From an uncultured Bacilli bacterium (GTDB lineage: Bacteria; Bacillota_I; Bacilli_A; RF39; UBA660): a DNA stretch of 64,000 nt. Within the stretch, counting starts at the first letter, position 1, and the number at the start of each line of letters is the position of its first letter. Positions 1 to 64,000 of this stretch are shown piece after piece. The translations under genes were made by a program, and so were the position numbers. The stretch spans positions 86,246-150,245 of the forward strand of contig CANRCR010000001.1 of NCBI GenBank assembly GCA_947629165.1, in the 5' to 3' direction. The notes below the pieces were generated by a model that saw nothing but the letters and a program-made list of their open reading frames with translations, had not been told where the DNA came from and made no database searches.

Positions 1-704
1 GCATCGATGAAAAAGGAATTTTTTATAATCCCGCTTCGCAAGAAGTGCGGGATTTGGTAGTGGCAGGGGTGGAAGAAATTTTAAAAAATTATGATGTCGA
101 TGGTATTCTTTTCGATGATTATTTTTATCCGGATGCTTCGATTGATTTAGATAATTATCAAGATTATGTAGCTTCGGGAGGTAATCTTTCTTTGACAGAT
201 TATCGCCTCGATCAAGTTAATCAGTTAGTTCGGGCAGTTTATGAAATGGTTCATTCTTATCATAAGGTTTTTAGTATCAGTCCCGAAGGAAACATAGATA
301 ACAATTATGAAATAAACTATGCAGATACTAAACGATGGATGCAAGAAGATGGGTATATTGATTACATTATTCCACAAATATATTTTGGGTTTGATAACGA
401 ACGAAAACCTTTTTATGAAACGGTACGAGAATGGAATAATATGATTACAAATGATTCCGTTCAATTGCTTCCGGCCTTGGCTTTTTATAAAGCGGGAACG
501 GAAGATTATTATGCTTTACAAGGTTCTAAAGAGTGGCAATTACATCAAGATATTATTCGAAGACAGATTATTACTTCCCGTGCTGTTAGCCATTATAAAG
601 GCTTTGCTTTGTTTCGATACGAGTATGTTTTTGGAACTCGTTATGAAAATGATTCGGTTTTAAAAGAACGTGAAGCACTTGTCTCTTTATTACAACTCCC
701 ATAA
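1..704 (+). CDS. Glycosyl-hydrolase-like 10 (GHL10/YngK-type) family protein, C-terminal part; 5' end lies outside the window
   Basis: The reading frame is open from the window edge. The motif DGILFDDYFYP and the overall composition match the GHL10 family (B. subtilis YngK-like lipoproteins). Confidence 0.55.
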   Translation, partial: IDEKGIFYNPASQEVRDLVVAGVEEILKNYDVDGILFDDYFYPDASIDLDNYQDYVASGGNLSLTDYRLDQVNQLVRAVYEMVHSYHKVFSISPEGNIDNNYEINYADTKRWMQEDGYIDYIIPQIYFGFDNERKPFYETVREWNNMITNDSVQLLPALAFYKAGTEDYYALQGSKEWQLHQDIIRRQIITSRAVSHYKGFALFRYEYVFGTRYENDSVLKEREALVSLLQLP

Positions 705-762
705 TTCTTGACATTTTTAACTTTTTATGTTATAATGTTGACAATTTAAAGGGGGTGGCATC

Positions 763-1623
763 ATGAATTTACCAGAATATTATAATAGTGAAAAAATGAG
801 TCAAGAAGAAGCGTTTGAATGTATTGAATTCCTTTTTGATGGATATAAGACGCGCCGTCGTAAAAAAGATCTTTATCACCCGAACGATCCTGTTCCTCGG
901 ATGATTATTGGAACGTATTATCGTTTTATTGAAAATCCGGATTTTGATGAAATTTTCGATTCATTTAAGAAAAATTATATTACCAATGAAAGTAGACTTG
1001 AAGAAGTGACTACGATTAAGGAAAGACAAGGATTAGGAGTTGTTTACGATTATATTCGGTCGTTTGATGTAAATTCATCGATGAATGTTTACACTTTATT
1101 AAAATTACATCAATTACTTTTTTCGAAAGCGCCTCATCCTGAATGTGCGGGATCTTTACGTACTTACGATGTTTATTTACCGAATACGGGTATTACTGTT
1201 CCGACGTGGACAGATGTTCCGAAAATGATGCAACAATTATATTTCGATTCGCTTCCACTTTTCCAAGAAGGAAAATACATTCGTGAAAGTAAAGATATGA
1301 GTCATTTGATTCCTTATATTGATCATTGTATCGAATTAAACTGTAAACTAATCCAAATACAACCTTTTATAGATGGAAATAAACGAACTAGTCGTGCATT
1401 AATGAATTTGATGTTTAAAACAGTTAATATTCCACCGGTTTATGTAAAGATTAGTGAAGCGGAAGAGTATGGACGAGCAATGAATAAGGCCATCAATGAA
1501 CAAGATTATACGGATATTAAAACCTTTTATTACTATAAAATATGCGATTCTATTTATGAACTTGGTGTTAAACCTAAAAAGAATATGGCGTCTACCGATC
1601 CTGCTAAAGTGATAAAAAAGTAA
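763..1623 (+). CDS. Fic/Doc family protein (putative AMPylase/toxin-type)
   Basis: Fic core motif HPFIDGNKRTSRAL, a variant of HxFx(D/E)GNGRxxR. It has its own promoter-like sequence and an RBS (aagggggtg) upstream. Confidence 0.75.
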   Translation: MNLPEYYNSEKMSQEEAFECIEFLFDGYKTRRRKKDLYHPNDPVPRMIIGTYYRFIENPDFDEIFDSFKKNYITNESRLEEVTTIKERQGLGVVYDYIRSFDVNSSMNVYTLLKLHQLLFSKAPHPECAGSLRTYDVYLPNTGITVPTWTDVPKMMQQLYFDSLPLFQEGKYIRESKDMSHLIPYIDHCIELNCKLIQIQPFIDGNKRTSRALMNLMFKTVNIPPVYVKISEAEEYGRAMNKAINEQDYTDIKTFYYYKICDSIYELGVKPKKNMASTDPAKVIKK

Positions 1624-1701
1624 ATTAAAAAAAGAAATTCTATCTTAGGACTTCCTTTTTTTTTGGTTTTCAGTTATAATTGTTAATAGTAGGAGGTCAA
1701 T

Positions 1702-2235
1702 ATGAAAGATAAGAGAGGATTTACATTAGTTGAACTTTTGGCAGTACTCGTTGTTTTGGGAATCATTATGTTAATTGCTGTTCCTAATGTATTATCGACG
1801 ATGGATAATAATAAGAAAGAAATTTATATTACGGATGCAGGTAAGATGGTTACAATGGCGGAATACGCTATTCGATCGAATACGGATATTGCTTTACCAA
1901 CGGCCACTGAAATATTAATTCTTCCTTTATCAACCATTAACAATGGGGACTTGGAAGAAGATCCTGAAGGACGTACTTATTCACCTACCGACTCTTATGT
2001 TGCTATTATGAAGAATAATGGATTTGATGAGTATTGGGTGAATTTGGTTGGCGAAGAAGGAACGAGAAATCGTGGTATTCGTCTTACCAAATACGATGAT
2101 TTAAAAAAATCAGATCGTTTGAATCGCGTAGTTCTTGACATGAATGTTATAAAGACGACAAATACGGGTGGTATTGCACAAACCATGTGTGGTACTACTA
2201 GTTGTAAAACAGTTCGTGTTTATGCTTCAAAATAG
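1702..2235 (+). CDS. Prepilin-type N-terminal cleavage/methylation domain protein (type IV pilin / ComG-like pseudopilin) 1
   Basis: N-terminus MKDKRGFTLVELLAVLVVLGIIMLIAVP is a class III signal (G|FTLxE plus a hydrophobic helix). RBS taggaggt upstream. Confidence 0.8.
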   Translation: MKDKRGFTLVELLAVLVVLGIIMLIAVPNVLSTMDNNKKEIYITDAGKMVTMAEYAIRSNTDIALPTATEILILPLSTINNGDLEEDPEGRTYSPTDSYVAIMKNNGFDEYWVNLVGEEGTRNRGIRLTKYDDLKKSDRLNRVVLDMNVIKTTNTGGIAQTMCGTTSCKTVRVYASK

Positions 2236-2248
2236 GGGGGTATCTGTT

Positions 2249-2800
2249 ATGAAAAAGAAGAATGGTTTTACCTTAATTGAACTTTTGATTGTTGTAGTTA
2301 TTTTAGGTATTATGATTTTACTATCTACTTATATTCTTACGAATACCATCAATAATTCTCGAAAGGATTCTTTTATTCGAACCGTCGATAGTTATATAGC
2401 GCATGCGCGGACACAAATGTATTCGACAACTTATCCGATGCCTTTTAACCCGGATACGGCTGTTATTGTAAGTTTGCGTAGTCTCGATTTGGATGGACAA
2501 GATTCTGCTACTGCCAAATCGCCTTATGATGAACTTTGGGATATGGACGAAACATATACGGCAGCATATGTCGTTATTCACAACTACAATACGGCGGCTA
2601 ATCCACAGTGGACTTACTACTTTATTGCAAGAGATAAAGGCGGAAATTGTATTGAAATGACCGAAGAGGGACAAGCTACTAGAGAGAAGATTACGGTTGG
2701 TTGTGATATTCCTATTATTACTGCTGATTCTAAGACGTTATATATCCCTAATGAAGATAAAGAAGTACAGTTGACACCTAATTACATATTTTTGCGATAA
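2249..2800 (+). CDS. Prepilin-type N-terminal cleavage/methylation domain protein 2 (paralog of pilin 3)
   Basis: MKKKNGFTLIELLIVVVILGIMILL. I re-assigned the start to the ATG at 2249 behind RBS gggggg; the ORF-track start at 2168 overlaps the upstream gene. The C-terminal domain is paralogous to the 2867 protein (VVSLRSLDLDG...YVVI.N..TAA.P...YYF.A.D..GNCI). Confidence 0.8.
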   Translation: MKKKNGFTLIELLIVVVILGIMILLSTYILTNTINNSRKDSFIRTVDSYIAHARTQMYSTTYPMPFNPDTAVIVSLRSLDLDGQDSATAKSPYDELWDMDETYTAAYVVIHNYNTAANPQWTYYFIARDKGGNCIEMTEEGQATREKITVGCDIPIITADSKTLYIPNEDKEVQLTPNYIFLR

Positions 2801-2866
2801 GTTGTGTAAAATTGGTTGACCTTAAAAAGAATATATGATAATTTTAAATTAGAAGGAGAATGAAAT

Positions 2867-3457
2867 ATGAAAAAGAATTTAAACAAAAAAGGTTTTACTT
2901 TAGTTGAATTACTTGCTGTTATCGTTATTTTAGGTATTATTATGTTAATTGCTATTCCAAGTATTGCAGGAATTATTACCAATGCTCGGAAAGACTCATT
3001 TGTACAATCAATGGGACAATACATCAAAGCTGTTCACACAATGGATATTTCTCAAACTGTAGAAAGACAATACGATCCTACAAAGGCTACGGTTGTTAGT
3101 TTGAGAGCGGTTGACTTGGATAACAAAGAAGGAGATAAAGCTACATCGACATTTGGTGCTGCTTGGGATGCTTCCGATACTGAAACAAGAGCTTATGTAG
3201 TTATTTGGAACCGTCGTACTGCTGCTGACCCGGATTTCAAATATTACTTTGCTGCAGCCGATATGGCTGGTAACTGCATCGCTTTAACACTTGAAGGTGA
3301 TGCTGAACGTACAGATATTCAAACTGGTTGTACGATTACTCCAATTAATGAAAATACTTCGACATTAACAATTAATGTAGATGGCTCGGAATCAAAAACG
3401 GTAAACCTTGACAAAGATCATATCTATTTAACAAGAGCTTCTTATGGAAATGAATAA
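2867..3457 (+). CDS. Prepilin-type N-terminal cleavage/methylation domain protein 3
   Basis: MKKNLNKKGFTLVELLAVIVILGIIMLIAIP. Own promoter (ttgacc..17..tatgataat) and RBS aggagaa. A terminator hairpin follows. Confidence 0.8.
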   Translation: MKKNLNKKGFTLVELLAVIVILGIIMLIAIPSIAGIITNARKDSFVQSMGQYIKAVHTMDISQTVERQYDPTKATVVSLRAVDLDNKEGDKATSTFGAAWDASDTETRAYVVIWNRRTAADPDFKYYFAAADMAGNCIALTLEGDAERTDIQTGCTITPINENTSTLTINVDGSESKTVNLDKDHIYLTRASYGNE

Positions 3458-3484
3458 TTTTTAGAGAAGATAATTAAGTAATCT

Positions 3485-3518
3485 AAAGATTAAAACAAAA
3501 AGTTTTGATCTTTTTTTG
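3485..3518 (+). terminator. Rho-independent terminator after the pilin trio
   Basis: Imperfect hairpin agattaaaac/gttttgatct followed by a T-run. Confidence 0.5.
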
Positions 3519-3576
3519 TAAATGTGCTTCAACAGTCTCTTTCTTTTTAGTATAATTAATTTGAAGGAGTGATATT

Positions 3577-4470
3577 ATGTTAATCATTGGTTCACACGTT
3601 TCCTTTGGGAAAGATAAGCAATTGTTAGGAAGTGTTGAAGAGGCCCTTTCTTACGGAAGTAACACTTTTATGTTTTATACGGGTGCTCCTCAAAATACAG
3701 TTCGTTATCCACTTTCGGATACATTAAAAAAGGAAGCTCTAGAAAAAATGACTGAAGCAGGAATTGATTTTCATAATGTCGTTGTTCATGCTCCTTATAT
3801 TATCAATTTAGCTAATCCAGATCCTTCGAAATACGATTTTTCAGTTCGTTTTTTAGAAGAAGAGATAAAACGTTGTGATTTTTTAGGCATTTCGCGTATG
3901 GTTCTTCATTCGGGAAGTCATGTGGGAGTTTCGTTAGATATTGGGATTAAATCCATTATTCAAGGTTTAAATCAGTTATTATCGACTGATTCAAAAGTGA
4001 TGATTCTTCTAGAGACCATGGCTGGAAAAGGGAATGAAGTTGGTCGTACACTCGAAGAAGTAAAACAAATAATTGATGGCGTTCAAAATAAAGAACGTAT
4101 CGGTGTTTGTATCGACACTTGTCATTTGAATGATGCAGGATACGATTTGTCCGATTTTGATGCTTTTTTAAATTTATTCGATCAAATAATTGGTCTTTCT
4201 TACATTCAATGTGTTCATGTAAACGATAGTAAGAACGAACGAGGAAGTCATAAGGATCGTCATGAAAATATTGGCTTTGGAACGATTGGTTTTGATACCT
4301 TACAATCAATTATTTATCATCCGGCTTTAGAAAAGGTTCCTAAAATTTTAGAAACGCCGTATGTAGATCGTCTTTTTCCTCCTTACAAAGAAGAAATTCA
4401 GATGATTCGAAATCGAAATTTTGATCCGGATTTAATTGAAAAAATACGAATTACAAAAACCGACGAATAA
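3577..4470 (+). CDS. nfo: Endonuclease IV (deoxyribonuclease IV, AP endonuclease family 2)
   Basis: 297 aa, MLIIGSHVSF..., HAPYIINLANPD, metal-binding His/Asp/Glu pattern typical of Nfo. RBS gaaggagtg. Confidence 0.85.
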   Translation: MLIIGSHVSFGKDKQLLGSVEEALSYGSNTFMFYTGAPQNTVRYPLSDTLKKEALEKMTEAGIDFHNVVVHAPYIINLANPDPSKYDFSVRFLEEEIKRCDFLGISRMVLHSGSHVGVSLDIGIKSIIQGLNQLLSTDSKVMILLETMAGKGNEVGRTLEEVKQIIDGVQNKERIGVCIDTCHLNDAGYDLSDFDAFLNLFDQIIGLSYIQCVHVNDSKNERGSHKDRHENIGFGTIGFDTLQSIIYHPALEKVPKILETPYVDRLFPPYKEEIQMIRNRNFDPDLIEKIRITKTDE

Positions 4471-4516
4471 TTATTTTCATTCTATTTTGAATGTGTTACA
4501 ATGAATATAGGAGGTT

Positions 4517-5149
4517 TTGTGTATGTTATGGTTAATGAAAGATAATCAAAATGTTTTACAAGGGAATCGTATTACGGTTACGAATTTAACAGGAGCTAAA
4601 AAATTAAATGAAATATTGAATGAGAACTACCATTTGGTTCGTTCTAGTTATTATAAAACAATTGCTACAGCTAATCCTGGGAAGGATTATTTAGTTATTG
4701 ATACCGAAGTGGGAACGCATCGCTTTTATTTGATGAATACAACAGCTGTTTCGAATCGAATTCTTCGCTCGGCGCTCGGTTTAAGAGAGAAGGGCGATAG
4801 TGCACTTATCTCTTTTATGGATTTATTCCCTCGAAGAGAGGAACATTTTAAATTAGCACAGTCTTTATTCGAGCAATTACCCTTTGCTGATTACGAAGCA
4901 ACGATTTCATCGATGATGCCTGATTTTGATTGCTTTTATCGTCAAGTTTTACCAGTTGTTTCATTTGAGGAAAAAAGTTCTTACGATCTCGATTATTTAA
5001 AACAATTGGAATTACAAGCAAAAGCGGATGAAATTCCCCTTAAATTTGATCATCTTTTTGAAAAAGAAGCCGTGGCTCGGTCGAATCAGGCGGTTTATGA
5101 TTTTACCCAAAAGGTACTTACCAAGAAAAAGGAAACTACGGAAGCGTAG
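4517..5149 (+). CDS. Hypothetical protein (tandem paralog A)
   Basis: 210 aa ORF with RBS taggaggtt. It shares a motif (FPDF.CFYRQV.P) with the next gene. Confidence 0.5.
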   Translation: MCMLWLMKDNQNVLQGNRITVTNLTGAKKLNEILNENYHLVRSSYYKTIATANPGKDYLVIDTEVGTHRFYLMNTTAVSNRILRSALGLREKGDSALISFMDLFPRREEHFKLAQSLFEQLPFADYEATISSMMPDFDCFYRQVLPVVSFEEKSSYDLDYLKQLELQAKADEIPLKFDHLFEKEAVARSNQAVYDFTQKVLTKKKETTEA

Positions 5150-5209
5150 TTTTTTCTTGTGCTTTTGGTCAAATTATGGTATAATTAGAACGTTTTAGGG
5201 GGTTATACC

Positions 5210-5668
5210 ATGATATTATTAGTGAATGATCAAGCTTTAACACACAACTATGTGTTAAGTAAGGATTTAGGAAAATTGAAATCTTGTCAAATTTTATGTG
5301 ATGACTATTCTTTTAGACTAAAACATAATGCTTCGATGGCGGTCGTCGAGGAAGCATTAAGTGTATCTTCTGGACTTTTTCGTAGAAAAATTAATTTTGA
5401 AGATATGATTCATCATAATATTTCGAATTTGTCTTTAATCGAAGATATGATTGAACATTTATCGACGGAACATTGTACTATTGCACTTTCTCGATTATTC
5501 CCTGACTTTAGTTATTTTTATCGAGAAGTGTATCCTTTTATTGAAATTCGTACCAACGATGTTTGTTCGTTCGATATTGCTCGACGAACTCATTCAAAAG
5601 ATCTTTCCATTGCCGAAACGAATTCCAAAGTATTGTCTTTAGTGGACCGTGCTTTTCAATTAAAATAA
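5210..5668 (+). CDS. Hypothetical protein (tandem paralog B)
   Basis: 152 aa, RBS tagggggtt. Motif FPDFSYFYREVYP parallels MPDFDCFYRQVLP of the upstream protein. Confidence 0.5.
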   Translation: MILLVNDQALTHNYVLSKDLGKLKSCQILCDDYSFRLKHNASMAVVEEALSVSSGLFRRKINFEDMIHHNISNLSLIEDMIEHLSTEHCTIALSRLFPDFSYFYREVYPFIEIRTNDVCSFDIARRTHSKDLSIAETNSKVLSLVDRAFQLK

Positions 5669-5700
5669 AAATTACGGATGATTATCCGTAATTTTATTTT
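5667..5700. terminator. Bidirectional rho-independent terminator between convergent genes
   Basis: Perfect hairpin aaaattacggatgattatccgtaatttt flanked by an A-run and a T-run. Confidence 0.7.
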
Positions 5701-5938
5701 GATATTCTTTCCATAAATCAATTCCTAATTGATAGGTGGCAGGCTCTAATTTTCCTTTTAACGCTGCAATAATGGACTCTGGATTTCCTTTATAAAAAAC
5801 TTTCCACTTTTTTTGCGCAGTGTCGAGTAGTAATTGTGCATCTTGCATACTTATTTGAACCCCTTTTTCTTTCGCATACTGGATAATGTCTTTTGTCGTT
5901 AAATTTTTTATATATTGACTGATTAGGTATTCGTACAT
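5672..5938 (-). CDS. Small hypothetical protein (88 aa)
   Basis: Intact ORF on the minus strand, convergent with paralog B. RBS aggagga (rev-comp tcctcct) immediately upstream of the ATG. Confidence 0.5.
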   Translation of the reverse strand: MYEYLISQYIKNLTTKDIIQYAKEKGVQISMQDAQLLLDTAQKKWKVFYKGNPESIIAALKGKLEPATYQLGIDLWKEYQNKITDNHP

Positions 5939-6008
5939 GATTTCCTCCTATCTTAAAATATGAGGATAATTTAAAGAAAATAACCGAAACTATAGATGAG
6001 GGATATAC

Positions 6009-8063
6009 ATGAAAAGAAAACGAAAGAAAAAGATACCATCTCGTTATGTTAAGTATCATTTTGAACGACGTTTTTTATTCGTTCAAATGCTTTTTCTTGG
6101 ACTTTTTTTACTTTTGAGTTTTTATCTTACGAAAATATTTGTTTTAGAAAAAGATTTTTATCAAGAAAAATTATTATCTTTGACAGATAAGATTGTTGAA
6201 GGAGAAAGTGCACCTCGTGGTAGAATATATGATCGCAATTATAAATTACTAGTAGATAATGTACAAGTTCCGACGATTTATTATCAGGATAGTAAGGATT
6301 ATAGTACTCAAGAAAAAATCAATCTTGCTTATCGATTAGGAGAGGTCATTGAGGTTCCTTTTGAAAAATTAGCATTAATTAATTTAAAAGAGTTTTTTTT
6401 AGCGGAGTATCCGAATGTTGGAAAAAGTAAAATCACAGAGGAAGAATGGAAAGCTTATGAAGAACGAAAATTATCTTCTCGCGATATTGAAAAATTAAAA
6501 ATCGAACGTATTACTTCCGACGATTTAGCAATTTATAATGATTCATCGAAGAAGGCGGCTTACTTTTATTATTATATGAATAAAGGCTATATTTATCAGA
6601 AAAAAACTTTAAAAACAAATGCTTCTGTAGAAGAGATTGCCTATCTTGCCGAACACAGTACGATGTTTGAAGGAATCAGTGTGGAACAAAACTGGGAAAG
6701 AGTTTATTATTACGGCGATACTTTTCGATCGATTTTAGGAACGGTTTCCAGTTCTTTTCAAGGATTACCGAGCGAGGAAGTAGCGATGTATCTTGAAAAA
6801 GGGTACGCCTTAAACGACCGCGTGGGGACTAGTTACTTAGAAAAGCAATACGAATCCTTACTTAAAGGAACCAAAGCGAAGTATCGTGTTACGAATAGTG
6901 ACGAGATGACGCTTATAGAAGAAGCCAAACGTGGAAAAGATATCGTGCTTACAATCGATATTGAATTACAGCAGGAAGTTGATCGCATTTTAAGTGAACA
7001 GTTAATCCGCGCTAAATCGGAGCCCAATACTGGTTACTTTAATCGCAGTTTTGTAGTTATTCAAGAACCGAATACCGGGGAGATTTTAGCAATGAGTGGG
7101 AAACAAGTTATAAAAGAGATGGACACTTGGGTAGTACGAGACTATACGCCGGGTATATTGACTTCTCCGATGACTCCTGGAAGTGTCGTCAAAGGGGCTA
7201 CCATGTTAGTAGGTTATAACACGGGTGTCCTTCAAATTGGAGAGGTCATGCAGGATGAATGTATTAAAATAGCGGGTACTCCTAAAAAATGTTCGCATGC
7301 TAATCTCGGCCGCATTAACGATATTATGGCACTTGCCCAATCTTCCAATGTTTATCAGTTTAAAATTGCGATGCGTGTTGCAGGAGCAACTTATCGTTAC
7401 AACCAACCTTTATATATTAATCCTGTCGCTTTTTCTATTTATCGTAAGACGTTAGGCGAGTTTGGATTAGGCGTAAAGACAGGAATCGATTTACCTGTTG
7501 AAAGTTTAGGTTATATCGGAACTAAAACGGATCCTGGGTTACTTTTAGATTTGTCGATGGGACAGTATGATACGTATACACCTATTCAATTATCGCAATA
7601 TATTACTACACTAGCGTCTAACGGGGTACGTTATCAACCACATCTTTTAAAAGAAGTTCATAGTTCTACTTCATCGAACGAATTAGGTGCATTAGAGCAA
7701 ACTTTTGTACCGGTTGTTTTAAATACGGTCACCACAGAAGAACGCTTTTTAAATCGTATCAAAGAAGGATTTCGAGCAGTGATGACGGTTGGTCTTGGAA
7801 AAGGAGTGATGGGAACGAGTCCCAATCCGGCCGGAAAAACGGGAACCAGTGAATCTTTTCTCGATACCGATGGAGATGGTGTTATCGATAGTGCATCGGT
7901 CAGTAACGCTTTCGTCGGGTTCGCCCCTTACGATCACCCTCGAATGACGATTACGGTTACTTCTCCCGATGTCGAAAAACCTTCTGGATATACTTATCAC
8001 AGTTATGTCAATCGTCGTATTGCCCGTGAAATATCGAGTCGTTTTTTTGAACTTTATCCTTAA
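6009..8063 (+). CDS. Class B penicillin-binding protein (transpeptidase, PBP2B/SpoVD-like)
   Basis: 684 aa. N-terminal membrane anchor. Transpeptidase motifs SVVK (SxxK), SSN and KTGT are all present in the correct order. Confidence 0.85.
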   Translation: MKRKRKKKIPSRYVKYHFERRFLFVQMLFLGLFLLLSFYLTKIFVLEKDFYQEKLLSLTDKIVEGESAPRGRIYDRNYKLLVDNVQVPTIYYQDSKDYSTQEKINLAYRLGEVIEVPFEKLALINLKEFFLAEYPNVGKSKITEEEWKAYEERKLSSRDIEKLKIERITSDDLAIYNDSSKKAAYFYYYMNKGYIYQKKTLKTNASVEEIAYLAEHSTMFEGISVEQNWERVYYYGDTFRSILGTVSSSFQGLPSEEVAMYLEKGYALNDRVGTSYLEKQYESLLKGTKAKYRVTNSDEMTLIEEAKRGKDIVLTIDIELQQEVDRILSEQLIRAKSEPNTGYFNRSFVVIQEPNTGEILAMSGKQVIKEMDTWVVRDYTPGILTSPMTPGSVVKGATMLVGYNTGVLQIGEVMQDECIKIAGTPKKCSHANLGRINDIMALAQSSNVYQFKIAMRVAGATYRYNQPLYINPVAFSIYRKTLGEFGLGVKTGIDLPVESLGYIGTKTDPGLLLDLSMGQYDTYTPIQLSQYITTLASNGVRYQPHLLKEVHSSTSSNELGALEQTFVPVVLNTVTTEERFLNRIKEGFRAVMTVGLGKGVMGTSPNPAGKTGTSESFLDTDGDGVIDSASVSNAFVGFAPYDHPRMTITVTSPDVEKPSGYTYHSYVNRRIAREISSRFFELYP

Positions 8064-8189
8064 GAAATACTCGAAAATAAGCAAAAATTGAGAATAGGGT
8101 TGCAAAACACCGGTAAATATGATAAAATTCTTTTGCAATTGGAGGAGAAACTCTGATATAATAGAAAAAGGAAATGAGGAGGGAAGACC

Positions 8190-8354
8190 ATGGCAAAAGT
8201 AGGAAATAGACAATTAAAAACACTTGTTTGTTCCGTTTGTAACAACGAAAATTATCGTACTGAAAAAAATGTTAGAAACACGACTGACCGTTTAACGCTC
8301 AATAAATATTGTCCTGTTTGCAAAAAACATACAGAACACAAGGAAAAGAAATAA
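8190..8354 (+). CDS. rpmG: 50S ribosomal protein L33
   Basis: 54-aa ORF, below the ORF-track cutoff: [54 protein letters not shown]. It has the CxxC...CxxC zinc ribbon, and the '(D/E)RLxLxKYCP' segment is typical of L33. Promoter TTGCAA-17-TATAAT and RBS gaggaggg upstream. Confidence 0.85.
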
Positions 8355-8383
8355 AATAGTATAGAAAGGGCGTGTAAGCCATG

Positions 8384-8941
8384 ATGATCAGTGTTAATGA
8401 TTTTAAAACAGGAATGACCATTATTTATGAAGATGCCATTTATCAAGTATTGGAATTCCAACATGTAAAACCTGGAAAAGGTGCTGCATTTGTAAAAGCA
8501 AAATTACGTAATTTAAGAACAGGTTCTATTATTGAAAAAACTTTTAATTCTTCTGTTCGTGTTGAACAGGCTAGAATTGAAAAAAGAGATATGCAATTTT
8601 TATATTCACAAGGCGATTCTTATTTCTTTATGAATATGGAAACTTACGATCAAGTTGAACTTACTGAAAAACAATTAGGTGATGAGATTAAGTTCTTAAA
8701 AGAAAATTTAATCGTTACTATTTCTTTCTACGAAGGAGAAGTTTTAGGACTTATTTTACCGGATAAAATTGAGATGAAGATCGTACATTCGGAACCTGCA
8801 GTAAAAGGAAATACTTCAAGTGGAGCGATGAAAGATGCGACGCTTGAAACTGGAATGGTTATTAAAGTTCCATTGTTTGTCGAAGAAGGAGAAACCGTTG
8901 TTATCTCTACTTCGGATGGAAAATATGTATCTCGTGCATAA
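8384..8941 (+). CDS. efp: Elongation factor P
   Basis: MISVNDFKTGMTI...KPGKGAAFVKAKLRNL matches EF-P, including the conserved Lys loop (PGKG). The start is chosen at the second Met. Confidence 0.9.
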   Translation: MISVNDFKTGMTIIYEDAIYQVLEFQHVKPGKGAAFVKAKLRNLRTGSIIEKTFNSSVRVEQARIEKRDMQFLYSQGDSYFFMNMETYDQVELTEKQLGDEIKFLKENLIVTISFYEGEVLGLILPDKIEMKIVHSEPAVKGNTSSGAMKDATLETGMVIKVPLFVEEGETVVISTSDGKYVSRA

Positions 8942-8942
8942 G

Positions 8943-8966
8943 AAGTAATTTACTTCTTTTTTCTTT
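8943..8966 (+). terminator. Rho-independent terminator after efp
   Basis: Hairpin gaagtaatttacttc followed by a T-run. Confidence 0.6.
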
Positions 8967-9030
8967 GCCCAAAAAAATGTCATATCTTTTTTCTTCGTTC
9001 ATATAGTGTATTAGAAATGAGGGAAAATGA

Positions 9031-9540
9031 GTGATTAACAAGCAAAATTTGTGGTTCTTAACATTATTTAGTTTGATTTTAGTATTAAGTGTTTATTACA
9101 TTACGATGCCGAGTGAATTGCTTCTTACCAATAACAGTAATTACGATACGAATGTTTCTAGTGATTCGGATACCGATGTTGTTCAGATCGAAGAAAGCGA
9201 TTTACTAACGGCCATGCGTGTCAGTTTAGATGAAGAACGACTTGAGTTACAAAATACACTTCAGGAAACTTTAACATCTACTTCTTCTTCGACCGAGGAT
9301 AAGAATGAAGCTTATGAAAAATTAAGACATCTCGACGAAGTAAAAGGAAAAGAAGAGACACTCGAAAATAAAATAAAAACAAATTTTAAACTGGATAACT
9401 TTATTAAAATTGATGGTAGTGAAATTCAAGTAGTTGTTGTTGCACAAGAACATAGTAGTGAACTTGCGAATAACATTATGCGTAGCATACAAGAAGAGTT
9501 TCCAGAAAAAGTATATGTGACTGTAAAATTTGAAAAGTAA
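9031..9540 (+). CDS. spoIIIAH: Stage III sporulation protein AH-like (SpoIIIAH family)
   Basis: GTG start. The N-terminus MINKQNLWFLTLFSLILVLSVYYI closely parallels B. subtilis SpoIIIAH (…WLLTMLSLVVVLSVYYI…). Single TM segment followed by a YscJ/FliF-like domain. It sits directly downstream of efp, as the spoIIIA operon does in Bacillus. Confidence 0.65.
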   Translation: MINKQNLWFLTLFSLILVLSVYYITMPSELLLTNNSNYDTNVSSDSDTDVVQIEESDLLTAMRVSLDEERLELQNTLQETLTSTSSSTEDKNEAYEKLRHLDEVKGKEETLENKIKTNFKLDNFIKIDGSEIQVVVVAQEHSSELANNIMRSIQEEFPEKVYVTVKFEK

Positions 9541-9633
9541 AATAATTTAGGCAAAATTACTATGCTTTTACCCTTCGAACTCATAAAATAATATGAGTCT
9601 ATATCAAAATGTTTTAGGAGAAGGAGTGAAAGT

Positions 9634-9843
9634 GTGCGCAAAGGTATTTTAACGAAAAGAGAAAAAGAAGTATTTAATCTCTTGGTTTTAAATAAAACGA
9701 CAAAAGAAATTGCTTTTGATTTAGGTATCAGTGAGAAAACCGTTCGTAATCATATTTCGAATGCTATGCAAAAATTGGGCGTTAAAGGTAGGGCAGGAGC
9801 GGTTGTCGAATTGTTAAAACTAAATGAAATCAGTCTCTCGTAA
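9634..9843 (+). CDS. gerE: Sporulation transcription regulator GerE (LuxR/FixJ-type HTH)
   Basis: 69 aa. ...LLTKREKEVFNLLVLNKTTKEIAFDLGISEKTVRNHISNAMQKLGVKGRAGAVVELL is nearly identical across its length to B. subtilis GerE. GTG start behind RBS aggagaaggag. Confidence 0.85.
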   Translation: MRKGILTKREKEVFNLLVLNKTTKEIAFDLGISEKTVRNHISNAMQKLGVKGRAGAVVELLKLNEISLS

Positions 9844-9870
9844 GAAAGATATAAAAATCTTTCTTTTTTG
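9843..9870 (+). terminator. Rho-independent terminator after gerE
   Basis: Hairpin agaaagatataaaaatctttct followed by a T-run. Confidence 0.65.
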
Positions 9871-9914
9871 TTATTTTAAAAACTTTCATTTCATACAATT
9901 GATTAGGTGATAAC

Positions 9915-10859
9915 ATGTTAAAACAAAAGGCCTTACGTAAAATTTTAGTAACTACTTTTGCCGTTTTTATTTTGTTTGTACTTTATTTAATTCCGGATAT
10001 TCAACCTACGAATCGGTTAAATCCTGTCACGGAAGTAGAATATGTCGACGAATTAAATACCAATGTTGTCTATCTCTTAAGTAATGATCGTTATTTAGTA
10101 AAAGCGCATCTTTTGCTAGAGGGAAATGATACTTTAAGTAAAGCGAAAAGCATTGTAAAAACTTTAACGATTAATCAAAATAAAAATTTACCAAGTGGTT
10201 TTACAGGAATTATTCCTGAAAAAACAATTTTAGAGGAAGTTACATTTGATAAAGGAATTTTAACACTTAATTTTAATAAAGAACTTTTATCGATCGATGC
10301 TGATTTAGAAGAACGAATGGTGGAGGCACTCGTTTATAGTCTTACTTCTTTGGATGGCGTAGAAGGAATTACGATCCGTGTAGAAAACGAAGTTTTAGAA
10401 GCTTTGCCACATCGTAAAAAGCCCCTTTCTTCTATTCTTACTACTGATTTTGGAATTAATAAAGTGTACGAATTTTCTCAAAAAGACGATATTCATAAAG
10501 TTGTTGTTTACTATCTTTTAGAAAATGATGATACGTATTATGTTCCCGTAACGAAATATGTAAATGATAGTCGTGATAAGATTGAAATTATTATTGATAA
10601 CTTATCGAGTAGTTATATTTATCAACCTAATTTGACTTCTTTTTTGGATCGAGAAGCAAGTTTGTTAAATTATGAAATTTCGGATGGATTAATGATTTTG
10701 GAGTTTAATGATCATCTTTTTGATGGCAATCAAAAAGTGTTAGAAGAGGTACTTTATACCATTTCGTATTCTGTTTTTGATAACTATGATGTCAATGAAG
10801 TACTATTTCAAGTAGGAGAGGAATCGGTCTTTAAACAGTTACGCACGGAACTACCATAA
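9915..10859 (+). CDS. gerM: GerM-like sporulation/germination protein (two GerMN domains, N-terminal membrane anchor)
   Basis: N-terminal TM helix. There are two repeats with the GerMN pattern (VVYLL...; IPEKT.LEEVTFDKGILTLNF...VYSLTSLDGVEGITIRVENE; and a second copy VVVYYLLENDD...GLMILEFNDHLF...LYTISYSVFDNYDVNEVLFQV). Confidence 0.55.
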   Translation: MLKQKALRKILVTTFAVFILFVLYLIPDIQPTNRLNPVTEVEYVDELNTNVVYLLSNDRYLVKAHLLLEGNDTLSKAKSIVKTLTINQNKNLPSGFTGIIPEKTILEEVTFDKGILTLNFNKELLSIDADLEERMVEALVYSLTSLDGVEGITIRVENEVLEALPHRKKPLSSILTTDFGINKVYEFSQKDDIHKVVVYYLLENDDTYYVPVTKYVNDSRDKIEIIIDNLSSSYIYQPNLTSFLDREASLLNYEISDGLMILEFNDHLFDGNQKVLEEVLYTISYSVFDNYDVNEVLFQVGEESVFKQLRTELP

Positions 10860-10901
10860 AAATTAATCCCTAAATTAAGCATAAAATGGAGCTATCTTCG
10901 A

Positions 10902-10929
10902 GGGAAGTTTAAAATACTTCCCTTTTTGT
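10902..10929 (+). terminator. Rho-independent terminator after the gerM-like gene
   Basis: Hairpin gggaagtttaaaatacttccc followed by ttttg. Confidence 0.65.
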
Positions 10930-11012
10930 CGTATCTTTTTCGAAAAAAAGATTGAATTATATCCTTTAGTTGTTGTATAATGAGAGTGCAAAATGAATTT
11001 ATTTTGTTTTAT

Positions 11013-11089
<77 letters not shown>

Positions 11090-11126
11090 TTTCGTTTTTT
11101 ACTCGATTGTTCGAGTTTGATTAAAT

Positions 11127-11152
11127 ACGACTTTTTTAAGTCGTTTTTTTCT
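11127..11152 (+). terminator. Rho-independent terminator after tRNA-Arg
   Basis: Hairpin acgacttttttaagtcgt followed by a T-run. Confidence 0.6.
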
Positions 11153-11244
11153 TTTCTTGACGATTATTTGTCAATTCATTTTTACTTTTTTTATTATTTC
11201 GAATATAATAAAATTAAAGTTATAAAAATAGAAAGGAGTATTTA

Positions 11245-11385
11245 TAACTAGCGCTAGGACCAGGATGGTTGACGAGGTTAACAGTGGTCGAAAGATTCAG
11301 CGGATGCTGTTACGGATACTACGTTCGTTAGACTATTCAAAAAAGACAAAATTAAAATTGTAACAAAGGAATAGTTTAGTAGTAG
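11245..11385 (+). ncRNA. glmS ribozyme (GlcN6P-responsive self-cleaving riboswitch) in the glmS leader
   Basis: Leader contains AGCGCUAGGACCAGG...GACGAGG...CGGAUGC, which matches the conserved glmS ribozyme core blocks (AGCGCC.G..., GACGAGG, GGAUGCC). It is positioned directly 5' of glmS, as in Gram-positives. Confidence 0.65.
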
Positions 11386-11396
11386 GAGGTTATAAT

Positions 11397-13163
11397 ATGT
11401 GTGGTATTGTAGGATACCTAGGAAATAGAAAAGCAATTCCTGTAATTATGCAGGGGTTAAAGAGTTTGGAATATCGTGGTTACGATTCTTCTGGAATTGC
11501 GTACGTTCAAGATCAGATGATTCACGTACTAAAAAAAGAAGGAAAAATAGAAAATTTAGATACCCTGTTGGATTATGATACGGATACCTATTTAGGAATC
11601 GCCCATACAAGGTGGGCTACGCATGGGAAGGCAAACGATATTAATGCTCATCCTCATACTTCAGGAAAAATCACTTTAGTTCATAATGGAATTATTGAAA
11701 ATTATGCCCAATTAAAGAAAAAACTCATTGAAAAAGGAAAAACTTTTGTCAGTGAAACCGATACGGAAGTCGTTGCTTGTTTACTCGATACTCTTTATGA
11801 AGAAACCAAAGATTTACTTAAAGCAATTGCACTTTTATCTGAAAAGGTAATCGGTTCTTATGCGTTAAATATTCTTTGTGAAGATGAACTCGATACTTTG
11901 TATGCCGTTCGAAAAGATAGTCCTTTGATTGTTGGAAGGGGGAATCAGGAATTTATTTTAGCGAGTGATATTCCAGCTTTACTTCCTGTTACGAATCATT
12001 ATTATCTTTTAGATAATTATGAAATTGTTAAAATAACCAAAGAAGGGATTTCTTTCTATGATCAAAAGTTAAATAAAATTACGAAAGTAGAACAGGAATA
12101 TACGGGTGACTTGGAAGTTTCTTCTAAAAAAGGATACGACCACTTTATGTTAAAGGAAATCAATGAACAACCGGAAGTAATTAAAAACTTACTTGCAAAA
12201 TATGTTGTAGAAGATCATCTTCAAAATGTTTTCGATATCAAAAAATATCAAACCATTGAAATTGTTGCCTGTGGAAGTGCCTATCATGCAGGTTTAATTG
12301 GCAAGTATTATTTGGAAAATTTAGCATCGATTCCAACGCGTGTCACTTATTCTTCCGAATATCGTTATCAGAAGAATTTCTTTGATAAGAATAATTTAGT
12401 TATTGTAATTTCACAATCTGGAGAAACGGCGGACACGTTAGCTGCTTTGAAATTAGCCAAAGAGCATGGAATCGACACGTTAGCGATTGTCAATGTGGTT
12501 TCTTCTTCGATTGCCCGTGAAGCAGATCATGTATTTTATACGGATGCCGGTATTGAAGTTGCGGTAGCGACTACCAAAGCTTATTTTGCTCAAGTAGTAT
12601 CGTTATTACTTCTTGCCGTGGCAACCTTAAAAGAACAAGCATCGATTCTTGCTTCATTGAAACAACTACCTTCGCTTATTTCGAAATATATTCATCATTT
12701 TGATTATGAAACACTTGCGAAACGTTTTATAGGTCGGGAACATATTTTCTATTTAGGAAGAGGCGTTGACTTTTCACTCGCAATGGAAGGAAGTTTAAAA
12801 TTAAAAGAAATTTCTTATATCCATAGTGAAGCTTATCCTGCTGGAGAATTAAAACATGGAACGATTTCACTAGTGGACGAAGAAACTGGAATTATTGCGG
12901 TTGTACTCGATCATACCATTAAAGAAAAGACGATTAGTAACTTGAAAGAAGTTGCTTCAAGGGGTGCTCAAGTGGTTGCTATTACGAACGATGCTACCGA
13001 TGAATTTTGTGATGAAAAAATACTTCTCGAAGATTATGATGCAGTGATTAATCCGTTAGTTGCGATTATTCCTATGCAATTATTAGCTTATCATGTTGCC
13101 AAGTTAAAAAAATGTGATATTGATAAACCACGCAATCTTGCGAAATCGGTTACCGTGGAATAA
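11397..13163 (+). CDS. glmS: Glutamine--fructose-6-phosphate aminotransferase
   Basis: N-terminal MCGIVGY (Ntn Cys). Two SIS domains. 588 aa. RBS taggaggtt. Confidence 0.9.
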   Translation: MCGIVGYLGNRKAIPVIMQGLKSLEYRGYDSSGIAYVQDQMIHVLKKEGKIENLDTLLDYDTDTYLGIAHTRWATHGKANDINAHPHTSGKITLVHNGIIENYAQLKKKLIEKGKTFVSETDTEVVACLLDTLYEETKDLLKAIALLSEKVIGSYALNILCEDELDTLYAVRKDSPLIVGRGNQEFILASDIPALLPVTNHYYLLDNYEIVKITKEGISFYDQKLNKITKVEQEYTGDLEVSSKKGYDHFMLKEINEQPEVIKNLLAKYVVEDHLQNVFDIKKYQTIEIVACGSAYHAGLIGKYYLENLASIPTRVTYSSEYRYQKNFFDKNNLVIVISQSGETADTLAALKLAKEHGIDTLAIVNVVSSSIAREADHVFYTDAGIEVAVATTKAYFAQVVSLLLLAVATLKEQASILASLKQLPSLISKYIHHFDYETLAKRFIGREHIFYLGRGVDFSLAMEGSLKLKEISYIHSEAYPAGELKHGTISLVDEETGIIAVVLDHTIKEKTISNLKEVASRGAQVVAITNDATDEFCDEKILLEDYDAVINPLVAIIPMQLLAYHVAKLKKCDIDKPRNLAKSVTVE

Positions 13164-13256
13164 GAGATAAAAGTACTTGTTAAAACAAGTGCTTTTTGTT
13201 TACTTTTGAATATTGCTATGTTATGATAATAATTATCATTATTAGGAGGTTTTGGA

Positions 13257-13733
13257 ATGAAAAAGATAATGTCTGTAGCAGGAGCAGCTGCTTTAGGAGT
13301 TACTTCTTTGGCAGGAACTGCGGCTATTGTTGCAAAAGGATGTATTGATGTTACCGCACATATGGTAGATAAAGGATATAAATTAAATAAGGATGCTTAT
13401 TTAGCTTATTCAAAAGAGCATAATGCATCGAAAGAAAAAGAAAAGACTTTTAAAGACACCTTATGTACTTTTCTTACTTACGTGCCGGTAGTTAATGTCG
13501 GAATATCACTTTACGTAATGCACGAAGTTACTAAAATGTTTGATGATGTAGAGGAGATATCTCCTTATCTTGAACCTTTAACAGAAAATGAAAAAATCGA
13601 ACGTGCTGGACTTCATAATAATTTTGAAAAAGCAATGTATTTTATAGAAGCTTCCGGATTAACCAAGGACGAAATCGAGTCATGTCTCGCAGAAGAAAAA
13701 GGTCCTACGTATATTAAACTTCCAACTGAATAG
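13257..13733 (+). CDS. Hypothetical protein with N-terminal hydrophobic/signal-like segment
   Basis: 158 aa, RBS taggaggtt, N-terminus MKKIMSVAGAAALGVTSLAGTAAIVA. A terminator follows. Confidence 0.5.
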   Translation: MKKIMSVAGAAALGVTSLAGTAAIVAKGCIDVTAHMVDKGYKLNKDAYLAYSKEHNASKEKEKTFKDTLCTFLTYVPVVNVGISLYVMHEVTKMFDDVEEISPYLEPLTENEKIERAGLHNNFEKAMYFIEASGLTKDEIESCLAEEKGPTYIKLPTE

Positions 13734-13736
13734 ATG

Positions 13737-13767
13737 AAAACGTATTTTTAAAATACGTTTTTTTTTG
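13737..13767 (+). terminator. Rho-independent terminator
   Basis: Hairpin aaaacgtatttttaaaatacgtttt followed by a T-run. Confidence 0.65.
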
Positions 13768-13824
13768 TAAAAAAAATTAGTATTCGTTTTATTTTTTCGG
13801 AATGATATCTTTGGAGGTGAAAAA

Positions 13825-15912
13825 ATGAAACATTACGAATGTGTTCGACAAGATGGAACGAAAGATTGTGGAATTGCTTCTTTACTTACTATTGTAAAAA
13901 CGTATGGTGGCTCCGTTTCGAAAGAGTATTTACGCACACTTACTAGGACAGGGAAGAATGGAGTGAATGCCTATTACTTACTCGAAGCAGGAAAAACATT
14001 AGGTTTTATGGCACAAGGAGTAGAAGCAGATTTTCGTACTTTTTCGAATCAAAATTTACCTTGTATTGCGCATATTACCGTTAATGAAAGTTATCAACAT
14101 TTTGTCGTCATTCATGCTATTCAAAAGGAAAAAGAATATCTTGTGGTAGCAGATCCAGCCGTTGGTATTCGAACGATTTCTTTTGCTGAATTCGACCGAT
14201 TATCTACTGGAAAATATTTGCTTTTTACTTTAACGAAACCCTTATTACAACAACAAAAGAGTCCATCTACTAAAAAGATTATTAACCTCACTTTAAAAAA
14301 CCATTATAAACTCTTGATTTTGATTTTCATATTTTCCTTTATTTATCTTTTTTTAGAGTTATTGACTTCTTTTGCATTTCAACTATTTCTTGAAGAAGGA
14401 ATGATTGGTTCCATCAAGCAAAATTTATTACTCGCTTTTGTTACTTTTTTAGGATTTACTTTTTTTCTTGAAGTGTTTCAATATCTTCGAAGAGTTTTTG
14501 TTTTTTACCTTTCTAATCATATCGATTTCGTACTTTTTAAACAACTCATCGAACATCTTTTTTCACTTCCGTATCTTTATTTTAAAAATCGCCCAACAGG
14601 AGAAGTTTTAGCGCGTCTTTCCGATCGACAGCAATTACAAGAAGGAATCACCCAATTCTTTTTATCTTTTTGTTTTGACGCCTTGGCCTTTTTATTTTTG
14701 TTTTTCTTTTTAAGTTGGTTTTTAAATTCGTTTTTTTGGGTACTTATCATCGGTTTTGTATTATTCGCTTTTGTATCCTATTATTTATTTCGACCAATCA
14801 AAGAAAAAATAGCTATTTGGACTAAAGAACGTGGAATGCATTTTTCTATGTTAACCGAGTCTCTTCGAGGAATTAGTTCCTTACAACATCTTGATCTTAC
14901 TACTTCTCATAGTCACTCTTTAATCTATGCGTATCGAAAGATACTAGGAGAACAAAATATTTTACAGAAGGATTTATCTCGTTTATTCGTATTTCGTGAA
15001 TTCGTTCAAAAAATATTATTACTCATCTATCTCTATTGGGGTGGTTTACAAGTCGTTCAAGGAACTTTATCTTTTGGTCGTTTTTTTGTTTGTTATACGT
15101 TTATTCATTATTTTATTGATCATTTTTCAAATTTACTTTTCTTTTTTGAAAATTATCAATCGATGGGGATTGTTATCGATCGACTCGATGAATTATTGCA
15201 GTGTCCTTCTCAAGAATTCCTATTTGAAGTAGGTGCCTCCCTAAAGAAATGGGAGCAAGGTATATCGATTCGAAACTTATCGTATTCCTATATTCCTCAT
15301 GACTTTGTTATTCGAAATTTTTCACTCGAAATAAAACCAGGTATGCGCCTTTTAATCTATGGAGAAAGTGGTAGTGGCAAAAGTACGTTGGCTAAACTGC
15401 TATTACGTTATTTTGAAGTTGCTCCTCATACCATTTATATCGACAATACGGATCTATCTGATTTTAATCTCTTACAATTACGGCAACAAATTTCTTATCT
15501 TTCTCAAGAAGAATTTCTTTTTACAGATAGTGTTTATCAAAATGTAGTACTGTATCGGGATGTTTCGTACGATGCTTTTTTAAAAGTGGCTAGGCTCGTC
15601 CGACTTGATTTTATTAAAGATAAAAGTAGTCTAGGATATCATTACTTACTGGAAGAAGATGGATTTAATTTAAGTGGTGGAGAAAGGCAACGTATTTTAT
15701 TAGCTCGAGCTTTATTAAAAGAGGCACAATTATATATTTTTGATGAAAGTTTTAGTGAAATTGATGTTCCTACTGAAAGAAAAATTTTAAAAGATCTTTT
15801 TCATACTTATCCGAATAAGACTTTTCTTATTATTTCTCATCGGCTATCCAATCAAGATTTATATGACCGAAAAATTTGTTTCCAAAAGGAGGGGATTCGT
15901 CGTGCAGTATGA
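13825..15912 (+). CDS. Bacteriocin-processing ABC transporter with N-terminal C39 peptidase domain (ComA/LagD/SunT type; ATP-binding plus permease)
   Basis: N-terminal C39 domain (QDGTKDCGIASL... catalytic Cys; H in HFVVIHA; D in ADPAVG). Six-helix TM region. ABC ATPase with Walker A GESGSGKST, signature LSGGERQRILLARAL, Walker B LYIFDES and H-loop ISHRLS. Confidence 0.85.
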   Translation: MKHYECVRQDGTKDCGIASLLTIVKTYGGSVSKEYLRTLTRTGKNGVNAYYLLEAGKTLGFMAQGVEADFRTFSNQNLPCIAHITVNESYQHFVVIHAIQKEKEYLVVADPAVGIRTISFAEFDRLSTGKYLLFTLTKPLLQQQKSPSTKKIINLTLKNHYKLLILIFIFSFIYLFLELLTSFAFQLFLEEGMIGSIKQNLLLAFVTFLGFTFFLEVFQYLRRVFVFYLSNHIDFVLFKQLIEHLFSLPYLYFKNRPTGEVLARLSDRQQLQEGITQFFLSFCFDALAFLFLFFFLSWFLNSFFWVLIIGFVLFAFVSYYLFRPIKEKIAIWTKERGMHFSMLTESLRGISSLQHLDLTTSHSHSLIYAYRKILGEQNILQKDLSRLFVFREFVQKILLLIYLYWGGLQVVQGTLSFGRFFVCYTFIHYFIDHFSNLLFFFENYQSMGIVIDRLDELLQCPSQEFLFEVGASLKKWEQGISIRNLSYSYIPHDFVIRNFSLEIKPGMRLLIYGESGSGKSTLAKLLLRYFEVAPHTIYIDNTDLSDFNLLQLRQQISYLSQEEFLFTDSVYQNVVLYRDVSYDAFLKVARLVRLDFIKDKSSLGYHYLLEEDGFNLSGGERQRILLARALLKEAQLYIFDESFSEIDVPTERKILKDLFHTYPNKTFLIISHRLSNQDLYDRKICFQKEGIRRAV

Positions 15913-16330
15913 AAAAGTGTACTATAAAGATGCTCTTACTTTTCCGTTAGTTCCTATCTTTATAGGAATAGTATTTGTTTTTTTAATTATTTTCTTTGGT
16001 TGGTTGATTCAATTCTTTTATTATCATTCGGCACTTACTGTACAAGGTGCATTTACCAAGGAAGAAAAAATGTATATTCTTTTTCCGAGTGCTTATGAAT
16101 CTACCATTTTTAAAAGTTCTTCAGTAACGATTGCCAATCAAACGATTCCGGTTTTAACAATCGAAGTGATTGGAAATAAAGTGATCGATGGAAACTTATA
16201 TACCGAAGCCTATTTGCATCTCGAATCCAGTTCTTTTTTGCCTTATCATTATTACGAAGTTACTTTGTTAGGTGAAAAGAAAAACTTTTGGGATTATCTC
16301 ATCAGTTATGGAAAGGAGGTGATGGCATGA
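15902..16330 (+). CDS. Small membrane protein co-transcribed with the bacteriocin ABC exporter (accessory or immunity candidate)
   Basis: In-frame GTG at 15902 overlaps the transporter stop. There is a long hydrophobic N-terminal segment (LVPIFIGIVFVFLIIFFGWLIQFFYY) followed by a soluble domain of about 100 aa. No recognisable HlyD fold. Confidence 0.45.
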   Translation: MQYEKVYYKDALTFPLVPIFIGIVFVFLIIFFGWLIQFFYYHSALTVQGAFTKEEKMYILFPSAYESTIFKSSSVTIANQTIPVLTIEVIGNKVIDGNLYTEAYLHLESSSFLPYHYYEVTLLGEKKNFWDYLISYGKEVMA

Positions 16331-16470
16331 GAGTGTTATCTTCCCAAGAACTCGTTCAGATGGAAGGAGGGAGTATTTCTTTATGGGTGAGTTGTGGGAT
16401 TGTTGCTTTGGTTGTTTTAGCCGCGGGTATTATCGATGGTTTCACCCGACCATTAAAATGTAATGATTAA
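16327..16470 (+). CDS. Double-glycine-leader bacteriocin precursor peptide A
   Basis: ATG at 16327 behind RBS aaggaggtg. MRVLSSQELVQMEGG | SISLWVSCGIVALVVLAAGIIDGFTRPLKCND. The leader fits the LSxxELxxIxGG consensus. The mature peptide is a 33-aa hydrophobic peptide with a GxxxG motif and 2 Cys. Confidence 0.75.
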   Translation: MRVLSSQELVQMEGGSISLWVSCGIVALVVLAAGIIDGFTRPLKCND

Positions 16471-16480
16471 AGGAGGTATT

Positions 16481-16648
16481 ATGAAATTATTAACGACGGA
16501 TGAATTATTGCAAATAGAAGGTGGTGTATCTCTTTCGGGGTCACTTATTAATGCCGTAGGTAGTATTATTAAGATTGTACTCGAAGTAGGACGAAGTATC
16601 GGAAGTGGGCTACGTCGTTTATATGACGATTCTATGTGCACTTTATGA
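16481..16648 (+). CDS. Double-glycine-leader bacteriocin precursor peptide B
   Basis: ATG at 16481 behind RBS aaggaggt. MKLLTTDELLQIEGG | VSLSGSLINAVGSIIKIVLEVGRSIGSGLRRLYDDSMCTL. Canonical GG leader. The mature peptide is 41 aa, amphipathic and Gly-rich, with a GxxxG motif. Confidence 0.75.
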   Translation: MKLLTTDELLQIEGGVSLSGSLINAVGSIIKIVLEVGRSIGSGLRRLYDDSMCTL

Positions 16649-16818
16649 GAACCTTTTTCGTAACCCATAAAAAGACTTTTTTTCTTGGTGGACAAATTCT
16701 CTTTATTCTAATTTTTATCCTTTATGGTGTTCCTATATTATTTCATGTTGGGACTTATATCGGATCTTTTTTACGGTATGTTTTTATCGTTTTTTATAAA
16801 TTGGCACACCTGTTGTAA
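16636..16818 (+). CDS. Small two-helix hydrophobic protein (candidate bacteriocin immunity protein)
   Basis: 60 aa: ...FFLGGQILFILIFILYGVPILFHVGTYIGSFLRYVFIVFY. Located immediately 3' of the peptide genes. Confidence 0.4.
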   Translation: MHFMRTFFVTHKKTFFLGGQILFILIFILYGVPILFHVGTYIGSFLRYVFIVFYKLAHLL

Positions 16819-16891
16819 ATTTTTTGTCAAATTAGTGGTATTTCTTTTGTTTCTTTACTATAATAGAAAGTATTAGAAATGAGGAAAGAAA

Positions 16892-17293
16892 ATGACAGAA
16901 AAAAAAGATTTTGATGTAACAACTATTTACGATGTTTTTGATTATTACACTTTTGAAGGTGTTGAAAGAGATGATCCAACGGCTCAAATGATTAAACGTT
17001 TAGGAACTATCGTTGTAGCCGAGGAATTGGGAGGTATTTTACCCGAAACAGAAAAAACAGTTTATCAACAAGTTTCGGTAGAAACGATCGACCGTGTCAA
17101 AGAAGCTATTTATCGTCATCCACTCGAGATGATTGAAAAAATGTTTTTCCCTGTAACCGACGCCTGGCGTGTATCGGGTTATGCTTTGTTTCCGAACGGT
17201 TACCAACAAATTAAAGAACAATTTTTAAAAGAAGTTTCTTCCGTTCAAACATCGTCAGCAAACGTATCGACTCAAAAGGTCAAAAAACGTTAA
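16892..17293 (+). CDS. Hypothetical protein (133 aa)
   Basis: Intact ORF with RBS gaggaaag. No family recognised. Confidence 0.5.
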   Translation: MTEKKDFDVTTIYDVFDYYTFEGVERDDPTAQMIKRLGTIVVAEELGGILPETEKTVYQQVSVETIDRVKEAIYRHPLEMIEKMFFPVTDAWRVSGYALFPNGYQQIKEQFLKEVSSVQTSSANVSTQKVKKR

Positions 17294-17381
17294 TTTTTTT
17301 GCAAAAAAAGTAAAAAATTGTTGAAATATCAAGGAGTTTTTGCTATAATCGATTTTAGTAATGCGGAAGGGAGGGGAAATA

Positions 17382-17621
17382 ATGAATACAGTAACCGTTA
17401 AAAATGGTAATTTGGACATGGCTTTAAGAAAGTTCAAACAAAAACAAGCTAGAGACGGAGTCCCTTCTGAATGCAAAAAAAGAGAAGCTTACGATAAACC
17501 TGGAGTTCGTAGAAGATTAGCGAAAAAAGAAGGTATTAAAAATACTCGTAAGCGTAATAAAGCATCAAAAACTGGACATGTTTCACACGGAGGACATGGA
17601 TCACATGATTATAATGACTAA
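17382..17621 (+). CDS. rpsU: 30S ribosomal protein S21 with a His/Gly-rich C-terminal tail
   Basis: MNTVTVKNGNLDMALRKFKQ...REAYDKPGVRRRLAKKEG matches S21. The start is taken at the ATG behind ggaagggagggg. Promoter TTGAAA-17-TATAAT. Extra tail KTGHVSHGGHGSHDYND. Confidence 0.85.
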   Translation: MNTVTVKNGNLDMALRKFKQKQARDGVPSECKKREAYDKPGVRRRLAKKEGIKNTRKRNKASKTGHVSHGGHGSHDYND

Positions 17622-17670
17622 GAAATTAGTCTTTTTTTTTCGCTCGTTTTTGATATAATTAAAGAAGGAG

Positions 17671-18123
17671 ATGAATGATATGAATTTAGTAGAACGTCTT
17701 GAAAACGATTTAAAAGAAGCAATGCGGAATCGTGATAAAGATACCCTTGCTACTTTACGTATGGTAAAAGGAGCGCTTCAATTAGAAAAAATCAATAATA
17801 AGAAAGAGATTGACGATGCGCTTGTAATCGATGTTATCATGAAACAAATTAAAACGCGCAATGAGTCGATTAAAGAATTTGAAAAAGGAAACCGGATGGA
17901 TTTAGTTGCTCAAACACAAAAAGAAATTGCTTTATTAGAGCCTTATTTGCCTCAACCATTGAGTGATGAGGAATTAAATAGTATTATTGATCAAGTATTT
18001 GCTAAAGTACAACCTACCGGTCCTTCGGATATGGGTAAAGTAATGCGTGAGGTAACGCCTTTAGTAAAAGGAAAAGCCGATATGGGTAAGGTTTCTGCTT
18101 TGATTAAAGAACGTTTAAATTAA
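17671..18123 (+). CDS. yqeY: GatB/YqeY domain protein
   Basis: LVERLENDLKEAMRNRDKDTLATLRMVKGAL... matches YqeY. Adjacent to rpsU as in Bacillus. The real start is possibly the third ATG at 17680. Confidence 0.8.
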   Translation: MNDMNLVERLENDLKEAMRNRDKDTLATLRMVKGALQLEKINNKKEIDDALVIDVIMKQIKTRNESIKEFEKGNRMDLVAQTQKEIALLEPYLPQPLSDEELNSIIDQVFAKVQPTGPSDMGKVMREVTPLVKGKADMGKVSALIKERLN

Positions 18124-18185
18124 TTATTTAAGTACCGGATTTCGGTACTTTTCTTTTACTAACTTTTCTTTTCGATACATATACT

Positions 18186-18446
18186 TTGATAGGTGAGTTT
18201 ATGTTAAAACAAGTTAAAAATTATTGTCTTGATTCCACCTTTCAATTTCATTATCAAAACGGGCAATTAGATGTCATCAATTACCTTGAACTTGTGGTGC
18301 TCGAGGCGAGTCGTATTTCATTGCGATGTGATATGGGACTTTTTATCGTTAAAGGGGAAGATTTAACGATTCAAAAATTACTCGATCAAGAGATACTTAT
18401 CTCCGGTCAAATTCATACGATTGAAATCGAGGAATCTTATGCTTGA
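18186..18446 (+). CDS. yqfC: Sporulation protein YqfC
   Basis: 86-aa protein directly upstream of yqfD, with YqfC-like size and position. Confidence 0.6.
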   Translation: MIGEFMLKQVKNYCLDSTFQFHYQNGQLDVINYLELVVLEASRISLRCDMGLFIVKGEDLTIQKLLDQEILISGQIHTIEIEESYA

Positions 18447-19605
18447 GAATCGTTATCTAGTTAAAATTGAGGGAAAAGATCCGCATCGTTTTTTGTTAAA
18501 CTTAATTAAAATGAATTTTCAATTTTATCGGATAAAAGAAAAATCCTCCAGTTTAGAATTATTACTTAACGAAGCAAACTACCAACGTTTAATGGAAATG
18601 AAAACGATCTATCAGATCACTTTAAAACGGATTTATGGACCTAAAGCGCTTTGGCAACAAATTTGGAATAAGCGTATTTTTGGGGGCTCCTTTTTGCTTG
18701 GATGTTTAGTCTTTTTTCTTTTGACACATATCATTTTTAGTGTCGAAGTAATTCATACAAAAAAAGTTATTCGCGATATGTTATACGAGGAACTTGCTCA
18801 ATATGGCATCACGCGATTTCATTTTTGTGTTTCATTTGAACAGAAAGAAAAGATTCGGTCCGAAATATTGGCGAAGCATAAAGATATCCTCGAGTGGATG
18901 GAAATCGAACGAATAGGAACCAAGTATGTTGTTCGAGTCGAAGAGCGAATGTTAAATGATCCTACCGAGACACCTACCGTTCGCGATATTGTTGCTCGAA
19001 AAGATGGAATCATTACACGTATTGAAGCTTCTCAAGGAGAAATCGTCACTAAAAAAGATCAATATGTTCGAAAAGGAGATCTTTTAATTACGGGCGTAAT
19101 TCATAATAAAGAAGAGGCGCAAGCTTATGTGATGGCAAAAGGAAACGTATATGCTGAGACCTGGTATAAAGTTACCGTTTCTATGCCACTTCATTATCAT
19201 GAAGAAAAAACAACGGGTAAAAAGACTCGATTGTTACAAGTAAATTTTTTAAATCATACTTTTTCATTGTTTGATTTTGCCCATTATAGAAATAAAAAAT
19301 CAACCGTCACCAATCTATTAAAAAATCCTTTATTTCCACTTTCTTTTGATTATGTTGTCGAACAGGAAATGGAGGTGATTGACGAAAATTATACGCCGGA
19401 AGAAGCTACTCAAAAAGCAAATGAAATGGCGGCTTCAAAAGTGCTCGAACAGTTAAATGTCAATGGTCGTATCCTCCAGCAAAAAGATTTGAAAATTACG
19501 CAAGAAGATAGTAAAATAGTAATAGAAGTATTCTTGAAGGTGGAAGAGGATATTACCGATTTTAGACCAATCGTTCTTCCTAATCAAGAGTCGAGCGAGG
19601 AGTAG
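18439..19605 (+). CDS. yqfD: Sporulation protein YqfD (stage IV sporulation-like)
   Basis: About 390 aa, MLENRYLVKIEGKDPHRFLNL..., central TM segment. The yqfC-yqfD pair is syntenic with Bacillus. The start is taken at the ATG at 18439, overlapping yqfC. Confidence 0.7.
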   Translation: MLENRYLVKIEGKDPHRFLLNLIKMNFQFYRIKEKSSSLELLLNEANYQRLMEMKTIYQITLKRIYGPKALWQQIWNKRIFGGSFLLGCLVFFLLTHIIFSVEVIHTKKVIRDMLYEELAQYGITRFHFCVSFEQKEKIRSEILAKHKDILEWMEIERIGTKYVVRVEERMLNDPTETPTVRDIVARKDGIITRIEASQGEIVTKKDQYVRKGDLLITGVIHNKEEAQAYVMAKGNVYAETWYKVTVSMPLHYHEEKTTGKKTRLLQVNFLNHTFSLFDFAHYRNKKSTVTNLLKNPLFPLSFDYVVEQEMEVIDENYTPEEATQKANEMAASKVLEQLNVNGRILQQKDLKITQEDSKIVIEVFLKVEEDITDFRPIVLPNQESSEE

Positions 19606-19615
19606 AGGTGATACT

Positions 19616-20233
19616 ATGATGCCATCCCTTACATCTTTAGATCATACCATTCGTGGGGTGATGTCTTTTACTTGGCCGATGATTGTCGTCAGTGTACTTA
19701 CGGTTGCTTCTTTGCGAATTGTTTATTTAGTAAAGAATAAAAAACCATTTGTTTTCTACCGAGAACTTTTGGCTTTATTCTTTTTAATTTATATTTTGTG
19801 TTTATTCCAAGTAGTTACAGTACAAGATGTTTCGCAATATGGCGAAGGAAGTAATTTTATTCCTTTTCAAGAAATCTTTCGATATCGTTTTGGAAGTAGA
19901 CTTTTTCTAAAACAAGTAATTGGAAATGTCCTCATGTTTGTTCCTTATGGATTTTTTGCTTCCTATTACATCCGTTCCGATCGTCCATGGATTCCACTTT
20001 TTTTAATTAGCTTTGCTTCGTTATCTATCGAGGTTACACAATTGATGATTGGACGTATTTTTGATATCGATGATATTATTTTAAATATCGTTGGAGGAAT
20101 GTTTGGTTATTTTGTTTATCGATTATCTATGCATATACGAAATCTTCTTCCACGCAAAGAATGGATTTTAAATATGGTCTCTCTCGTGATTGTTATCGTA
20201 TTTATTTTTTATCTTTATAGGTTGGTGATATAA
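19616..20233 (+). CDS. VanZ-like family membrane protein
   Basis: Motifs GNVLMFVPYGFF, EVTQL and RIFDIDDIILNIVGGMFGY are typical of VanZ. Confidence 0.7.
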   Translation: MMPSLTSLDHTIRGVMSFTWPMIVVSVLTVASLRIVYLVKNKKPFVFYRELLALFFLIYILCLFQVVTVQDVSQYGEGSNFIPFQEIFRYRFGSRLFLKQVIGNVLMFVPYGFFASYYIRSDRPWIPLFLISFASLSIEVTQLMIGRIFDIDDIILNIVGGMFGYFVYRLSMHIRNLLPRKEWILNMVSLVIVIVFIFYLYRLVI

Positions 20234-20679
20234 TGAATAAAGTGTGTGTTTTTAATGAAACGAAAGAAGATCTTCGCACTTATGAAAAAGAAGTTAAAAA
20301 ATTACTTGTTTACGCTTTAAAAAAAGAGCAAGTTAAGAAATCTGAATGTAATGTCATATTTGTTGATAACGAACGAATTCAAGAAATAAATCGTACGTAT
20401 CGAAAAATTGACCGGGTTACCGATGTTATTAGTTTTGCCCTCGAGGATAATTTAGAAATAACTTTGGAAGTACGTATTTTAGGAGATATTTATATTTCGA
20501 TTGATCGTGCTCGTGAACAGGCTTCTAGTTATGGTCATTCTTTACAACGAGAAATTTGCTTTTTAGCCGTGCATGGGCTTTATCATCTGCTAGGTTATAA
20601 TCACGAGAAAAAAGAAGAAGAGAAAATCATGTTTCAAAAGCAGGAGGAGGTTTTAGCTGCCTATGGGATTGTTCGATAG
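20233..20679 (+). CDS. ybeY: Endoribonuclease YbeY (rRNA maturation factor)
   Basis: HGLYHLLGYNHE zinc-binding H3 motif. 148 aa. Confidence 0.85.
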   Translation: MNKVCVFNETKEDLRTYEKEVKKLLVYALKKEQVKKSECNVIFVDNERIQEINRTYRKIDRVTDVISFALEDNLEITLEVRILGDIYISIDRAREQASSYGHSLQREICFLAVHGLYHLLGYNHEKKEEEKIMFQKQEEVLAAYGIVR

Positions 20680-21085
20680 ATTTAGAAAAAATAAGAAAAT
20701 TATTCGTAATAAAGATACAGGAACTCCTATCGAGCGTTATCGTAAGAGTTTCTTTCATGCCATCGATGGCTTTGTTTATGCGGTTAAAGAAGAGCATAAC
20801 ATGATCATTATCGTTTTAGCTGCTATTCTTGTTACCATTGCTGGATTTTGTTATTCGATTTCGGAAAGTGAGTGGCTATTTGTGATTATTGTGGTCGGAA
20901 TGACCGCTGCCAGTGAAATGATCAATACGGCTATTGAAGCTACGATCGATTTGGCAATGCCTCAGATTCATCCACTTGCTAAAATTGCCAAAGATACGGC
21001 CTCGACGGCAACCTTAATCTGTTCTATTACTGCTTTTGTGGGAGGTTGTGTTATTTTTATTCCAAAAGTAATCGCTTTGTTATAG
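20663..21085 (+). CDS. dgkA: Diacylglycerol/undecaprenol kinase
   Basis: 140 aa, three TM helices, motifs EEHNM and AASEMINTAIE. Follows ybeY as in Bacillus. Confidence 0.8.
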   Translation: MGLFDRFRKNKKIIRNKDTGTPIERYRKSFFHAIDGFVYAVKEEHNMIIIVLAAILVTIAGFCYSISESEWLFVIIVVGMTAASEMINTAIEATIDLAMPQIHPLAKIAKDTASTATLICSITAFVGGCVIFIPKVIALL

Positions 21086-21096
21086 GAGTTGATAAT

Positions 21097-21489
21097 ATGA
21101 ATATTAAAGATGAATTAAAAGATTTATTAGATCATAGTTATGCCCCTTATTCTAATTTTCATGTGGCAAGTATTGTCGTTATGAAAGATGGCACTTGTTT
21201 TAAGGGAGTCAATGTCGAAAATGCTAGTTATGGTGCTACGATTTGTGCGGAACGGGTAGCGATTACAGCAGCCGTTACGGCCGGTTATCAAAAAGGTGAT
21301 TTCGAGCGACTTTATGTCATGGTCGATAGCGATAAGATCAGTTCTTCTTGCTTTCTATGCCGTCAAGTCATCAGTGAGTTTTTTGCTCGAGATGCCGAAA
21401 TAATTTTTAGTAATCGGTTAGGTGACGCCAAACGTTATACAGTGGAAGAATTATGTCCAGTTCCTTTTGACAGTGAGGATTTGTTATGA
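21097..21489 (+). CDS. cdd: Cytidine deaminase
   Basis: Zinc-binding motifs CAERVAI and SCFLCRQ. Start taken at the ATG at 21097 behind taggag. Confidence 0.85.
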   Translation: MNIKDELKDLLDHSYAPYSNFHVASIVVMKDGTCFKGVNVENASYGATICAERVAITAAVTAGYQKGDFERLYVMVDSDKISSSCFLCRQVISEFFARDAEIIFSNRLGDAKRYTVEELCPVPFDSEDLL

Positions 21490-22367
21490 AAAGTGGATTT
21501 GTTAGCATCGTCGGACGTCCCAATGTAGGGAAGAGTACTTTACTAAATAGTTTATTGCAAGCAAAAATTGCGATTACTTCCAACAAGGCTCAAACGACCA
21601 GAAATAGTATTCAAGGAATTTATACCGATTCCGAAGCACAAATCGTTTTTATCGATACGCCGGGTATTCATAAACCGGTTCATAAATTAGGTAATGTGCT
21701 CAATAAAAAAGCATATCAAAGTGTCGAAGATGTCGACGTCGTATTATTTTTAATCGATGTCGAAGGTGGCTTTGGCAAAGGTGATCAATTTATTTTAAAT
21801 CGTCTTAAAGAAGAAAAAGCGAAAGTAATTTTAATTTTAAATAAAGTGGATCGTATTCCAAAGGAAAAACTTTTACCTTTGATCGATTCTTACAAAGATC
21901 TTTATCCATTTGAAGAAATAGTACCGATTTCGGCTTTAAAAGGAGACAATGTTGCCGCTTTAATCGAGGTCGTTAAAAAGTATTTAACAGGAACTGAAAA
22001 GTTGTACGATGAGGATACGATTACGAATGTATCCAACTATTTTTATATTAGTGAGATTGTTCGGGAAAAGGTATTACGTTTTACCGAAAAGGAAGTACCT
22101 CATGCCGTTACTTGTTACGTCGAAACGTATGAAGATAAAGAAGATTATATTGAAATTGGTGTCGTTTTAGTAGTTGACCGTGATAATCTTAAAAAGATTA
22201 TTATTGGAAAACAGGGAAGTATGTTAAAACAAATTGGCAGTGCTGCCCGGGTCGATTTAGAAGAATATTTAGGGAAAAAAGTTTTTTTAAAAACGTATGT
22301 TAAAACGATGGAGGATTGGCGTGATAAAGAAAATATCCTTACGGAACTAGGACTTAAAGACGAATAA
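21486..22367 (+). CDS. era: GTPase Era
   Basis: G1 GRPNVGKST, G3 DTPG, G4 NKVD, C-terminal KH domain. Confidence 0.9.
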   Translation: MKSGFVSIVGRPNVGKSTLLNSLLQAKIAITSNKAQTTRNSIQGIYTDSEAQIVFIDTPGIHKPVHKLGNVLNKKAYQSVEDVDVVLFLIDVEGGFGKGDQFILNRLKEEKAKVILILNKVDRIPKEKLLPLIDSYKDLYPFEEIVPISALKGDNVAALIEVVKKYLTGTEKLYDEDTITNVSNYFYISEIVREKVLRFTEKEVPHAVTCYVETYEDKEDYIEIGVVLVVDRDNLKKIIIGKQGSMLKQIGSAARVDLEEYLGKKVFLKTYVKTMEDWRDKENILTELGLKDE

Positions 22368-22410
22368 AAAAAGATGGTTTACCTCATTATAAAAATAGAG
22401 GTGAACGAAT

Positions 22411-22497
22411 ATGACTAAGTTATTATGGGAACTTTTTCAAAAAACAGGAAATATCCGTTATTATTTACTTGCCAAGAAAATACAGGAAAAGAAGTGA
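22411..22497 (+). CDS. yqzL: YqzL-like small protein (28 aa)
   Basis: MTKLLWELFQKTGNIRYYLLAKKIQEKK with RBS agaggtga. It has the same position (era-yqzL-recO) and the W..F..TGN...YLL motif as Bacillus YqzL. It falls below the ORF-track cutoff. Confidence 0.6.
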   Translation: MTKLLWELFQKTGNIRYYLLAKKIQEKK

Positions 22498-22501
22498 TTA
22501 T

Positions 22502-23239
22502 ATGGCTCTTATTGAAGTAGAAGGAATTGTTATCGGGGAAACGAATTACAGTGAATCTTCGAAAATTCTAACGGTCCTTACAGAATCTTATGGAAAAATC
22601 GGTGTTCTTTCGAAAGGATGCCGTTCCCTTAAAAGTAAACTTCGGAGTGTCAGTACCCGATTTACCTATGGTACTTTTCATCTTTATTATAAAAAAGAAG
22701 GACTTTCTACTTTACGTTGTGTTGATGTACTTCATCCTTTTTCACATCTGTTGAGTGATATAACGAAAATTAGTTATGCGACTTATTTAATTGATTTAGC
22801 GGATCAAGTTCTTTCTCAAACCGAAACTTCTACGGGGTATACGATTTTAATCGAAAGTTTAAAAAAGATAGATGAGGGGATGGATCCTCGTTTAATAACT
22901 TCGATTGTCGAACTAAAATTTTTAGATGAATTAGGGGTTCGTCCAAATATCGACGGTTGCAATGTTTGTGGCAATACGAAAAATATTGTGACTATCAATG
23001 TAGAGGCTGGAGGCTATCTCTGTGCGAACTGTTATCATCAAGAAAAAATATACAGTGATAAAATGGTTCAATTAATGCGTCTTTTTTACTATGTCGATAT
23101 TGCAAAAATTTCTTCTTTGTCCGTGCGCGATTCTGTAAAAAAAGAAATCGAAGAATTTATTGATGCTTATTACGATCAATATACGGGTCTTTATTTAAAA
23201 AGCAAACAATTTTTGAACAATTTGAAAAAACTAGGATAG
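22502..23239 (+). CDS. recO: DNA repair protein RecO
   Basis: MALIEVEGIVIGETNYSESSKIL (OB fold) plus a C-terminal Cys4 zinc motif CNVCG...CANC. Confidence 0.85.
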   Translation: MALIEVEGIVIGETNYSESSKILTVLTESYGKIGVLSKGCRSLKSKLRSVSTRFTYGTFHLYYKKEGLSTLRCVDVLHPFSHLLSDITKISYATYLIDLADQVLSQTETSTGYTILIESLKKIDEGMDPRLITSIVELKFLDELGVRPNIDGCNVCGNTKNIVTINVEAGGYLCANCYHQEKIYSDKMVQLMRLFYYVDIAKISSLSVRDSVKKEIEEFIDAYYDQYTGLYLKSKQFLNNLKKLG

Positions 23240-25948
23240 GTGAAGTATATGAAGAAACAACGAAATGTTCGGCCATATCTTATTACGAGTGGTATTATAT
23301 TAGGTATTTTTACACTTTTATTTTGTGTCAAAGGAATTTATCCTTTTGGTAATAATTCACTTATTTGGGGCGATATGCACGACCAAGTAACCGCTTTTTA
23401 TTATCATTTTTATGATGTCTTTCATGGCGATGCTTCTTTACTTGTCAATTTCAGTACGAGTGGAGGTATCAATTTTTTAGGAATTTTAGCTTATTATCTA
23501 TTAAGTCCCATCAGTTTTTTGATATTACTTTTTCCACGAAATGATATCTATCAAGCAATCTCTATTTTAATTGCAATTAAAGTATTACTATCGGGTTTAA
23601 CTTGTCTTTACTTTATTCGAACTTATTTTAAAAATACCCCTCATTATATCAGTGTTTTACTAGCTATCTTATATGCTTTTTCAGGCTATCAACTATTACT
23701 TTATCAAATTACGGCTTGGATCGATATCGTATACTTATTCCCACTTTTATTAATTGGACTTAAAAAGGTACTTGATCTTGAAAGTCCGGTAGGTTATACG
23801 CTTCTTCTTGCACTTTGTTTTATCTTTTCATTTTATTTAGCCGTACTTTTAGTTTTCTTCTTATTCTTTGTATCTTTCATTTATCTTTATTATTTTCGTC
23901 CGAAAGAAACACATAAGAAGGCAATTGTCGGTTTAGGAATATCGACGGTTCTCGCTTTGCTTTTATCTTGTTTCGTTTTACTTCCAGCGGTTGGACAAAT
24001 TTCGGTTTCATCTCGTGTTGGATTTAATATTAATACTTTATTAAATTCAAAGTTTGGGGCATTAAACGATAAACTTTGTTTCTTTATTACTGCTTCTTTT
24101 TCGATTGTCGGCGCACTTCTTTTGATGGTTACTGGATGGAAGAAAAAGAAACATAAAAATGTGGTTTTGTTCTTTTTAACTTGTTTTGTTCTTTTACTTA
24201 TTCCGGTCTTTATCGAACCCGTAAATAAGATGTGGCATCTCGGATCTTATGCTTTTTTCCCTCTTCGAACGGGATTTGTTCTTTTGTTTTTATTATTAAT
24301 TGCCACGCTTTACTATTTTACCCATTTATCGAAAGAAAAACCGTTTCCGAAAAAGAATATTATTTATGCTATTTTGATTACGATTGCTGTCGTAGTTACC
24401 AACGTTACGATTACGGTATGTAACTATCGCTTTTTACAAAATAAAATCTATGGTATCTCTTTAGGAAAAGATGTTCAGGTAGCGGCAACGTTATTAATCA
24501 TGATGGCTATTTTTGCCCTTGGTATTTTCTTAATTCTTTGGCTACATCATTTCTGTTATAGTAAACTTACTTTCACTTTTATTTGGATTTTAGCTTTGAC
24601 TAATATTTTGTGTTGTTCTTTCTTGTACTTTGGTATCGATTCTCATCAAAAAGAATTAACCGGAGTCTATGTCGACATGCAAGAGATGAGTACTTCTTAT
24701 CAAGAAGACGATTATATGCGCGTGAAGGATTTATATCCAAAGTTAGTTATGAATAATGGAATGGTTACTCGGTATCATACGTTAGATCATTTTACTTCGT
24801 TAACCGATAAAAGTAATATGGAAACGTTAAAGAAGATGGGTTATTCTTCCTATTGGGTTAAAACTTATTCGATTGGCGGAACTCTTTTCAGTGATGCGGT
24901 TCTTGCTAACCAATATTTGATTAGTAAAGATCCGTATATTAATCCTTACTATTCTTATGTAACTAACTATGGTGATTTCTTATTCTATCGTCATAATTTG
25001 GAGATTCCGTACGGTCTTATGATCGATCATGATGTTTCAATTATGGACTTTGACAATGCTTTTGAAATTCAAAATGCCATTTATCAAGGTATCACTGGGG
25101 AAGCGGATTCTATATTTACAATCAGTGATACTCCTTGGACTAGAAAGAATTTATTCTGTTTTAAAGAAAAAGAGACGGATACTTTCAATCGGTATCTTAT
25201 TCGTAAAAATGAACGAATTGCTTATTTAGAAAAAGAAATTGATGTTAAAGGAAGACAAAATTTATATTTGGAATTGTTACTTTCGATCGACAACACGAAA
25301 AATAGTGAGATTTTAGAAAGTACCAATATTTATATCAATGGCAAACTTTATCGGGAAAAGTTCCCAGAAGAGATCGATAACGGTTTACTTGACTTAGGTA
25401 TCTTCGAGGATGAAAAAGTAAAAATTCGAATCGAATTCAATAAATCGACTTATTTTAGCGTTATCGAAGTAGGAATGTTGGATTTAGACCGATATGAATC
25501 TTTTGTTGCTAACGAAAAACTTCCACTTACTATCGACTTTACTAGAAATGAAATTCATGTTCAAGTTCCGAGTGATAAAGCGGGTGTACTGTTCTTACCG
25601 ATTGCTTATAACGACGGTTATGACGTTACCGTTAATGGAACGCATCAAGAAGTCCTCGATTTGTTCGATAACTTTTTAGGAGTCAAGGTCGAAGAAGGGG
25701 ATAATGAGATTGTCTTCACTTATACTCCTCCTTACTTTAAAATCGGATGTCTTATTAGTATCGTTGCCCTTATCGGTATGCTTCTTCTTTATGGTACACG
25801 GCTTTACGAACGAATTTTATCATTTCACCTTCTTCAGAATATTGCTTATTATCTTTATTTAGGAATCTATTTGATACTACTCGTAGCCTTTTATATCGTA
25901 CCAATTTTAGGATTCTTGTTATCTTTCTTCTTTTATATTAAATTATAG
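23240..25948 (+). CDS. YfhO-family polytopic membrane protein (putative glycosyltransferase for cell-envelope glycopolymers)
   Basis: 902 aa with more than 12 TM helices. The N-terminal region (GIYPFGNNSLIWGDMHDQ...) is typical of the YfhO family. Confidence 0.65.
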   Translation: MKYMKKQRNVRPYLITSGIILGIFTLLFCVKGIYPFGNNSLIWGDMHDQVTAFYYHFYDVFHGDASLLVNFSTSGGINFLGILAYYLLSPISFLILLFPRNDIYQAISILIAIKVLLSGLTCLYFIRTYFKNTPHYISVLLAILYAFSGYQLLLYQITAWIDIVYLFPLLLIGLKKVLDLESPVGYTLLLALCFIFSFYLAVLLVFFLFFVSFIYLYYFRPKETHKKAIVGLGISTVLALLLSCFVLLPAVGQISVSSRVGFNINTLLNSKFGALNDKLCFFITASFSIVGALLLMVTGWKKKKHKNVVLFFLTCFVLLLIPVFIEPVNKMWHLGSYAFFPLRTGFVLLFLLLIATLYYFTHLSKEKPFPKKNIIYAILITIAVVVTNVTITVCNYRFLQNKIYGISLGKDVQVAATLLIMMAIFALGIFLILWLHHFCYSKLTFTFIWILALTNILCCSFLYFGIDSHQKELTGVYVDMQEMSTSYQEDDYMRVKDLYPKLVMNNGMVTRYHTLDHFTSLTDKSNMETLKKMGYSSYWVKTYSIGGTLFSDAVLANQYLISKDPYINPYYSYVTNYGDFLFYRHNLEIPYGLMIDHDVSIMDFDNAFEIQNAIYQGITGEADSIFTISDTPWTRKNLFCFKEKETDTFNRYLIRKNERIAYLEKEIDVKGRQNLYLELLLSIDNTKNSEILESTNIYINGKLYREKFPEEIDNGLLDLGIFEDEKVKIRIEFNKSTYFSVIEVGMLDLDRYESFVANEKLPLTIDFTRNEIHVQVPSDKAGVLFLPIAYNDGYDVTVNGTHQEVLDLFDNFLGVKVEEGDNEIVFTYTPPYFKIGCLISIVALIGMLLLYGTRLYERILSFHLLQNIAYYLYLGIYLILLVAFYIVPILGFLLSFFFYIKL

Positions 25949-26070
25949 TTTGAAAAGGAATAAAGTAATTGACTTTGTTCTTTTTTTTAATTAGAATAAT
26001 TGACTACAATTAGTTTCATATAAACATGGATTAATTATTTGGTAAATCCATTTTGAAGAGAGTGATTCTT

Positions 26071-26904
26071 ATGGAAAAATTTACTTTAACTCTTTTAACG
26101 GCGCAAGAAATTGGACGGGTAGGAGCAACTGATTCCGTTGAACCAATTTATTATTTGGAATGTAGGCCAACTTCCTTTGCACTTGCGACGGGTGCTTATA
26201 ATGAGGGCTTTTATTGGACTCGTTCTTGGCGTGACTCAGGAGGCCTTTTCTGTTCTCGTAATGGCGATCCTGCCACTTGCCGTTACGAGGGGATTCGTCC
26301 GGTTTTATGTCCGAAAGATGAAAGTTTCTATCAACAACTTTTAGATGAAAGTACGATTTTTCAAAGTTCGCTTTACCATGATCATGCACCGCTTGTATTT
26401 TATGGCGAATATCCGTGTGAAAAGGTTTCGGATGAGGAACAACTTAATTTAGAAACGGATTATAAAAATGAACGTTTGAGCACTACTTCAAAAATATATA
26501 CGTTTGATTCCAATGTCCCACATGCGTCGGGATTTGCTTTTGCTCCTGAAACTTATCTGGAATTTGAATGTTTAGGAGAAAAATATATTCGTTATAAGAG
26601 TTATTACTCAAAATATGAAGGAAATTGGTTTCGAGTACAACCCATTCCGTGGTATATCGATTTAAAAAATCATCGTTTAATTTCGCAAAATATTCTTGTT
26701 GCCGGTATTCAGTTTAACGATCTTTTACAACCGGATGGTATCGATTTTGAAAAGACCCGTATGAAATGGTATCTCGATACTCATTTAGCTCCTAATATTT
26801 TGCCTTCGCACGAAAGCATCTTACAGCAAAATGAACCTTTACGACAATTTGTTTATCGTAAATCTTATTCTAATCGACAAAAAAAGGAAAACGAAGATAG
26901 GTGA
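26071..26904 (+). CDS. DUF6273-like family paralog 1 (function unknown)
   Basis: Start taken at the ATG at 26071 (MEKFTLTLLT...). Shares WT/WYW and RYEGIRPV N-terminal signatures, and C-terminal FYGEYP...WFRVQPIPWYIDL...LISQNILVAGIQF, with four other proteins in this window. Confidence 0.6.
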   Translation: MEKFTLTLLTAQEIGRVGATDSVEPIYYLECRPTSFALATGAYNEGFYWTRSWRDSGGLFCSRNGDPATCRYEGIRPVLCPKDESFYQQLLDESTIFQSSLYHDHAPLVFYGEYPCEKVSDEEQLNLETDYKNERLSTTSKIYTFDSNVPHASGFAFAPETYLEFECLGEKYIRYKSYYSKYEGNWFRVQPIPWYIDLKNHRLISQNILVAGIQFNDLLQPDGIDFEKTRMKWYLDTHLAPNILPSHESILQQNEPLRQFVYRKSYSNRQKKENEDR

Positions 26905-26908
26905 TTTT

Positions 26909-27775
26909 ATGGATTTTAAGATATCAATTCCTAGTGCTTACGATATTGGAAGAGCATCCTCTATTTCGAAAGCAGATAATAATCCGCCTTCCTATTTAAG
27001 TGCTTATGCCATGTTTAAAATACATCCTAAGTTAGCTATTCCACTTACTGATTTTGCAATGGTGGTTACACCGAGTCGCTATTCGACTCCGTTTTGGACT
27101 AAAACACCTTTTGATGATCAAATGTATAATTCTTCGTATTTTTCTTATCCGTATGCTACTAATATTTCCGTTTTACCAACATTAAAACCTTCGGAGTCGC
27201 TCTATAAAGATTTGTTTTTAGAGGGAAATTTTTCAGAATCGATTCCAACGGTTCAATTTGGTACCTATCCACAAAATTATGTAACAGATGTAGCTCTTTG
27301 GACAGAATTGAACGAAGCATATCAAGCTAGGACATTACCCAAGACAGGAAACCAATATACTTTTTATCGGAACGAAGCACTCGGAAATTATAAGACGGGA
27401 AGGCTTTGCACTTATGAATCTTTTACTTGGGAAGATCGACAATTTCTTTTTCTTCCAAGTCTTAGAGAAACATTTGCTATTACCTATGATATTTTAGTTC
27501 TTCCCAATCAGCCTATTTGGATTGAAATTCTTCCGGTCGAGTGGAAGATCGATACAAAGCATCAGGTGCTTGTTGCTAGTAAAGTTTTACTTTCAGGTAT
27601 ACCACTTCACAATGACGACTGGTATTCGGGCGATTTTGAAGATAGTTTTTTATATGGCTATCTCAATCATCATTTTAAAAAGCAATTACTTTTTTCTTCA
27701 ACTCCCGTTTCATCCTTGGTCGATACGCATGAAGATTTAAATAAGTTGATGTATAAAAAATTTGGAAAAAGATAA
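26909..27775 (+). CDS. DUF6273-like family paralog 2 (divergent)
   Basis: Start at the ATG at 26909. C-terminal block FGTYPQ...PIWIEILPVEWKIDTKHQVLVASKVLLSGIPL parallels the other paralogs. The N-terminal part is more divergent. Confidence 0.55.
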   Translation: MDFKISIPSAYDIGRASSISKADNNPPSYLSAYAMFKIHPKLAIPLTDFAMVVTPSRYSTPFWTKTPFDDQMYNSSYFSYPYATNISVLPTLKPSESLYKDLFLEGNFSESIPTVQFGTYPQNYVTDVALWTELNEAYQARTLPKTGNQYTFYRNEALGNYKTGRLCTYESFTWEDRQFLFLPSLRETFAITYDILVLPNQPIWIEILPVEWKIDTKHQVLVASKVLLSGIPLHNDDWYSGDFEDSFLYGYLNHHFKKQLLFSSTPVSSLVDTHEDLNKLMYKKFGKR

Positions 27776-27855
27776 TTTTGTTAAAATTTAATTTCGTTTT
27801 ATTTTATCGAACAGTTATGCTTGACGAATTCATTTTAATGTAATAAAATGTAAGT

Positions 27856-27980
27856 AATTGATGCGATGACGGGCTTGGAAACCTAACAGCAATATAGTTT
27901 GAGGGATTCTTATGGAATAAGTAGAGTGGAACCGCGGAGAAACCGTCTCTACAAAATAAGGGTCTTTTTTATTTTCAAGG
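27856..27980 (+). promoter_or_regulatory. T-box riboswitch leader (likely tRNA-Pro-responsive) controlling proS
   Basis: Promoter TTGACG-17-TAAAAT at 27821-27849. Conserved T-box sequence AGAGUGGAACCGCGG at 27923-27937. A candidate specifier CCU (Pro) sits in an A-rich loop around 27882. A U-rich terminator region lies before the RBS. Confidence 0.6.
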
Positions 27981-27990
27981 AGGAATGTTT

Positions 27991-29415
27991 ATGAAAAACA
28001 AAAGTATTACCCCAAGAGATGAAGATTTTGGAAAGTGGTATACCGATGTCGTACAAGCGGCTCATTTAGCGGCTTATTCGAATGTTAAAGGTTGTATTGT
28101 AATGGAACCGAACGGATATGCAATTTGGGAAAATATTCAAAAAGGTTTGGATCGTATGTTTAAGGAAACAGGACATCAAAATATTTGTATGCCTTTATTA
28201 ATTCCTGAAAACTTACTTCGTAAAGAGAGTGATTTAATTAATGGTTTTGCTCCCGAAGTGGCTTGGGTAACGAAAGGGGGAGAAAAAGAACTCGAAGAAC
28301 GGATGTGTATTCGTCCCACTTCGGAAACCCTTTTTAGCGATTACTATAGTACTCTTGTTAAAAGTTATCGTGATTTACCTGTAAAGTACAATCAGTGGTG
28401 TAATGTACTTCGTTGGGAAAAAGAAACACGTCCTTTTTTGCGAGGAAGAGAATTCTTGTGGCAGGAAGGTCATACGATTCATGAAACGAGTGAAGAAGCA
28501 GAACAAGAAACGAGACAGATGTTAGCTATCTATCGTCGGTTCTTTGAAGAGTATTTAGCGATTCCTGTCATTACCGGTAGAAAGACAGAAAAAGAAAAAT
28601 TTGCTGGCGCTGAATACACTTTAACGGTCGAAGCGATGATGCATAGTGGTGTCTCTCTCCAATCGGCTACGAGTCATTATTTTGGACAAAAGTTTTCGCG
28701 CGCATACGACATCAAATTTTTAGATCGAAATAACGAATGGCAATATGCTTATCAAACTTCGTGGGGTGCATCTACACGAATGATTGGTGGACTTATTATG
28801 GTTCATAGCGATGATAATGGATTAGTACTTCCGCCAAAGATTGCGCCTCAACAAGTAGTTATTATTCCAATTAAAGAAAGCGATGCTGTTAACCAATATA
28901 TCGAACCTCTTTTTGAAGCACTTAAAGCAAGTGGTTTAACCGTTCGCGTGGATCGAAGTGATAAATCGGCAGGATTTAAATTCGCCGAGGCGGAAGTCAA
29001 TGGTATTCCAGTTCGAATCGAAGTAGGGGACCGGGATTTACAAGAAGGAAAAGTGACCCTTGTCCGTCGTGATACGAGAGAAAAAATAAACGTAGATAAA
29101 GATAGTGATGTGGTCTCTACCGTTCTCGATTTGTTAGATACAATTCAAAAAGATATGTATTTACGTGCTAAAGAAAATAGAGATCGTTATACCTATGAAG
29201 CCCATACTTTCGAAGAAGTTCAAAAGATTATGGAAACGCATCCCGGTTTTGTTAAAGCAATGTGGTGTGGCGATGAAGCTTGTGAACTTAAGATGAAAGA
29301 GATTAAGGGAACCAAATCTCGTTGTATTTTAGAAGATGCCGAACCGATTGATGATAAGTGTGTTGTTTGTGGCAAGGAAGCAAAACATTTAGTTGTTTGG
29401 GATATTCAATATTAG
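27991..29415 (+). CDS. proS: Proline--tRNA ligase (archaeal/eukaryotic-type ProRS)
   Basis: About 475 aa, class II motifs, C-terminal zinc-binding domain (CGDEAC...CVVCG). Start taken at the ATG at 27991 behind aaggagga. Confidence 0.85.
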   Translation: MKNKSITPRDEDFGKWYTDVVQAAHLAAYSNVKGCIVMEPNGYAIWENIQKGLDRMFKETGHQNICMPLLIPENLLRKESDLINGFAPEVAWVTKGGEKELEERMCIRPTSETLFSDYYSTLVKSYRDLPVKYNQWCNVLRWEKETRPFLRGREFLWQEGHTIHETSEEAEQETRQMLAIYRRFFEEYLAIPVITGRKTEKEKFAGAEYTLTVEAMMHSGVSLQSATSHYFGQKFSRAYDIKFLDRNNEWQYAYQTSWGASTRMIGGLIMVHSDDNGLVLPPKIAPQQVVIIPIKESDAVNQYIEPLFEALKASGLTVRVDRSDKSAGFKFAEAEVNGIPVRIEVGDRDLQEGKVTLVRRDTREKINVDKDSDVVSTVLDLLDTIQKDMYLRAKENRDRYTYEAHTFEEVQKIMETHPGFVKAMWCGDEACELKMKEIKGTKSRCILEDAEPIDDKCVVCGKEAKHLVVWDIQY

Positions 29416-29424
29416 GAGGATGTC

Positions 29425-30795
29425 ATGGAAAAATTAACAATGGAAAAGTTAGTCAATTTTTGTAAACAGTACGGTTTTATTTTTCAGGGAAGTGAAATAT
29501 ATGGAGGACTTGCTAATACGTGGGATTACGGTCCTTTAGGAAGCCGTTTAAAAAATAATATTAAAGATACTTGGCGAAAACGTTTTATTCAAGAAAGACC
29601 CAATGCTTACGAAGTGGATGCCGCTATTTTAATGCATCCTCGTGTTTGGGAAGCCAGTGGCCATGTTGCTAGTTTCTCAGACCCTTTAATCGATTGTAAA
29701 AATTGTAAGATGCGGCATCGTGTCGATAACTTAATTGATGATTTTGATAAAAACGCTCATGCGGACGGAATGACGCAAGATGAAATGATGGCCTATGTTA
29801 AAGAACATAAAGTTCCATGCCCTAAGTGCGGAAAGAGTGACTTTACTCCTATTCGACAATTTAATCTTATGTTTGAAACTTATCGTGGGGTAACCGAAGA
29901 TAGTAAGAATAAAATTTACTTGCGTCCTGAAAATGCGCAAGGAGAGTACGTTAACTTTTTAAATGTACAACGTTCGATGCGCGCAAAACTTCCTTTTAGT
30001 ATCGGTCAGGTTGGAAAAGCTTTTCGAAACGAAATTACACCAGGTAATTTTACTTTTCGAACAATCGAATTTGAACAAATGGAATACCAAACTTTCTGTA
30101 AAGAAGGTACGGATAGTGAACTTTATGCCTATTTCAAGGAATATGCTAAAAAATATTTTATGGATTTAGGACTTCCTGAAAATAAACTTCGTTATCACGA
30201 TCATGAAAAACTAGCTCATTATGCGAAAGAAGCTTGTGATATCGAATACGAATTTAATTTTGGTTGGGGTGAGATTAACGGAACCCATAATCGTACAGAT
30301 TACGATTTGAGTCGTCACCAAGAATATTCGACCGAATCGCAAGCATATTTGGATCCGGATACCAACGAAAAATATATTCCATATATTATTGAATCTACGG
30401 TCGGATGTGATCGTTTGGTTTTAGCTATTTTAGATCAATGTTACGAGGAAGAAACATTGAAAGATGGAACGACGCGCGAAGTAATGCATTTTCATCCATT
30501 CCTTGCTCCTTACAAAGTAGCCGTATTACCACTCGTTAAGAAATTCCATAGCGAAAAAGCAAGTGAGATTTATACTATGTTAAGTAAACATTTTATGACG
30601 AGTTACGATGAAGCAGGAAACATCGGAAAACGTTATCGTAGACAAGATGCCGTTGGAACTCCTTTTGTAATCACCGTGGATGATGAAACTTTAAATCATA
30701 ATACCGTAACGCTTCGTTTCCGGGATTCTATGGAACAAATCACTTTACCACTCGATGAAGTAGTCGATTATATTCAAGCGCGAATCACATTTTAA
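29425..30795 (+). CDS. glyQS: Glycine--tRNA ligase (homodimeric alpha2 type)
   Basis: EIYGGLANTWDYGPLG signature. 456 aa. Confidence 0.9.
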   Translation: MEKLTMEKLVNFCKQYGFIFQGSEIYGGLANTWDYGPLGSRLKNNIKDTWRKRFIQERPNAYEVDAAILMHPRVWEASGHVASFSDPLIDCKNCKMRHRVDNLIDDFDKNAHADGMTQDEMMAYVKEHKVPCPKCGKSDFTPIRQFNLMFETYRGVTEDSKNKIYLRPENAQGEYVNFLNVQRSMRAKLPFSIGQVGKAFRNEITPGNFTFRTIEFEQMEYQTFCKEGTDSELYAYFKEYAKKYFMDLGLPENKLRYHDHEKLAHYAKEACDIEYEFNFGWGEINGTHNRTDYDLSRHQEYSTESQAYLDPDTNEKYIPYIIESTVGCDRLVLAILDQCYEEETLKDGTTREVMHFHPFLAPYKVAVLPLVKKFHSEKASEIYTMLSKHFMTSYDEAGNIGKRYRRQDAVGTPFVITVDDETLNHNTVTLRFRDSMEQITLPLDEVVDYIQARITF

Positions 30796-30824
30796 AAGAC
30801 CTATTTATCTATAGGTCTTTTGTT
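30795..30824. terminator. Bidirectional terminator between glyQS and the convergent gene
   Basis: Perfect hairpin aaagacctatttatctataggtcttt. Confidence 0.65.
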
Positions 30825-31826
30825 TGCCGATTTCGAATTACGATAGACGTATTGTAACGCTGGATTTTCTTTTTTAATCTTGGAAATTATTTTTTCATCA
30901 ATTATTTTTTTAGTTTGTACTAGTTGATCGTATAATTGATCCCGTTCGAAAGGAGTCATTGGTCGCGATAGAAATGAGTCCGTGTTTATTCCATTTTTTG
31001 CGATGGTGCCATAAGTAAGATTGTAAGTCCATTCTTCTTGCTTATTATTTTCTTCTCGATAGACGATTACTTTCTCGTGGTTATCAACTACATCGTGCGA
31101 GATTTCTATGATAGAATGATCTTTCTTAGTTGTTGAATAGTGGCTAAAATAACGTAAACTAGAGCGATGAAACCATGTTTTCATACCATTTTCATCATCT
31201 ATACATTCAAAGTATATACTGTCGTCTCCATTTCCACTAAAGTGGACTTTATCATCTATAGTTATATAATTTTTTAAAGTAATACTGGAGTCTAGATAAG
31301 GATTTACCGCTTTATCAAAGTTCGTAAGGGCTTCTCGAAAATATCTTCCTAGTGTCGTACTTTTACTTTTTTGGATACTTTCTTTTACCGCATTCATCGA
31401 CTGCCTAGTTAGCCACTCATCGAGGGTAAGCGAAGGATTCAACTGCTCTAGTAGCCAGGCATTTAGTTTGACTTTGTTTTCTTCTATCTTTTGAACACTC
31501 GTAGCTTCTTTTCCTTTCTCTTCATCATAGGCATCTTTAAGATGAGACAACACGATTAAAATATTTTCCATTGAATCAGTAAAATAGGTATAATGTCCTT
31601 GATCAATTAATTCACTAAAAACGAACTTTTCTTTACCATAGATCCTCAGTTTAGAAATGACTTTGTAAGGAAGCCTTCCACTAATACACATGGTCTTTTT
31701 TTTCTTTCCTGTTGTAATAACAATCGGGGAGTCCTGTCTTAGGATGATTTCTCCTGTTGTTTTCTTTACTTCATAGTCTTTAAAAGATAAAAGATCAAGT
31801 ATTTGTTGGATGATTTCGATTTGCAT
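30801..31826 (-). CDS. Hypothetical protein (341 aa)
   Basis: Intact minus-strand ORF with RBS aggaggt. No family recognised. Confidence 0.5.
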   Translation of the reverse strand: MQIEIIQQILDLLSFKDYEVKKTTGEIILRQDSPIVITTGKKKKTMCISGRLPYKVISKLRIYGKEKFVFSELIDQGHYTYFTDSMENILIVLSHLKDAYDEEKGKEATSVQKIEENKVKLNAWLLEQLNPSLTLDEWLTRQSMNAVKESIQKSKSTTLGRYFREALTNFDKAVNPYLDSSITLKNYITIDDKVHFSGNGDDSIYFECIDDENGMKTWFHRSSLRYFSHYSTTKKDHSIIEISHDVVDNHEKVIVYREENNKQEEWTYNLTYGTIAKNGINTDSFLSRPMTPFERDQLYDQLVQTKKIIDEKIISKIKKENPALQYVYRNSKSANKRPIDK

Positions 31827-31886
31827 AAGAACCTCCTTTTGGAAATGCCTCTATTGTACCATAAACATCGTTAAAGCAAAAGAACC

Positions 31887-32657
31887 TTAAGTTAAAAAGG
31901 TTCTAATGATCTTATATACATAGTAGGGATTTTCTAAATAGGGAAAGTGTCCTGTTCCTTCAATTAAAACAAGTCCTGAATCCGAAATTTCTGCTTTCAT
32001 CTTTTTGCCATCTTCAAAAGGAGTAGTGGCATCTTTTTCACCCCAAATCAGTAATGTTGGAGCATTTATTTCTTTTAAATAGGGAAAGAGATCCTCTTTG
32101 ACAACATTTTGAAAAGTTTTTCGCATATCGATGGGAAGACTTCGATAATCACTCGAACCAAACTTTTGAAGTAACCATTCAAGGTATTTTTTCTGTTGTT
32201 TTTTAGGAAAAATAGTTCCTAGTTTTTTTAAGATTCGATAAATTTTATTTTTTATTTTTTGATAGAAAGTTTGGGTAGGAAGAATACCGGCACTATCTAA
32301 GAGGATGATTTTAGAAATTGGTAAGTGGTAGTATCCTGCTAAAAGGATGGCGATTCTTCCACCAAAGGAGTGTCCTATTAAAATAGGTTCTTTGAGTTCT
32401 TCTTTTTCGACAAAGGCTTTGATTAGTAACGCATAGTCATAAATTGTTAAATCGTGATGGGGAAACTTCGTGTTTCCAAATCCGGGGTAGTCAAAGATAT
32501 AGATGGTGTGTTCTTTTTGTAATTCTTCAAGGAGATAATGAAAAGTTTTTCTAGTGTCTCCCCATCCAGGTAGTAGAAGAATGGCATGCTCTTTTTCTTC
32601 TCCGTATTTTTCATAATAAAGCGAAATATCTTGATTATCAAAATACATTATCTTCAC
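31887..32657 (-). CDS. Alpha/beta-hydrolase fold protein (esterase/lipase-like)
   Basis: Nucleophile elbow GHSFGG. 256 aa. Confidence 0.7.
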   Translation of the reverse strand: MKIMYFDNQDISLYYEKYGEEKEHAILLLPGWGDTRKTFHYLLEELQKEHTIYIFDYPGFGNTKFPHHDLTIYDYALLIKAFVEKEELKEPILIGHSFGGRIAILLAGYYHLPISKIILLDSAGILPTQTFYQKIKNKIYRILKKLGTIFPKKQQKKYLEWLLQKFGSSDYRSLPIDMRKTFQNVVKEDLFPYLKEINAPTLLIWGEKDATTPFEDGKKMKAEISDSGLVLIEGTGHFPYLENPYYVYKIIRTFLT

Positions 32658-32754
32658 CTAGTATAATGTATGTTTGGAGTGGTTTTATTGTTCCAAAGTG
32701 ACAAATGAAGAAAAATTAGTATATTTTTTTACAAATTATGATATAATAGAATTG

Positions 32755-32972
32755 TCTAGAGGGTTTTCGATTGTTATCCAATATAAAACCGACTAAAATA
32801 ACGATACGGGAGTTCGGATCAGTCGTCGGTGTTGAAGACCTTTTCCTTTTCGATTAGGGATCCTAATGGCGGCGTATGGACACCCACCTGTACATGGGTG
32901 CAGGTTTTATCGTTGATAGCGTCGACCCTTTGGACTTATTTGATATGTTACAAGCGCCTGCTTGTTTTTTTC
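32755..32972 (+). ncRNA. Candidate stand-alone structured small RNA (unassigned; 6S-like size)
   Basis: Extended -10 promoter (TGATATAAT at 32739-32747). About 215 nt with several strong local hairpins (attagg/cctaat; cacccA/Tgggtg), visibly GC-richer than the flanks. Ends in a clean intrinsic terminator (acaagcgcctgcttgt plus T7 at 32950-32972). The downstream gene has its own TTGCTT-17-TATAAT promoter. Confidence 0.45.
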
Positions 32973-33030
32973 TTGCTTTTTTTATAATTCATTTATATAA
33001 TGTCTATAGGTAGTAAGGCGGTTAGATAAC

Positions 33031-33723
33031 ATGTATTATTTTCCGGTATTAAATAAAAATCATATGGATTTATACAAATTAGTTTTAAAGGATGCCCGTT
33101 TTGAAAAACAAACGGGGAGTCGGTCGATCGACGACTTGAAACTTTCTTTTGTACCCAAAGATGAAGAAACTGTCTGTGAAGTACCTTTTTATGGAAATGA
33201 TTTGTTACCTTGGGATATCGTATCTACTTTAGCTCAAAGTACTCGTGATACTTACTGTATAAAAGGTCGGGAAGGGGATTATATTATTCCTATTCCTACT
33301 TTATCAACGGCTTATGGATTTCGGGCGATGGCACGAGGAACGCTCTATTATCATTTGCTTTATCAGATGGCGGATGAAACGATGCAGGATGAATTTTTTG
33401 ATCTAGCTCATTTTGTCAATCGAAAGGGCGCTTTTCAAACAGTCATTGATTCTTTCGAACAAACTGGATTTTGTCCTTGGAAACAAAAAGATAAAAATGT
33501 GCTTCCTTCTTTTGTAGAACCTGTTTTAGTGAAAAGTTTACCGGTGGTTCGACTTGCCACTTTTACTAAAAAAGAACGAATGTATACTTGGAACCGGTAT
33601 TGGAATAATTATTTATCTCTTGCCAAGCAAAATGGAGATATTATCTATCCAGAACTAATCGATACTATTCCTCCTGTTGAACAAGAAGTAGATCAAGCCG
33701 TTTTCCAAAAAATATTAAAGTAG
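33031..33723 (+). CDS. Hypothetical protein (230 aa)
   Basis: Intact ORF with its own promoter and RBS ggcgg. Confidence 0.5.
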   Translation: MYYFPVLNKNHMDLYKLVLKDARFEKQTGSRSIDDLKLSFVPKDEETVCEVPFYGNDLLPWDIVSTLAQSTRDTYCIKGREGDYIIPIPTLSTAYGFRAMARGTLYYHLLYQMADETMQDEFFDLAHFVNRKGAFQTVIDSFEQTGFCPWKQKDKNVLPSFVEPVLVKSLPVVRLATFTKKERMYTWNRYWNNYLSLAKQNGDIIYPELIDTIPPVEQEVDQAVFQKILK

Positions 33724-33730
33724 GGATGAT

Positions 33731-34417
33731 ATGCGAAAAGAATTTGAACGATTTGAAAAATTAATAGGAACGGAATCACTTTTAAATCTTTCTCGTAAAA
33801 CCGTTTGTATCGTCGGTTTGGGAGGGGTTGGAGGTTACGTTCTTGAAGCCTTGGCACGAAGTGGTATCACGTCTTTTGTGTTAGTAGATTTTGATGTTGT
33901 CGATAGGACCAATATCAACCGACAAATTATTGCTTTACAGTCGACTATCGGACAAAAGAAAATCGAGGCTTGGAAAAAGCGGTTACTGGATATTAATCCC
34001 GAAATTCGTGTCATTACTTATGACTTTTTCTATCAGGATACTTATGAAGCGACACTTTTTCAAAATAAAATCGACTTTTTAGTCGATGCTTGTGATTCGA
34101 TTCCTGCTAAAGAGAATTTAATACAGGCTTGTCTTACGCGAAAGATTCCTTTTATTTCCAGTATGGGAACCGGGAAGAGGTTAGATCCTAGTAAATTGTA
34201 TATTACCGATTTGACCAAGACTTCTTACGATCCGATTGCACGTATTTTAAGAAAATGGGCAAAAGATCAAGGGATAAAAGCTAAAATACCGGTTTTAACT
34301 TCCACGGAAATTCCTCGTAAAAGTGAAGGGACGACCGTTTCTTCGTGTGCTTTTGTTCCATCGAGTGCCGGGTTACTTATCGCTTCCTATGTCGTATCTC
34401 AACTACAAAAAAAATAG
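33731..34417 (+). CDS. ThiF/MoeB-family E1-like adenylyltransferase (TcdA/CsdL-like tRNA t6A dehydratase candidate)
   Basis: Nucleotide-binding motif VCIVGLGGVGGYVLEALARSGI and DFDVVDRTNINRQ. Confidence 0.7.
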   Translation: MRKEFERFEKLIGTESLLNLSRKTVCIVGLGGVGGYVLEALARSGITSFVLVDFDVVDRTNINRQIIALQSTIGQKKIEAWKKRLLDINPEIRVITYDFFYQDTYEATLFQNKIDFLVDACDSIPAKENLIQACLTRKIPFISSMGTGKRLDPSKLYITDLTKTSYDPIARILRKWAKDQGIKAKIPVLTSTEIPRKSEGTTVSSCAFVPSSAGLLIASYVVSQLQKK

Positions 34418-34443
34418 AGTTCCACGGGAACTCTTTTTCTTTT

Positions 34444-35061
34444 TTATAATTTTCTATATAATCCTACGACTTTTCCTAAAACCGTTACGTTTGCTAAGAT
34501 AATTGGTGCCATCGTATCATTTTCTGGTTGAAGGCGAAAGTGATCTTTTTCTTTATAAAAAGTTTTTACTGTCACTTCGTTTTGATCAGTCATCGCTACT
34601 ACGGTATCTCCGTTATTTGCCGTCGACTGTCTTTGAACAATTAAGATATCACCATCGTAAATACCGACGTTAATCATAGATTCACCACTTACTTTAAGGG
34701 TAAAAACTTCTTTTTTATTCGGAATTAAATTGATTGGTAGGGCAAAGAACTCATCGGGAACTTCGATTGCTTCAATCGGATTTCCTGCAGTTACTTTACC
34801 AAGTAAAGGTACTTGCACCACATCTTCTTTCGTTTCTTCGTATTCGTTTGGCACTAATAGTTCGATGGTTCTATTTTTGGATGCATCTTTTTTAATGTAT
34901 CCTTTTTCTTCGATTTTTTTAAGATGAAAATGGATGGTAGCGGGTGACTTTAAATCAAGCATAGCACCGATTTCTCGAACGGTAGGTGGGAAGCCTTTTT
35001 TAGCAATAAATTCTTTTACAGCTTTTAATATATCACTTTGACGTTTAGTTAGTTTTTCCAT
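34444..35061 (-). CDS. lexA: LexA repressor
   Basis: Start chosen at the Met behind a perfect RBS (rev-comp ggaggag). Winged HTH plus S24 peptidase with Ser/Lys dyad (GESM...K). Cheo-like boxes in its upstream region. Confidence 0.85.
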   Translation of the reverse strand: MEKLTKRQSDILKAVKEFIAKKGFPPTVREIGAMLDLKSPATIHFHLKKIEEKGYIKKDASKNRTIELLVPNEYEETKEDVVQVPLLGKVTAGNPIEAIEVPDEFFALPINLIPNKKEVFTLKVSGESMINVGIYDGDILIVQRQSTANNGDTVVAMTDQNEVTVKTFYKEKDHFRLQPENDTMAPIILANVTVLGKVVGLYRKL

Positions 35062-35136
35062 TTTATCTCCTCCTTCTATTTCTACTTTACCATAAGATGT
35101 GTCAATTGTCAAACAAATGTTCAAAAAACTATTGAC

Positions 35137-35150
35137 CGAACAGTTGTTCG
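35137..35150. promoter_or_regulatory. LexA (Cheo) box CGAACAGTTGTTCG inside the spacer of a TTGACC-17-TATAAT promoter
   Basis: Exact match to the Gram-positive SOS box CGAACRNRYGTTCG. It is flanked by a -35 at 35132-35137 and a -10 at 35155-35160. A second degenerate box AAACAAATGTTC lies at 35111-35123, toward lexA. Confidence 0.75.
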
Positions 35151-35189
35151 ATAATATAATGGAAGTATAAGAAAGAGAGGTAATGAAAA

Positions 35190-35339
35190 ATGAAATTGAA
35201 AAGACAAGTTAAAATGGTTTTAGTAGGATATCTTGTGGTCGCGCTTATTTCTGTGATTGCAATGAACCGAATCGAAAAATTAGAAAGTATGGAAGATGTT
35301 GCTACTTGTAATGAAAAAGTAGCACTTAATGTACAATAG
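35190..35339 (+). CDS. Small SOS-regulated membrane protein (49 aa), candidate cell-division inhibitor (YneA/SosA analog)
   Basis: MKLKRQVKMVLVGYLVVALISVIAMNRIEKLESMEDVATCNEKVALNVQ. Single TM segment, RBS gagagg, transcribed divergently from lexA and downstream of the Cheo box. Below the ORF-track cutoff. Confidence 0.5.
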   Translation: MKLKRQVKMVLVGYLVVALISVIAMNRIEKLESMEDVATCNEKVALNVQ

Positions 35340-35350
35340 TGGAGGCGTTT

Positions 35351-35734
35351 ATGCGTAGAGAATGTTATTATGTATCTGTTCTTACGATGGACCCTTCGAC
35401 TGGAAGAGTTCTTTTTATTTATCCTTCTAAGCGAAAACGATGTACTTTGCCTCAACTGAAAATTCTTTCCAATCAAGTGGCACCTTCGTATTTGAAAGAA
35501 AAAATTAAACGATGTACCGGATATGATATTTCTTTTTTAGGTCCTGTCCAAGAAAGCATTTTGGATTCTTACTTTAAAAAGAAGATTCCACATATTCAAT
35601 ATGTCGCTTATGTAACCGGTGGTTTTCCTTTAGATAATCAAAATAATTTTGTATGGCTAAACATTCATGAAATGGTCGAACGAAAGATTTCTCCAACGAT
35701 TATTGCAAGTGCTCGTTATTTCGGATGTTATTGA
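35351..35734 (+). CDS. Hypothetical protein (127 aa) in the LexA-regulated operon
   Basis: ATG at 35351 behind ggagg. No family recognised. Confidence 0.45.
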   Translation: MRRECYYVSVLTMDPSTGRVLFIYPSKRKRCTLPQLKILSNQVAPSYLKEKIKRCTGYDISFLGPVQESILDSYFKKKIPHIQYVAYVTGGFPLDNQNNFVWLNIHEMVERKISPTIIASARYFGCY

Positions 35735-35790
35735 AGTTTTTTATTTTGTCTCTCATGGAAACATGATATAATACCAATAGGTGATACTCA

Positions 35791-38436
35791 ATGAAAAAGG
35801 TAATTTTAATCGATGGAAATAACATCTTATTTCGAAGTTATTATGCCACCGCCTACAGTGGTAGCAATTTAAAAAATTCGAAAGGGTTTCCAACGAATGC
35901 ACTTTATGGATTTATCAATATGCTCAACAAAATTTTGAATGAAGAAAAACCGGAATACGTTATGATTGCTTTTGATAAAGGAAAAACTTTTCGCCATGAA
36001 AAGTATCCGGATTATAAAGGAGGAAGAGGTGCTACTCCCGAAGAGTTATTGCTGCAATTCCCTGTTGCCAAGCAGTTGACGGAAGCGATGGGAATGACTT
36101 ATGTCGAGACGGATTTGTACGAGGCCGATGATATTATTGGAACGTATGCTAAACGAATTGAAGAGGATGATCAATTTATTGGAACGATTATCAGTAGTGA
36201 TAAAGATTTATTACAATTAATATCGGATGAAATCGATGTAAAACTTTTAAAACAGGTCGGTTTTGTTCGAATGAATGTAGCTTCGTTTCGGGAAACCTAT
36301 GGCGTGGATCCTATTCGAATGATTGATTTAAAAGCCTTAATGGGAGACTCGAGTGATAATATTCCCGGGGTCAAAGGAATCGGTGAAAAGACCGCTATTT
36401 CACTTTTAAAAACGTATGACAATGTCGATAATTTATACGATCATATCGATGAGATAAAAGGAAAAGTACAAGAAAAATTAATTCTCGGAAAAGATTCTTG
36501 TTACATGAGTAAAGATTTAGCAACGATATATCGCGAAGTACCTATCGATACGGATTTAGAAAAAATTGCTTATCGTGGTATTGACCCTTTAAAGTACATT
36601 GCTTTATTAGAAGATTTGGAGTTTTATTCTCTAATTAAAAAAATTGATATTCCAAAAGATTTGATTCAGGAAGAAGAAAAGAAGCCGGAAGAGGATTCTC
36701 TTTCCGTTCAAATGATAAATGATAAAAAGGCGTTAGAAGCATTAAAATTAGATGAACCTTTTGCTTTTTATCTTGAAATATTAGGAAATAATTATCATCG
36801 TGATAAGAAGTTGGGATTTGGAATATATAATTCGAAAGTTCAAGCTTTTATTCCTTTTTCAGTACTTGCTAGTTGTCCTCATTTTTTTGATACTGCGGTC
36901 GATAAATATACGTATGATTTGAAAAAGATATTAGTTCCTTTTCTATATGCCAATTATACGATTAATGGAAATGTTTTCGATACGATGATTGCTGCTTATC
37001 TTTTAAATAAAAATATCAAAGATGATGTTTCTTATTTAGCTAATCAGATGCATTATTCGATTCCTTTTTATGAAGAAGTGTTTGGAACAAGTAATGTCAA
37101 TAGCCGCTTAAAAGAACCGGAATTAGAAGTGGTTGCTCAATTAGCCGTTCAAAAAGCTAAATTTATTTATGAGACACATGATTCTTTCGTCGAAGAATTA
37201 AAACAAGAAGAAGCCTATCCGCTTTTTGAAAAAATTGAGATGCCTTTAACTTATGTTTTGGCAGATATGGAGTATACCGGTATTTTAGTTGATCAACCTT
37301 ATTTGAAAACGATGAGTGAAGAATTAAAACAACAGATGGATGCTATCGAAAAAGAAATATTTACGCTAGCGGGATCCGAATTTAATTTGATGAGTCCTAA
37401 ACAATTGGGAGATGTTCTTTTTGACCAGTTAAAAATACCGTATCCTAAAAAGATTAATCAAGGACAACGTTATTTGACCAATAAAGAAATATTAGAAAAG
37501 TTAGCTCCTTCTTATCCGATTGTACAAAAGGTGCTCGAATACCGAACGGTTTCAAAGCTTTATACGACTTATGCCATCGGTTTGATGAATGAAATTCATG
37601 CCGATGGACGTATTCATACGATTTATACGCAGACGCTTACTCGAACAGGAAGACTTTCTTCTATTAATCCTAACTTACAAAATATTCCAGTACGGCTCGA
37701 ATATGGTCGTCTTATTCGTAAGGCCTTTATTCCATCGCCGGGTTGTTTCTTATTATCGAGCGACTATTCCCAAATCGAGTTACGGATGTTTGCCCATATG
37801 GCCCATGCAACTAATTTAATCGAAGCATTCCGAGAAGGAAAAGACATTCATATGAAGACTGCCATGGATATCTTTCATGTCCGTGAAGACCAAGTTACAA
37901 AGGATATGCGTCGTAGTGCTAAGGCTGTCAATTTTGGAATCTTGTATGGAATTAGCAGTTTCGGTTTAAGTGAAGATTTAGGTATCGATATTGCTAGTGC
38001 GAAAAATTTTATTAACGATTATTTGAATACGTATCCAGGAATTCGTGAATATATGAATGAAGTAATCGAGAAAGCCCACAAGTTGGGTTACGTTAAAACG
38101 ATTATGAATCGTAAGCGAACGATCGAAGAACTTCATAATAAGAACTATATGATTCGTAGTCAAGGAGAACGTATGGCATTAAATACACCGGTGCAAGGAA
38201 GTGCTGCCGACTTGTTAAAGAAAGCGATGATTGAAATTTTCGACGCGTTTAACGAAAAAGGTTTAAAAAGTAAAATGCTTTTACAAGTTCATGACGAATT
38301 AGTCTTTGATGTCGTACAAGAAGAAGCGGATGTAGTAAAACAAATTGTACAAGATATCATGGAAAATACGTATCAATTAGATGTTCCTCTCAAAGTTGAT
38401 ATTGAGACTGGAAGTAACTGGTACGAAGCGAAGTAG
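35791..38436 (+). CDS. polA: DNA polymerase I
   Basis: 881 aa. 5'-3' exonuclease N-terminal domain, 3'-5' exonuclease-like domain, and polymerase motifs (RRSAKAVNFGILYG; QVHDELVF). Confidence 0.95.
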   Translation: MKKVILIDGNNILFRSYYATAYSGSNLKNSKGFPTNALYGFINMLNKILNEEKPEYVMIAFDKGKTFRHEKYPDYKGGRGATPEELLLQFPVAKQLTEAMGMTYVETDLYEADDIIGTYAKRIEEDDQFIGTIISSDKDLLQLISDEIDVKLLKQVGFVRMNVASFRETYGVDPIRMIDLKALMGDSSDNIPGVKGIGEKTAISLLKTYDNVDNLYDHIDEIKGKVQEKLILGKDSCYMSKDLATIYREVPIDTDLEKIAYRGIDPLKYIALLEDLEFYSLIKKIDIPKDLIQEEEKKPEEDSLSVQMINDKKALEALKLDEPFAFYLEILGNNYHRDKKLGFGIYNSKVQAFIPFSVLASCPHFFDTAVDKYTYDLKKILVPFLYANYTINGNVFDTMIAAYLLNKNIKDDVSYLANQMHYSIPFYEEVFGTSNVNSRLKEPELEVVAQLAVQKAKFIYETHDSFVEELKQEEAYPLFEKIEMPLTYVLADMEYTGILVDQPYLKTMSEELKQQMDAIEKEIFTLAGSEFNLMSPKQLGDVLFDQLKIPYPKKINQGQRYLTNKEILEKLAPSYPIVQKVLEYRTVSKLYTTYAIGLMNEIHADGRIHTIYTQTLTRTGRLSSINPNLQNIPVRLEYGRLIRKAFIPSPGCFLLSSDYSQIELRMFAHMAHATNLIEAFREGKDIHMKTAMDIFHVREDQVTKDMRRSAKAVNFGILYGISSFGLSEDLGIDIASAKNFINDYLNTYPGIREYMNEVIEKAHKLGYVKTIMNRKRTIEELHNKNYMIRSQGERMALNTPVQGSAADLLKKAMIEIFDAFNEKGLKSKMLLQVHDELVFDVVQEEADVVKQIVQDIMENTYQLDVPLKVDIETGSNWYEAK

Positions 38437-38447
38437 AGGAGAATTTT

Positions 38448-39263
38448 ATGCCAGAAAAACCCGAAGTAATTACGGTTGCTAAATGTTTGGAACCGAAGAT
38501 TGTTGGAAGAACAATCGAACAAGTTCAAGTGTATTGGGATAATATCATTGCTTCTCCTTCGGTCGAACAATTTCAAAAACAACTATTACATCAAAAAATA
38601 ACGTCTATTTCGACGCGTGGCAAATGGATTTTAGTGTTTCTTTCGCAAGATTTATTACTCATTCATTTACGGATGGAAGGAAAATTCTTTTTCCGTAAAG
38701 AAGGAACTGTTCGCAATAAACACGAACATGTTGTGTTTACTTTAGATAATGGAATCGAGTGGCGTTTCCACGACGTTCGTAAATTTGGAAAGATGTGGCT
38801 TCTTCCAAAAGAAAATGCTTTTTTGGAAAAACCACTTTGTGATTTAGGACTCGAGTATGACGACGTTCATTTGACAGGGCAATATCTTTACGAAAAAATA
38901 CATGATCGTTCATTACCAATTAAAACGGTTTTACTCGATCAGTCGATTATCGCTGGAATCGGTAATATTTACGACGACGAAATCTTGTTTTTAAGTAAAA
39001 TTCGTCCTGCGACGAAAGCTCGACGCATTTCCAAAAAACAATGTGAATCACTCGTCATACATACCAAAGAAATATTAGATCGAGCCGTGTCTTTAGGAGG
39101 AACTACGATTCGTTCTTTCTCTTCAGAAGAAGGGGTTCACGGCTTATTTCAAAATGAATTATGTATTCACGGACAAAAAATATGTCCTCTCTGTCACGGA
39201 CCTGTTAAGAAGATTGTGGTCGGAGGAAGAGGAACTTATTACTGTCCGGTTTGTCAAAAATAA
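38448..39263 (+). CDS. mutM: Formamidopyrimidine-DNA glycosylase
   Basis: N-terminal MPEKPEV (catalytic Pro2/Glu), H2TH, C-terminal zinc finger CPLC...CPVC. Confidence 0.9.
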   Translation: MPEKPEVITVAKCLEPKIVGRTIEQVQVYWDNIIASPSVEQFQKQLLHQKITSISTRGKWILVFLSQDLLLIHLRMEGKFFFRKEGTVRNKHEHVVFTLDNGIEWRFHDVRKFGKMWLLPKENAFLEKPLCDLGLEYDDVHLTGQYLYEKIHDRSLPIKTVLLDQSIIAGIGNIYDDEILFLSKIRPATKARRISKKQCESLVIHTKEILDRAVSLGGTTIRSFSSEEGVHGLFQNELCIHGQKICPLCHGPVKKIVVGGRGTYYCPVCQK

Positions 39264-39284
39264 AAAAGTAAGAAGAGGTGTATT

Positions 39285-40688
39285 ATGAAAAAAACAAAAA
39301 TTATTTGTAGTATTGGTCCCGCATCGGATCGTTGGGAAGTTTTTAGTGGATTAGTGAAAGCTGGAATGAATGTGGCACGAATTAATTTTTCTCATGCGAC
39401 GGAAGAGGAGACTGCGAATGTTATTCAACTTGTTGAACGTGCCAATCAAGAATTACATGCCAATGTCGGTATTTTATACGATACGAAAGGACCAGATTTA
39501 AGAACGGGAGCATTCGCTCAAGACGAAATCGAATTGGTTGCAGGAAAAACGATTCGAATTGTCGAAACAGAAATAGTTGGAACGAACGAAGCATTTTCTT
39601 TAAACTATCGAGGAATATTATCTAAACTTTCGGTTGGAAATTCTATTTTACTCGATGATGGTTTTTATAAATTAAAAGTTATTTCTAAAGAAGAAGATGG
39701 CGTTACCTGTGAGATATTAAATTCCGGTAAAATAAAGAGTCATCGTGGAGTATGTATTCCTGGCGTTAAACTAGATTTACCTTTCTTGTCGGAAAAGGAT
39801 GAGGAAGATATTCGGTATGCCTGTACGCACGATGGGGACTTTTTAGCCTTATCTTTTGTTAATACCAAAGAAGATGTTTTATCGGCTCGCGCTCTATGCG
39901 AAAAGTATGGTCGAGGAGATATGACAATTATTTCGAAGATCGAGAGTCAATATGCCATTGATAATTTGCAAGAAATTATCGATGTTTCCGACTATCTTAT
40001 GGTTGCAAGAGGTGATTTAGGAATTGAAACAGGCATTGAAAATCTTCCTATTTACCAACAAAAAATGATTGATTTATGTCATGCTAATGGTGTCGGCGTC
40101 ATCATGGCTACCCAAATGATGTACAGTATGAAAAATAGTATTCGTCCAACGAATGCCGAAGTGACTGATGTGGCCAATGCCATTTTAGCTGGATGTGATG
40201 CGATTATGACGAGTGATGAAACAACGATTGGAAATTATCCTATCGAGACCGTTCAGGTTATGACTTCGATTGCCGAAAAGGTGGAACCGATTACTAAATA
40301 TAATTTAAGTGATTACAAACTTCGGGGAACAGAAATTCATAATACGATTGCTGAATGTGCTGTTAAAGCTACGACATCGCTTCCAATTCAAGCTGTCGTC
40401 GTATCTACTTTAACGGGTAAGACGGCCCTTGATATGGCGTCTCTTCGTCCTAATGCCATTATTGTTGCTACTGTGACGAATGAACGAGTAGCTCGAAGCC
40501 TATCGCTTAAATGGGGAATATATCCGCAACTCGTTCCATTACTCGACGATACCGATAGTATTGTGCGTGTCGGTACGATTGTAGCCAAAGATGTACTTCA
40601 TTTAAATCCATCCGATTTGATTGTTCTCATTGGAGGATTTCCTACCGAAGCCCATACTAACTTCATGAAAATAGAAGAAATTAAATAA
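39285..40688 (+). CDS. pyk: Pyruvate kinase
   Basis: MKKTKIICSIGPAS...MNVARINFSH...DTKGPDLRTG, 467 aa. Confidence 0.85.
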   Translation: MKKTKIICSIGPASDRWEVFSGLVKAGMNVARINFSHATEEETANVIQLVERANQELHANVGILYDTKGPDLRTGAFAQDEIELVAGKTIRIVETEIVGTNEAFSLNYRGILSKLSVGNSILLDDGFYKLKVISKEEDGVTCEILNSGKIKSHRGVCIPGVKLDLPFLSEKDEEDIRYACTHDGDFLALSFVNTKEDVLSARALCEKYGRGDMTIISKIESQYAIDNLQEIIDVSDYLMVARGDLGIETGIENLPIYQQKMIDLCHANGVGVIMATQMMYSMKNSIRPTNAEVTDVANAILAGCDAIMTSDETTIGNYPIETVQVMTSIAEKVEPITKYNLSDYKLRGTEIHNTIAECAVKATTSLPIQAVVVSTLTGKTALDMASLRPNAIIVATVTNERVARSLSLKWGIYPQLVPLLDDTDSIVRVGTIVAKDVLHLNPSDLIVLIGGFPTEAHTNFMKIEEIK

Positions 40689-40695
40689 AAAAAGA

Positions 40696-41853
40696 TCAAG
40701 ACTTTAACGGAGGAGTTTGATATTCCATTCGCGTTAATTGTTCTTGATCTTTTTTATCGAAACAAGTCGCGTAAATAGACGTTACTTGTTTTTCTTTTTG
40801 TAAAAGTGCATCCGCTTTTTTAAATTTGGTAATGAGAGGTAAAGTCATCTCTTTTTTTCTTTTATTTAATTCTTTTCTTCCTTGGGTACTAAAGCCTAGA
40901 ATACGAATATAGGGAACTTCTTTCCACCTCTTCGCTTCCTCTTTGGTAAACCCACATAAGATATGAGTAGCCATGCGACCGATTCGAGCATAGGTGTAAC
41001 GTTTGGATTTTACTTGCGCTACAAATTCTTCATAACTATGTACTTGGTCGATAATTTTTTCAATTCGTTTTTCAATTCCTTCTTCAACTGTTTGAAATTG
41101 GTCGAGATGATTTCGATTTACTTGAATTTGATATTTTAAGAAAGGAAAATAATCTTCCATCGTCGGTAATTTTTTCTTTAAATAAGGTAGTACCAAAGTA
41201 GGTACAACATCATTGATCTTGTTGCCTTTTTTTAAAGCTTGTCTAATACTGGTTGCGCTGGCTACCGCTTGGGTTATTTCGGTATCGTGATATTCTGTAG
41301 TCCGTTTGATACAGATGGGAGTAATTGCGGCATTTTGTCTTTTAATTTCACGAATGTAACTGAGCCCTAGAATATCGTTCGGTTCTTGAATCGTCCGATT
41401 TCCATTATTTTTTAAAGCATTTGCTAAGGCAGTTGGATAATTATTTCCTTTTTTTAATTCTTTTTTAATTTCTTCTTGATAGTCATTTGTCAATTGTACC
41501 TCGGCTAAATTAACTAGTTTTTTAATATCGTTGGATTCACTTCCAAATACTAAGTAATCTACTTTTAATTCTTTTAGAATTGTAATTGCCCCTTTGGCAA
41601 AAATATCGGCACTTTGCGTAGCAAACGGGAAGGGGAGTTCTACTACTAAATCCACTCCATAATGAAGCGCAATTTCCGTCTTGTCCCATTTATTTAAAAT
41701 ACTGGGGATTCCTCGCTCGGTAAAATGACCGGATAAAACAAGCACAATCAAACTATCAGGGAACCTTTTTTTAACTTGTTCTAAATGATAAAGATGTCCA
41801 TTATGGAAAGGATTGTATTCTGCAATAATACCTACTTTTTTCATTTTTTTCAC
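40696..41853 (-). CDS. tmcAL: tRNA(Met) cytidine acetate ligase (UPF0348/YlbM family nucleotidyltransferase)
   Basis: N-terminus GIIAEYNPFHNGHLYHL (HxGH nucleotidyltransferase motif), about 385 aa, YlbM-like. Confidence 0.75.
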   Translation of the reverse strand: MKKMKKVGIIAEYNPFHNGHLYHLEQVKKRFPDSLIVLVLSGHFTERGIPSILNKWDKTEIALHYGVDLVVELPFPFATQSADIFAKGAITILKELKVDYLVFGSESNDIKKLVNLAEVQLTNDYQEEIKKELKKGNNYPTALANALKNNGNRTIQEPNDILGLSYIREIKRQNAAITPICIKRTTEYHDTEITQAVASATSIRQALKKGNKINDVVPTLVLPYLKKKLPTMEDYFPFLKYQIQVNRNHLDQFQTVEEGIEKRIEKIIDQVHSYEEFVAQVKSKRYTYARIGRMATHILCGFTKEEAKRWKEVPYIRILGFSTQGRKELNKRKKEMTLPLITKFKKADALLQKEKQVTSIYATCFDKKDQEQLTRMEYQTPPLKS

Positions 41854-41952
41854 CTAGCGATATCATATCACAAAATAATGATTAAGCAAGTGTTTCGTTG
41901 ACTTTCCTTGCTTCTTATGATAAAATAAGGCTCTCATAAAAGGGGAGTTTTT

Positions 41953-42816
41953 ATGAATCATTTCGAGGATTATGAAAACAAATTAAGGACACTTTTGGCT
42001 AATTCAAAACAGCATCAAACACAAATGATTAATCGTCTCATGAATCAGGTCTTTATTACCCAACAAAGAGGATCGATGGACGATTTATCTTATTTACATC
42101 AAATACAGTTAGAAGAAGCTCCTTACGATGATTTAGCAAGTATTTATTACGTTTGTATGCAATGTGGCGATGATGATTTTTATCAAGAAGTCATTTCGCG
42201 TCTTTCTGGAGGACCTATTATTTATAATTATTTGCAAGATCATACACAAATTCGACCAGATACCCCTAAGACGAATTATATGCGTAATAATCATTTTTTG
42301 TATGCGCCTCATATCAAAGCATTTAAATTTCGTGAGCAACGTATTCAAATTAGTACTACGCTCGGACCGATTTCCTATTACCAAGCGAGTGATCGTTATT
42401 TACAGGATAATTTTGCTCTTAAAAATGCGGTTTTAAATGAACGTATTAAAGATGGCAATTATCGTTGTCATGAATTATCTTTAGATTTCATTCGAACGTA
42501 TCCTTCTAAAGCCGTTACTGGTCTTATCTCTAATACGGGCGGATGTTATTTTCACAGTTGGGTGGAGCAACGTAATTTTTGTATCGATATCGCTCATAAT
42601 TTAGTGCTTAAACGGGATGACTTTTATCGTTTATGTCAACCGGTGGTTTGGCATACTTTAAGTACCGAAGAAGCCGATAAGATGCAGTTGGAACCCTATA
42701 TCGAAATTTCGGTTGCAGGGAAAACTTATCATTATTTTTCACTCTATGCTTTAGCTTTATTAAGACATTATTCTCATAAAGATTTAGCGGAGGTAACTAA
42801 ACACAAAGTGAAATAA
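41953..42816 (+). CDS. Hypothetical protein (287 aa)
   Basis: Intact ORF with RBS aaaggggag. No family recognised. Confidence 0.5.
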   Translation: MNHFEDYENKLRTLLANSKQHQTQMINRLMNQVFITQQRGSMDDLSYLHQIQLEEAPYDDLASIYYVCMQCGDDDFYQEVISRLSGGPIIYNYLQDHTQIRPDTPKTNYMRNNHFLYAPHIKAFKFREQRIQISTTLGPISYYQASDRYLQDNFALKNAVLNERIKDGNYRCHELSLDFIRTYPSKAVTGLISNTGGCYFHSWVEQRNFCIDIAHNLVLKRDDFYRLCQPVVWHTLSTEEADKMQLEPYIEISVAGKTYHYFSLYALALLRHYSHKDLAEVTKHKVK

Positions 42817-42875
42817 TTCTTTTTCTTGCAATTTCCTAGAATATTATGTATAATGTTAGTGCCGGTGGTGATAAG

Positions 42876-43340
42876 ATGCTTGATTTAACTGCTTTAAATA
42901 GTCACGTTGTCGAACGAATTGACCTCGATGAAGAAGTAACTTTATCGGAAGATTATTATCGAGATACGGAAGTTTTAAAATTATCTCCTATTCAGGTAAA
43001 GGGATCAATTTATAAAGATAGCAATGATCAGAACGTGATTGATTTGGTTGCCAATGGAACCATGTGGATTCAAGATGCAATCAGTCTTGAAGAGGTGTCT
43101 TATCCATTTTCATTCGAACTTACGGAAGAATCTTTAGAAACCGAAGAAAGTAATCAAAATAGTCTTGATTTTCCAACACTTTTATGGCAAAATATTGTTT
43201 TAGAGATTCCATTAAAGTTTACCGAAGTGGATGATTTTAGTGAATTTCAAGGGACTGGCTGGAAATTATTAAGCGAGGATGAACTAAAGAATAATCAAAA
43301 TCCTTTTAATGATCTCTTGAGTAAATTTGGAGAGGAGTGA
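42876..43340 (+). CDS. yceD: YceD/DUF177 family protein (23S rRNA accumulation protein, rpmF operon)
   Basis: Acidic DUF177-like protein immediately upstream of rpmF. Start moved to the ATG at 42876 behind ggtggtga; the ORF-track ATG at 42846 lies inside the TTGCAA-17-TATAAT promoter. Confidence 0.7.
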
Positions 43341-43344
43341 TAAA

Positions 43345-43554
43345 ATGTTAAAATTAAACATTCAATTATTTGCGGTACCATTCCATCGTGTATCAAAAAC
43401 TAGAAAGAGAATGAGAAGAGCACACAATGCTTTAACCGCGAACGGAACGGTAAAATGCCCAAATTGTGGTGAAGCAATTCGTCCTCATAGAGTTTGTGCA
43501 AAATGTGGTTACTACAAAGGTAAAGAAGTTGTAGCCGTTAAGAACGAAGACTAA
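43345..43554 (+). CDS. rpmF: 50S ribosomal protein L32
   Basis: ...[21 protein letters not shown]...CPNCGE...[15 protein letters not shown] matches L32 with its Cys4 ribbon. ATG at 43345 behind GGAGAGGAG gives a 9-aa N-terminal extension (MLKLNIQLF). Confidence 0.8.
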
Positions 43555-43566
43555 TCGTTCTTTTTT

Positions 43567-43575
43567 TTCGACAAA
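43567..43575. promoter_or_regulatory. Spo0A-box-like 9-mer TTCGACAAA upstream of spoIIGA
   Basis: Exact reverse complement of the 0A box TTTGTCGAA, about 35 bp upstream of the spoIIGA start. The B. subtilis spoIIG promoter is Spo0A~P-activated. Confidence 0.45.
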
Positions 43576-43607
43576 TTATTGATCTTTTTTTTATTACAAT
43601 AGAACGG

Positions 43608-44399
43608 GTGAGTTTAGTGAAAATATATATCGATCTCGTTCTTTTTTTGAACTTTGCTTTTGATTTCTTCTTGTTATTAGCCGTATCTTATCTTTTGAAA
43701 AGACGCACTAAAATTCGTCGCCTTTTTTTAGGCGCGTTGGTGGGAAGTAGTAGCCTGCTAGCATTATTCTTATCTTTTAATTCTTTTACTTTATTTCTTT
43801 TTAAAATCGGAATCAGTGTTTTCATGATTCTTAGTACTTTTGGATTTCATAACCGAGCTACTTTCTTTAAAAATTTTATTTATCTTTACTTTGTCAGTAT
43901 ATTGCTAGGCGGGGGAATGTATCTTTTAAATATCCAATTTAGTTATAAAAACGAAGGTCTTATTTTTTTCTATCAGGGAATAAGTATCAATTTTTTACTT
44001 TTATTTCTTTTGGGACCTATCTTACTTTATTACTATGTAAAAGAAATCCATCATTTGCCATTCCATCGCTCGGTTTATCATTCGGTTACCCTTTATTTTT
44101 CTTCAAAAAAAATTCTTACATTACAAGGTTATTTAGATACAGGTAATCAGTTGTATGATCCTTATCATCATCGACCTATCTTGTTGGTTTCAAGTGCGTT
44201 TTTACATATTCCTTACGAAAAAGCGATTTTAGTTCCTTATGAAACCGTACAAGGAAAAGGAGTACTTCGATGTCGTAAAATTAAAAAAATGGTTATCGAT
44301 GAAGAAAATGTTTTTAAAAATGTATTAATTGCGCAAAGTAATAAAGAATTTCATTTACATGGAGCTGAGGTAATAATTCATCCGGATTTTATGAAGTAG
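43608..44399 (+). CDS. spoIIGA: Sporulation sigma-E processing aspartic protease SpoIIGA
   Basis: N-terminal five-helix membrane domain (KIYIDLVLFLNFAFDFFLLLAV...LGALVGS) and catalytic DTGN motif (YLDTGNQLYDP), 263 aa. Confidence 0.85.
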   Translation: MSLVKIYIDLVLFLNFAFDFFLLLAVSYLLKRRTKIRRLFLGALVGSSSLLALFLSFNSFTLFLFKIGISVFMILSTFGFHNRATFFKNFIYLYFVSILLGGGMYLLNIQFSYKNEGLIFFYQGISINFLLLFLLGPILLYYYVKEIHHLPFHRSVYHSVTLYFSSKKILTLQGYLDTGNQLYDPYHHRPILLVSSAFLHIPYEKAILVPYETVQGKGVLRCRKIKKMVIDEENVFKNVLIAQSNKEFHLHGAEVIIHPDFMK

Positions 44400-44406
44400 T
44401 CTTTCT

Positions 44407-44415
44407 TTCGACAAA
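44407..44415. promoter_or_regulatory. Second TTCGACAAA Spo0A-box-like 9-mer between spoIIGA and sigE
   Basis: Exact 9-mer, 8 bp after the spoIIGA stop. Confidence 0.35.
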
Positions 44416-44485
44416 ATAAAAGTAACGGTTTCTTTATAATATATTTATCATGTTTGACATAAGATGAATTAAAGGAGGGACATTC

Positions 44486-45175
44486 ATGATTACTTTATGG
44501 TTGTTCGTTAGTAAGTTGATGGAAAAAATTAATGTTTTATTCTATGTAGGAGCAACGGATGTTCTGCCTGAACCTTTATCGAAAGAGGAAGAAGAATATT
44601 ATCTTACCATGGCGGAAGATGGCGATTTATTTGCCCGTGATAAACTAATCGAGCATAATCTTCGACTCGTCGTTTTTCTTGCAAAGAAGTACGATAATAC
44701 CCGAGTCGATTTAGAAGATTTGGTGAGTATTGGTACCATCGGTTTGATTAAAGGTATCAAAACGTATCAGATGGATAAGAATATTAAACTGGCCACTTAT
44801 GCTTCCCGTTGTATCGACAATGAAATTTTAATGTATTTAAGAAAAAATAAAAAGGTTCGAACGGAAGTTAGTTTTGATGAATCTTTAAGTTTTGATCCAG
44901 ATGGAAATGAACTTCATTTAGAAGATATTTTAGGAACGGATGCCGATATTGTAACGCGGGGATTAGAAGAAGAAACCGAACGCGATTTAATGATGCAAGA
45001 AATTAATAAACTCGATTCGCGCGATCAAGAAATTATTAAATTACGTTACGGACTAGATGGTAAAGAAGAAATGACTCAAAAAGATGTGGCCGATCTATTA
45101 GGTATCAGTCAATCTTATATTTCACGTATTGAAAAAAAGGTCATTAAGCGATTAAAAAGTGTCGTCAAGTGTTAA
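44486..45175 (+). CDS. sigE: RNA polymerase sporulation sigma factor E precursor (pro-sigma-E)
   Basis: Pro-sequence plus YVGATDVLPEPLSKEEEEYYL...LIEHNLRLVVFLAKKY matches pro-sigma-E. Regions 2-4 are present. Confidence 0.85.
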   Translation: MITLWLFVSKLMEKINVLFYVGATDVLPEPLSKEEEEYYLTMAEDGDLFARDKLIEHNLRLVVFLAKKYDNTRVDLEDLVSIGTIGLIKGIKTYQMDKNIKLATYASRCIDNEILMYLRKNKKVRTEVSFDESLSFDPDGNELHLEDILGTDADIVTRGLEEETERDLMMQEINKLDSRDQEIIKLRYGLDGKEEMTQKDVADLLGISQSYISRIEKKVIKRLKSVVKC

Positions 45176-45275
45176 AAAAATAACTTTTTAATAAGTTGTT
45201 TTTTTATTGGCATAAAATTTTAGAAAGACTCGTTCGTTTTAAAAATCTATGTTATACTTTCTTTAGGTGAAGTTT

Positions 45276-45986
45276 ATGCAACGTTATTTTGTTACGAAGA
45301 AGAAAGATGATATTTTTTCTTTTTCGACAGAAGATAATCATCATATTAAAAATGTTATGCGCATGGAAATAGGGGAATGTGTCGAAATTGTCTATGAAAA
45401 TAATCTTTACCGGGCACATATTATTTCATTAGAACCGGTGCAAGCTCAAATTGCGGAAGAAGTACCTTCGAAGGATGCTATGAAGCCCTATATTACGCTT
45501 GCACAAGCACTGGTCAAAGAACAAAAGATGGATTTTATCTTGCAAAAGACGACGGAATTAGGAATCGATGAGATTATTCCTTTGACTACTGTGCGATCGG
45601 TGGTTAAAACTAATGATAAGACCTGTCAAAAAGTTGTTCGATGGCAACGTATTGTAAAAGAAGCAAGCGAACAATCGAAGCGGACAAGCATTCCCAAAGT
45701 TAATCTACCGAAATCGGTAAAAGAGGTCGCTTTACTCGATTACGATTTGAAAATTCTTTGTACTGTAAATGAGTTGTCAAAAAATTTAAATAAGGTATTA
45801 TCAAACCTTTCTAAGCGTGCTAGAATATTATTTGTAATAGGGGCGGAAGGTGGCTTTACAAAGGAAGAAGAGCAATATTTTCTTGACCACGGTTTTGTCT
45901 CTTGTTCGTTAGGTTCACTTGTTTTAAGAACCGAAACCGCATCCCTTTATGTAATGAGTGTTATCCAATTTTTATTGTCGAGGTGA
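45276..45986 (+). CDS. rsmE: 16S rRNA (uracil1498-N3)-methyltransferase RsmE
   Basis: MQRYFV... start and SPOUT-class fold. Start taken at the ATG at 45276 behind aggtga. Confidence 0.75.
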   Translation: MQRYFVTKKKDDIFSFSTEDNHHIKNVMRMEIGECVEIVYENNLYRAHIISLEPVQAQIAEEVPSKDAMKPYITLAQALVKEQKMDFILQKTTELGIDEIIPLTTVRSVVKTNDKTCQKVVRWQRIVKEASEQSKRTSIPKVNLPKSVKEVALLDYDLKILCTVNELSKNLNKVLSNLSKRARILFVIGAEGGFTKEEEQYFLDHGFVSCSLGSLVLRTETASLYVMSVIQFLLSR

Positions 45987-45991
45987 AGTCT

Positions 45992-46846
45992 ATGTCTTTC
46001 TTTAACGGTACTGTGATTAACCAAATTTATATTGTTTATGGTCTCATCGCGTTAGTATTAGTGTTGATTCTTATTTTAGTAATACTTGATCGAAGAGAAA
46101 AGAAAAAATGTTCCAAAAGTTTTATGGAACCCGTTTTGAAAAAAGACAAAGAAGAAGTAGCACCCCCTGTGACCACTAATGTTGAAATTCCGATTATCGA
46201 GCCGGTAGAACCGGATCCACCAATAGCGTCTATCAAAGAAGATAATACTCCTAATGAAGTAGTAGATGAAACGCTCGATACGATGGAAGAAGATCCCGAT
46301 TTAGAAAAAACGCAAGCTCAAATTGAAATTCAACAGCTTACAAAAGCGTTAGAAAAAGCGGAAGAAGAAGACGATAAGATTAAACTTACGCATTTTGAAC
46401 AAGAACAAGAAGCCAATGCGATTATCAGTATTAATGAGTTAATGAAAAAGAGTAATGATCTCTATCAAAAAAATGAGACGGTTCAGTATATGGATGAAGG
46501 AAATGAACCGATTAATTTAGAAGAATTAAAAGCAAAATATGAACAAGAAAGTACTCCGGTAGAAGAAACTCTTTCTGTTTCGGCAACCAAAGAGAAGTTA
46601 CCTGATTTTGCAACCGAAAAAGAATTAGCTACGGCGAAAGAAAATAATCGTAAACCATCGAAATTTAAAAGCAGTCCTATTATCTCTCCCGTTTATGGAA
46701 TTGAAAAAGGGACGGAATCAACTCCTCGTAAGGAGCCGCCTATCGAATTAGAAAATACGGCGGATCTCGATCAATTAGATGATGAAATTCGAAAGACTAA
46801 TGAATTTTTACGAATTTTAAAAGAATTAAAAAAGAATCTTCAGTAA
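45992..46846 (+). CDS. Membrane-anchored acidic low-complexity protein (284 aa)
   Basis: ATG at 45992 behind gaggtga. N-terminal TM (IYIVYGLIALVLVLILILVIL) then an E/D/K-rich coiled-coil-like region. The ORF-track start at 45902 overlaps rsmE. Confidence 0.5.
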   Translation: MSFFNGTVINQIYIVYGLIALVLVLILILVILDRREKKKCSKSFMEPVLKKDKEEVAPPVTTNVEIPIIEPVEPDPPIASIKEDNTPNEVVDETLDTMEEDPDLEKTQAQIEIQQLTKALEKAEEEDDKIKLTHFEQEQEANAIISINELMKKSNDLYQKNETVQYMDEGNEPINLEELKAKYEQESTPVEETLSVSATKEKLPDFATEKELATAKENNRKPSKFKSSPIISPVYGIEKGTESTPRKEPPIELENTADLDQLDDEIRKTNEFLRILKELKKNLQ

Positions 46847-46859
46847 GAGATTCTTTTTT

Positions 46860-47777
46860 TTATATAATTAATGTTCTAAGAATACGTCCCGTATTTAGAA
46901 AGTTTAGTTTTGCTACTTCATTTAATTTTTCTTTGCCATATTTTTCGACGATTTCTTGTCCAATTGCGTCGACATTACTTCCTGCTCCTTTTGGAAGCGG
47001 AATATGAAGTTCATCACTTAATTTATCAAATTCTTTAATAAAAATGTAACGTGATATGACACTGGCACAAGCGACTGCTAGATTTTTATCTTCGGCTTTG
47101 GTCATAAAAGTTATTCCTCTTTGAATATGGGTACTATCTTGAATATATTCATAATATTTATGTTCTTTTGCAAATTCATCGACGATGATATAATCGTATG
47201 TCGGTTTTTCTTCTTGAATTAATTGATATAACATTTTATTATGTAAAATCGCTTTAATCTTATTCATATTGACATCTGTACTATATTTTTCGTTATACTC
47301 TTTATTCGATAGAATAATGCTTCGATATTTAATTCGTTTGGCAATTTGGGGAGCTAGTTTTAATATTTTTTCATCCGTTAATTTTTTTGAATCACGAATA
47401 CCTAATTCGGTTAAATAGGGGACGTCTTCTTTCGTTACATAAGCACTTGTTACGACAATGGGACCAAAATAATCTCCGGTTCCTACCTCATCACTTCCAA
47501 CGGAAGAACAATTATAGTATTTTCTTTCTTTTTTTTCTTTTTCTTCGGCTGTTTCTCCATCGGCACTTTGTCCATCTACGGATTTCCACATATTTGCATC
47601 GACATCGGCACTGGTCCCTTGAAACATTACTTTTCCAGACTCGTACATCGTAATGACGGTATCTTCTTCTTCCGCTTGAAAAATAGCATAAGGAATGACT
47701 TTATCTCTTTTTTTATCTTTATAGTAATCAATCATTTTTGCTTTGGTTTCGTCGCTTACTTTAATAACTACGTTCAT
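46860..47777 (-). CDS. rnhC: Ribonuclease HIII
   Basis: N-terminal TBP-like domain plus RNase HII/HIII catalytic domain (DEVGTGDYFGP), 305 aa. Confidence 0.85.
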   Translation of the reverse strand: MNVVIKVSDETKAKMIDYYKDKKRDKVIPYAIFQAEEEDTVITMYESGKVMFQGTSADVDANMWKSVDGQSADGETAEEKEKKERKYYNCSSVGSDEVGTGDYFGPIVVTSAYVTKEDVPYLTELGIRDSKKLTDEKILKLAPQIAKRIKYRSIILSNKEYNEKYSTDVNMNKIKAILHNKMLYQLIQEEKPTYDYIIVDEFAKEHKYYEYIQDSTHIQRGITFMTKAEDKNLAVACASVISRYIFIKEFDKLSDELHIPLPKGAGSNVDAIGQEIVEKYGKEKLNEVAKLNFLNTGRILRTLII

Positions 47778-47930
47778 ATATATATTCCTCCCGTTTTATC
47801 TATTTCTATTATAGCGGTAAATGGAAACGTTTTTAAAGAGTTTTTACACATTTCTTATAAAGAAATATGGTTTTGTTGGTAAATTTTACAACTATCGGTT
47901 ATAATATTATTATAGAAGGAAGGGAAGTAA

Positions 47931-48647
47931 ATGAATATTGTTGATGCTATTATTATTTTACTTATTTTAATGTTTGGGGTTATTGGTTTTAAAAGAGGTG
48001 TATTTGAATCTTTAGTAACTACGGTCGGAACGATCATTGTATTGATACTTGCTTTTTATTTAAAGAACCCGGTTGCTAGTTTCTTATGTGATATGTTCCC
48101 ATTTTTTGAATTTTGGGGACCCTTTTCAGGACTCACTTCATTAAATATTGTCTTGTATCAATTACTTGCATTTTTAATTGTTTGTGTCATTTTATATGCT
48201 TTGTTAAATGCTTTGATTCGGATGACGGGTGTATTGGAAAAGATTTTAAAATGTACGATTATTTTAGGAATTCCTTCTCAATTATTGGGAGCAGTAGTTG
48301 GATTTATCGAAGGATTTGTCGTTGTCTTTGTTGCTTTGTTTTTCTTGAATCAACCGGCATTTAATATTGGTATAGTACAAGGCTCTCAACTTAAAGATCC
48401 GATTTTAAATAGTACGCCATTCTTATCTTCAATCGTATCGGACTTCAATCAGGCTTTTACGGATATTTACGAATTATCTCATCATTATGAAGAAAACGCA
48501 GATAAAAACAGTTTCAATTTGGAAACCATTAATATTTTATTAAAATACAATATTGCCGAGGTTGATTTTGTCGATCATTTAGTAAGAAATGGAAAACTTG
48601 AAATTACAGGAATCGATTCGGTTTTAAATCAGTATCGGGAGGATTAA
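47931..48647 (+). CDS. cvpA: CvpA family membrane protein
   Basis: MNIVDAIIILLILMFGVIGFKRG. Four TM helices. rnhC-cvpA neighbourhood as in Bacillus. Confidence 0.75.
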   Translation: MNIVDAIIILLILMFGVIGFKRGVFESLVTTVGTIIVLILAFYLKNPVASFLCDMFPFFEFWGPFSGLTSLNIVLYQLLAFLIVCVILYALLNALIRMTGVLEKILKCTIILGIPSQLLGAVVGFIEGFVVVFVALFFLNQPAFNIGIVQGSQLKDPILNSTPFLSSIVSDFNQAFTDIYELSHHYEENADKNSFNLETINILLKYNIAEVDFVDHLVRNGKLEITGIDSVLNQYRED

Positions 48648-48648
48648 T

Positions 48649-48948
48649 ATGTTAATTCATTTCAAAAATGAAAAATTTGATGATCTTATTAAAGAAGGGA
48701 AGGTCGTCGTCGATTTTTATGCGGATTGGTGTGGACCTTGTAAAATGTTAGCACCTATTATCGAAACATTAGCACAAGAAAATGAAAAAATCACTTTTGT
48801 TAAAGTGAATGTCGACGAACAAGAAGAACTTGCTCAAAGTTATGGTGTAATGTCAATTCCTACTATCCTTTTATTTAAAGAGGGTAATTTAGAAAAAAAA
48901 CAAATCGGTTTTATGCCAAAAGAAGTGTTGGAAGAATGGATAAAGTAA
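48649..48948 (+). CDS. trxA: Thioredoxin
   Basis: WCGPCK active site, 99 aa. Confidence 0.9.
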   Translation: MLIHFKNEKFDDLIKEGKVVVDFYADWCGPCKMLAPIIETLAQENEKITFVKVNVDEQEELAQSYGVMSIPTILLFKEGNLEKKQIGFMPKEVLEEWIK

Positions 48949-48980
48949 GCAAAATTGTTGCTTACTTTTCTTTTTTTATA
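48946..48980. terminator. Bidirectional terminator between trxA and yigZ
   Basis: Hairpin agtaagcaaaattgttgcttact followed by a T-run. Confidence 0.6.
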
Positions 48981-49564
48981 TCGATTGTTTCGAGGATTTG
49001 GATGTGGTATCCTTTTTCTTTGAGTTCTTTGGCTAATTCTTTTGTAACTTCTACATCGTAGGTGATTGTACTTTCAAAATTTTTTTTACGAATGGTATTT
49101 TCTTTTAGTAGGTAATCTATTTTCCCTTGGGCTTCATAAGGAAAAGAAAGTTGTATTAAATAACCTTTTTGTAAATCGATTATCAAAGCTCTATTTAATG
49201 CTTCCATCGTGGCTTTTGTATAGGCTCTCACTAATCCGCCCGTACCTAATTTTATTCCTCCAAAATACCGAATAACGACTCCACATACATGATCTAATCC
49301 CTGTTGTTTTAAGACGTTTAGAATAGGGAATCCCGCTGTTTTGGCAGGTTCTTTATCATCGCTACAATAGATTTCTTGATCAATTATATACGCGTAACAG
49401 TAATGACTTGCGTTCGGATAAAGTTGTTTCCATTTTTCCATCTTTTCTTTTACTTCTTCTTTTTGATTTACGCGGTCTAGGATGGCAATAAAACGGGACT
49501 TTTTTTCTTCGATTTCATGTATTACTTGTTTTTCTATGGATTTCATCTTATCATCCTCTTGCAT
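48962..49564 (-). CDS. yigZ: IMPACT/YigZ family protein (UPF0029)
   Basis: ...GFPILNVLKQQGLDHVCGVVIRYFGGIKLGTGGLVRAY is the IMPACT core. Confidence 0.75.
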   Translation of the reverse strand: MQEDDKMKSIEKQVIHEIEEKKSRFIAILDRVNQKEEVKEKMEKWKQLYPNASHYCYAYIIDQEIYCSDDKEPAKTAGFPILNVLKQQGLDHVCGVVIRYFGGIKLGTGGLVRAYTKATMEALNRALIIDLQKGYLIQLSFPYEAQGKIDYLLKENTIRKKNFESTITYDVEVTKELAKELKEKGYHIQILETIDIKKEK

Positions 49565-49633
49565 TAATTATAATCGTTTCGAAAATACCCTGTCAAATTA
49601 TTTCCTTTTTTGGTATAATATTTATAGTTTTGG

Positions 49634-51427
49634 ATGGGAGGGATGACTATGAATGAAGAGACCAAGCGACATATTAAAGAAAAACTTGCCTTGGTACCGA
49701 ATTTACCGGGTAGTTATCAGATGAAAAATAAAGATGGTTTAATTATTTATGTCGGTAAAGCAAAAAATTTAAAAAATCGTTTAAAAAGTTACTTTACCGG
49801 TACTGTGACTGGAAAAACGGCTATGCTCGTTCAAGATATTGCAACGTTTGAATACATTGTCACTTCTTCCGAATTAGAATCCCTTATCTTAGAAATTACA
49901 TTAATTAAAAAATATAATCCTAAATATAATATTTTATTAAAAGATGATAAAAGTTATCCTTATATCGAACTTACGAATGAAAATTATCCGCGGTTACGTG
50001 TCGTTCGAAATGTGAATCGAAAACGGCATAAGAGCCGGTTGTTTGGACCTTATCCGAACGTGACTAGTGCCCGTAAAACAGTAGAGATGTTAGGAAGAAT
50101 GTATCCTTTACGAAAATGTGATCGTCTTAAAAAAGATGTTTGTCTATACTACCATTTAGGAGAATGTTTGGGGTACTGTAAAAAAGAAGTCAATTCGCAA
50201 GAAGTCCAACAGATGGTCGATGAAATTACCACTTTCTTAAAAGGCGATAGTAGTATTTTAACAAAACGAATTAAAGAAGATATGGAAAAAGCAAGTGCTA
50301 TGATGAATTATGAAAAAGCACTCGAACTTAAAACGATGCTCGATGATATCGAGATTACCTTACGACATCAAAAAATCGACCTTAATCGAAATTATAATTT
50401 TGATTTATTTGCGTATTATGAAGACAAAAACTTTTTATCGATCCAATGCTTTTTTATTCGGGAAGGATTGCTTTTTGGAAGACACAGTGATATTATAGCG
50501 ACGTTGGATGATTCCAAGGAAGAAATGATGGAATATATTATCAAATTCTATGAAAAAAACAGTATTCTTCCGAAAGAAATTGTCGTTCCAGACACGTTGG
50601 ATAGTGCCTTGCTACAAGACTATTTGCAAGTGAAAGTGATTAGTCCAACCCGAGGGGATATTAAAAAATTAATTTTATTAGCTTCGGATAATGCGAAAGT
50701 AGCCTTAGAAGAGAAAGAGGATTTATTAAAACAAAATGATGAAGCAAGATTGGAAGCAATCGAAGAATTAAAGAAGTTGTTAGGATTAGAAAAAGTATCT
50801 CGGATGGAAGCTTTTGATAACTCTCATTTGTTTGGAACCTTTTACGTTGGGGGAATGGTTGTATTCGATGATTTTTTACCTTTAAAAAATGAATATCGAA
50901 AGTTTAAAATATCGACGGAGGTAAAAGATGATTTAGGGGCAATGCGGGAAGTTATCTACCGTCGTTATTACCGCGTGTTGATGGAAAACCTTACAAAACC
51001 AGATTTGATTATCATGGATGGTGGGGAAACGCAGGTCGCAGTTTGTAAAGAAATTATTGATTCTCTTCATTTGGATATTCCGATTATCGGTTTAAAGAAA
51101 GATGAACACCATCGAACGAATATCTTAATTAATATGTATGGAGAAGTTTTGCCATGTGATCCCAAAAGTCATTTATTTGTTTTTCTTTCCAAGATTCAGG
51201 AAGAAGTCCATCGTTATGCCATCAGTTATCACCGTACGTTAAAACAAAAAGGCAGTCTTGCTAGTTTACTCGATGTAGTACCGGGAGTTGGCGAAGTAAG
51301 ACGAAAAGAACTTTTACGAAAATTTGGTTCTTTAAAGAAAATGAAGGAAGCTTCGATCGAGGATTTAGCAACGGTCGTAAATCGTGACGTTGCCGAGGCG
51401 TTGTATCATTATTTACGGGAATTATAG
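49634..51427 (+). CDS. uvrC: Excinuclease ABC subunit C
   Basis: N-terminal GIY-YIG (PGSYQMKNKDGLIIYVGKAKNLKNR), UvrBC domain, RNase H-like, C-terminal HhH. 597 aa. Confidence 0.9.
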   Translation: MGGMTMNEETKRHIKEKLALVPNLPGSYQMKNKDGLIIYVGKAKNLKNRLKSYFTGTVTGKTAMLVQDIATFEYIVTSSELESLILEITLIKKYNPKYNILLKDDKSYPYIELTNENYPRLRVVRNVNRKRHKSRLFGPYPNVTSARKTVEMLGRMYPLRKCDRLKKDVCLYYHLGECLGYCKKEVNSQEVQQMVDEITTFLKGDSSILTKRIKEDMEKASAMMNYEKALELKTMLDDIEITLRHQKIDLNRNYNFDLFAYYEDKNFLSIQCFFIREGLLFGRHSDIIATLDDSKEEMMEYIIKFYEKNSILPKEIVVPDTLDSALLQDYLQVKVISPTRGDIKKLILLASDNAKVALEEKEDLLKQNDEARLEAIEELKKLLGLEKVSRMEAFDNSHLFGTFYVGGMVVFDDFLPLKNEYRKFKISTEVKDDLGAMREVIYRRYYRVLMENLTKPDLIIMDGGETQVAVCKEIIDSLHLDIPIIGLKKDEHHRTNILINMYGEVLPCDPKSHLFVFLSKIQEEVHRYAISYHRTLKQKGSLASLLDVVPGVGEVRRKELLRKFGSLKKMKEASIEDLATVVNRDVAEALYHYLREL

Positions 51428-51440
51428 GAGGTTATGGTGA

Positions 51441-51845
51441 ATGGAAAGAGGAGAAGGCTTTGAATATAATATCAACCGAAAAGTAACCAATAATTCGGAT
51501 AAGTTTTGTCCTTTTGTCACCGGATCTGTTTATTTTGATAAGTTCATTAACTATTACCGTCTTGCTACTTTTATAGATAAAAAAGGAAAAGATCATTATT
51601 ATATCGTGTACGATAAAAATGCGAGTGCGGGGTTTGGTTCTTTTCATGAGTTGACGGAGGTCGAAAGTGGGGTTACCATCTTCCATGGAACTTTCTATGA
51701 TAATGATGCCCCTTCTACGATAGAAGAGTTAAAAGCATACTTAATCACGTATGAGATGTTACAATTAGAATATCAGTTTTCAGATGTAGAGCACTTACTT
51801 CAATTGATTCGTGAAGATAAAAAAGAAAAAACGTTAATACGTTAA
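51441..51845 (+). CDS. Hypothetical protein (134 aa)
   Basis: Intact ORF between uvrC and mutL. No family recognised. Confidence 0.45.
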   Translation: MERGEGFEYNINRKVTNNSDKFCPFVTGSVYFDKFINYYRLATFIDKKGKDHYYIVYDKNASAGFGSFHELTEVESGVTIFHGTFYDNDAPSTIEELKAYLITYEMLQLEYQFSDVEHLLQLIREDKKEKTLIR

Positions 51846-51864
51846 AAAAGAAAGAGGGAACTGT

Positions 51865-53652
51865 ATGAGTGTCATTCAAATTATGGAGGAAGATCTTGCG
51901 AATAAGATTGCCGCTGGAGAAGTAGTCGAACGAACTATGAATGTCGTCAAAGAATTAGTAGAAAATTCCATCGATGCTCAAAGTACCGAAATTAAAATTG
52001 AATTAGTCGATGCGGGTGTTAAAGAAATTCGGGTCATCGATAATGGAGTAGGGATGAGTAAAGAAGATGCGGTATTATCTTTTTCTCGACACGCGACTTC
52101 AAAACTAAAAAATATTGACGACTTATTTCATATTCATTCGCTCGGGTTTCGGGGAGAAGCACTCCCTTCGATTGCCGCTGTATCGCATCTTACGATGAAA
52201 ACAAGTAATCAAGAAGAGGGAACTTATATCGAAATTAATGGCGGTAAACTCGAAAAAGTAACGGCGTGTGATTTACGTCAAGGAACGGATATTACTGTTT
52301 CGGATTTATTTTACAATACGCCTGTCCGCCTTAAATATTTAAAAAATCTTTATACGGAACTTGCCCATATTACCGATTATGTTCATAAGATGGCGTTATC
52401 GTATCCTGCTATCCAATTCGTCTTAAAAAATAACGGAAAGCTTCTTTTGAGTACGGATGGAAGTAATCGTTTACTAAAAGTAATTAATGATATCTATGGA
52501 TTATCGGTCACTAAAAAGATGGTCGAAATCAAAGGTGAAAATGATGATTATACTGTTTCTGGATATATTTCTTATCCCGAACTTATGAAAAGTAATCGTA
52601 ATGCGGTTACTATCTTAGTTAATGGGCGATTTATTAAAAATACTGAACTTTTACGAACGATTGTCGATTGTTATCACACGTATATGCCACCGGATAAATA
52701 TCCGATTGTCGTTCTTAATATCGAAGCAGATCCGATTTTAATCGATGTAAATGTTCATCCTACAAAAATGGATATTAAGTTTTCTAAAATAGATTCTTTA
52801 AAAACTTTACTAACGTCTTTAATTACTGATCAGTTAGAACATCTCACTTTAATTCCCGATGCGTCTACTTCGACGGTCATGGAAGGAAACGAAACAAAGA
52901 TCAGTAATCATTACAGTACTCCTGCGGTCGATACTTTTAATCCTTCCGAAAAAGAACAAGAGTATGCGTCTTTTGAGAAAATGACATTCGATCTTGAAGT
53001 AAAAGAAGAAGATGCTATTACGGACCGATTAAAAGAAGAATTACCTTTCGAAGACGAAGAAGAAACTCCTCGTATTAAAGAAATGTATCCCGTTGGTTTA
53101 GTTCACGCGACTTATATTGTGGCCGAAAATGAAGGTGGTATGTTTTTGATTGATCAACATGCAGCGAACGAGCGAATTAACTACGAATATTATTTAAAAG
53201 AGATGAGTCGACCTAAAAAAGAAAAAATGGATTTATTGGTTCCGATTACTGTCGAGTTACCGAGTGATGAATATCTTATCTTAAAAGAAAATTTTGATGT
53301 GTTGGAACGGCTCGGTTTTGAGTTTGAAGAATTCGGATTTAACAGTATTGTCATTCGCACGATGCCCATTTGGTTACAACGAGCTCGTCAAGAGGATGCC
53401 ATTCATAAAATTATTGATATTATTATTGAAACCGAAGATTTTAATAGTGAAAAGTTCTTTCATTATATTGCAGCAACCGTGGCTTGTAAAGCTTCGATTA
53501 AAGCGAATGATTATATTACACTCGATGAGATGCGAACATTATTATCGCGCTTAAGAGCTTGTAAAAATCCATTTACTTGTCCACATGGAAGACCTACTAT
53601 TATTACGTATTCGAAATATGAGTTGGAACGTTTATTTAAACGTGCTATGTAG
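51865..53652 (+). CDS. mutL: DNA mismatch repair protein MutL
   Basis: GHKL ATPase N-terminus (IAAGEVVERTMNVVKELVENSIDAQ) and C-terminal dimerisation domain with DQHAANERI. Confidence 0.9.
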   Translation: MSVIQIMEEDLANKIAAGEVVERTMNVVKELVENSIDAQSTEIKIELVDAGVKEIRVIDNGVGMSKEDAVLSFSRHATSKLKNIDDLFHIHSLGFRGEALPSIAAVSHLTMKTSNQEEGTYIEINGGKLEKVTACDLRQGTDITVSDLFYNTPVRLKYLKNLYTELAHITDYVHKMALSYPAIQFVLKNNGKLLLSTDGSNRLLKVINDIYGLSVTKKMVEIKGENDDYTVSGYISYPELMKSNRNAVTILVNGRFIKNTELLRTIVDCYHTYMPPDKYPIVVLNIEADPILIDVNVHPTKMDIKFSKIDSLKTLLTSLITDQLEHLTLIPDASTSTVMEGNETKISNHYSTPAVDTFNPSEKEQEYASFEKMTFDLEVKEEDAITDRLKEELPFEDEEETPRIKEMYPVGLVHATYIVAENEGGMFLIDQHAANERINYEYYLKEMSRPKKEKMDLLVPITVELPSDEYLILKENFDVLERLGFEFEEFGFNSIVIRTMPIWLQRARQEDAIHKIIDIIIETEDFNSEKFFHYIAATVACKASIKANDYITLDEMRTLLSRLRACKNPFTCPHGRPTIITYSKYELERLFKRAM

Positions 53653-53662
53653 AGGGGATTTT

Positions 53663-54265
53663 ATGGAAATTAAATTTAATATGCAGACTGAGTATCAACG
53701 TGCTATGAAACTACGGCGAAAGGAATTTCCGTACGAGGCATTTGTTCAAGAACGAAAAGAACAAGCGAAAGTTTTTTTTGATACGTATTTCGATTTTTAT
53801 GGACCCGTGCTCGATACGGATTTGGTCGAATTTACGATGGATACCAATACGGGAGTGAGTGATTATTTTATTAATCCCGAAAAGAAATACAAAATGCGGT
53901 ATATCAGTCAAATTTCGATTGAGAACCGGCTTTCGAATAAAGTACCATACTTTTTGTTACCGGAATATTCTACGATTGTGGCCGCAGGGAGTTATCCTTT
54001 GTTAAATCGTTCAATTTTTGAAATGGCTACGCAAGAAGCAAGTTTCTTTTTCATGGGTGGTGTTTACGGTTCTATCCGAGATCCTTATTTTCTTCGTCAA
54101 GTTCAAAGTTACGAAAAATTAGCCGATCAATTAATGACTTATTATCGATTACCAGAATCGATTTTGGACCGGGTTCATTATGGTCCCGACAAACAATTTG
54201 TCTATGTCAATTATATGCAAGATATCGTCATTCCGTCTCCCAAATATTTTCGCTATTTGAGTTAG
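53663..54265 (+). CDS. Hypothetical protein (200 aa)
   Basis: ATG at 53663 behind gagggga; the ORF-track start overlaps mutL. Confidence 0.45.
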   Translation: MEIKFNMQTEYQRAMKLRRKEFPYEAFVQERKEQAKVFFDTYFDFYGPVLDTDLVEFTMDTNTGVSDYFINPEKKYKMRYISQISIENRLSNKVPYFLLPEYSTIVAAGSYPLLNRSIFEMATQEASFFFMGGVYGSIRDPYFLRQVQSYEKLADQLMTYYRLPESILDRVHYGPDKQFVYVNYMQDIVIPSPKYFRYLS

Positions 54266-54273
54266 GAGGTTCT

Positions 54274-55149
54274 ATGATTCCGATTATTGTTATTTGTGGT
54301 CCTACGGCAGTAGGGAAAACCGCTTTAAGTATCGCTCTTGCCAAACGATTTCATGGTGAAATAATCAATGCCGACAGTATGCAATTTTACAAAGGATTAG
54401 ATATCGGTACCGCCAAGATTCGTCCGGAAGAAAAAGAAGGCGTTATTCATCATCTACTCGATTGTTGTGATGTTACTTGCTTTTATACAGTTTATCAGTA
54501 TCAAAAAGAAGCTCGTAAATGTATCGAAGAAATTCGTAGTAGGGGACATGTTCCTATTTTTGTAGGAGGAACGGGACTTTATATTAAAGCGGCTTTATAC
54601 GATTATGAATTTCAAGAAGAAAAGAAAGTTTCTTGTCCGTTATCGGATGAAGAACTCTATACCTTTGTTCAAACACACTTACCGGATGCTCAAATACATC
54701 CTCATAATCGCCGTCGCTTAGAACGAGCTTATACGCAAATTCAAAATAAAAGTTATCATCATGGAAAAAAGGAACAAGCGCTTTACGATTTTATCTGTAT
54801 TGGACTTACGACCGATCGAAAACTTCTCTACGAAAAAATTAATGAACGGGTCGATACCATGGTTCGTCAAGGATTGATCGAAGAAGTTTCCCAGTTTTAT
54901 CAAAAAAACATTCGTAGTAAAGCTTTGATGACCGGAATTGGATATAAAGAACTTTATCGTTATTTCGATGGTGAAATTCAGCTAGTGGAAGCAATCGATT
55001 TAATTAAGAAGAATTCTCGCCATTATGCTAAACGACAATATACTTTCTTTACGCATCAACTTCCTGTACAATGGATTACTACCGATTATGACGATTTTTC
55101 AAAAACCGTGGAAGAAGCGAGTAATTTAATCAATAAAAAAAGAAGCTAA
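54274..55149 (+). CDS. miaA: tRNA dimethylallyltransferase
   Basis: P-loop GPTAVGKT and DSMQFYKGLDIGTAK. Confidence 0.9.
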   Translation: MIPIIVICGPTAVGKTALSIALAKRFHGEIINADSMQFYKGLDIGTAKIRPEEKEGVIHHLLDCCDVTCFYTVYQYQKEARKCIEEIRSRGHVPIFVGGTGLYIKAALYDYEFQEEKKVSCPLSDEELYTFVQTHLPDAQIHPHNRRRLERAYTQIQNKSYHHGKKEQALYDFICIGLTTDRKLLYEKINERVDTMVRQGLIEEVSQFYQKNIRSKALMTGIGYKELYRYFDGEIQLVEAIDLIKKNSRHYAKRQYTFFTHQLPVQWITTDYDDFSKTVEEASNLINKKRS

Positions 55150-55635
55150 ATAAACTTCTTTTAATTTTCTTGGATAATTCCTTTCATATCTTTCTTCTTT
55201 TAAGATAGGCCCAAAGTTCCTGCTATCCAAAGAAATAGTTCGATTATCTCCTAAAACATAATATTCATTTTCTTTTAACGTAACGGTTATATTTTCTTCC
55301 GATGAAAACGTTTGAAAGTCATCTTTAATTTCTTTTCCATTGATTAGAACGGTTCCATTTTTTATCGTAACAGTTTCACCAGGTAATCCATATACTCTTT
55401 TAATAAGTACTTCATTTTCTTTATTAAAACAAACAATATCGTATCGTTTTATGGAATTACTTACGATATATGTTTTTATTTCACCATTTTTTAAAGTGGG
55501 TTCCATGGAATCTCCCGTTACTTTAACCCGAAGTTGATTGGTATCGGTTGAAAAGGCAGGGACTATGATTTGAAAGATTGCTAGTGCACCTAGTATTCCA
55601 ATTATGATCCATATAATGCTATTTTTCGATTTCAT
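55126..55635 (-). CDS. lepB: Signal peptidase I
   Basis: S26 motifs GDSMEPTL (Ser) and ...K..YVLGDNR. N-terminal TM. Confidence 0.85.
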   Translation of the reverse strand: MKSKNSIIWIIIGILGALAIFQIIVPAFSTDTNQLRVKVTGDSMEPTLKNGEIKTYIVSNSIKRYDIVCFNKENEVLIKRVYGLPGETVTIKNGTVLINGKEIKDDFQTFSSEENITVTLKENEYYVLGDNRTISLDSRNFGPILKEERYERNYPRKLKEVYLASFFID

Positions 55636-55655
55636 AGGAATTCCTCGTTTTATAT

Positions 55656-56582
55656 TTAAATGGCTTCTTTGTAAACGTTTTTATCAAAAGTATGTTGGTT
55701 TGTTTTTAAATTTTCTAATTCTTCTGTAGTAATTAAGAAGAAATTGTATTCGAGAATATCTTTTCCGTTTTGTGATACGGGATCATCCCAGGTTAAGTCT
55801 AGGTGATACCAATCTCCATTAATATAAACGAGATTCCATACATGATTTTCACTAGCAATTTTATAATTTGGAATATTTAGACGATCTAGGAAAATCTTCA
55901 TACTATCGGTGTAGCCACCACAAATACCATATCCTTGAATTAAATTTCCATAGGCAGTATCCGAATCATATTTTGCAATTTGATCGTCCGCCCGTTCACT
56001 ATCGTATTTACTATTATTGATTATATAATCGTGTACTGCTTTAATTTTTTCTTCATCGCTCATCTCTGGTTGATAAATTTCTTTTTCAATTTCTTCTACT
56101 TTTTTGTTAATCTCATCGATTTTTTCTTGAGAGTAGGTATGGGTTATATGAATATCGACTCTTCCTAATTTATCGTATTCGGTTTTAATACTTTTAAATC
56201 CATTATAAGCGTGTACAAAATTATTAATATGGGATACTAATGTTTTATCGTTCGATATATCAATTACATCATTAATACAATCTTTATATTTATCCTCACA
56301 ATAGAAGGTAAAGTCCGTTAAACCAGAATTTAGAATCGTATAATATATATTTAGTAAATCTTGTTTATTTTGAGGCTGAAACGAATCGGTATTTTTTATA
56401 AATTCGAATTGGTAATCGAGATAGTATTCGTTTTTTTGTTCCTTTTCTAATAATACAGTATGATCGCTACGATCAAATGTTTTCATAACGAAAGTAATTA
56501 TATTTTCTCGGTATAAAAAAACGATTCCAAAAATTAATAGAACGAATCCTAGTGTCGCAATTTTTTTATTTATATTGTTCAT
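55656..56582 (-). CDS. Membrane-anchored transglutaminase-like cysteine protease domain protein
   Basis: N-terminal TM. Core GICGGYTDSMKIF...HVWNLV...WYHLDLTWDD (Cys-His-Asp). Confidence 0.7.
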   Translation of the reverse strand: MNNINKKIATLGFVLLIFGIVFLYRENIITFVMKTFDRSDHTVLLEKEQKNEYYLDYQFEFIKNTDSFQPQNKQDLLNIYYTILNSGLTDFTFYCEDKYKDCINDVIDISNDKTLVSHINNFVHAYNGFKSIKTEYDKLGRVDIHITHTYSQEKIDEINKKVEEIEKEIYQPEMSDEEKIKAVHDYIINNSKYDSERADDQIAKYDSDTAYGNLIQGYGICGGYTDSMKIFLDRLNIPNYKIASENHVWNLVYINGDWYHLDLTWDDPVSQNGKDILEYNFFLITTEELENLKTNQHTFDKNVYKEAI

Positions 56583-56635
56583 ATTTTCACCCTAATAATA
56601 TTATAGCAAAGAAGCCACAAAAAAAGAAGTAAAAA

Positions 56636-56899
56636 TTACTTCATTTCGTTTACCATTTTAGTTAATCTTGATTTATCACGTGCTGCTTTATTTGTTTTGA
56701 TGATTCCACTAGCAAGTGCTTTATCAATTTTTTTATTTGCGGTTGTTAAATTTTTACTAGCAGCCTCTTTGTTGTTTTCTTTTACGGCTTTTTCTACTTT
56801 TTTAACCGCTGATTTCATACTTGACTTTACAACGGTATTGTTATCTCCTTTTTTGGCATTCGTTATAACGCGCTTTTTAGCACTTTTAATATTTGGCAT
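56636..56899 (-). CDS. rpsT: 30S ribosomal protein S20
   Basis: MPNIKSAKKRV...KNKAARDKSRL matches S20. Confidence 0.9.
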   Translation of the reverse strand: MPNIKSAKKRVITNAKKGDNNTVVKSSMKSAVKKVEKAVKENNKEAASKNLTTANKKIDKALASGIIKTNKAARDKSRLTKMVNEMK

Positions 56900-57000
56900 T
56901 TTTTCACCTCACTTTTTGTAACATCTTAATTCTAGCAAAAAATAAGGAAAAAAGCAAATAGAAAATGTTTCTTTTGCCATAATAATAAAGGTGATAGTAA

Positions 57001-58041
57001 ATGAAACATGAAATTGACCTCAGTCTTTATTCTATTCGAACGGATTTAGTTATCGATACCATTACGCAAGAACAGGCTTCTTTAGTTACCGAAAAGAAAA
57101 CAGCATACGATGCTATTTCTGTTTCCGAGGTAAATATCGATTCAAAAAACAGTGCACTTTTAGGCAAAAAAGAAGGAAAGTATATCACGATTAAATTTGA
57201 GGATGTCACCGATCACGTGAATCGGGCCAATTTAATTGAAGTGGTGACCCAAGAGTTACGGGAATTACTGGATTATTTGCATATTGCTCCTTCGGATAAA
57301 TGCTTTGTCGTAGGACTTGGAAATCGTAATTCTACGCCGGATGCTTTAGGCCCTAAAACACTCGATCAATGTTTTATTACCAAATATTTATTTGATATGG
57401 AAGGGGCAGAAGTGGAACCGGGAATTCGTAATGTATCTGGTTTTGTTCCTGGCGTCATGGGAAGTACAGGAATCGAAAGTAGCGATGTTATTTTAGGTAT
57501 TGTCGAAAAGACGAGGCCGGATTTTATTTTGGCTATCGATGCGTTAGCTTCTTCGAGTATGGAACGACTTTCTAAAACAATTCAAATGACCGATACTGGA
57601 ATCCATCCTGGAAGTGGGGTGGGAAATAGTCGGAAAGAAATCTCGCAAGCTACGATTGGAATTCCGGTGATTGCAATCGGTATTCCGATGGTCGTCGATT
57701 TGGCCACCATCGTGTCCGATACGATTCATTATTTTTTAAGACAGATGAGTTATAATAAAGAAAACTATTCGAAGGGAAGTCATAAATTAACGCCGGTTAC
57801 GGCAAGAAACTATTTGAAGCATCAAGAACATCTTTCTAAGGAAGAAAAAGAAAAATTACTGGGAATGGTTGGAACTCTTTCGGAAGAAGCTATTAAATCG
57901 TTAATGTTCGAAGTGTTAACGCCCATCGGTTTTAATATGATGGTAACTCCTAAGGAAGTCGATTTTGTCGTCGATTATTTAAGTGAAGTTTTAGGAAAAA
58001 GTATCAATCAGTCATTACATACTAAATCTTTGTCGAATTAA
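57001..58041 (+). CDS. gpr: Germination protease GPR (spore SASP endopeptidase)
   Basis: ...DLSLYSIRTDLVID...VVGLGNRNSTPDALGPKT...VPGVMGSTGIESSDVILGIV...PDFILAIDALAS...DTGIHPGSGVGNSRKEIS...IGIPVIAIGIP is collinear with B. subtilis GPR. Divergent from rpsT as in Bacillus. Confidence 0.85.
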   Translation: MKHEIDLSLYSIRTDLVIDTITQEQASLVTEKKTAYDAISVSEVNIDSKNSALLGKKEGKYITIKFEDVTDHVNRANLIEVVTQELRELLDYLHIAPSDKCFVVGLGNRNSTPDALGPKTLDQCFITKYLFDMEGAEVEPGIRNVSGFVPGVMGSTGIESSDVILGIVEKTRPDFILAIDALASSSMERLSKTIQMTDTGIHPGSGVGNSRKEISQATIGIPVIAIGIPMVVDLATIVSDTIHYFLRQMSYNKENYSKGSHKLTPVTARNYLKHQEHLSKEEKEKLLGMVGTLSEEAIKSLMFEVLTPIGFNMMVTPKEVDFVVDYLSEVLGKSINQSLHTKSLSN

Positions 58042-58068
58042 GCCTTTTAAATAAGGTTTTTTTCTTTT

Positions 58069-58077
58069 GTTCGACAA
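58069..58077. promoter_or_regulatory. Third TTCGACAAA Spo0A-box-like 9-mer upstream of spoIIP
   Basis: Exact 9-mer about 58 bp upstream of the spoIIP start. Confidence 0.3.
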
Positions 58078-58134
58078 AAAGAGTACGTCTTTCTTGCTAA
58101 AATAATTCATATCTTATTAAAAGGAGGGATCCTA

Positions 58135-59127
58135 TTGTATCATCGTAAAAAAATCTATAAAAAATCACACCATCGTTCAATCTCATTAAAAATAAAATTA
58201 CTCTTTCTTTGTACTATTTTAATAAGTTGTATCTACTTTCTCTATCAAGGTGTTTTATGGCTTACCCAAACATCTTTTCATCTATCTTTTTTAGAACAAG
58301 TTTTAGAAGAAAGTATCCCTTATCCAAAGGAAAATAATTATTCTTTCAAGTGGGTTTCTTCACTTACGCATTTTTTAACACGTGTCAATGTTCAAGAACC
58401 TTCTTCTATTTTAAGTCAAGGTTCCGTTTATTTTGCAGAAAATGTTCCTCAAGAAGAACTTGTTTTTGATTCCCCTTTGCCATCACAAGAAGTTGCTCAA
58501 GATGATCCTCTTCCGATTGTTTATCTTTACAATAGTCATCCGAACGAAGAGTATAGTGCATCCAATCTTGAACCTTACAATATTACTCCTAACGTGACCA
58601 TGATCAATTATATTTTAAAGGAAAATTTAGCTAAACAAGGTATTTATTCCATAGTTGAAGAACAGAGTGTTCCTGAAATATTACGACTCCATCAATGGAA
58701 TTATGCTTCGAGTTACAAGGCGACTCGTCTCTTAATGGAAGATGCAAAAGAAAAGAATCCTCAACTTGTCTATTTTATCGATCTTCATCGAGATTCGGTT
58801 GGAAAAAGTATTTCGACCGCGACGATTCAAGGCCTTACTTATGCAAAAGTGCTATTTTTAATCGGTTTGGAAAATGAAAACTATGCTCCCAATCTCGCTT
58901 TTACTGAAAAAATCAACCAACGATTAGAAAGTACTTATCCCGGAATCAGTCGGGGTATCTATAAAAAAGAAGGTCCTGGAGTGAATGGGGTTTATAATCA
59001 AGATTTTAGTCCGCGAACGATTTTGATCGAAGTGGGTGGACAAGCGAATACTATCGATGAAGTTTTCCGTACTACGGAAGCGATTAGTAATGTATTAGGG
59101 GCCATTATTAAGGAGGAATCGGTATGA
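58135..59127 (+). CDS. spoIIP: Stage II sporulation protein P (SpoIIP, engulfment amidase/peptidase)
   Basis: 330 aa, N-terminal TM, located directly after gpr (Bacillus synteny). SpoIIP-like size and composition. Confidence 0.65.
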   Translation: MYHRKKIYKKSHHRSISLKIKLLFLCTILISCIYFLYQGVLWLTQTSFHLSFLEQVLEESIPYPKENNYSFKWVSSLTHFLTRVNVQEPSSILSQGSVYFAENVPQEELVFDSPLPSQEVAQDDPLPIVYLYNSHPNEEYSASNLEPYNITPNVTMINYILKENLAKQGIYSIVEEQSVPEILRLHQWNYASSYKATRLLMEDAKEKNPQLVYFIDLHRDSVGKSISTATIQGLTYAKVLFLIGLENENYAPNLAFTEKINQRLESTYPGISRGIYKKEGPGVNGVYNQDFSPRTILIEVGGQANTIDEVFRTTEAISNVLGAIIKEESV

Positions 59128-59450
59128 ATTGGAATCAGTTTGCAGGAATTAGTTTTTTACTTTTGTTTTTAGTTTTTGTAGGTCTTTATTTTACGGCTTC
59201 TAGTGGCTATTACGAAACGGAGGAACGTAAGAAGATGACCCTTACGGAAGAACAGATTGCGCTTTTTGAAAAAGATGTAGCGGAAGGAAAACAGATCGAT
59301 ATCGAAGATTACTTATCACTTCATGAAAAACATTATGACAATGCGATTTCGTCTACCACTTTATCTTTATCGCATAAGATTGGAGAATATTTTGAACAGG
59401 GACTCAACGCCTTTTTTGAAGCGATGGCAAGTGCTATGAATTCACAATAG
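59124..59450 (+). CDS. yqxA: YqxA-like small membrane protein (DUF3679)
   Basis: 108 aa, N-terminal TM, overlaps the spoIIP stop. It is in the position of B. subtilis yqxA. Confidence 0.5.
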   Translation: MNWNQFAGISFLLLFLVFVGLYFTASSGYYETEERKKMTLTEEQIALFEKDVAEGKQIDIEDYLSLHEKHYDNAISSTTLSLSHKIGEYFEQGLNAFFEAMASAMNSQ

Positions 59451-59494
59451 CACTTGTTTTTTTTAATTTTCCGTTATACTATAATAATTGTAGG

Positions 59495-60100
59495 GTGGTG
59501 TTTGGAATGAAGGAATCGGTTTTACCGAAAATTGTTTTCATCGATCAGGACGAATGTCTCGTTTCCGGAGGATGGCTTTATTTATTGAACGAATTTTTAG
59601 GAACACATTATGTTATGAGTGATTTTTCATCTTATTTTATCGAAGAGGAAGCCATTCAAGATCCGATGCTTCGAAAAGAGTTTTATCAATATCTTTTAAA
59701 TAAAAATATATATCGTTATGTCGAATATTTACCGGGTGCTTTAGCGGCCATGGAAAAGTTATGCCGAAGTTCTTTGTATCGGCCGTATATTCTAACAAGT
59801 TACAGTATTCCTCAAGTGTATGAATCGTGTGGTATTTTAGCTGCCCAAAAGCATGATTTCTTTGTTCGAACAATGCCTTTTTTACCACGTGGTCGGCTTT
59901 TATTGACGAGCGGGGATAAGATGATTTTTCGAGGCGATATTCGAATCGACGATCTCGTTAAAAATTTAGAAAATGCCGATCAAAAAATATTGATGACTTC
60001 ATTTCATAACGAAAAGGTGCCTATTCAAACACTAGAAGAACAGGGAATTATTCGAGTGAAAGATTGGTATGAAGTTGAAAAAGTATTAAAATTAAAGTAG
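59495..60100 (+). CDS. HAD-superfamily 5'(3')-deoxyribonucleotidase-like protein (putative)
   Basis: 201 aa. N-terminal KIVFIDQDECLVSG resembles a DxDx(T/V/C) HAD motif I of the NT5C-type. Confidence 0.35.
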   Translation: MVFGMKESVLPKIVFIDQDECLVSGGWLYLLNEFLGTHYVMSDFSSYFIEEEAIQDPMLRKEFYQYLLNKNIYRYVEYLPGALAAMEKLCRSSLYRPYILTSYSIPQVYESCGILAAQKHDFFVRTMPFLPRGRLLLTSGDKMIFRGDIRIDDLVKNLENADQKILMTSFHNEKVPIQTLEEQGIIRVKDWYEVEKVLKLK

Positions 60101-60113
60101 GGAGTGAATTTAA

Positions 60114-60752
60114 ATGAAAGAAAAAGAATATAATACTTCGGTTATCATAACGCATTTTGATGTCGATTGGATGCGCATTAAATCTGCCTGTATGACAACG
60201 ATTAGTAAACAGGCTGGAACTAAAGAACCATCGGGATTATGGAAAAAGAAACTTTTAATCTGTCGCCATTCTCCTATCCGAAGAGGGGAAGTGAGTTGGA
60301 AATGGCCACAAATACCTTACGCTATTTCGACACATTTTGCACGGCATCACGAAGGATGCGAAAAGTTTATTGGAACGGAACGTACGGATCGTACGAATGT
60401 CGATCGTGAAACAAGAAGTCAAATGAATTATGTTCCAATGGAAATGGATGCCAATTTACAAGCGTTAATGAGTATTTCAGAACGGCGACTCTGTACGAAT
60501 GCCGACCCGCTTACTCGCAAATATTGGAGTTCACTTGTGGATGCACTTCAAGCCTATGATCCTTATGTCGCTTGGAGTAACGTTCCTCAATGTGTTGTTC
60601 GAGGGGGATGTTGTGAACCTTTCAGTCCTTGTCTTTTCTATGACAACTTAATGAAAGATGCCACCGAAGAAGAAAAAACATCACTTATTAAACGTTACGA
60701 TTTTTATAATCGAAAAACACGGGGATTAGTTCTTCCAACCGATACGAAATAA
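60114..60752 (+). CDS. Cys/His/Arg-rich hypothetical protein with elevated GC
   Basis: 212 aa with RBS tagggagtg. Composition is visibly GC-richer (about 40+%) than the flanks. No family recognised with confidence. Confidence 0.5.
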   Translation: MKEKEYNTSVIITHFDVDWMRIKSACMTTISKQAGTKEPSGLWKKKLLICRHSPIRRGEVSWKWPQIPYAISTHFARHHEGCEKFIGTERTDRTNVDRETRSQMNYVPMEMDANLQALMSISERRLCTNADPLTRKYWSSLVDALQAYDPYVAWSNVPQCVVRGGCCEPFSPCLFYDNLMKDATEEEKTSLIKRYDFYNRKTRGLVLPTDTK

Positions 60753-60843
60753 ATCCTTTGAAAAGGCTTTTTTCTTTACTTTTAAAACTAAAGAAATTAT
60801 AATAAAAAGTACTTTATTTTATCGATTAAGGAGCAATTTTTCT

Positions 60844-61692
60844 ATGAATAATTATGAACTTTCTATACTTTCCTATAAAGATGTGCATGGCGATGAAAAT
60901 ACGGATTCCATTATTAAAAATCATAGAAAAGCGGAAATTACGGATTTTGCGCTTCTTTTAGGTGGGGAAAGTACCGAGACAGGAACTTGGTGGTATTGGA
61001 TTAATGGAGTCAATACTCCTTACAGTGCTGTCGATTCTACTGGGCGTTTCTGTAATACCCGTCTTTCTCGGCGTAGTGGCGGAATACGTCCTTGTTTAAA
61101 AGTTTCTAACTTGAGTCGGATTCCTTACGAAATAATCGAAAATAGATTTGTAGAAGAAGTGATTTTCGGCGAATATCCGCAGTTTTCTGCTCGTACTTTG
61201 TCTCCTATATTAGAAAATGAGTATCAAAATGGTTTGCTTTCGGAAAGTGGTAAATATTACTCGAGTGATTCTCAAGAATGGACAGAGGAAGAGGGACCTT
61301 TTAAAGAACGCCGATTCACCGAATATATTTATCATAATCGGAAATTTATTCGTGTCATCGGGGATGAGAATGGCATAAATAATCATTTAAGTGATGGGGA
61401 AACTGTATATGTTGGGACCCCTTATTGGTTGGAAGTAACCCCTGTTCATTGGTATTTAGATGAAGCAAACCAGCAACTTATTTCACGTTATATTTTAGTT
61501 TCTGGTGTTCGTTATAGTAATCGTTCGAGTAAAATTATTACTGAGAGTGAAATTTATCATTTTTTACAAGATTATATGTTAGGTAATATTTATAATTCTT
61601 CTGATACTTCAATTTTGGGCCATAACAAGGATTTACGTAGCTTTGTCTATCGAAAAAAGATGTCCAAAAAAGCCACGTCAGGGGATGAGTAA
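60844..61692 (+). CDS. DUF6273-like family paralog 3
   Basis: N-terminus YELSILSYKDV...ITDFALLLGG...TWWYWING...RRSGGIRPCLKV. C-terminus FGEYPQF...YWLEVTPVHWYLD...LISRYILVSGVRY. Confidence 0.6.
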   Translation: MNNYELSILSYKDVHGDENTDSIIKNHRKAEITDFALLLGGESTETGTWWYWINGVNTPYSAVDSTGRFCNTRLSRRSGGIRPCLKVSNLSRIPYEIIENRFVEEVIFGEYPQFSARTLSPILENEYQNGLLSESGKYYSSDSQEWTEEEGPFKERRFTEYIYHNRKFIRVIGDENGINNHLSDGETVYVGTPYWLEVTPVHWYLDEANQQLISRYILVSGVRYSNRSSKIITESEIYHFLQDYMLGNIYNSSDTSILGHNKDLRSFVYRKKMSKKATSGDE

Positions 61693-62490
61693 ATGAATAC
61701 TTTCAAATTGTCTTTACCTACGTATCAAGATTTACATGAAGGAGTTTATTATCCGCTCGATGTTTGTGCAAGAGCTACAGATTATGCTTTTCTAACTGGA
61801 TGTGGCGGTTCCTTTGATCATTACGGTTGGTACTGGCTCAAAGCAGATAATAGTTCCGTTAATTCGGTTTCTACGACAGGTGGGATTTCTTCAGAAAATA
61901 AAGGACGTCGTTGTGGGGGAATACGACCTTCTATTTATGTTGCATCGTTACTTCCTTCTTCTAAGAAAATTATATCTTTCGGTGAATATCCTCAATTTTA
62001 CGATTATAGCGATAATGAGGAAATCGAATCTGCCTTTCAACGCAATCAACTTAGTCCTACTGGAAAGTTCTATTCGCTCGATAGTTGTCATTGGAATGAT
62101 GTCGATTCTCCTTTTCAACTTCGAAGATTTCCTGAATATAAATATAATAACAAAAAATATATCCGCTTGGTCGGGGATTTTAATAGCGATGGCGCTATTC
62201 TTAATAATGGAGAACGAGTCGTCGAAAATAATCCGTATTGGATCAAGGTAGAACCGATTCTTTGGATTCCTGATTATGACCACCATCTACTTCTATCAAA
62301 ATATGTTCTTTTATCGGGAATTCGTTATCATAGCGACATCTTTTATGATTCTTTTGATAATACTGAAATGAATAACTATCTTAGTAAATATATGACGCAA
62401 GAAATTAGCCCAGATGCATATCAGTCGACAGTTATTGATCATCATCCTAATTTACAACAATTTATTTACCGTAAACTTCCTAGAAAATAA
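61693..62490 (+). CDS. DUF6273-like family paralog 4
   Basis: FKLSLPTYQDL...ATDYAFLTGCGG...YGWYWLKAD...RRCGGIRPSIYV; FGEYPQF...YWIKVEPILWIPD...LLSKYVLLSGIRY. Start is 1 nt after the paralog 3 stop. Confidence 0.6.
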   Translation: MNTFKLSLPTYQDLHEGVYYPLDVCARATDYAFLTGCGGSFDHYGWYWLKADNSSVNSVSTTGGISSENKGRRCGGIRPSIYVASLLPSSKKIISFGEYPQFYDYSDNEEIESAFQRNQLSPTGKFYSLDSCHWNDVDSPFQLRRFPEYKYNNKKYIRLVGDFNSDGAILNNGERVVENNPYWIKVEPILWIPDYDHHLLLSKYVLLSGIRYHSDIFYDSFDNTEMNNYLSKYMTQEISPDAYQSTVIDHHPNLQQFIYRKLPRK

Positions 62491-62536
62491 TTTACTTTAA
62501 TCGATACCAGCGTTATAATAGGTATACTTTCTCGTT

Positions 62537-63340
62537 TTGTGGGGTGAATCTATGGAAAAATATAAACTCACTTTAATGAATAAAGATGATTTTCAATTTC
62601 TTTCGGGAAACTATGCTATTATGATCGATAGTGAAGCACGTGCGACCGATTTACATATTCTTTCAGGGGGTGGAGCCACCTCTCGCTTTGTTGCTTGGTA
62701 TTGGATTACGAGGTGCAATAACAATTCGAATAATTGTGTCAATTCGGATGAACATATTTCTGTTGAACGTGAAACCCGTCGTTGTGGAGGCATTCGTCCG
62801 GTTATTGAAGTGGAAGATTTAAATGATATTTCTTATATCCCTCAAGATAATGGGAAAGTTCTTTTTGGGGAGTACCCACAATTTTATGTTCCAGATCTTA
62901 GTCCCGAGTTAGAAAGAGTTTATCAAAACGGAATGCTTTCTACTACGGAAAGACATTATTCGCTCGATGGTACCTTTTGGCAATATGAGTCTCCTGATTT
63001 TAAACTTCGCACTTTTCGTGAATACACTTATAAGGATCGTCATTTTATTCGCTTTGTGGGGGACGAGAACGGTTGCCATGAAAATTTATGGAACTTGGAT
63101 AAAATAGAAATGAATAAAGCTTATTGGATTGAGGTAAAACCGGTTACTTGGTATTTAGATGAAAATAGACAACGACTTATTTCCAAATATGTTCTTCTTT
63201 CGGGCATTCGTTATGTCGATTTAGAATCCTATTTAAAATTATATATGACTCCGGAAATTGCTTCACGCCGTTCCAATTCATTTATTTTAGATTCGAATCA
63301 AGATTTACGTAGTTTGGTATATCGTAAAATTAAAAAATAG
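62537..63340 (+). CDS. DUF6273-like family paralog 5
   Basis: YKLTLMNKDDF...ATDLHILSGGG...VAWYWITRCN...RRCGGIRPVIEV; FGEYPQF...YWIEVKPVTWYLD...LISKYVLLSGIRY. Confidence 0.6.
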   Translation: MWGESMEKYKLTLMNKDDFQFLSGNYAIMIDSEARATDLHILSGGGATSRFVAWYWITRCNNNSNNCVNSDEHISVERETRRCGGIRPVIEVEDLNDISYIPQDNGKVLFGEYPQFYVPDLSPELERVYQNGMLSTTERHYSLDGTFWQYESPDFKLRTFREYTYKDRHFIRFVGDENGCHENLWNLDKIEMNKAYWIEVKPVTWYLDENRQRLISKYVLLSGIRYVDLESYLKLYMTPEIASRRSNSFILDSNQDLRSLVYRKIKK

Positions 63341-63417
63341 AAAAAAAGGGAAGGAAACTTTACCTTTTCTTTTGGTTTAATTTTTAGTATAATAAGTTTA
63401 GTTTAGAGGTGGATTCC

Positions 63418-64000
63418 ATGCGACAAGATTTTATTCGAAATTTTTCTATTATTGCCCATATCGACCATGGGAAAAGTACCTTGGCAGATCGTATTTTAGA
63501 AGTGACCGGAGCAGTTTCTAAAAGAGAAGCGAAGAATCAACTTTTAGACAACATGGATATCGAACGGGAACGGGGTATCACGATTAAGTTAAATGCCGTT
63601 CAACTAACGTACACCTACCAAAATCAAACGTATTATTTACATCTTATTGATACGCCGGGACACGTCGATTTTAGTTATGAAGTGAGTCGTAGTTTAGCTG
63701 CCTGTGAAGGAGCTCTTCTCGTTGTCGATGCCGCGCAAGGGGTGGAAGCCCAAACATTGGCAAATCTATATCTTGCGATGGAACATGACCTTACGATTAT
63801 TCCCGTGATTAATAAAATTGATTTACCGAATGCCGATGTTGAAAAGGTCAAAAGAGAACTTGTCGAAGAACTTGGCTTTCGGGAAGATGAAATTCTTTTG
63901 ACAAGTGCTAAAAATGGAACTGGAATCGTCGAACTAATCGAAGCCATTATTACACGCATTCCTGCGCCGAAAGGAAATCCTAAAGCACCGTTACAAGGAC
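63418..64000 (+). CDS. lepA: Elongation factor 4 (LepA), N-terminal part; 3' end outside the window
   Basis: [28 protein letters not shown]... (G1), ...DTPGHVDF (G3), NKIDL (G4). RBS agaggtgg. The minus-strand ORF 63675..63959 is an antisense artefact. Confidence 0.9.

Follow-up and report, generated by a model that had tools for sequence, protein, structure and literature searches.

Five paralogs of an uncultured Bacilli bacterium with a predicted circularly permuted DUF6273 module related to retroelement-diversified sensors

With moderate confidence, the five paralogous proteins encoded in the window (the whole stretch of 64,000 nucleotides that was analysed) are interpreted as binding proteins of the cytoplasm that are soluble and non-enzymatic, that owe their repertoire to duplication and not to hypermutation, and that have a conflict- or defence-type role as sensors or decoys. 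Profile and consensus comparisons show that their module of about 260 aa is canonical DUF6273 in circularly permuted form. Most relatives carry this module as the N-terminal sensor of an AAA+ ATPase, and there a diversity-generating retroelement (DGR) hypermutates one loop, equivalent to residues 58-86 of the paralog B1. The window copies would form a stand-alone subfamily that lost both the ATPase and the retroelement, and the sequences of their loops appear to be fixed.

The five paralogs and their genomic context

The five-member paralogous family in two clusters that the earlier note had proposed proved real. All five open reading frames (ORFs) are intact, have plausible ribosome-binding sites, encode 262-288 aa and lie on the + strand, in clusters at 26071-27775 and 60844-63340:

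26071..26904, + strand: A1, 277 aa, from the ORF list; a TTG start at 26053 is an alternative and gives 283 aa; scores 203 bits against the family HMM
26909..27775, + strand: A2, 288 aa, from the ORF list; the most divergent paralog
60844..61692, + strand: B1, 282 aa, from the ORF list; query of the AF2 model
61693..62490, + strand: B2, 265 aa; start codon immediately after the B1 stop
62552..63340, + strand: B3, 262 aa, from the ORF list

The intergenic gaps are 4 nt (A1-A2), 0 nt (B1-B2) and 61 nt (B2-B3); the start of A2 had earlier been placed at 26906, one codon early. The A cluster lies in the order era-recO-yfhO-(A1 A2)-proS-glyQS, flanked by yfhO and proS as previously described, and the B cluster in the order gpr-spoIIP-108aa-NT5C-212aa-(B1 B2 B3)-lepA. 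Promoter-like sites in the A1 region were no more numerous than in shuffled sequence, and Rfam did not detect a T-box 5' of proS. The predicted transcription units are A1A2, B1B2 and B3. The candidate signals around the clusters are as follows:

25969..25997, + strand: promoter-like site 5' of A1, TTGACT-17-TAGAAT (consensus match only)
60775..60803, + strand: promoter-like site 5' of B1, TTTACT-17-TATAAT (consensus match only)
62491-62519: promoter-like site 5' of B3, hexamer pair identical to that of the B1 site (consensus match only)
63344..63373, + strand: terminator-like hairpin immediately 3' of B3, before lepA (consensus match only)

All-vs-all BLASTP of the five paralogs gave E from 1e-11 to 1e-60. 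Pairs within the B cluster were 35-40% identical (E 1e-54 to 1e-60), A1 was about 27% identical to the B paralogs (E ~1e-19 to 1e-21), and A2 was 25-30% identical to the other four (E 1e-11 to 1e-16). The E-values across clusters therefore place the similarity between the A and B clusters far above chance, and the inter-cluster likeness claimed earlier holds. The motifs listed in the earlier note are true conserved columns of the five-paralog alignment (TD(F/Y)A, WYW, RRxGGIRP, FGEYPQ, YWxEVxPxxW and SGxRY), and the loss of WYW and GGIRP from A2, also described there, is seen in the same alignment; the putative binding site of A2 may therefore be non-functional or different. The conserved columns of the family are chiefly G, P, W and Y plus a few polar residues, with no catalytic-type motif apparent among them.

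No signal peptide, TM segment, lipobox or sortase motif was found in the five paralogs, as the earlier description of small proteins without a signal peptide had anticipated. The maximum of the 19-residue Kyte-Doolittle mean was <=1.21 and pI was 5.3-5.9. The five paralogs are predicted to be cytoplasmic proteins.

Relation to DUF6273 and predicted fold

Hmmscan assigned the five paralogs to no well-characterised family, and to no Pfam family even at E<=1. Artificial permutation of the five still gave no match to Pfam DUF6273 (PF19789), and scans of the five against NCBIfam, PHROGs and PADLOC (PADLOC 2.0 protein models) gave no match. Among long homologs, 6 of 68 were matched by PF19789, and in homologs with two modules the match ran from the back of the first module into the front of the second: aa 214-375 of P0008 aligned to model positions 5-170 across the module junction, and the match in P0010 likewise crossed the junction. 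The permuted family consensus scored 25 bits against PF19789 (gathering score 23.5 bits), and the unpermuted consensus scored below gathering. In hhalign comparisons with a canonical DUF6273 set, every member of which carries PF19789 (canonical unit ~300 aa), the N-module of the family corresponded to canonical positions 202-305 (probability 95.7%, E 1e-8) and the C-module to positions 7-169 (probability 97.3%, E 1.6e-11). The junction-spanning matches, the score of the permuted consensus and the hhalign results therefore relate both halves to DUF6273 with their order swapped; the collinear canonical order (FGxYPQ, PIxW, helices, then a lectin-like core ending in GVRPAL) is absent. The resemblance of the N-terminal half to DUF6273 that the earlier note had suggested thus reflects remote true homology and extends to the C-terminal half, but without a Pfam match and with the halves exchanged.

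The AF2 model of B1 reached pLDDT 90.8 and pTM 0.87; a model from the five paralogs alone was poor (pLDDT 49) and was discarded. The module is predicted to comprise a C-type-lectin-like core, an FGxYPQ strand with a beta-rich insert, a PIxW hairpin and helices, and its best structural match was a DUF6273 domain. Foldseek against PDB and BFVD gave nothing significant, PDB sequence searches gave chance matches only, and a word-indexed protein search returned the query itself and one close relative only.

Canonical DUF6273 (PF19789), a C-type-lectin-like domain, is known from secreted proteins of Firmicutes and from receptor-binding proteins of phages (PMC12402451, PMC10743442). It forms, for example, the N-terminal domain of an IgA protease from Thomasclavelia ramosa (PDB 9qa6), and it also occurs in gut-phage DGR targets (tentaclins). 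The window family shares with it the FGxYPQ, PIxW, (F)LLS/TLL, TDYA, WW and GxRPAL motifs, and in relatives of the window proteins a DGR diversifies the homologous segment as its variable region, just as happens in the phage DUF6273 targets. Unlike canonical DUF6273 proteins, which are secreted or virion-borne, the window proteins are predicted to be permuted and cytoplasmic, stand alone at about 270 aa and carry a family-specific C-terminal tail.

Relatives and their retroelement cassettes

An exhaustive profile search recovered 2511 cluster representatives, 526 of them at E<=1e-30 (family size ~2500 clusters at 50% identity). Uncultured gut Bacilli and 'Tenericutes' supply almost all of these clusters, and a genome scan gave 203 relatives that were all but confined to uncultured gut Bacilli, 'Tenericutes', Erysipelotrichaceae and Clostridia MAGs. 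The scan of IMG/VR viral contigs found no family relatives, and a phage origin of the family was therefore rejected. Most relatives carry the module as a fusion with an AAA+ ATPase, the C-terminal part being AAA/AAA_5; ankyrin repeats and DUF4116 are other fusion partners. Fusion to cytoplasmic AAA+ ATPases and ankyrin repeats, the lack of phage-borne relatives in IMG/VR and the lack of any signal peptide, TM segment, lipobox or sortase motif all argue against adhesins that, as with many canonical DUF6273 proteins, would be secreted or displayed on the surface and bind carbohydrates. That reading, to which the predicted lectin-like fold and the secreted and phage receptor-binding proteins cited above (PMC12402451, PMC10743442) lend some weight, is considered extremely improbable.

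The operon order in relatives is Avd-TR-RT-target-p136-DUF2201, with an Avd-like ORF upstream in the cassettes. Among 78 related loci, RT was present in 27, p136 in 49 and a DUF2201_N+DUF2201 protein in 52. The RT matched RVT_1 at E 8e-19 and was the only cassette protein with a match in PADLOC. A complete cassette occupies the syntenic recO-glyQS interval of L066. In 17 loci, 19 pairs of TR and variable region (VR) were found, and TR adenines account for 218 of their 234 mismatches. Between L024 and L026 the variable regions differed at TR-adenine codons, and one TR serves two targets in L032 and in L040. The cassette of the relatives is a genuine diversity-generating retroelement, and no description of a permuted-DUF6273/AAA+ DGR cassette was found in the searchable literature.

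Full-length relatives resemble DGR targets with a C-type-lectin fold (Bordetella phage Mtd, Treponema TvpA) in having an Avd-like gene, a TR, an RT and an adenine-specific VR, and in the location of the variable region at the C-terminal end of the lectin-like core. Because the module is permuted, this region lies near the protein N-terminus (codons ~70-105), a position that is rare according to the NAR 2018 survey (PMC5758913).

The cassettes were also compared with the DGR-coupled MoxR-vWA ('VMAP ternary') systems (Kaur et al. 2020, PMC7159879; Dore et al. 2024, PMC10907252), with which they have in common a hypervariable lectin-fold sensor, an AAA+ (AAA_5/MoxR-like) ATPase and a vWA-type partner, all cytoplasmic. 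In the relatives, however, the sensor is fused to the ATPase and not to the vWA protein, the vWA partner is DUF2201_N metallopeptidase-like plus DUF2201, a protein of ~136 aa is additional, and the hosts are small-genome gut Bacilli and not cyanobacteria or other multicellular bacteria. The window differs further in having the sensor module alone, without an ATPase able to act with it and without a DUF2201 (vWA) homolog.

Variable-region equivalents in the window

The VR spans and TR-adenine codons of the 19 TR/VR pairs project onto B1 residues 58-86, and the variable region of the relatives coincides exactly with the RRxGGIRP segment of the earlier note. The equivalent segments in the window, from the TR/VR mapping in relatives, are:

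61015..61101, + strand: B1, aa 58-86, TPYSAVDSTGRFCNTRLSRRSGGIRPCLK; predicted ligand-binding loops
61852..61938, + strand: B2, aa 54-82
62723..62809, + strand: B3, aa 58-86; invariant among strains
26236..26310, + strand: A1, aa 56-80
27122..27190, + strand: A2, aa 72-94; degenerate

The window copies show no DGR activity. Tblastn found no match to RT, p136 or the DUF2201 protein in the 64-kb window, and no Avd, no TR-like repeat and no cognate TR with adenine-specific mismatches to the window genes were found within it; the five paralogs have no ATPase domain, and no ATPase gene adjoins them. Unlike targets of the Mtd/TvpA type, the window copies have no nearby RT or TR and no hypervariation. 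The VR-equivalent segments were identical or almost so among strain variants: that of B3 was identical in five strain variants, and A1 variants differed in one residue. The A2 protein was identical in 8 metagenome contigs, and the A1 and A2 proteins together were 100% identical across the 8. Differences between B1 and its 86%-identical ortholog were dispersed along the gene and were mostly transitions, with no adenine bias.

Each of these observations on retroelement parts and on variation weighs against continued DGR activity on the five genes, driven in trans by an RT and a TR encoded elsewhere in the genome. Diversification in trans would agree with the homology of the paralogs to proven DGR targets, whose variable region is the homologous segment, with the single TR that serves two targets in L032 and L040, and with codon usage: NNY codons made up 24/27 of the B1 segment (background 0.61, binomial p 0.0015) and 20/24 of the A1 segment (background 0.57, p 0.006), and both segments were also enriched in AAY-reachable residues. 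The NNY/AAY signature was, however, set aside as evidence because it is confounded by the amino-acid composition of the loops, and continued activity in trans is judged very unlikely.

Conserved C-terminal tail

The five-paralog alignment and the stand-alone homologs delimit a conserved C-terminal tail motif with the pattern [ILV][ILM]xxNxxLxx[FL][VI]YRK:

61612..61656, + strand: tail motif of B1, ILGHNKDLRSFVYRK
26818-26862: tail motif of A1
27716-27760: tail motif of A2
62431-62475: tail motif of B2
63284-63328: tail motif of B3

Residues L264, Y269 and K271 of the tail are invariant in all five paralogs. The tail is common to the stand-alone homologs P0021, P0049, P0056, P0073, P0077, P0084, P0085, P0095, P0105, P0118 and P0127 and occurs in the L092 and L094 arrays; it is specific to the subfamily and is kept across species with a module identity of only ~30%.

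Selection and turnover of the paralogs

Strain variants differed from A1 by 5 synonymous and 0 non-synonymous changes, and from A2 by 1-2 synonymous and 0 non-synonymous changes. The dN/dS of B1 against its 86%-identical L009 ortholog was 0.26, versus 0.03 for a neighbour gene. These values come from ortholog and strain comparisons and not from the window paralogs, whose protein identity of 25-40% implies saturation of synonymous sites. The window genes are under purifying selection, and the paralogs diverge fast between species: positional counterparts in other species are 28-35% identical, about 30% (~30% for the A1 counterpart in L088), versus 58-91% for the flanking genes.

The same chromosomal slots are occupied in other species. 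The closest outside relative of A2, P0021, lies in the same yfhO-proS slot of L088, where a gene with a SocA_Panacea antitoxin domain comes next after the A-type pair. The lepA slot holds 3 copies in the window and 4 in L094, and a third array of 6-7 copies follows rplQ in L092. The rapid diversification suggested earlier is therefore upheld between species, as it is by the dN/dS of B1, but not as recent amplification: the window copies are old (pairwise DNA identity <=73%) and stable within species.

The five genes are predicted to be functional because strain differences in A1 and A2 are synonymous only, B1 has a dN/dS of 0.26 and the tail is conserved across species. These same points, with a dN/dS well below 1, the intact ORFs with their plausible ribosome-binding sites and the occupation of the same slots in other species, are hard to reconcile with decaying, pseudogene-like remnants of DGR-ATPase genes that have no present function. 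Decay would account for the missing ATPase half and operon partners of most relatives and for the key motifs lost from A2, and the complete cassette in the syntenic recO-glyQS interval of L066 would fit with it; it is nevertheless regarded as highly improbable.

Proposed function

In the favoured account of functional binding proteins, the repertoire would have arisen as genes were duplicated in tandem, diverged fast and turned over at the slots yfhO|proS and NT5C-orf212|lepA. Each paralog probably has its own ligand, which would be bound through the VR-equivalent loops, and the shared tail would dock all paralogs onto one common partner; no effector gene able to act with the five paralogs was found in the window. 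The likeliest role would be to recognise, within the cell, molecules that are foreign or stem from competitors, as sensors or decoys of the conflict or defence type, by analogy with the DGR-coupled MoxR/vWA conflict systems (PMC7159879, PMC10907252). An effector, immunity or phage-interaction family, as first suggested, is not directly demonstrated, and the link to DGR-diversified sensors is a more specific reading of the same kind.

Orphan immunity or antitoxin-like arrays, which would neutralise toxins of competitors or toxins encoded elsewhere rather than sense, overlap with this explanation because both involve binding of foreign proteins. Immunity gene arrays typically consist of small cytoplasmic paralogs in tandem that have diverged and that turn over rapidly at fixed slots, and the antitoxin-domain gene after the A-type pair in L088 points the same way. 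Nevertheless, no toxin gene, secretion-system gene or known immunity family lies nearby, and the demonstrated relatives of the module are recognition domains on ATPases, ankyrin repeats and DUF4116, not toxin partners, which leaves a purely neutralising role unlikely.

The sensor or decoy reading may be carried further, in a speculative and unlikely form, to a germline-encoded repertoire of intracellular 'antigen' receptors. The tail-bearing paralogs, each with fixed loops for its own invader molecule, would then replace DGR hypermutation in this lineage, and the tail would dock a shared effector or ATPase. If so, one family would hold both a multigene, innate-type answer and a somatic-type, hypermutation answer to the same recognition problem.

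The window proteins belong to a large unmodelled family that has no Pfam, NCBIfam, PHROG or PADLOC match for them and yet appears to be a permuted DUF6273. Relatives among the small-genome gut Bacilli carry the module in hypermutated form, as the sensor of an AAA+/vWA system of the cytoplasm. The tail motif offers a handle for a partner search, and on one binding scaffold, retroelement-driven and duplication-driven diversification would become directly comparable.

Paralogs and genomic setting

The five-member paralogous family in two clusters (A and B) that the earlier note had claimed proved real, both as ORFs and by pairwise BLASTP. The window has 34% G+C, and the ORFs were:

26071-26904, + strand, A1, ORF of 277 aa
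26909-27775, + strand, A2, ORF of 288 aa
60844-61692, + strand, B1, ORF of 282 aa
61693-62490, + strand, B2, ORF of 265 aa
62552-63340, + strand, B3, ORF of 262 aa

Pairs within cluster B were 35-40% identical (E 1e-54 to 1e-60), A1 was about 27% identical to the B copies (E about 1e-20), and A2 was 25-30% identical to the other four (E 1e-11 to 1e-16); the five proteins are therefore paralogs. The motifs proposed earlier corresponded to true conserved columns of the five-paralog alignment, in which A2 was without WYW and GGIRP, as stated. The conserved columns, mostly G, P, W or Y, contained no catalytic-type motif, which argues against an enzyme.

Both clusters interrupted housekeeping synteny: era-recO-yfhO-(A1 A2)-proS-glyQS, and gpr-spoIIP-orf108-NT5C-orf212-(B1 B2 B3)-lepA (orf108 and orf212, ORFs named by aa length). 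The 212-aa ORF (60114-60752, + strand), always after the NT5C 5'-nucleotidase gene, had no match in Pfam or NCBIfam; it was 71% identical in locus L094 of a relative and under strong purifying selection (dN/dS 0.03 vs locus L009). No T-box was detected with Rfam in the 209-nt gap before proS (27776-27984). A tRNA gene (11013-11086, + strand) and a glmS ribozyme (11239-11385, + strand), upstream of an ORF at 11397-13163, were the only Rfam matches in the window at gathering score. Three adjacent genes at 1702-3457 (+ strand) each started with a repeated 74-nt segment encoding the prepilin-type N-terminal motif KxGFTLVELL, and look like competence or type IV pseudopilin genes.

Domain identity

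Scans of the five paralogs with Pfam, NCBIfam, PHROG and PADLOC models gave no match. Of 68 long relatives scanned with Pfam, six matched DUF6273 (best E 2e-7), and AAA/AAA_5, ankyrin repeats and DUF4116 also occurred. In two-module relatives the DUF6273 match ran from the last part of the first module into the second (residues 214-375 of representative protein P0008 to model positions 5-170), and circular permutation was therefore suspected. The family consensus had no DUF6273 match as it stood, and scored 25 bits, vs a gathering score of 23.5, once its C-terminal part had been placed first. With a bait sequence, 120 genuine PF19789 proteins were fetched (41-67% identical to the bait) and 16 were aligned as the canonical set. 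With hhalign, the family profile gave two non-overlapping matches to this alignment in swapped order: the N-module (B1 1-88) to canonical 202-305 (probability 95.7%, E 1e-8) and the C-module (B1 106-245) to canonical 7-169 (probability 97.3%, E 1.6e-11). The permuted-consensus score and the swapped matches identify the entire module, at the sequence level, as a circular permutant of the canonical unit of about 300 aa, which takes in an FGxYPQ strand and a beta-rich insert, both upstream of the Pfam model boundary. The DUF6273 resemblance proposed earlier for the N-terminal half thus stands as remote homology, but the C-module is related too. The AF2 model of B1 (83-sequence alignment) had pLDDT 90.8 and pTM 0.87.

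DUF6273 has been described as C-type-lectin-like and as a DGR (diversity-generating retroelement) target in gut phages (PMC10743442; bioRxiv 10.1101/2024.10.15.618418); within this superfamily, the window form is circularly permuted, stand-alone and predicted to be cytoplasmic. The five paralogs were acidic, of 31-33 kDa and lacked a hydrophobic segment, and that they are secreted adhesins is extremely improbable.

An exhaustive profile search of 1.84 billion cluster representatives yielded 2511 relatives (526 at E<=1e-30), some of 260-330 aa and many of 500-1000 aa. Scanning one genome per species gave 203, almost all in MAGs of uncultured gut Bacilli, 'Tenericutes'/Mollicutes, Erysipelotrichaceae and Clostridia; a scan of IMG/VR gave none.

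Diversity-generating cassette of relatives

Most family members in 78 fetched loci had 620-750 aa, comprising the module and a C-terminal AAA+ domain. When the neighbouring ORFs were clustered, a conserved operon emerged, with a reverse transcriptase (RT; RVT_1, E 8e-19) in 27 loci, a protein of about 136 aa (p136) in 49, and a DUF2201_N (metallopeptidase-like, HExxH) plus DUF2201 (vWA-like) protein in 52. An Avd-like ORF (NCBIfam DivGenRetAVD E 4.5e-5; Pfam bAvd E 0.011) lay upstream. The order was Avd-like ORF, template repeat (TR), RT, permuted-DUF6273/AAA+ fusion, p136 and DUF2201_N+DUF2201 protein. Examples, from loci L010-L087 of gut Bacilli and 'Tenericutes' MAGs, were:

L024:3158-9219, cassette
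L066:4684-9690, cassette

The TR (80-114 nt, upstream of the RT) matched a segment 210-310 nt into the target gene, the variable region (VR). Mismatches fell at TR adenines in 218 of 234 cases (19 pairs, 17 loci), a bias that marks the cassettes as genuine DGRs. One TR served two paralogous targets in L032 and in L040. The VR mapped to B1 residues 58-86, the stretch noted earlier as '...G.......RR(C/S)GGIRP' and lost in A2; the homologous loop segment is thus a hypermutated ligand-recognition region in relatives. The VR lies near the N-terminus because the module is circularly permuted, a rare position in a 2018 DGR survey (PMC5758913).

PADLOC recognised the RT alone among cassette proteins, and no published description of the cassette was found in the literature searched. 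The closest published parallel was with the MoxR-vWA conflict systems that are coupled to DGRs in multicellular bacteria, cyanobacteria among them (PMC7159879, PMC10907252). The p136 family had no family match; a copy at L024:7146-7562 carried Walker-B-like (LIIDKID) and sensor-1-like (IIVTAN) stretches, and p136 may therefore be a truncated AAA+ fragment. A run of seven family ORFs or fragments at L017:3031-9656 included several that were split, which suggests an array in frameshift decay, or errors of assembly.

Selection on the window copies

No RT, p136, DUF2201 protein or TR-like repeat was found within the 64-kb window, and among the 120 best RT matches in this clade none was on a contig as long as the source contig. 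The VR-equivalent segment was identical in five B3 strain variants and differed by one residue among A1 variants, A1 and A2 proteins were identical across eight metagenome contigs, and differences between B1 and an 86%-identical ortholog were spread out, mainly transitions, and without adenine bias. The window copies are therefore not currently hypermutated; that they are active DGR targets in trans has little probability.

Between strains, A1 had 5 synonymous and A2 1-2 synonymous differences, with 0 non-synonymous in either, and B1 dN/dS was 0.26 vs 0.03 for the upstream gene. These values argue strongly for functional genes under purifying selection, and decaying remnants are about as improbable as targeting in trans.

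Turnover at fixed slots

The window copies belong to a stand-alone subfamily whose hallmark is a conserved tail at the C-terminus, [ILV][ILM]xxNxxLxx[FL][VI]Y[RW]K, common to at least 11 other cluster representatives. Positional counterparts in related species were yfhO-(282 aa)(288 aa)-SocA_Panacea-orf151-proS (L088) and NT5C-orf209-(four copies)-lepA (L094). Flanks were 58-91% identical to those of the window, vs 28-35% for the family copies, which had no one-to-one orthology, and copy number differed as well; this indicates fast divergence with birth-and-death turnover at fixed slots between species. Immunity or antitoxin arrays, another reading of the five genes, are unlikely. B1-B3 were mutual closest relatives, and therefore a lineage-specific triplication.

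In the more distant L066 (GlyQS 83% identical), the recO-glyQS interval held a complete DGR cassette, without yfhO and proS, so that the family must have occupied this slot for a long time. The recO...proS/glyQS interval (window 22469-29415) was a variable accessory slot, with yfhO, A1 and A2 here, and an extra SocA_Panacea antitoxin-domain gene and a 151-aa ORF in L088. Six to seven tandem tail-bearing copies directly followed rpoA-rplQ in L092 (L092:2645-8825; ENA ERZ27249483 NODE_3798). That sample also contains the window's species, at similar coverage (2.6x vs 3.0x), and the array may be either another, third cluster in the window's genome or part of a relative's.

Proposed function

The earlier interpretation, rapid diversification as in effector, immunity or phage-interaction families, was in part supported and then sharpened. 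Each paralog would bind a distinct ligand via its VR-equivalent residues, and the conserved tail would dock to a common partner. The five genes are orphans related to an AAA+/vWA system that is diversified by a DGR and of which no published description was found; we infer that they may recognise foreign or competitor molecules, acting as sensor, decoy or neutraliser.

Follow-up and report, generated by a model that had tools for sequence, protein, structure and literature searches.

A very probable 6S RNA (SsrS) gene of the Bacillus subtilis 6S-1 type upstream of tcdA in an uncultured Bacilli bacterium

Which kind of RNA, if any, is encoded in the intergenic region between positions 32,700 and 33,000 of the 64-kb stretch of DNA analysed here (hereafter, the window), and why do standard annotation tools pass over it? 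An earlier note, made from the letters of the sequence, had described a stand-alone, structured small RNA in this region, transcribed from a promoter of its own and ending in an intrinsic terminator, and had left the choice between a 6S RNA and a novel sRNA. Of these two options, the first proved to be right, based on the match to Rfam family RF00013, a covariance model built without the window and a set of homologues, while the idea of a novel sRNA had to be rejected. Hence, positions 32750-32940 (+) are assigned with high confidence to a 6S RNA (SsrS) gene of the B. subtilis 6S-1/bsrA type, equipped with its own extended -10 promoter and terminator. 6S RNA is a well-known regulator which occupies the active site of RNA polymerase. 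The present sequence is a further copy from an uncultured Bacilli lineage, whose score falls slightly short of the Rfam threshold.

The default Rfam scan of the whole 64-kb window, run at gathering threshold, gives no match at 32700-33000. Its only matches in the window are a tRNA at 11013-11086 (+; 65.5 bits) and a full-length glmS ribozyme at 11239-11385 (+; 64.7 bits), located about 150 nt after the tRNA. In a permissive scan of 32600-33100 (501 nt), RF00013 (6S/SsrS) matches 32750-32940 (+) with 44.8 bits and an E-value of 7.3e-8, covering model positions 1-187 of 187, and the runner-up family reaches 15.7 bits, with all non-6S matches at or below 16 bits. The curated gathering score of RF00013, which is an operational cut-off rather than a biological property, amounts to 46.4 bits; the window RNA falls short of it by 1.6 bits, and the default scan is silent for this reason. 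The earlier note had proposed cmscan as a test and, taken literally at default thresholds, this test would wrongly have left the RNA without a family. The Rfam 6S consensus blocks bordering the central bubble, GGGAG on the 5' side and CACCCACCUG on the 3' side, are matched exactly by the window RNA, and both are invariant or nearly so across the 22 homologues described in the following.

Homologous regions were collected using the tcdA-family gene at 33731-34417 as bait, resulting in 80 loci from species-representative genomes, of which the best tcdA relatives (52-59% identity) are labelled uncultured Bacilli, Mycoplasmatota or Erysipelotrichaceae and originate from gut and rumen. In six of the first 19 loci (L007, L010, L011, L012, L014 and L019), Rfam 6S is found over its gathering score with 51-62 bits. 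All six copies are on the tcdA strand, and the RNA starts approximately 1.0 kb upstream of tcdA in five of them and approximately 1.9 kb upstream in L012. A covariance model prepared from the window and these six Rfam-passing relatives (model R1, alignment A1) scores the window RNA with 179.5 bits and, when applied across 81 sources, yields 22 full-length copies (the window plus 21 relatives), all of them upstream of tcdA on the same strand. No match with model R1 was obtained in the remaining 58 tcdA loci, mostly from Clostridia. As a leave-one-out control for circularity, model R2 (alignment A3) was derived from the six Rfam-passing relatives alone, with the window left out. This model matches 32750-32940 with 139 bits (E = 8e-33), which is the sole significant match in 64 kb, the next one within the window scoring 13.7 bits. 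Additionally, a 2.1-kb metagenome contig (ENA ERZ27249148, NODE_22673; L081, 1-2090) is 99.9% identical to window positions 31800-33883 and displays zero differences across RNA, promoter and terminator, and is therefore regarded as the same organism sampled independently.

When 15 of the copies were scored with the Rfam 6S model, six passed, the window and seven others gave 34-45 bits (34-44 bits for the sub-threshold relatives L001, L002, L003, L005, L008, L009 and L015), and L006 was not listed at E <= 0.01. The homologue scores form an unbroken range from 34 to 62 bits that spans the cut-off, with most matches extending over the full model length. The clade as a whole thus straddles the Rfam cut-off, and the 1.6-bit shortfall of the window RNA is a matter of model sensitivity and not of a different identity. 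The same scores bear on the reading as a lineage-specific sRNA with a function unrelated to 6S, e.g. a base-pairing sRNA, whose resemblance to 6S RNA would be superficial. Such a reading could draw on the position of the window below the gathering cut-off and on the seven relatives with only 34-44 bits, but it is very improbable given the continuity of scores across the cut-off, the full-model coverage of most matches, the exact GGGAG and CACCCACCUG consensus blocks and a synteny which is that of B. subtilis 6S-1 (see below). With 6S RNA as the preferred identity, the consequences are chiefly those of annotation: threshold-based Rfam annotation omits a housekeeping regulatory RNA of this genome, and the understanding of 6S RNA action itself is unchanged by the window RNA. 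As the Rfam 6S model is borderline in this uncultured Bacilli clade, additions to the seed or the use of tcdA synteny as a guide would recover such copies. In lactic acid bacteria, many 6S copies were likewise recovered only with a lowered covariance-model threshold in combination with required synteny (PMC8414754).

The transcription unit to which the 6S match belongs comprises the following elements:

32739-32747 (+): extended -10 promoter TGATATAAT (TG at 32739-40, TATAAT at 32742-47), with no good -35 element
32750-32940 (+): 6S RNA (SsrS) body of about 187-191 nt, as matched by RF00013, R1 and R2
32950-32971 (+): separate intrinsic terminator ACAAGCGCCTGCTTGT (ACAAGC-GCCT-GCTTGT, stem-loop 32950-32965) followed by T6 (32966-32971)
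32973-33001 (+): promoter-like site of the next gene, outside the RNA, with TTGCTT (32973-32978), a 17-nt spacer and TATAAT (32996-33001)

Both ends of the unit agree with what had been proposed for them. The extended -10 promoter TGATATAAT is present at 32739-32747 and keeps its position in nearly all 22 homologues, in which a TGnTAnAAT motif ends 2-3 nt ahead of the model start. From this spacing, transcription is predicted to start approximately at the first pair of the closing stem, corresponding to G32754 in the window. The promoter is absent from the list of a two-hexamer promoter scan because it offers no usable -35 element. The clean terminator (ACAAGCGCCTGCTTGT plus T6) was likewise recovered, and terminator-like sites are enriched in the region (3 versus 0.5 +/- 0.6 in shuffles). 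In most relatives, the closing stem runs straight into U5-6, whereas the window, L006 and L020 have a distinct terminator hairpin, set some tens of nucleotides further downstream. The predicted primary transcript of the window RNA thus begins near G32754, stops at the last T of the T-run and measures about 218 nt, of which about 30 nt extend past the 6S body at the 3' end; this length agrees well with the earlier estimate of about 215 nt. Its higher GC content compared to the surroundings was correctly noticed as well, since G+C amounts to 0.42-0.44 over the RNA versus 0.255 just upstream and 0.31 just downstream.

The promoter-like site at 32973-33001, which had been assigned to the downstream coding sequence, is also present. 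Its -35 hexamer fits the consensus at only three of six positions, which explains why the promoter scan did not list it. In most relatives, the ORF that follows the RNA is preceded by an additional extended -10 promoter, which supports the RNA as a stand-alone gene.

The genomic context of the RNA corresponds to that of B. subtilis 6S-1. Gene 33731-34417 encodes a ThiF family protein with TcdA as best NCBIfam match, and the window RNA starts 981 nt upstream of it. In all 22 genomes, the RNA is found 10-1714 nt upstream of tcdA on the same strand. According to its title, the study of Suzuma et al. 2002 (cited in PMC10578484 and PMC3299989) places B. subtilis 6S-1 in the aspS-yrvM spacer, and yrvM is the orthologue of tcdA (PMC5389704). 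Hence, the window RNA is the positional orthologue of 6S-1. The link between 6S and tcdA has been kept from Bacillus to these distant Bacilli and represents a useful anchor for finding 6S-1 orthologues. The 6S RNAs of lactic acid bacteria share the Bacilli-type, 6S-1-like canonical form with the window RNA; in contrast, they are flanked by rarA and uspA (PMC8414754), while an alpha/beta hydrolase gene and tcdA flank the region in the window. Further upstream, a 341-aa ORF on the opposite strand (30801-31826, -) displays no Pfam or NCBIfam match and is located between a glycyl-tRNA synthetase-like ORF (29425-30795) and the alpha/beta hydrolase gene (31887-32657).

What lies between the RNA and tcdA is less constant. 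In the window, this slot is occupied by a single 230-aa ORF (33031-33723, +), and 16 relatives carry a conserved ORF of about 270 aa (MLVLPIVN...) in the same place, e.g. L007:3196-4005 and L010:3202-4008. Neither the 230-aa ORF nor the slot ORFs of about 270 aa gave a Pfam or NCBIfam match. A comparison by hhalign, yielding a probability of 3.7% and an E-value of 0.012 over only the N-terminal 39 residues, did not substantiate homology between them. The 230-aa ORF is thus the positional equivalent of the ORFs of about 270 aa without being demonstrably homologous to them; either this gene evolves very rapidly, or it has taken the place of another one. In L042 (3808-3991), L045 (3796-3973) and L047 (2346-2530), three relatives at a greater distance, the ORF is missing altogether and 6S ends only 10-32 nt before the tcdA match; in L042, the space left between 6S and tcdA is too short for a promoter. 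From these short distances, read-through is likely in at least some of the three, and their tcdA may be transcribed from the 6S promoter. This arrangement would resemble ssrS-ygfA of E. coli, where 6S RNA is co-transcribed with the downstream ygfA and yet does not act as a leader.

The constant position upstream of tcdA on the same strand, together with the probable read-through in some of these three relatives, is what one would also expect if the RNA were a cis-regulatory leader, i.e. a riboswitch or attenuator controlling ORF 33031 and tcdA with the terminator as its expression platform. Several observations render this explanation extremely improbable. In the permissive scan of 32600-33100 (E <= 10), riboswitch and leader families (glmS, T-box, SAM, TPP, FMN, purine and others) gave only noise at or below 16 bits, the top non-6S match being the one with 15.7 bits. 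The fold is a 6S rod and not an aptamer with a competing anti-terminator, and the terminator hairpin of the window is situated outside the conserved RNA, with which it has no sequence in common. Furthermore, the ORF in the window is preceded by its own promoter-like site, and most relatives have the extended -10 promoter there. As the E. coli 6S-ygfA case illustrates, co-transcription does not by itself imply a leader role. The description of the region as a stand-alone RNA rather than a 5' leader, with its own conserved promoter, separate downstream promoters and no riboswitch match above noise, is therefore upheld.

As a 6S RNA, the transcript should adopt a characteristic secondary structure, and the window RNA indeed folds as a long interrupted rod, with a central bubble of 17/17 nt between the closing stem and the apical stem. 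The elements of this fold are as follows:

32754-32763 (+): closing (terminal) stem, 5' strand, pairing with 32926-32935
32783-32790 (+): helix P2 (downstream duplex), 5' strand AUAAAACC, pairing with GGUUUUAU at 32903-32910
32791-32807 (+): central bubble, 5' strand of 17 nt, GACUAAAAUAACGAUAC, unpaired in the Rfam alignment and in models R1/A2
32808-32885 (+): internal and apical stem (helices 6-9), from GGG (32808-32810) to CCC (32883-32885)
32886-32902 (+): central bubble, 3' strand of 17 nt, inside the conserved CACCCACCUG motif, with the hairpin ACCUG (32886-32890)/CAGGU (32901-32905)
32903-32914 (+): P2 3' strand GGUUUUAU continuing into UAUCGUU, which is able to pair with ACGAUA (32801-32806) instead
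32926-32935 (+): closing stem, 3' strand CCCTTTGGAC, pairing with 32754-32763

With 191 nt, the 6S match displays the size and rod architecture of the 6S type of about 180-200 nt. The closing stem (helices 1-2) is followed in the window by two short variable helices and by P2 (helix 5), which is drawn as <<<<<< / >>>>>> in the Rfam consensus. The 5' bubble strand GACUAAAAUAACGAUAC, which includes ACGAUA at 32801-32806, is almost invariant in the 22 homologues, and the 3' bubble strand is an exact match to the Rfam consensus CCCACCUG. The internal and apical stem additionally holds two conserved internal loops, GGUGUUGAA and GGAUCCUAA.

Covariation analysis on homologous regions, which had been suggested as a further check, strongly supports the rod. 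On an alignment of 22 sequences, whose fitting to the model structure raises the pairing values to some extent, the rod comprises 44 pairs in nine helices, with 93.5% of cells paired (77.6% in shuffles), compensatory changes on both sides in 32 of the 44 pairs (19.8 in shuffles) and a covariation score of 0.50 compared to 0.19 in shuffles, the observed value being reached by none of 500 shuffles. As a control, the 3' partners were slid by 1-3 columns, upon which pairing drops to 33-49% of cells and the number of covarying pairs to 11-16. Independently, RNAalifold, applied to a plain MAFFT alignment of seven sequences, yields compensatory change in 17 of 35 pairs. Among the individual elements, compensatory changes occur in nine of ten pairs of the closing stem (89-97% of cells paired) and in 16 of 20 pairs of the internal and apical stem (helices 6-9; 93-100% paired), while P2 is 94% paired with a nearly invariant sequence. 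Such conservation in 21 other genomes, accompanied by covariation, greatly exceeds what chance would produce.

Strand assignment follows from the same alignment, in which 70 G-U cells face 9 A-C cells, identifying the plus strand as the RNA strand. An antisense transcript was considered as well and is excluded by this 70:9 ratio; the minus strand also folds less well (z = -2.55). Folded as a single sequence, the plus strand reaches -69.8 kcal/mol (z = -3.1), and none of 200 shuffles was as good. The corresponding minimum free energy structure is, however, non-canonical, as it pairs bubble residues and makes use of the window-specific CACCCA/TGGGTG region, and was not adopted as the structure.

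The perfect local hairpins described in the earlier note are present in the window, namely ATTAGG-GAT-CCTAAT at 32865-32879 and CACCCAcctgtacaTGGGTG at 32881-32900, but both fall outside the conserved fold. In the latter, the AGG of ATTAGG contributes to the apical stem, its partner being a CCU located upstream, and one pair of this AGG/CCU pairing is U-A in 12 of the homologous sequences and C-G in 10. A conserved ATTAGG-GAT-CCTAAT hairpin was rejected, as its equivalent in the relatives would have a 2-nt loop, and so was CACCCA...TGGGTG, since TGGGTG is absent from the relatives. The conserved hairpin of the 3' bubble strand is ACCUG...CAGGU. The GTCGAC palindrome exists at 32921-32926, where it supplies only one strand, the 3' one, of a segment of the closing stem.

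The pattern of substitutions also bears on a possible coding function of the region. The program-made ORF list includes two short ORFs, 32829-32987 (52 aa) and 32876-33013 (45 aa), that could in principle represent a small protein-coding gene. Among the 22 homologues, however, the longest open stretch shifts frame and strand so that no ORF is conserved, substitutions track base-pairing instead of codon position, and indels are not multiples of three, which reduces the probability of this explanation to a nearly negligible level.

6S RNAs are bound in the active site of the housekeeping holoenzyme and leave it upon serving as template for short product RNAs (pRNAs). In case of the window RNA, a mechanism can be outlined by analogy with E. 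coli 6S and B. subtilis 6S-1. The rod shape would mimic an open promoter, and the RNA would occupy the active site of the sigma-A holoenzyme, thereby holding the polymerase back when nutrients are scarce. Upon return of NTPs, the polymerase would copy the 5' bubble strand, starting from U32794 (or C32793) and continuing into AUAAAACC, giving a short pRNA of about 5'-AGUCGGUUUUAUAU-3'. The hybrid of this pRNA with its template would unwind helix P2, and the freed 3' strand would refold, giving the ACCUG/CAGGU hairpin as well as the ACGAUA/UAUCGU helix. This refolding would collapse the bubble and, finally, release the polymerase.

Individual steps of this scheme can be compared to B. subtilis 6S-1, where the polymerase initiates the pRNA at C40 of the 5' bubble strand and P2 is opened by pRNA synthesis. 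The 3' bubble strand of this RNA contains a small hairpin, and a 'central bubble collapse helix' is then formed between the distal 5' bubble strand and the P2 3' strand (PMC8876501). The predicted pRNA AGUCGGUUUUAUAU, obtained as the reverse complement of 32781-32794, was aligned with the B. subtilis pRNA GUUCGGUCAAAACU, and UCGGU at positions 3-7 is common to both. GG at positions 5/6 and an A adjoining the start site in the 6S RNA, both of which are listed as pRNA hallmarks (PMC8414754), are present, while AA at positions 9/10 is absent. Taken together, UCGGU, the GG at 5/6 and the adjacent A lead to the predicted start at U32794, or at C32793 if a start with G is preferred. The predicted 5' ends of the pRNA are AGUCGGUUUU opposite 32794 or GUCGGUUUU opposite 32793, and most of the pRNA would be templated by the P2 5' strand (32783-32790).

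The released conformer was evaluated on the alignment and by partition function. The ACCUG (32886-32890)/CAGGU (32901-32905) hairpin can pair in 99% of cells with two compensatory events, and the collapse helix ACGAUA (32801-32806)/UAUCGU (32908-32913) in 93% of cells. For the released conformer as a whole, pairing potential amounts to 95-99% with 2-3 compensatory events in almost invariant sequences; since P2, bubble hairpin and collapse helix are all near-invariant, covariation cannot separate pairing from sequence-specific protein contacts here. When the 14-nt template is blocked in silico, the hairpin probability in the window RNA rises to 0.97 and that of the collapse helix to 0.96, with medians over the 22 sequences of 0.97 and 0.92, respectively. 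In the free RNA of many relatives, P2 itself is predicted to be weak (median probability 0.14, ViennaRNA), and the collapsed form already competes with it. Based on this predicted weakness of P2, the open bubble may depend on the polymerase.

Overall, the window RNA resembles B. subtilis 6S-1 (bsrA, BS190) in its length of about 190 nt, in the rod with central bubble, in the location of the gene upstream of tcdA/yrvM, in a predicted pRNA with UCGGU and GG at positions 5/6, and in the small 3'-bubble hairpin and the potential for a collapse helix between distal 5' bubble strand and P2 3' strand. At the same time, several differences are apparent. While the B. subtilis pRNA starts with G, the predicted pRNA of the window RNA starts with A at U32794 unless C32793 is used. 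P2 consists of AUAAAACC/GGUUUUAU, and the predicted pRNA contains UUUU in place of the AAAA of the 6S-1 pRNA. The bubble hairpin borrows GGU from the P2 3' strand, which brings it closer to the release hairpin of E. coli. Moreover, the transcription start, unlike in B. subtilis 6S-1, appears to coincide with the first closing-stem pair, so that 5' processing may not be needed, and an unrelated 230-aa ORF separates the RNA from tcdA. With 6S RNA of E. coli (SsrS), the founding member of RF00013, the window RNA shares the overall fold, with an open-promoter-mimicking central bubble and flanking helices of the GGG/CCC type, as well as a hairpin that can arise, once the downstream duplex is unwound, from its 3' strand together with the 3' bubble strand (PMC8876501). 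Sequence similarity to the E. coli RNA is low, however, as the borderline 44.8 bits show, the genomic context differs (ssrS-ygfA in E. coli, tcdA in the window), and the release hairpin comprises 5-8 bp in the window RNA compared to 9 bp in E. coli.

In view of this combination of features, it is conceivable, albeit rather unlikely, that this clade of uncultured Bacilli from gut and rumen carries a distinct 6S subtype, characterized by two release devices in invariant sequence and an A-starting, U-rich pRNA, in which the 6S of L042, L045 and L047 would possibly form the 5' part of the tcdA transcript. The two devices may be an E. coli-like hairpin taking over the P2 3' strand (ACCUG/CAGGU) and a B. 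subtilis-like collapse helix (ACGAUA/UAUCGU). If this tentative reading were true, the free RNA would be near the collapsed form, and polymerase binding rather than RNA folding would keep the bubble open.

A further observation concerns the hairpin CACCCA...TGGGTG (CACCCAcctgtacaTGGGTG, 32881-32900), which is private to the window, overlaps the conserved ACCUG/CAGGU hairpin of the 3' bubble strand and is in competition with it. In B. subtilis 6S-1, an extra hairpin in the 3' bubble strand impairs release (PMC8876501).

Follow-up and report, generated by a model that had tools for sequence, protein, structure and literature searches.

A Small Membrane-Protein Gene Divergent from lexA and Predicted to Be LexA-Controlled in Uncultured Gut Bacilli

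Introduction

The locus described here raises the question of what an uncultured gut bacterium encodes opposite lexA, namely whether the very short open reading frame that shares an intergenic region with this gene is genuine and under SOS control, and, if so, what its product might do. The Gram-positive SOS division inhibitors commonly display lexA adjacency, a single transmembrane segment, and an extracellular C-terminus, and they share little sequence (PMC6851548). Indeed, every one of the lexA-divergent small transmembrane proteins thus far characterized from the Firmicutes and the Actinobacteria is a division inhibitor (PMC6851548). One of these, SosA, lacks a LysM domain and is most strongly conserved just after its transmembrane segment (Bojer et al. 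2019, PMC6851548). Researchers are currently asking how the FtsW/PBP synthase of the septum can be turned off by one helix (PMC13396833). The transmembrane segment of YneA binds transmembrane helix 7 of FtsW, and AlphaFold 3 models place the transmembrane segments of SosA, ChiZ, and SidA against the same FtsW helix, with SidA positioned on its opposite side (PMC13396833).

In the following account the window refers to the whole stretch of DNA that was analyzed, 64 kb in length. A first-pass annotation had singled out a LexA box in the promoter of a 49-residue membrane protein and had proposed that this protein is a strong positional analogue of YneA and SosA and possibly a new family member. 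The analysis below was directed at that proposal.

Results

The gene divergent from the small open reading frame had been taken to be lexA, and this assignment is secure. It is located on the minus strand from 34444 to 35061, and its product of 205 amino acid residues displays both a LexA DNA-binding domain (Pfam LexA_DNA_bind, 7.8e-22) and a Peptidase_S24 domain (1.5e-32). The top match in the PDB is the LexA repressor 3k2z (2e-36), and the closest solved structures are LexA repressors. A hairpin resembling a bidirectional terminator (34416-34434) lies between lexA and a convergent gene of the ThiF family. The predicted lexA promoter extends over 35084-35112 on the minus strand and is composed of a -35 element, TTGACA (35112-35107), a spacer of 17 bp, and a TG-extended -10 element, TAAAGT (35089-35084).

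On the other side of the intergenic region is a second promoter, which reads on the plus strand from 35132 to 35160 toward the small open reading frame. Its -35 hexamer, TTGACC (35132-35137), and its -10 hexamer, TATAAT (35155-35160), account for 11 of 12 matches, and it constitutes the best promoter-like site of the scanned region. The 17-bp spacer between the two hexamers harbors a perfect Cheo/LexA box, CGAACAGTTGTTCG, at 35137-35150. An exact Gram-positive SOS operator had been claimed for this spacer, and it is there; the coordinates of the box, the promoter, and the reading frame are all correct. The pattern CGAACN4GTTCG occurs only once in the 64-kb window, whereas 0.04 occurrences are expected on the basis of dinucleotide-preserving shuffles, and this one copy falls within the 126-bp lexA/small-gene intergenic region. 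Chance can therefore be excluded for the perfect box. A second LexA box, CAAACAAATGTTCA, is located at 35110-35123 on the lexA side, where it overlaps the lexA -35 element.

A weight matrix for LexA boxes was built from other genomes, with the window's own sites left out. When the 64 kb were scanned with it, the perfect box and the lexA-proximal box ranked first and second, at 20.4 and 17.8 bits, respectively. The maxima in shuffled sequence averaged 14.4 bits and reached 19.0 bits at the highest. Two additional sites were considered and set aside as lying within the shuffle range. The first of these, CAAACAAGTGTTTT (8217-8230, minus strand, 15.1 bits), is found upstream of efp (8381-8941) and is probably due to chance; for the second, at 45627-45640 (14.5 bits), no claim is made. 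No box was observed in the weight-matrix scan of the window upstream of uvrC, mutL, fpg, or the AP endonuclease gene.

The small gene itself occupies positions 35190-35339 on the plus strand. Its ATG at 35190 is preceded, at a distance of 8 nt, by the Shine-Dalgarno sequence AGAGAGGT (35174-35181), which is exposed in a predicted mRNA leader of only ~23 nt. A search of Rfam revealed no known RNA element in the intergenic region. The predicted protein of 49 residues is bitopic, with a basic N-terminus, a transmembrane segment extending from about residue 9 to residue 25, a juxtamembrane RIEKLE motif, and a tail of 24 residues.

For comparison of this arrangement across species, a scan with the LexA protein, limited to one genome per species, provided 80 loci in which LexA is 70-83% identical. 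Nearly all of these are from metagenome-assembled genomes labelled as uncultured Bacilli, Tenericutes, or Erysipelotrichaceae, and the hosts include the rabbit, ruminant, chicken, mouse, and human gut. All upstream regions were oriented as in the window.

An open reading frame of 46-58 codons is found at the equivalent site in 65 of the 80 loci, one member (L067) being truncated to 38 codons. Without exception, the 65 loci with the reading frame have a promoter consisting of TTGACA, a LexA-like box in the spacer, and a -10 element. The form typical of the clade is TTGACA-CGAACAATTGT[T/A][T/C]G-...-TATAAT or TATACT, with the box held in a fixed register within the spacer. When the promoter boxes (n=66) were compared with the Bacillus subtilis consensus, 2 were found to be perfect, and 26, 31, and 7 to have one, two, and three mismatches, respectively. 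Positions A3, A4, and T11 vary little or not at all. Of the two half-sites, it is the right one that varies. Thus the box was correctly described as perfect in the window, but with 2 of 66 perfect copies it is the exception in a clade whose consensus is the degenerate form given above. Note that a search for the pattern GAACN4GTTC would have suggested that the promoter box is not conserved, for the pattern is nearly absent from the relatives; a reading of the sequences themselves revealed the degenerate box in its conserved position.

The lexA-proximal box behaves differently. Its core, AAACAAATGTTC (35111-35122), is not significant when treated as a plain string, in that the window contains 19 one-mismatch 12-mers against 24.6 expected. 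The pattern GTCAAAC-N4-NTT, however, is retained in 81 of 81 loci at a distance of 42-50 nt from the lexA start codon and is the best-conserved element of the compared loci. The first bases of the box are those of the lexA -35 element, and the corresponding TGTCAA of the lexA promoter is invariant across the related loci. This box had been referred to as a degenerate second site. A true box on the lexA side does exist, but the label is misleading for the most conserved element of the region, non-significant as it is as a string. It is the predicted operator through which lexA is autoregulated, in a variant form.

Are the box and the reading frame connected? In seven loci polA is directly divergent from lexA, and these loci possess neither the small open reading frame nor the boxed promoter, although they retain the polA promoter and the lexA box. 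Given that box and reading frame are absent together, the box serves the small gene rather than polA. On this comparative evidence the two form one unit.

A few loci depart from the common arrangement. In L011 the small gene upstream of lexA has decayed: its start codon reads ATA rather than ATG and part of its interior is deleted. The boxed promoter before it appears intact. In L079 a boxed promoter, TTGACACGAATAAATGTTCG, drives a different single-pass open reading frame of 43 residues (MEILKNKATILLIVMILGVSYIGG...) beside lexA. The family HMM described below does not match this reading frame. The neighbors in L079 differ as well, with no polA nearby and an adjoining gene that by eye is transketolase-like (GSGHPG motif). 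Four loci (L018, L021, L052, and L058) have, divergent from lexA, a gene for a protein of 266-291 residues to which Pfam assigns no credible family, and this may be another SOS gene. The upstream sequence was read for two of these loci, L018 and L052, and in both there is a tandem pair of LexA-like boxes on the lexA side, CAAACGTTTGTTT and GTCAAAC..TGTT.

With respect to the reading frame itself, members of the family differ from one another at ~70% of their residues, and still the frame is open in 65 of 80 loci. From the off-frame stop frequency of 0.12 in the same DNA, a frame of 49 codons would be open by chance with a probability of ~0.002 per locus. A Shine-Dalgarno-like site precedes the frame in 66 of 66 family members, and an HMM of the family gives exactly one match per locus, at the small-gene site only. 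In addition, gene callers do call the 49-residue reading frame on sibling ENA contigs, where the order of lexA, the 49-residue frame, and a 127-residue frame is the same. As judged by its conservation, the small open reading frame is a real gene, and the contention that a small single-pass protein is encoded here is upheld by the open frames, the ribosome-binding sites, and the one-per-locus HMM matches.

No family was found for the 49-residue protein in Pfam (E<=0.1), nor was a LysM domain, and NCBIfam contains no credible family for any of the 65 members. A profile search of 5.8 billion proteins returned 179 relatives, and the only name given to any of them is "hypothetical protein [Bacilli bacterium]". 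When 1.84 billion representatives were searched exhaustively with the profile, 164 clusters were recovered, with listed lengths of 38-84 residues, the sole exception being a weak match to a repeat protein of 1,353 residues (E 1.2e-4). There was no link to a larger family among the 1.84 billion representatives, and the hits inspected all belong to the same family. None of the 150 matches listed has a length of 77 residues, the size of SosA. The longer matches (72-84 residues) were considered as bridges to proteins of that size and rejected; those inspected arise from mis-called starts or frameshifted ends. No SosA-like protein of 77 residues surfaced in the family profile search, and the comparison with SosA itself covered its C-terminal 16 residues. 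By these searches, the family is compact, self-contained, and previously unnamed.

The family members are built in a uniform manner. A short, basic N-terminus (mean net charge +2.65) leads into a single hydrophobic stretch of 17-21 residues, which is followed by a slightly acidic tail of ~23 residues (net charge -0.7). The positive-inside rule predicts an N-in/C-out topology. Tyr 14 and Arg 27 are invariant, and Ile 10, Ile 13, and Leu 31 are conserved in more than 90% of the members. Val 28 and Glu 29 are strongly conserved as well, and position 32 is either an aspartate or a glutamate, such that the segment immediately C-terminal to the membrane anchor reads R27-[IV]-E-x-L31-[DE]. The periodicity of conservation is highest at 100 degrees with a nearly equal value at 80 degrees (8.9 versus 8.0), which is at most a hint that conservation follows a single side of the helix, from the inner half of the transmembrane segment to the juxtamembrane residues. 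When provided with the family alignment, AlphaFold 2 predicts one continuous helix, with pLDDT values of 94 and 83 over residues 11-30. The distal part of the tail is poorly conserved and is predicted with a pLDDT of about 55, and the extreme C-terminus displays alternating hydrophobic residues, [IV]-x-L-x-[IL].

Downstream of the small gene lies polA, which encodes DNA polymerase I (35791-38436, plus strand), as identified by Pfam and by synteny in ~60 loci. In most loci polA begins 29-96 nt past the stop codon of the small open reading frame, and this gap is filled by the promoter of polA itself. In the window that promoter has the extended -10 element TGATATAAT (35764-35772, plus strand). 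A TGnTATAAT or TATACT element ~20 nt before the ATG is present in nearly all related loci, including those that lack the small gene, and the AGGTGAT Shine-Dalgarno sequence of polA (window region 35764-35785) is conserved across the clade. From this synteny, polA is the ancestral downstream neighbor of the small gene. A scan of the plus strand from 35339 to 35900 revealed no terminator. Since the gap of 29-96 nt is taken up by the polA promoter and Shine-Dalgarno sequence, leaving no room for a terminator, transcripts controlled by LexA should run into polA, and the SOS transcript probably does read into this gene.

In the window a further open reading frame of 127 codons (35351-35734, plus strand) intervenes, separated from the small gene by 11 nt and preceded at 7 nt by GGAGG, an arrangement of close translational coupling. 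The first-pass annotation had listed this hypothetical gene as the next one downstream. The reading frame exists, but it is confined to the species, and in ~60 relatives polA comes next. It is absent from all 80 related loci, and its database relatives amount to one sibling that is 98% identical. Neither Pfam nor a sequence search of the PDB produced a match at E<=10. A degenerate Nudix protein, or some other known protein, was considered and rejected on the same negative searches, the only PHROG match having an E-value of 0.29. The single-sequence AlphaFold 2 model has a pLDDT of 39 and is unusable. On its phylogenetic distribution, this frame is a species-specific orphan inserted between the small gene and polA. 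Two of the related loci (L012 and L013) have a gene of ~1.1 kb for a multi-pass membrane protein inserted at the small-gene/polA junction. These arrangements suggest that the junction is a recurrent insertion spot.

Finally, the gene content of the window bears on the type of cell in which the small protein would act. A class B PBP is encoded at 6009-8063, and sporulation genes for SpoIIIAH, a GerM-like protein, and YqfD are found at 9031-10859 and 18421-19605. Several public records label the lineage as "Tenericutes" or "Mycoplasmatota", yet these genes show that the organism evidently has a wall and probably forms spores. With wall and sporulation genes present, a septal peptidoglycan machine exists to be inhibited. 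FtsW is not encoded within the 64-kb window. Elsewhere in the window, glmS (11397-13163) is immediately preceded by a glmS ribozyme (11239-11385; Rfam RF00234, 64.7 bits), and a C39-peptidase ABC transporter of the bacteriocin or peptide exporter type is encoded at 13825-15912.

Discussion

The regulation of the small gene by the SOS response is well supported by its operator, its promoter, and their conservation, and SOS control of a real membrane protein is very probable indeed. We infer LexA binding, induction, membrane topology, and read-through from the sequence features described above, and the following scheme is proposed. LexA would bind to two operators in the 126-bp intergenic region. 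On the lexA side it would occupy the weaker, variant operator over the lexA -35 element, and thereby provide autoregulation. On the other side the consensus box fills the spacer between the -35 and -10 elements, such that bound LexA would exclude RNA polymerase. Upon DNA damage, RecA-stimulated self-cleavage of LexA would free the divergent promoter, and the mRNA with its leader of ~23 nt would be translated to yield a 49-residue membrane protein in the N-in/C-out orientation. This regulatory half of the scheme is what the known biology of LexA, combined with the conserved layout of the locus, leads one to expect. Given that no terminator follows the small gene, the same transcript probably continues into polA-fpg, in this species through the 127-residue reading frame, and would thus supply a damage-inducible component of DNA polymerase I. 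The functional half is based on analogy. The conserved face, from Ile 10, Ile 13, and Tyr 14 to R27-[IV]-E-x-L31-[DE], would most likely dock onto a partner in the FtsW/class B PBP complex, and docking at this septal peptidoglycan synthase would bring about a transient block in division, as is the case for SosA and YneA. A helix conserved along one side would suit the mode of FtsW binding described for those proteins. That the small protein is a division inhibitor, with this target included, is the reading we prefer, at a probability of roughly 0.55.

The analogy is closest for SosA. Both proteins are encoded divergently from lexA under a LexA operator, have one N-terminal transmembrane segment and an extracellular C-terminus (predicted in the case of the small protein), and lack a LysM domain. 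In both, conservation is strongest directly C-terminal to the transmembrane segment and weaker at a hydrophobic extreme C-terminus, a feature that is analogous and does not by itself prove homology. The C-terminal 16 residues of SosA, as translated from primers, end in ...KVFALIN, and the small-protein family ends in [IV]-x-L-x-[IL]-x. The two differ in length, 46-58 residues versus 77, with extracellular portions of ~23 and ~47 residues, respectively. They differ also in setting, for the small gene belongs to a lineage of uncultured, spore-forming gut Bacilli and is located directly upstream of polA.

Like the small protein, YneA from B. subtilis and Listeria and ChiZ from Mycobacterium tuberculosis are lexA-divergent, LexA-repressed, single-pass N-in/C-out proteins, the repression and topology being predicted for the family described here. 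YneA and ChiZ are defined by a LysM domain, which is absent from the family. YneA, a protein of about 105 residues, requires its C-terminal LysM peptidoglycan-binding domain for activity, whereas the 49-residue protein contains no LysM domain and its tail is too short to accommodate one. SidA (29 residues) and DidA (71 residues) from Caulobacter crescentus are of a comparable size class. DNA damage induces both of these very small membrane proteins, which block late division by binding to FtsW or FtsN. Unlike the gene considered here, those for SidA and DidA reside in a Gram-negative host and are not adjacent to lexA, the sequences show no similarity to the family, and DidA is SOS-independent.

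The proposal that YneA and SosA have a positional analogue in the small protein is accordingly well founded with regard to synteny and architecture, both of which are as described for those proteins (PMC6851548). The suggestion that it might be a new member of a YneA/SosA family fares less well. It may represent a new family of the same functional kind by analogy, but it has no LysM domain and no match in Pfam or NCBIfam, and nothing in the searches connected it with SosA. At most, it can be called a new sequence family of the kind to which the lexA-linked small SOS membrane proteins YneA, SosA, ChiZ, and DivS belong.

The main rival to a division inhibitor is an SOS-induced membrane toxin of the TisB/DinQ type, which would lower the proton-motive force and lead to dormancy or persistence while leaving the divisome untouched. 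E. coli tisB and dinQ encode small hydrophobic peptides (~30 residues) under LexA control, and this reading would call for what is seen here, a promoter with a LexA box that precedes a mostly hydrophobic peptide of just 49 residues without a recognizable domain. As a rule, however, the mRNA of a type I toxin begins with a long, structured leader and is paired with its own antisense RNA, and the E. coli peptides, which depolarize the membrane, conform to this pattern. At the locus described here the leader is ~23 nt in length and unstructured, with a strong, exposed Shine-Dalgarno sequence, and an antisense RNA gene has no room, given lexA on one side and the polA promoter within 29-96 nt on the other. 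Neither an antisense RNA nor a long leader was found at the locus, although this is a weak test in that a novel RNA is possible. Moreover, the transmembrane segment has no ladder of charged or polar residues, and conservation on one face together with an extracellular juxtamembrane motif suggests a specific partner and not general damage to the membrane. The precedent likewise points away from a toxin, for the characterized lexA-divergent small transmembrane proteins are division inhibitors without exception (PMC6851548). On balance a toxin appears unlikely.

Another view is that the protein is SOS-regulated and resides in the membrane but has a different role, tied to polA or to repair, for example as a tether or as a regulator of a protease, a transporter, or sporulation, and does not inhibit division. 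Synteny with polA is nearly universal in the clade and the two genes are probably co-transcribed, and in a sporulating organism DNA damage could gate further processes at the envelope. The boxed promoter and the small open reading frame are gained and lost together, however, while polA keeps a promoter of its own. In L079, furthermore, a 43-residue transmembrane reading frame lies behind a boxed promoter at lexA with no polA nearby, which indicates that the link is to lexA rather than to polA. We know of no precedent for such a role and consider it likewise unlikely.

A third alternative is very unlikely, namely that the hydrophobic segment serves as a signal peptide whose cleavage releases a C-terminal peptide of ~22 residues from the cell as a damage-induced signal or antimicrobial. 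The lysine-rich n-region, hydrophobic core, and polar tail do resemble a Sec signal, but the hydrophobic stretch of 17-21 residues has the length of an anchor, and the residues ahead of the invariant arginine form no consistent small-x-small cleavage motif. The best-conserved residues include Ile 10, Ile 13, and Tyr 14 within the transmembrane segment, which would not be expected of a disposable signal. Lastly, although AT-rich DNA abounds in short reading frames and promoter-like hexamers (8 promoter-like sites in 1.6 kb versus 5.1 expected), the notion that box and reading frame are chance features of such an intergenic region is already refuted by the comparative data, with 0.04 perfect boxes expected per window and the reading frame, Shine-Dalgarno sequence, promoter, and box conserved together in 65 independent genomes.

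Within the preferred reading of a division inhibitor, a more specific model can be offered tentatively, and it may well prove incorrect in one or more of its parts. The protein could be a minimal Gram-positive SOS inhibitor, in which a transmembrane helix and the six-residue R-[IV]-E-x-L-[DE] motif silence FtsW/class B PBP without the need for a LysM domain or a long ectodomain, and whose transcript also raises the level of DNA polymerase I. The arrangement of the small gene and polA does suggest an SOS-inducible component of DNA polymerase I expression; to our knowledge, the SOS regulon of B. subtilis includes no such component. If the model is true, damage would switch on a division pause and gap-filling repair jointly, and would do so throughout a large clade of uncultured gut spore-formers.

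The small membrane proteins of SOS checkpoints are hard to find by homology, and each is seemingly lineage-specific. The present family, with its ~164 clusters at 50% identity that are all annotated as "hypothetical" or left uncalled, comes from an abundant group of uncultured gut Bacilli. If its members are division inhibitors, their small size and the conserved residues Ile 10, Ile 13, Tyr 14, Arg 27, and Leu 31 would make them convenient tools for studying the inactivation of FtsW/PBP by one helix.

Follow-up and report, generated by a model that had tools for sequence, protein, structure and literature searches.

Three intergenic copies of the 9-mer TTCGACAAA, located upstream of spoIIGA, sigE and spoIIP in the 64-kb stretch of DNA that was analyzed ("the window"), are best read as sites for an activator in a single conserved class of promoters, nnCGACA-N21-TAnnnT. 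These are probably sigma-A promoters activated by Spo0A~P, a reading to which a probability of roughly 0.78 was assigned. The −10 hexamer would be of the housekeeping sigma-A type, and the only −35-like element, TCGACA, is positioned 21 bp upstream of it instead of 17 bp, so that RNA polymerase (RNAP) should use such a promoter inefficiently when unaided. The same element can be read as a perfect 0A box, TGTCGAA on the opposite strand. Spo0A~P bound at about −40 to −34 would contact sigma-A and thereby turn on spoIIGA, sigE and spoIIP jointly as sporulation begins. From the sequences we infer that Spo0A is the binding protein, that RNAP acts with sigma-A, that the effect is activation and not repression, and the timing of expression. 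All this suggests that, in this lineage, sigE and spoIIP are direct targets activated by the master regulator Spo0A.

The 9-mer, as TTCGACAAA or in the opposite orientation as TTTGTCGAA, has six copies in the window, at positions 8876 (minus strand), 32406 (plus), 43567 (plus), 44407 (plus), 58029 (minus) and 58070 (plus). The first-pass annotation had counted four copies, overlooking those at 32406 and 58029; its positions 43567 and 44407 were right, and 58069 and 8875 were one base too low. The gene identities SpoIIGA, SigE, GPR, SpoIIP, EF-P and SpoIIIAH were confirmed, and the match to the 0A core is perfect (7 of 7 positions) at the three intergenic sites. The statement that each copy was within 60 bp upstream of a sporulation gene applies to one site only, the distances to the start codon being 41 to 50 nt for spoIIGA, 79 nt for sigE and 65 nt for spoIIP. 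On the whole, the earlier observation was partly confirmed and its interpretation partly supported.

Enrichment across the whole window is marginal (six copies compared to 1.82 expected; as many were reached in 4 of 100 dinucleotide shuffles) and was discarded as a weak argument. The core 7-mer is present 26 times (12.1 expected), and a codon or dipeptide effect may be behind this excess because 23 of the 26 copies are within coding sequence. Three of the 9-mers are also coding, in efp, in a hydrolase gene and in the tail of gpr. The true signal is that of the intergenic copies: three in 6.6 kb of intergenic DNA compared to 0.07 expected (Poisson p = 5.6e-5), a number reached by none of 5,000 shuffles. 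Two of the coding copies are incidental:

8876 to 8884, minus strand: 9-mer within efp, in frame as codons TTT GTC GAA (F V E)
32406 to 32414, plus strand: 9-mer within the coding sequence of an alpha/beta-hydrolase gene located on the minus strand

The copy at 8876 is inside efp as had been stated, but its proposed role as a regulatory site of spoIIIAH was rejected: it consists of in-frame codons, points away from that gene, and its conservation in relatives tracks the protein sequence. A −10 hexamer is absent 21 nt from this copy, and spoIIIAH possesses its own sigma-E-like promoter, TCATATC-N13-CATATAGT.

The three intergenic sites have a common layout, TTCGACAAA-N19-TAnAAT, with TAnAAT beginning exactly 19 nt past the 9-mer; the chance of finding it at an equal 19-nt distance in all three sites is about 1e-7. 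Counted from the 7-mer core, a sigma-A-type −10 hexamer follows after 21 nt each time. In all three promoters the box is positioned at about −40 to −34, with TTCGACA oriented toward the gene and overlapping the −35 position. The features of the spoIIGA promoter are as follows:

43540 to 43562, plus strand: intrinsic terminator hairpin of rpmF (terminator scan; 8 stem pairs, 7-nt loop, T-run)
43567 to 43575, plus strand: box 1, TTCGACAAA, of the spoIIGA promoter, with the 0A core at 43567 to 43573 (9-mer search and layout)
43595 to 43600, plus strand: −10 hexamer TACAAT of the spoIIGA promoter
43608 to 44399, plus strand: spoIIGA, pro-sigma-E processing protease (TIGR02854, E = 1.6e-31, below the curated cutoff)

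According to the sequence reading, rpmF occupies about 43346 to 43555. The T-tail of its terminator leads straight into box 1, and the terminator ends before the box. The true start of spoIIGA is likely the GTG at 43617 (VKIYIDL...), preceded by a putative ribosome-binding site (RBS), GGGTGAG, at 43606 to 43612. The gene adjoins sigE in 80 of 80 loci, and in the window both are separated by an 86-nt spacer with a promoter of its own:

44407 to 44415, plus strand: box 2 of the internal sigE promoter, TTCGACAAA, in the −35 position
44435 to 44440, plus strand: −10 hexamer TATAAT of the sigE promoter
44458 to 44465, plus strand: CATAAGAT, conserved in the sigE leader and resembling a −10 site of the sigma-E/K type, 17 nt past the −10 hexamer
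44486 to 45175, plus strand: sigE, encoding pro-sigma-E (NF006158, 326.6 bits; TIGR02835, 315.4 bits)

An element CATA[T/A]A[N]T is present 11 to 12 or 17 nt past the sigE −10 hexamer in most of the spacer-containing loci read. A sigma-E-type promoter behind it was considered and rejected, because a consistently placed −35 site was absent when the sequences of the loci were read by eye. The third promoter is positioned downstream of gpr:

58029 to 58037, minus strand: inverted copy of the 9-mer (TTTGTCGAA on the plus strand) in the last gpr codons (K S L S N stop)
58040 to 58059, plus strand: small, weak, terminator-like hairpin with T-run past the gpr stop codon, the inner stem of a predicted RNA fold
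58070 to 58078, plus strand: box 3 of the spoIIP promoter, TTCGACAAA, in the −35 position (9-mer search and layout)
58098 to 58103, plus strand: −10 hexamer TAAAAT of the spoIIP promoter, with TGC ahead of it (similar to an extended −10 site)
58135 to 59127, plus strand: spoIIP, engulfment cell-wall hydrolase (TIGR02867, 164.3 bits)

As for the inverted copy at 58029, it may serve as an auxiliary site or pair with box 3 as one arm of a hairpin. An RNA stem of this copy with 58069 to 58078 is predicted (−15 kcal/mol, z = −2.67), and the inner hairpin falls short of the GC-pair criteria that the terminator scan applies. An 18-nt sequence at the inverted copy, AAATCTTTGTCGAATTAA, is identical in the loci L167 and L168 (the latter with 58% SpoIIP identity), with diverging flanks. 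In an alignment of 32 sequences, the catalytic region of SpoIIP contains invariant columns. A conserved open reading frame of 108 amino acids (59124 to 59450) overlaps the 3' end of spoIIP and has a counterpart of 100 to 108 amino acids in L167 to L169.

Conservation was evaluated in about 130 distinct orthologous promoters of related uncultured Bacilli, probably of the GTDB order RF39, and the (C)GACA core was kept across them. The window was placed in RF39 by way of one named relative (PMC8035907). The spacing is rigid: a −10-like hexamer was positioned exactly 21 nt past the box in 41 of 43 spoIIGA, 25 of 27 sigE and all 24 spoIIP promoters (90 of 94 in total), in a test that was unbiased as to distance and gave other spacings at background level only. 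The sequence of the spacer drifts freely. A MerR-type mechanism, in which the activator would be bound within an overlong spacer, was rejected for this reason. The leaders of the relatives are very short, with about 6 nt from the −10 hexamer to GGTG. The box was found in 24 of 29 distinct spoIIP upstream regions (41 to 64% SpoIIP identity), with or without gpr upstream. It is also specific to the three genes: when the 1.7 Mb of the window and the fetched loci were searched with a relaxed motif that had to precede an RBS and an open reading frame, 37 matches were assigned to spoIIP, 35 to spoIIGA and 26 to sigE. The 5 non-target matches in the fetched loci included no known early sporulation gene.

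A CGACA box precedes sigE in each of the 27 distinct relatives whose spoIIGA-sigE spacer measures 75 to 102 nt. In the others, both genes form an operon junction of 6 to 25 nt. The spoIIGA box retained GACA in 49 of 49 genomes without an internal sigE promoter compared to 8 of 25 genomes with one (Fisher p = 4.7e-11). The internal sigE promoter is a derived feature, confined to one subclade; there the spoIIGA box decays, and the sigE box has taken over its selective constraint.

The bases that are kept can be compared with those contacted by Spo0A. The invariant C3, G4 and C6 of TTCGACA correspond to G5, C4 and G2 of TGTCGAA, which are contacts of Spo0A; mutating them resulted in an about 10-fold weaker binding of Spo0A from Clostridioides difficile (PMC3485338). 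In the boxes of the relatives, GACA is invariant and CGACA predominates, being far more common than TGACA, which means that a 0A box fits better than a −35 hexamer. Some spoIIGA boxes of the relatives read TTGACA, AATGACA or AAAGACA and have lost one Spo0A contact base, a point against Spo0A as the binding protein.

Regulation of the spoIIG operon by Spo0A is textbook knowledge. The spoIIG promoters of the Bacillus subtilis group, B. velezensis and B. pumilus (L164 to L166) contain a proximal box, ATTGACA, 22 nt from TATACT compared to 21 nt here; the gene and the orientation of the box are the same, its position agrees within 1 bp, and it overlaps a −35-like hexamer. The −10 site with a T-tract ahead is also of the same type as here. 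The spoIIG class and the three promoters have in common the 0A box with G2, C4 and G5, its orientation and placement at −35, and the overlong spacer, here of 21 nt. They differ in the number of boxes: Bacillus spoIIG has three, two weak ones in tandem, CTCAACA-tta-ATTGACA, and, 75 nt ahead of the −10 site, a strong distal one, whereas this lineage has one perfect box without a partner. The paired or tandem boxes of the spoIIG class are missing from the promoters of the window, where a second 0A half-site 10 bp up- or downstream (3-bp linker) was absent, the 7-mer at −10 matching in only 1 to 2 of 7 bases. A distal box was also not found at these promoters, with the copy at 58029 as a possible exception for spoIIP. 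In the relatives, no box was enriched at +10 or −10 bp, the only exception being a weak TT signal at +10 among the sigE promoters. Since paired boxes occupied by a dimer are the usual target of Spo0A, the single box per promoter counts against Spo0A as the activator.

The B. subtilis spoIIE promoter, described by York et al. in 1992, reportedly is a Spo0A-dependent sigma-A promoter with a 21-bp spacer. It would resemble the promoters of the window as an overspaced, Spo0A~P-dependent sigma-A promoter of an early stage-II gene, but with a different target gene. In RF39, spoIIE has been reported as reduced or absent (gene-content study, PMC10868615). The C. difficile spoIIGA gene has a mapped sigma-A promoter, GTGACA/TATAAT, and its upstream DNA binds the DNA-binding domain of Spo0A (PMC3789822, PMC3485338). 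For sigE, C. difficile has been reported to use the spoIIGA operon, with a separate promoter not described, in contrast to its own promoter here. An analogy in mechanism only is provided by Caulobacter CtrA, an unrelated member of the regulator family in an unrelated organism: there, a single response-regulator site takes the place of the −35 element in promoters of the housekeeping sigma factor (PMC11264516).

As a rule, endospore formers encode Spo0A. The gene itself was not found in the window and the fetched loci (1.7 Mb, not expected to hold it) by a signature-peptide scan or by tblastn with a B. subtilis Spo0A sequence, which counts against the reading. A study of gene content in these orders (PMC10868615), in which spo0A is taken as a prerequisite, predicts sporulation for RF39.

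Could another DNA-binding protein read the box, for instance another response regulator, a mother-cell regulator similar to SpoIIID, or a lineage-specific factor? This is unlikely. The role of Spo0A in this lineage is deduced from sequence comparison, TTCGACAA is one position off the SpoIIID consensus WWRRACAR-Y, and the variant AAAGACA fits it. However, SpoIIID depends on sigma-E and cannot start the expression of sigE. The 0A core is perfect, and position and orientation agree with those of the Bacillus Spo0A site. Upstream of a canonical promoter, the locus L143 contains three perfect TTCGACA boxes phased at 10 bp, which fits Spo0A multimers and matches the tandem arrangement with a 3-bp linker reported for Spo0A sites (PMC2731898). 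Moreover, the specificity of Spo0A is conserved from Bacillus to Clostridioides (PMC3485338).

Quite improbable is a box that serves as a −35 site without any activator, recognized by a sigma-A that tolerates a 21-bp spacer or by a lineage-specific sigma factor with a CGACA −35 site and a preference for 21 bp. TCGACA is identical to TTGACA in 5 of 6 positions, TTGACA itself occurs in the closest relatives L001 and L002 and in several spoIIP promoters, and each promoter has a single box, all of which would agree with a −35 site. A generic scan for a canonical sigma-A promoter (TTGACA, 16 to 18 nt, TATAAT) gave none at the three sites. The strong preference for C over T before GACA, however, together with the free exchange of the upstream TT for AA, is contrary to the preference of sigma-A region 4; the −10 site is a plain TATAAT or TATACT; and the identical Bacillus spoIIG layout is that of a documented Spo0A-activated promoter, with activation in vitro. 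Other sporulation genes in the window and the relatives have classical CATA-type or GTATA..GG-type promoters, which also speaks against a peculiar sigma factor, and the remaining sporulation cascade looks conventional. Sigma-E and sigma-F were excluded as drivers of the shared promoter, because pro-sigma-E and its protease have to be produced in the mother cell and ahead of any sigma-E activity.

That the intergenic copies are by-products of terminators or RNA hairpins (T-run plus CGAC stem) without promoter function, or a matter of chance, can practically be dismissed: boxes 1 and 3 do come after terminator-like hairpins and T-runs, CGACA is the 5' arm of the terminator stem of the upstream gene in many relatives, and pairing is possible between the copies at 58029 and 58070, but box 2 has no hairpin, the boxes of the window are outside of terminator stems, the hairpin is present in some relatives only and not in general, the box and its 21-nt distance to the −10 site are nearly universal, and the intergenic statistics and the conservation exclude chance.

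The assignment of the copies upstream of spoIIGA, sigE and spoIIP to Spo0A-box-type regulatory sites, already proposed in the first-pass annotation, is borne out by their behavior, since they occupy the −35 position and are conserved across many genomes. Its further claim of a rewired regulatory logic holds for spoIIP, which depends on sigma-F/sigma-E in B. subtilis and C. difficile (PMC3789822), and is weaker for sigE, which would keep the same regulator with its own promoter inside a former operon. In front of spoIIP, promoters of the sigma-E type (ATA as −35 and CATAcAnT as −10 site) or the sigma-F type (GTATA ... GG-A-A-TA) were not found. The relatives leave no space for them, because only about 6 nt separate TATAnT from the RBS of spoIIP. 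In the window and in L168, CATATCT(T/A) is present past the spoIIP −10 site, without a matching −35 site. The CATA-type elements past the −10 sites of sigE and of spoIIP in the window mean that a second promoter for a later sigma factor is possible, and the window may contain such a minor second promoter of spoIIP. In C. difficile, which has the same gpr-spoIIP gene order, spoIIP is co-transcribed with gpr under sigma-F with a contribution by sigma-E, and B. subtilis uses sigma-E and sigma-F (PMC3789822), in contrast to the separate box-plus-TATAAT promoter of spoIIP here.

A more far-reaching reading, to which somewhat less than even odds are given, is that of a compressed cascade. The single-box Spo0A~P module would drive spoIIP directly and perhaps exclusively and, in one subclade, also pro-sigma-E without its protease; as part of the same tentative reading, the module would behave as a portable cassette, copies of which were placed ahead of new genes while the genome was streamlined. 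To our knowledge, SpoIIP is under control of sigma-F or sigma-E in every spore former studied, and this control would then be bypassed.

An uncultured gut order thus appears to use a stripped-down promoter of the spoIIG type, with one perfect box and a rigid spacing of 21 nt. The occurrence of the same module in front of spoIIP across the order would mean that the engulfment enzyme shifts from the compartment-specific sigma factors to the master regulator. In one subclade, sigE gained its own module and the ancestral spoIIGA box subsequently decayed, a visible case of regulatory turnover. The compact motif may be used to define the Spo0A regulon in these genomes, and it offers a testable handle on the wiring of sporulation in organisms with small genomes that have not yet been grown and for which the formation of spores is only predicted.

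The window has six copies of the 9-mer TTCGACAAA, counting its complement as well, at 8876(−), 32406(+), 43567(+), 44407(+), 58029(−) and 58070(+), and not four as stated in the first-pass annotation, which had two of its four coordinates exact and the other two one base too low. The excess over the whole window is marginal (six observed versus 1.82 expected, a number reached in 4 of 100 shuffles). The core 7-mer TTCGACA was found 26 times versus 12.1 expected; 22 of the 26 copies are inside ORFs of at least 90 aa and a 23rd, at 9804, falls in a short gerE-like gene annotated on the source contig, so that coding sequence accounts for the overall surplus. The three 9-mers in coding sequences (about 1.75 expected, p = 0.26) are unremarkable. 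The intergenic DNA, 6,559 nt or about 10% of the window, contains exactly three core 7-mers, each part of a full 9-mer, versus 0.07 expected 9-mers; none of 5,000 shuffles reached three (Poisson p = 5.6e-5). These three boxes precede spoIIGA, sigE and spoIIP in one common layout and are oriented toward the downstream gene.

Sporulation genes, neighboring genes and box promoters in the window:
8381–8941, EF-P (efp)
9031–9540, SpoIIIAH
43555, end of rpmF, with its terminator at 43540–43562
43567(+), box TTCGACAAA of the spoIIGA promoter; 19 nt after the 9-mer, −10 TACAAT at 43595
43608–44399, divergent SpoIIGA; judged from the sequence, the true start is probably the GTG at 43617 (VKIYIDL...)
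44407(+), box TTCGACAAA of the sigE promoter; 19 nt after the 9-mer, −10 TATAAT at 44435
44486–45175, SigE
57001–58041, GPR
58070(+), box TTCGACAAA of the spoIIP promoter; 19 nt after the 9-mer, −10 TAAAAT at 58098
58135–59127, SpoIIP

Counted from the 7-mer or from the −35-like TCGACA, the distance to the −10 site is 21 nt, and the chance of TAnAAT at an identical offset in all three promoters is about 1e-7. A generic sigma-70 scan gave no promoter with 16- to 18-nt spacing at the three box sites.

Relatives of SigE in the species-level genome collection, the closest with 93% identity, come without exception from uncultured gut MAGs of animals and humans labeled “Bacilli,” “Tenericutes” or “Mollicutes,” including two complete genomes of 1.2 to 1.3 Mb; one named relative, Ca. 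Faecenecus, has been placed in the GTDB order RF39 (PMC8035907). Conservation was evaluated in 80 spoIIGA-sigE and 80 spoIIP loci from metagenomes, the latter with 41 to 64% SpoIIP identity. In nearly all genomes, spoIIGA is preceded by a GACA-terminated box, most commonly TTCGACA or AACGACA, and then TATAnT; the spacer is otherwise unconserved and often houses the terminator hairpin of the upstream gene. The module, a (C)GACA-type box, 21 nt and a TAnnnT-like −10 site, is present upstream of spoIIP in 24 of 29 distinct sequences, with gpr or another gene as upstream neighbor. An unbiased scan for −10-like hexamers over all offsets located them at exactly 21 nt in 41 of 43 spoIIGA, 25 of 27 sigE and 24 of 24 spoIIP promoters, with background levels at other offsets. 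A search of the window plus the loci, 1.7 Mb in all, for the relaxed motif with a ribosome-binding site and an ORF behind it gave 37 matches at spoIIP, 35 at spoIIGA, 26 at sigE and 5 at other genes. The three sites are almost certainly functional, conserved promoter elements. A weak match in the window, TGCGACA-N21-TATTAT upstream of lepA (63419–63452), is probably due to chance. Leaders of the relatives' spoIIGA and spoIIP promoters (loci L027–L080 and L081–L160) are extremely short, with the −10 site, about 6 nt, GGTG(A/G)T and the start codon, which places the predicted transcript 5' end at or inside the ribosome-binding site.

A spoIIGA-sigE spacer of 75 to 102 nt exists only in the closest genomes, about 27, all with CGACA plus TATAAT or TATACT before sigE. 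The remaining genomes have an operon junction of 6 to 25 nt, except for Ca. Faecenecus (L070) with a repeat-filled 227-nt spacer (about 860–1086; a unit of about 37 nt, gtttctataagcggttttggctattttattgtttaa, in four to five tandem copies, then GTCGACAAA). Genomes without a separate sigE promoter kept GACA in the spoIIGA box (49 of 49); those with a sigE box have CGACA there (27 of 27) but GACA in only 8 of 25 spoIIGA boxes (Fisher p = 4.7e-11), the others having diverged, for example to TTCTACA or ATCAACA. This indicates selection on whichever box drives sigE. Both boxes are perfect in the window and no terminator was found between spoIIGA and sigE, so that both promoters probably contribute to sigE transcription. 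Most spacer-containing loci read (window, 44458–44465; spacers of L001–L026, L028 and L048) also possess a conserved CATA[T/A]A[N]T element 11 to 12 or 17 nt 3' of the sigE −10, and CATATCT(T/A) is located 4 nt past the spoIIP −10 in the window (58108–58115) and in L168, another spoIIP locus. Both resemble a sigma-E/K-type −10; no −35 at a consistent distance was found in the sequences read.

The bases conserved in TTCGACA (C3, G4 and C6) correspond on the other strand to G5, C4 and G2 of the 0A box TGTCGAA, which are contacted by Spo0A and the mutation of which weakens binding of C. difficile Spo0A about 10-fold (PMC3485338). CGACA is favored over TGACA in the relatives and the 5' TT is exchangeable for AA; these base preferences are more in line with a 0A box than with the −35 hexamer of sigma-A. 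The shared promoter must be independent of sigma-E and sigma-F because pro-sigma-E and its protease have to be produced ahead of sigma-E activity and in the mother cell. Spo0A~P with sigma-A, the only known factor that fits, would drive it. Sporulation was predicted for RF39 from gene content, with spoIIGA, spoIIM, spoIIP, spoIIQ and spoIIIAH present, spoIIE and spoIIAB reduced or absent, and spo0A taken as a prerequisite (PMC10868615); spo0A is presumably present in the window's organism. The three sites may be read, with a probability of about 0.78, as Spo0A~P-activated sigma-A promoters. In a relative, L143, three perfect tandem TTCGACA boxes with 10-bp phasing (6087–6113) are located upstream of a canonical TTGCAA-17-TATAAT promoter, the 3-bp-linker arrangement known for Spo0A sites (PMC2731898); they precede a 235-aa ORF without Pfam family just downstream of lepA.

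The claim that all four copies adjoin sporulation genes as regulatory sites stood for three and failed for the fourth, linked to spoIIIAH. The 8876 copy encodes F-V-E in the efp reading frame, points away from spoIIIAH, is retained in a 97%-identical EF-P and is missing where the protein reads F-I-N; it was rejected as a regulatory site, since it tracks the protein sequence, and treated as incidental. The 32406 copy, inside a hydrolase gene, was likewise dismissed as incidental. Between a hydrolase gene and the ORF at 33031 is a candidate 6S (SsrS) RNA (32750–32940, +), a full-length match to Rfam RF00013 with 44.8 bits (E = 5.8e-8), slightly missing the gathering score of 46.4. The inverted copy at 58029 occupies the last codons of gpr; the 18-nt stretch AAATCTTTGTCGAATTAA is shared without change by L167 and by L168 (9880–9930; SpoIIP 58% identical), with diverged flanks. 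The probability that a perfect 9-mer falls this near to a promoter box by chance is about 1%. Pairing of the inverted copy with the spoIIP box can form a 9- to 10-bp stem around a small hairpin (58029–58078; predicted −15 kcal/mol, z = −2.67), and the copy may serve as an additional Spo0A site or belong to a structure at the 3' end of gpr.

The predicted promoter code for later sporulation stages is conventional, with elements CATACAAT (gerM-like gene), CATATACT (yqfC/D), TCATATC-N13-CATATAGT (spoIIIAH, sigma-E-like), CATAAAATA (gerE-like gene) and CATAATA (gpr) in the window and GTATA..GGTATCAATATA for sigG in relatives. The solitary spoIIIAH is directly 3' of efp behind its sigma-E-like promoter (8381–9540); spoIIIAA-AG had no match among those window ORFs that were scanned and annotated. 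Between spoIIIAH and the GerM-like gene is a 69-aa gene (about 9634–9843), shorter than the ORF length cut-off used, with GerE/sigma-70 region 4 HTH domains, one TGTCGAA inside and the sigma-K-like −10 CATAAAATA upstream. Elsewhere, tRNA-Arg(tct) (11013–11089) and a glmS ribozyme (11239–11385) precede glmS (11397–13163).

The fetched Bacillus spoIIG promoters have TTGACA-22 nt-TATACT, with a proximal weak box ATTGACA oriented as in the window, CTCAACA as another weak box 3 bp further upstream and a strong box CTCGACAAA 75 nt upstream of the −10. The window promoters agree in orientation, position (21 versus 22 nt) and type of −10 but possess a single perfect box without partner. Both B. subtilis and C. 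difficile transcribe spoIIGA and sigE together and have spoIIP under sigma-F and sigma-E control, in C. difficile from a gpr-spoIIP operon (PMC3789822); here, in contrast, the Spo0A-type module is at spoIIP order-wide and at sigE in one subclade. This would mean that a known promoter class has been newly deployed, rather than that a new mechanism has arisen.
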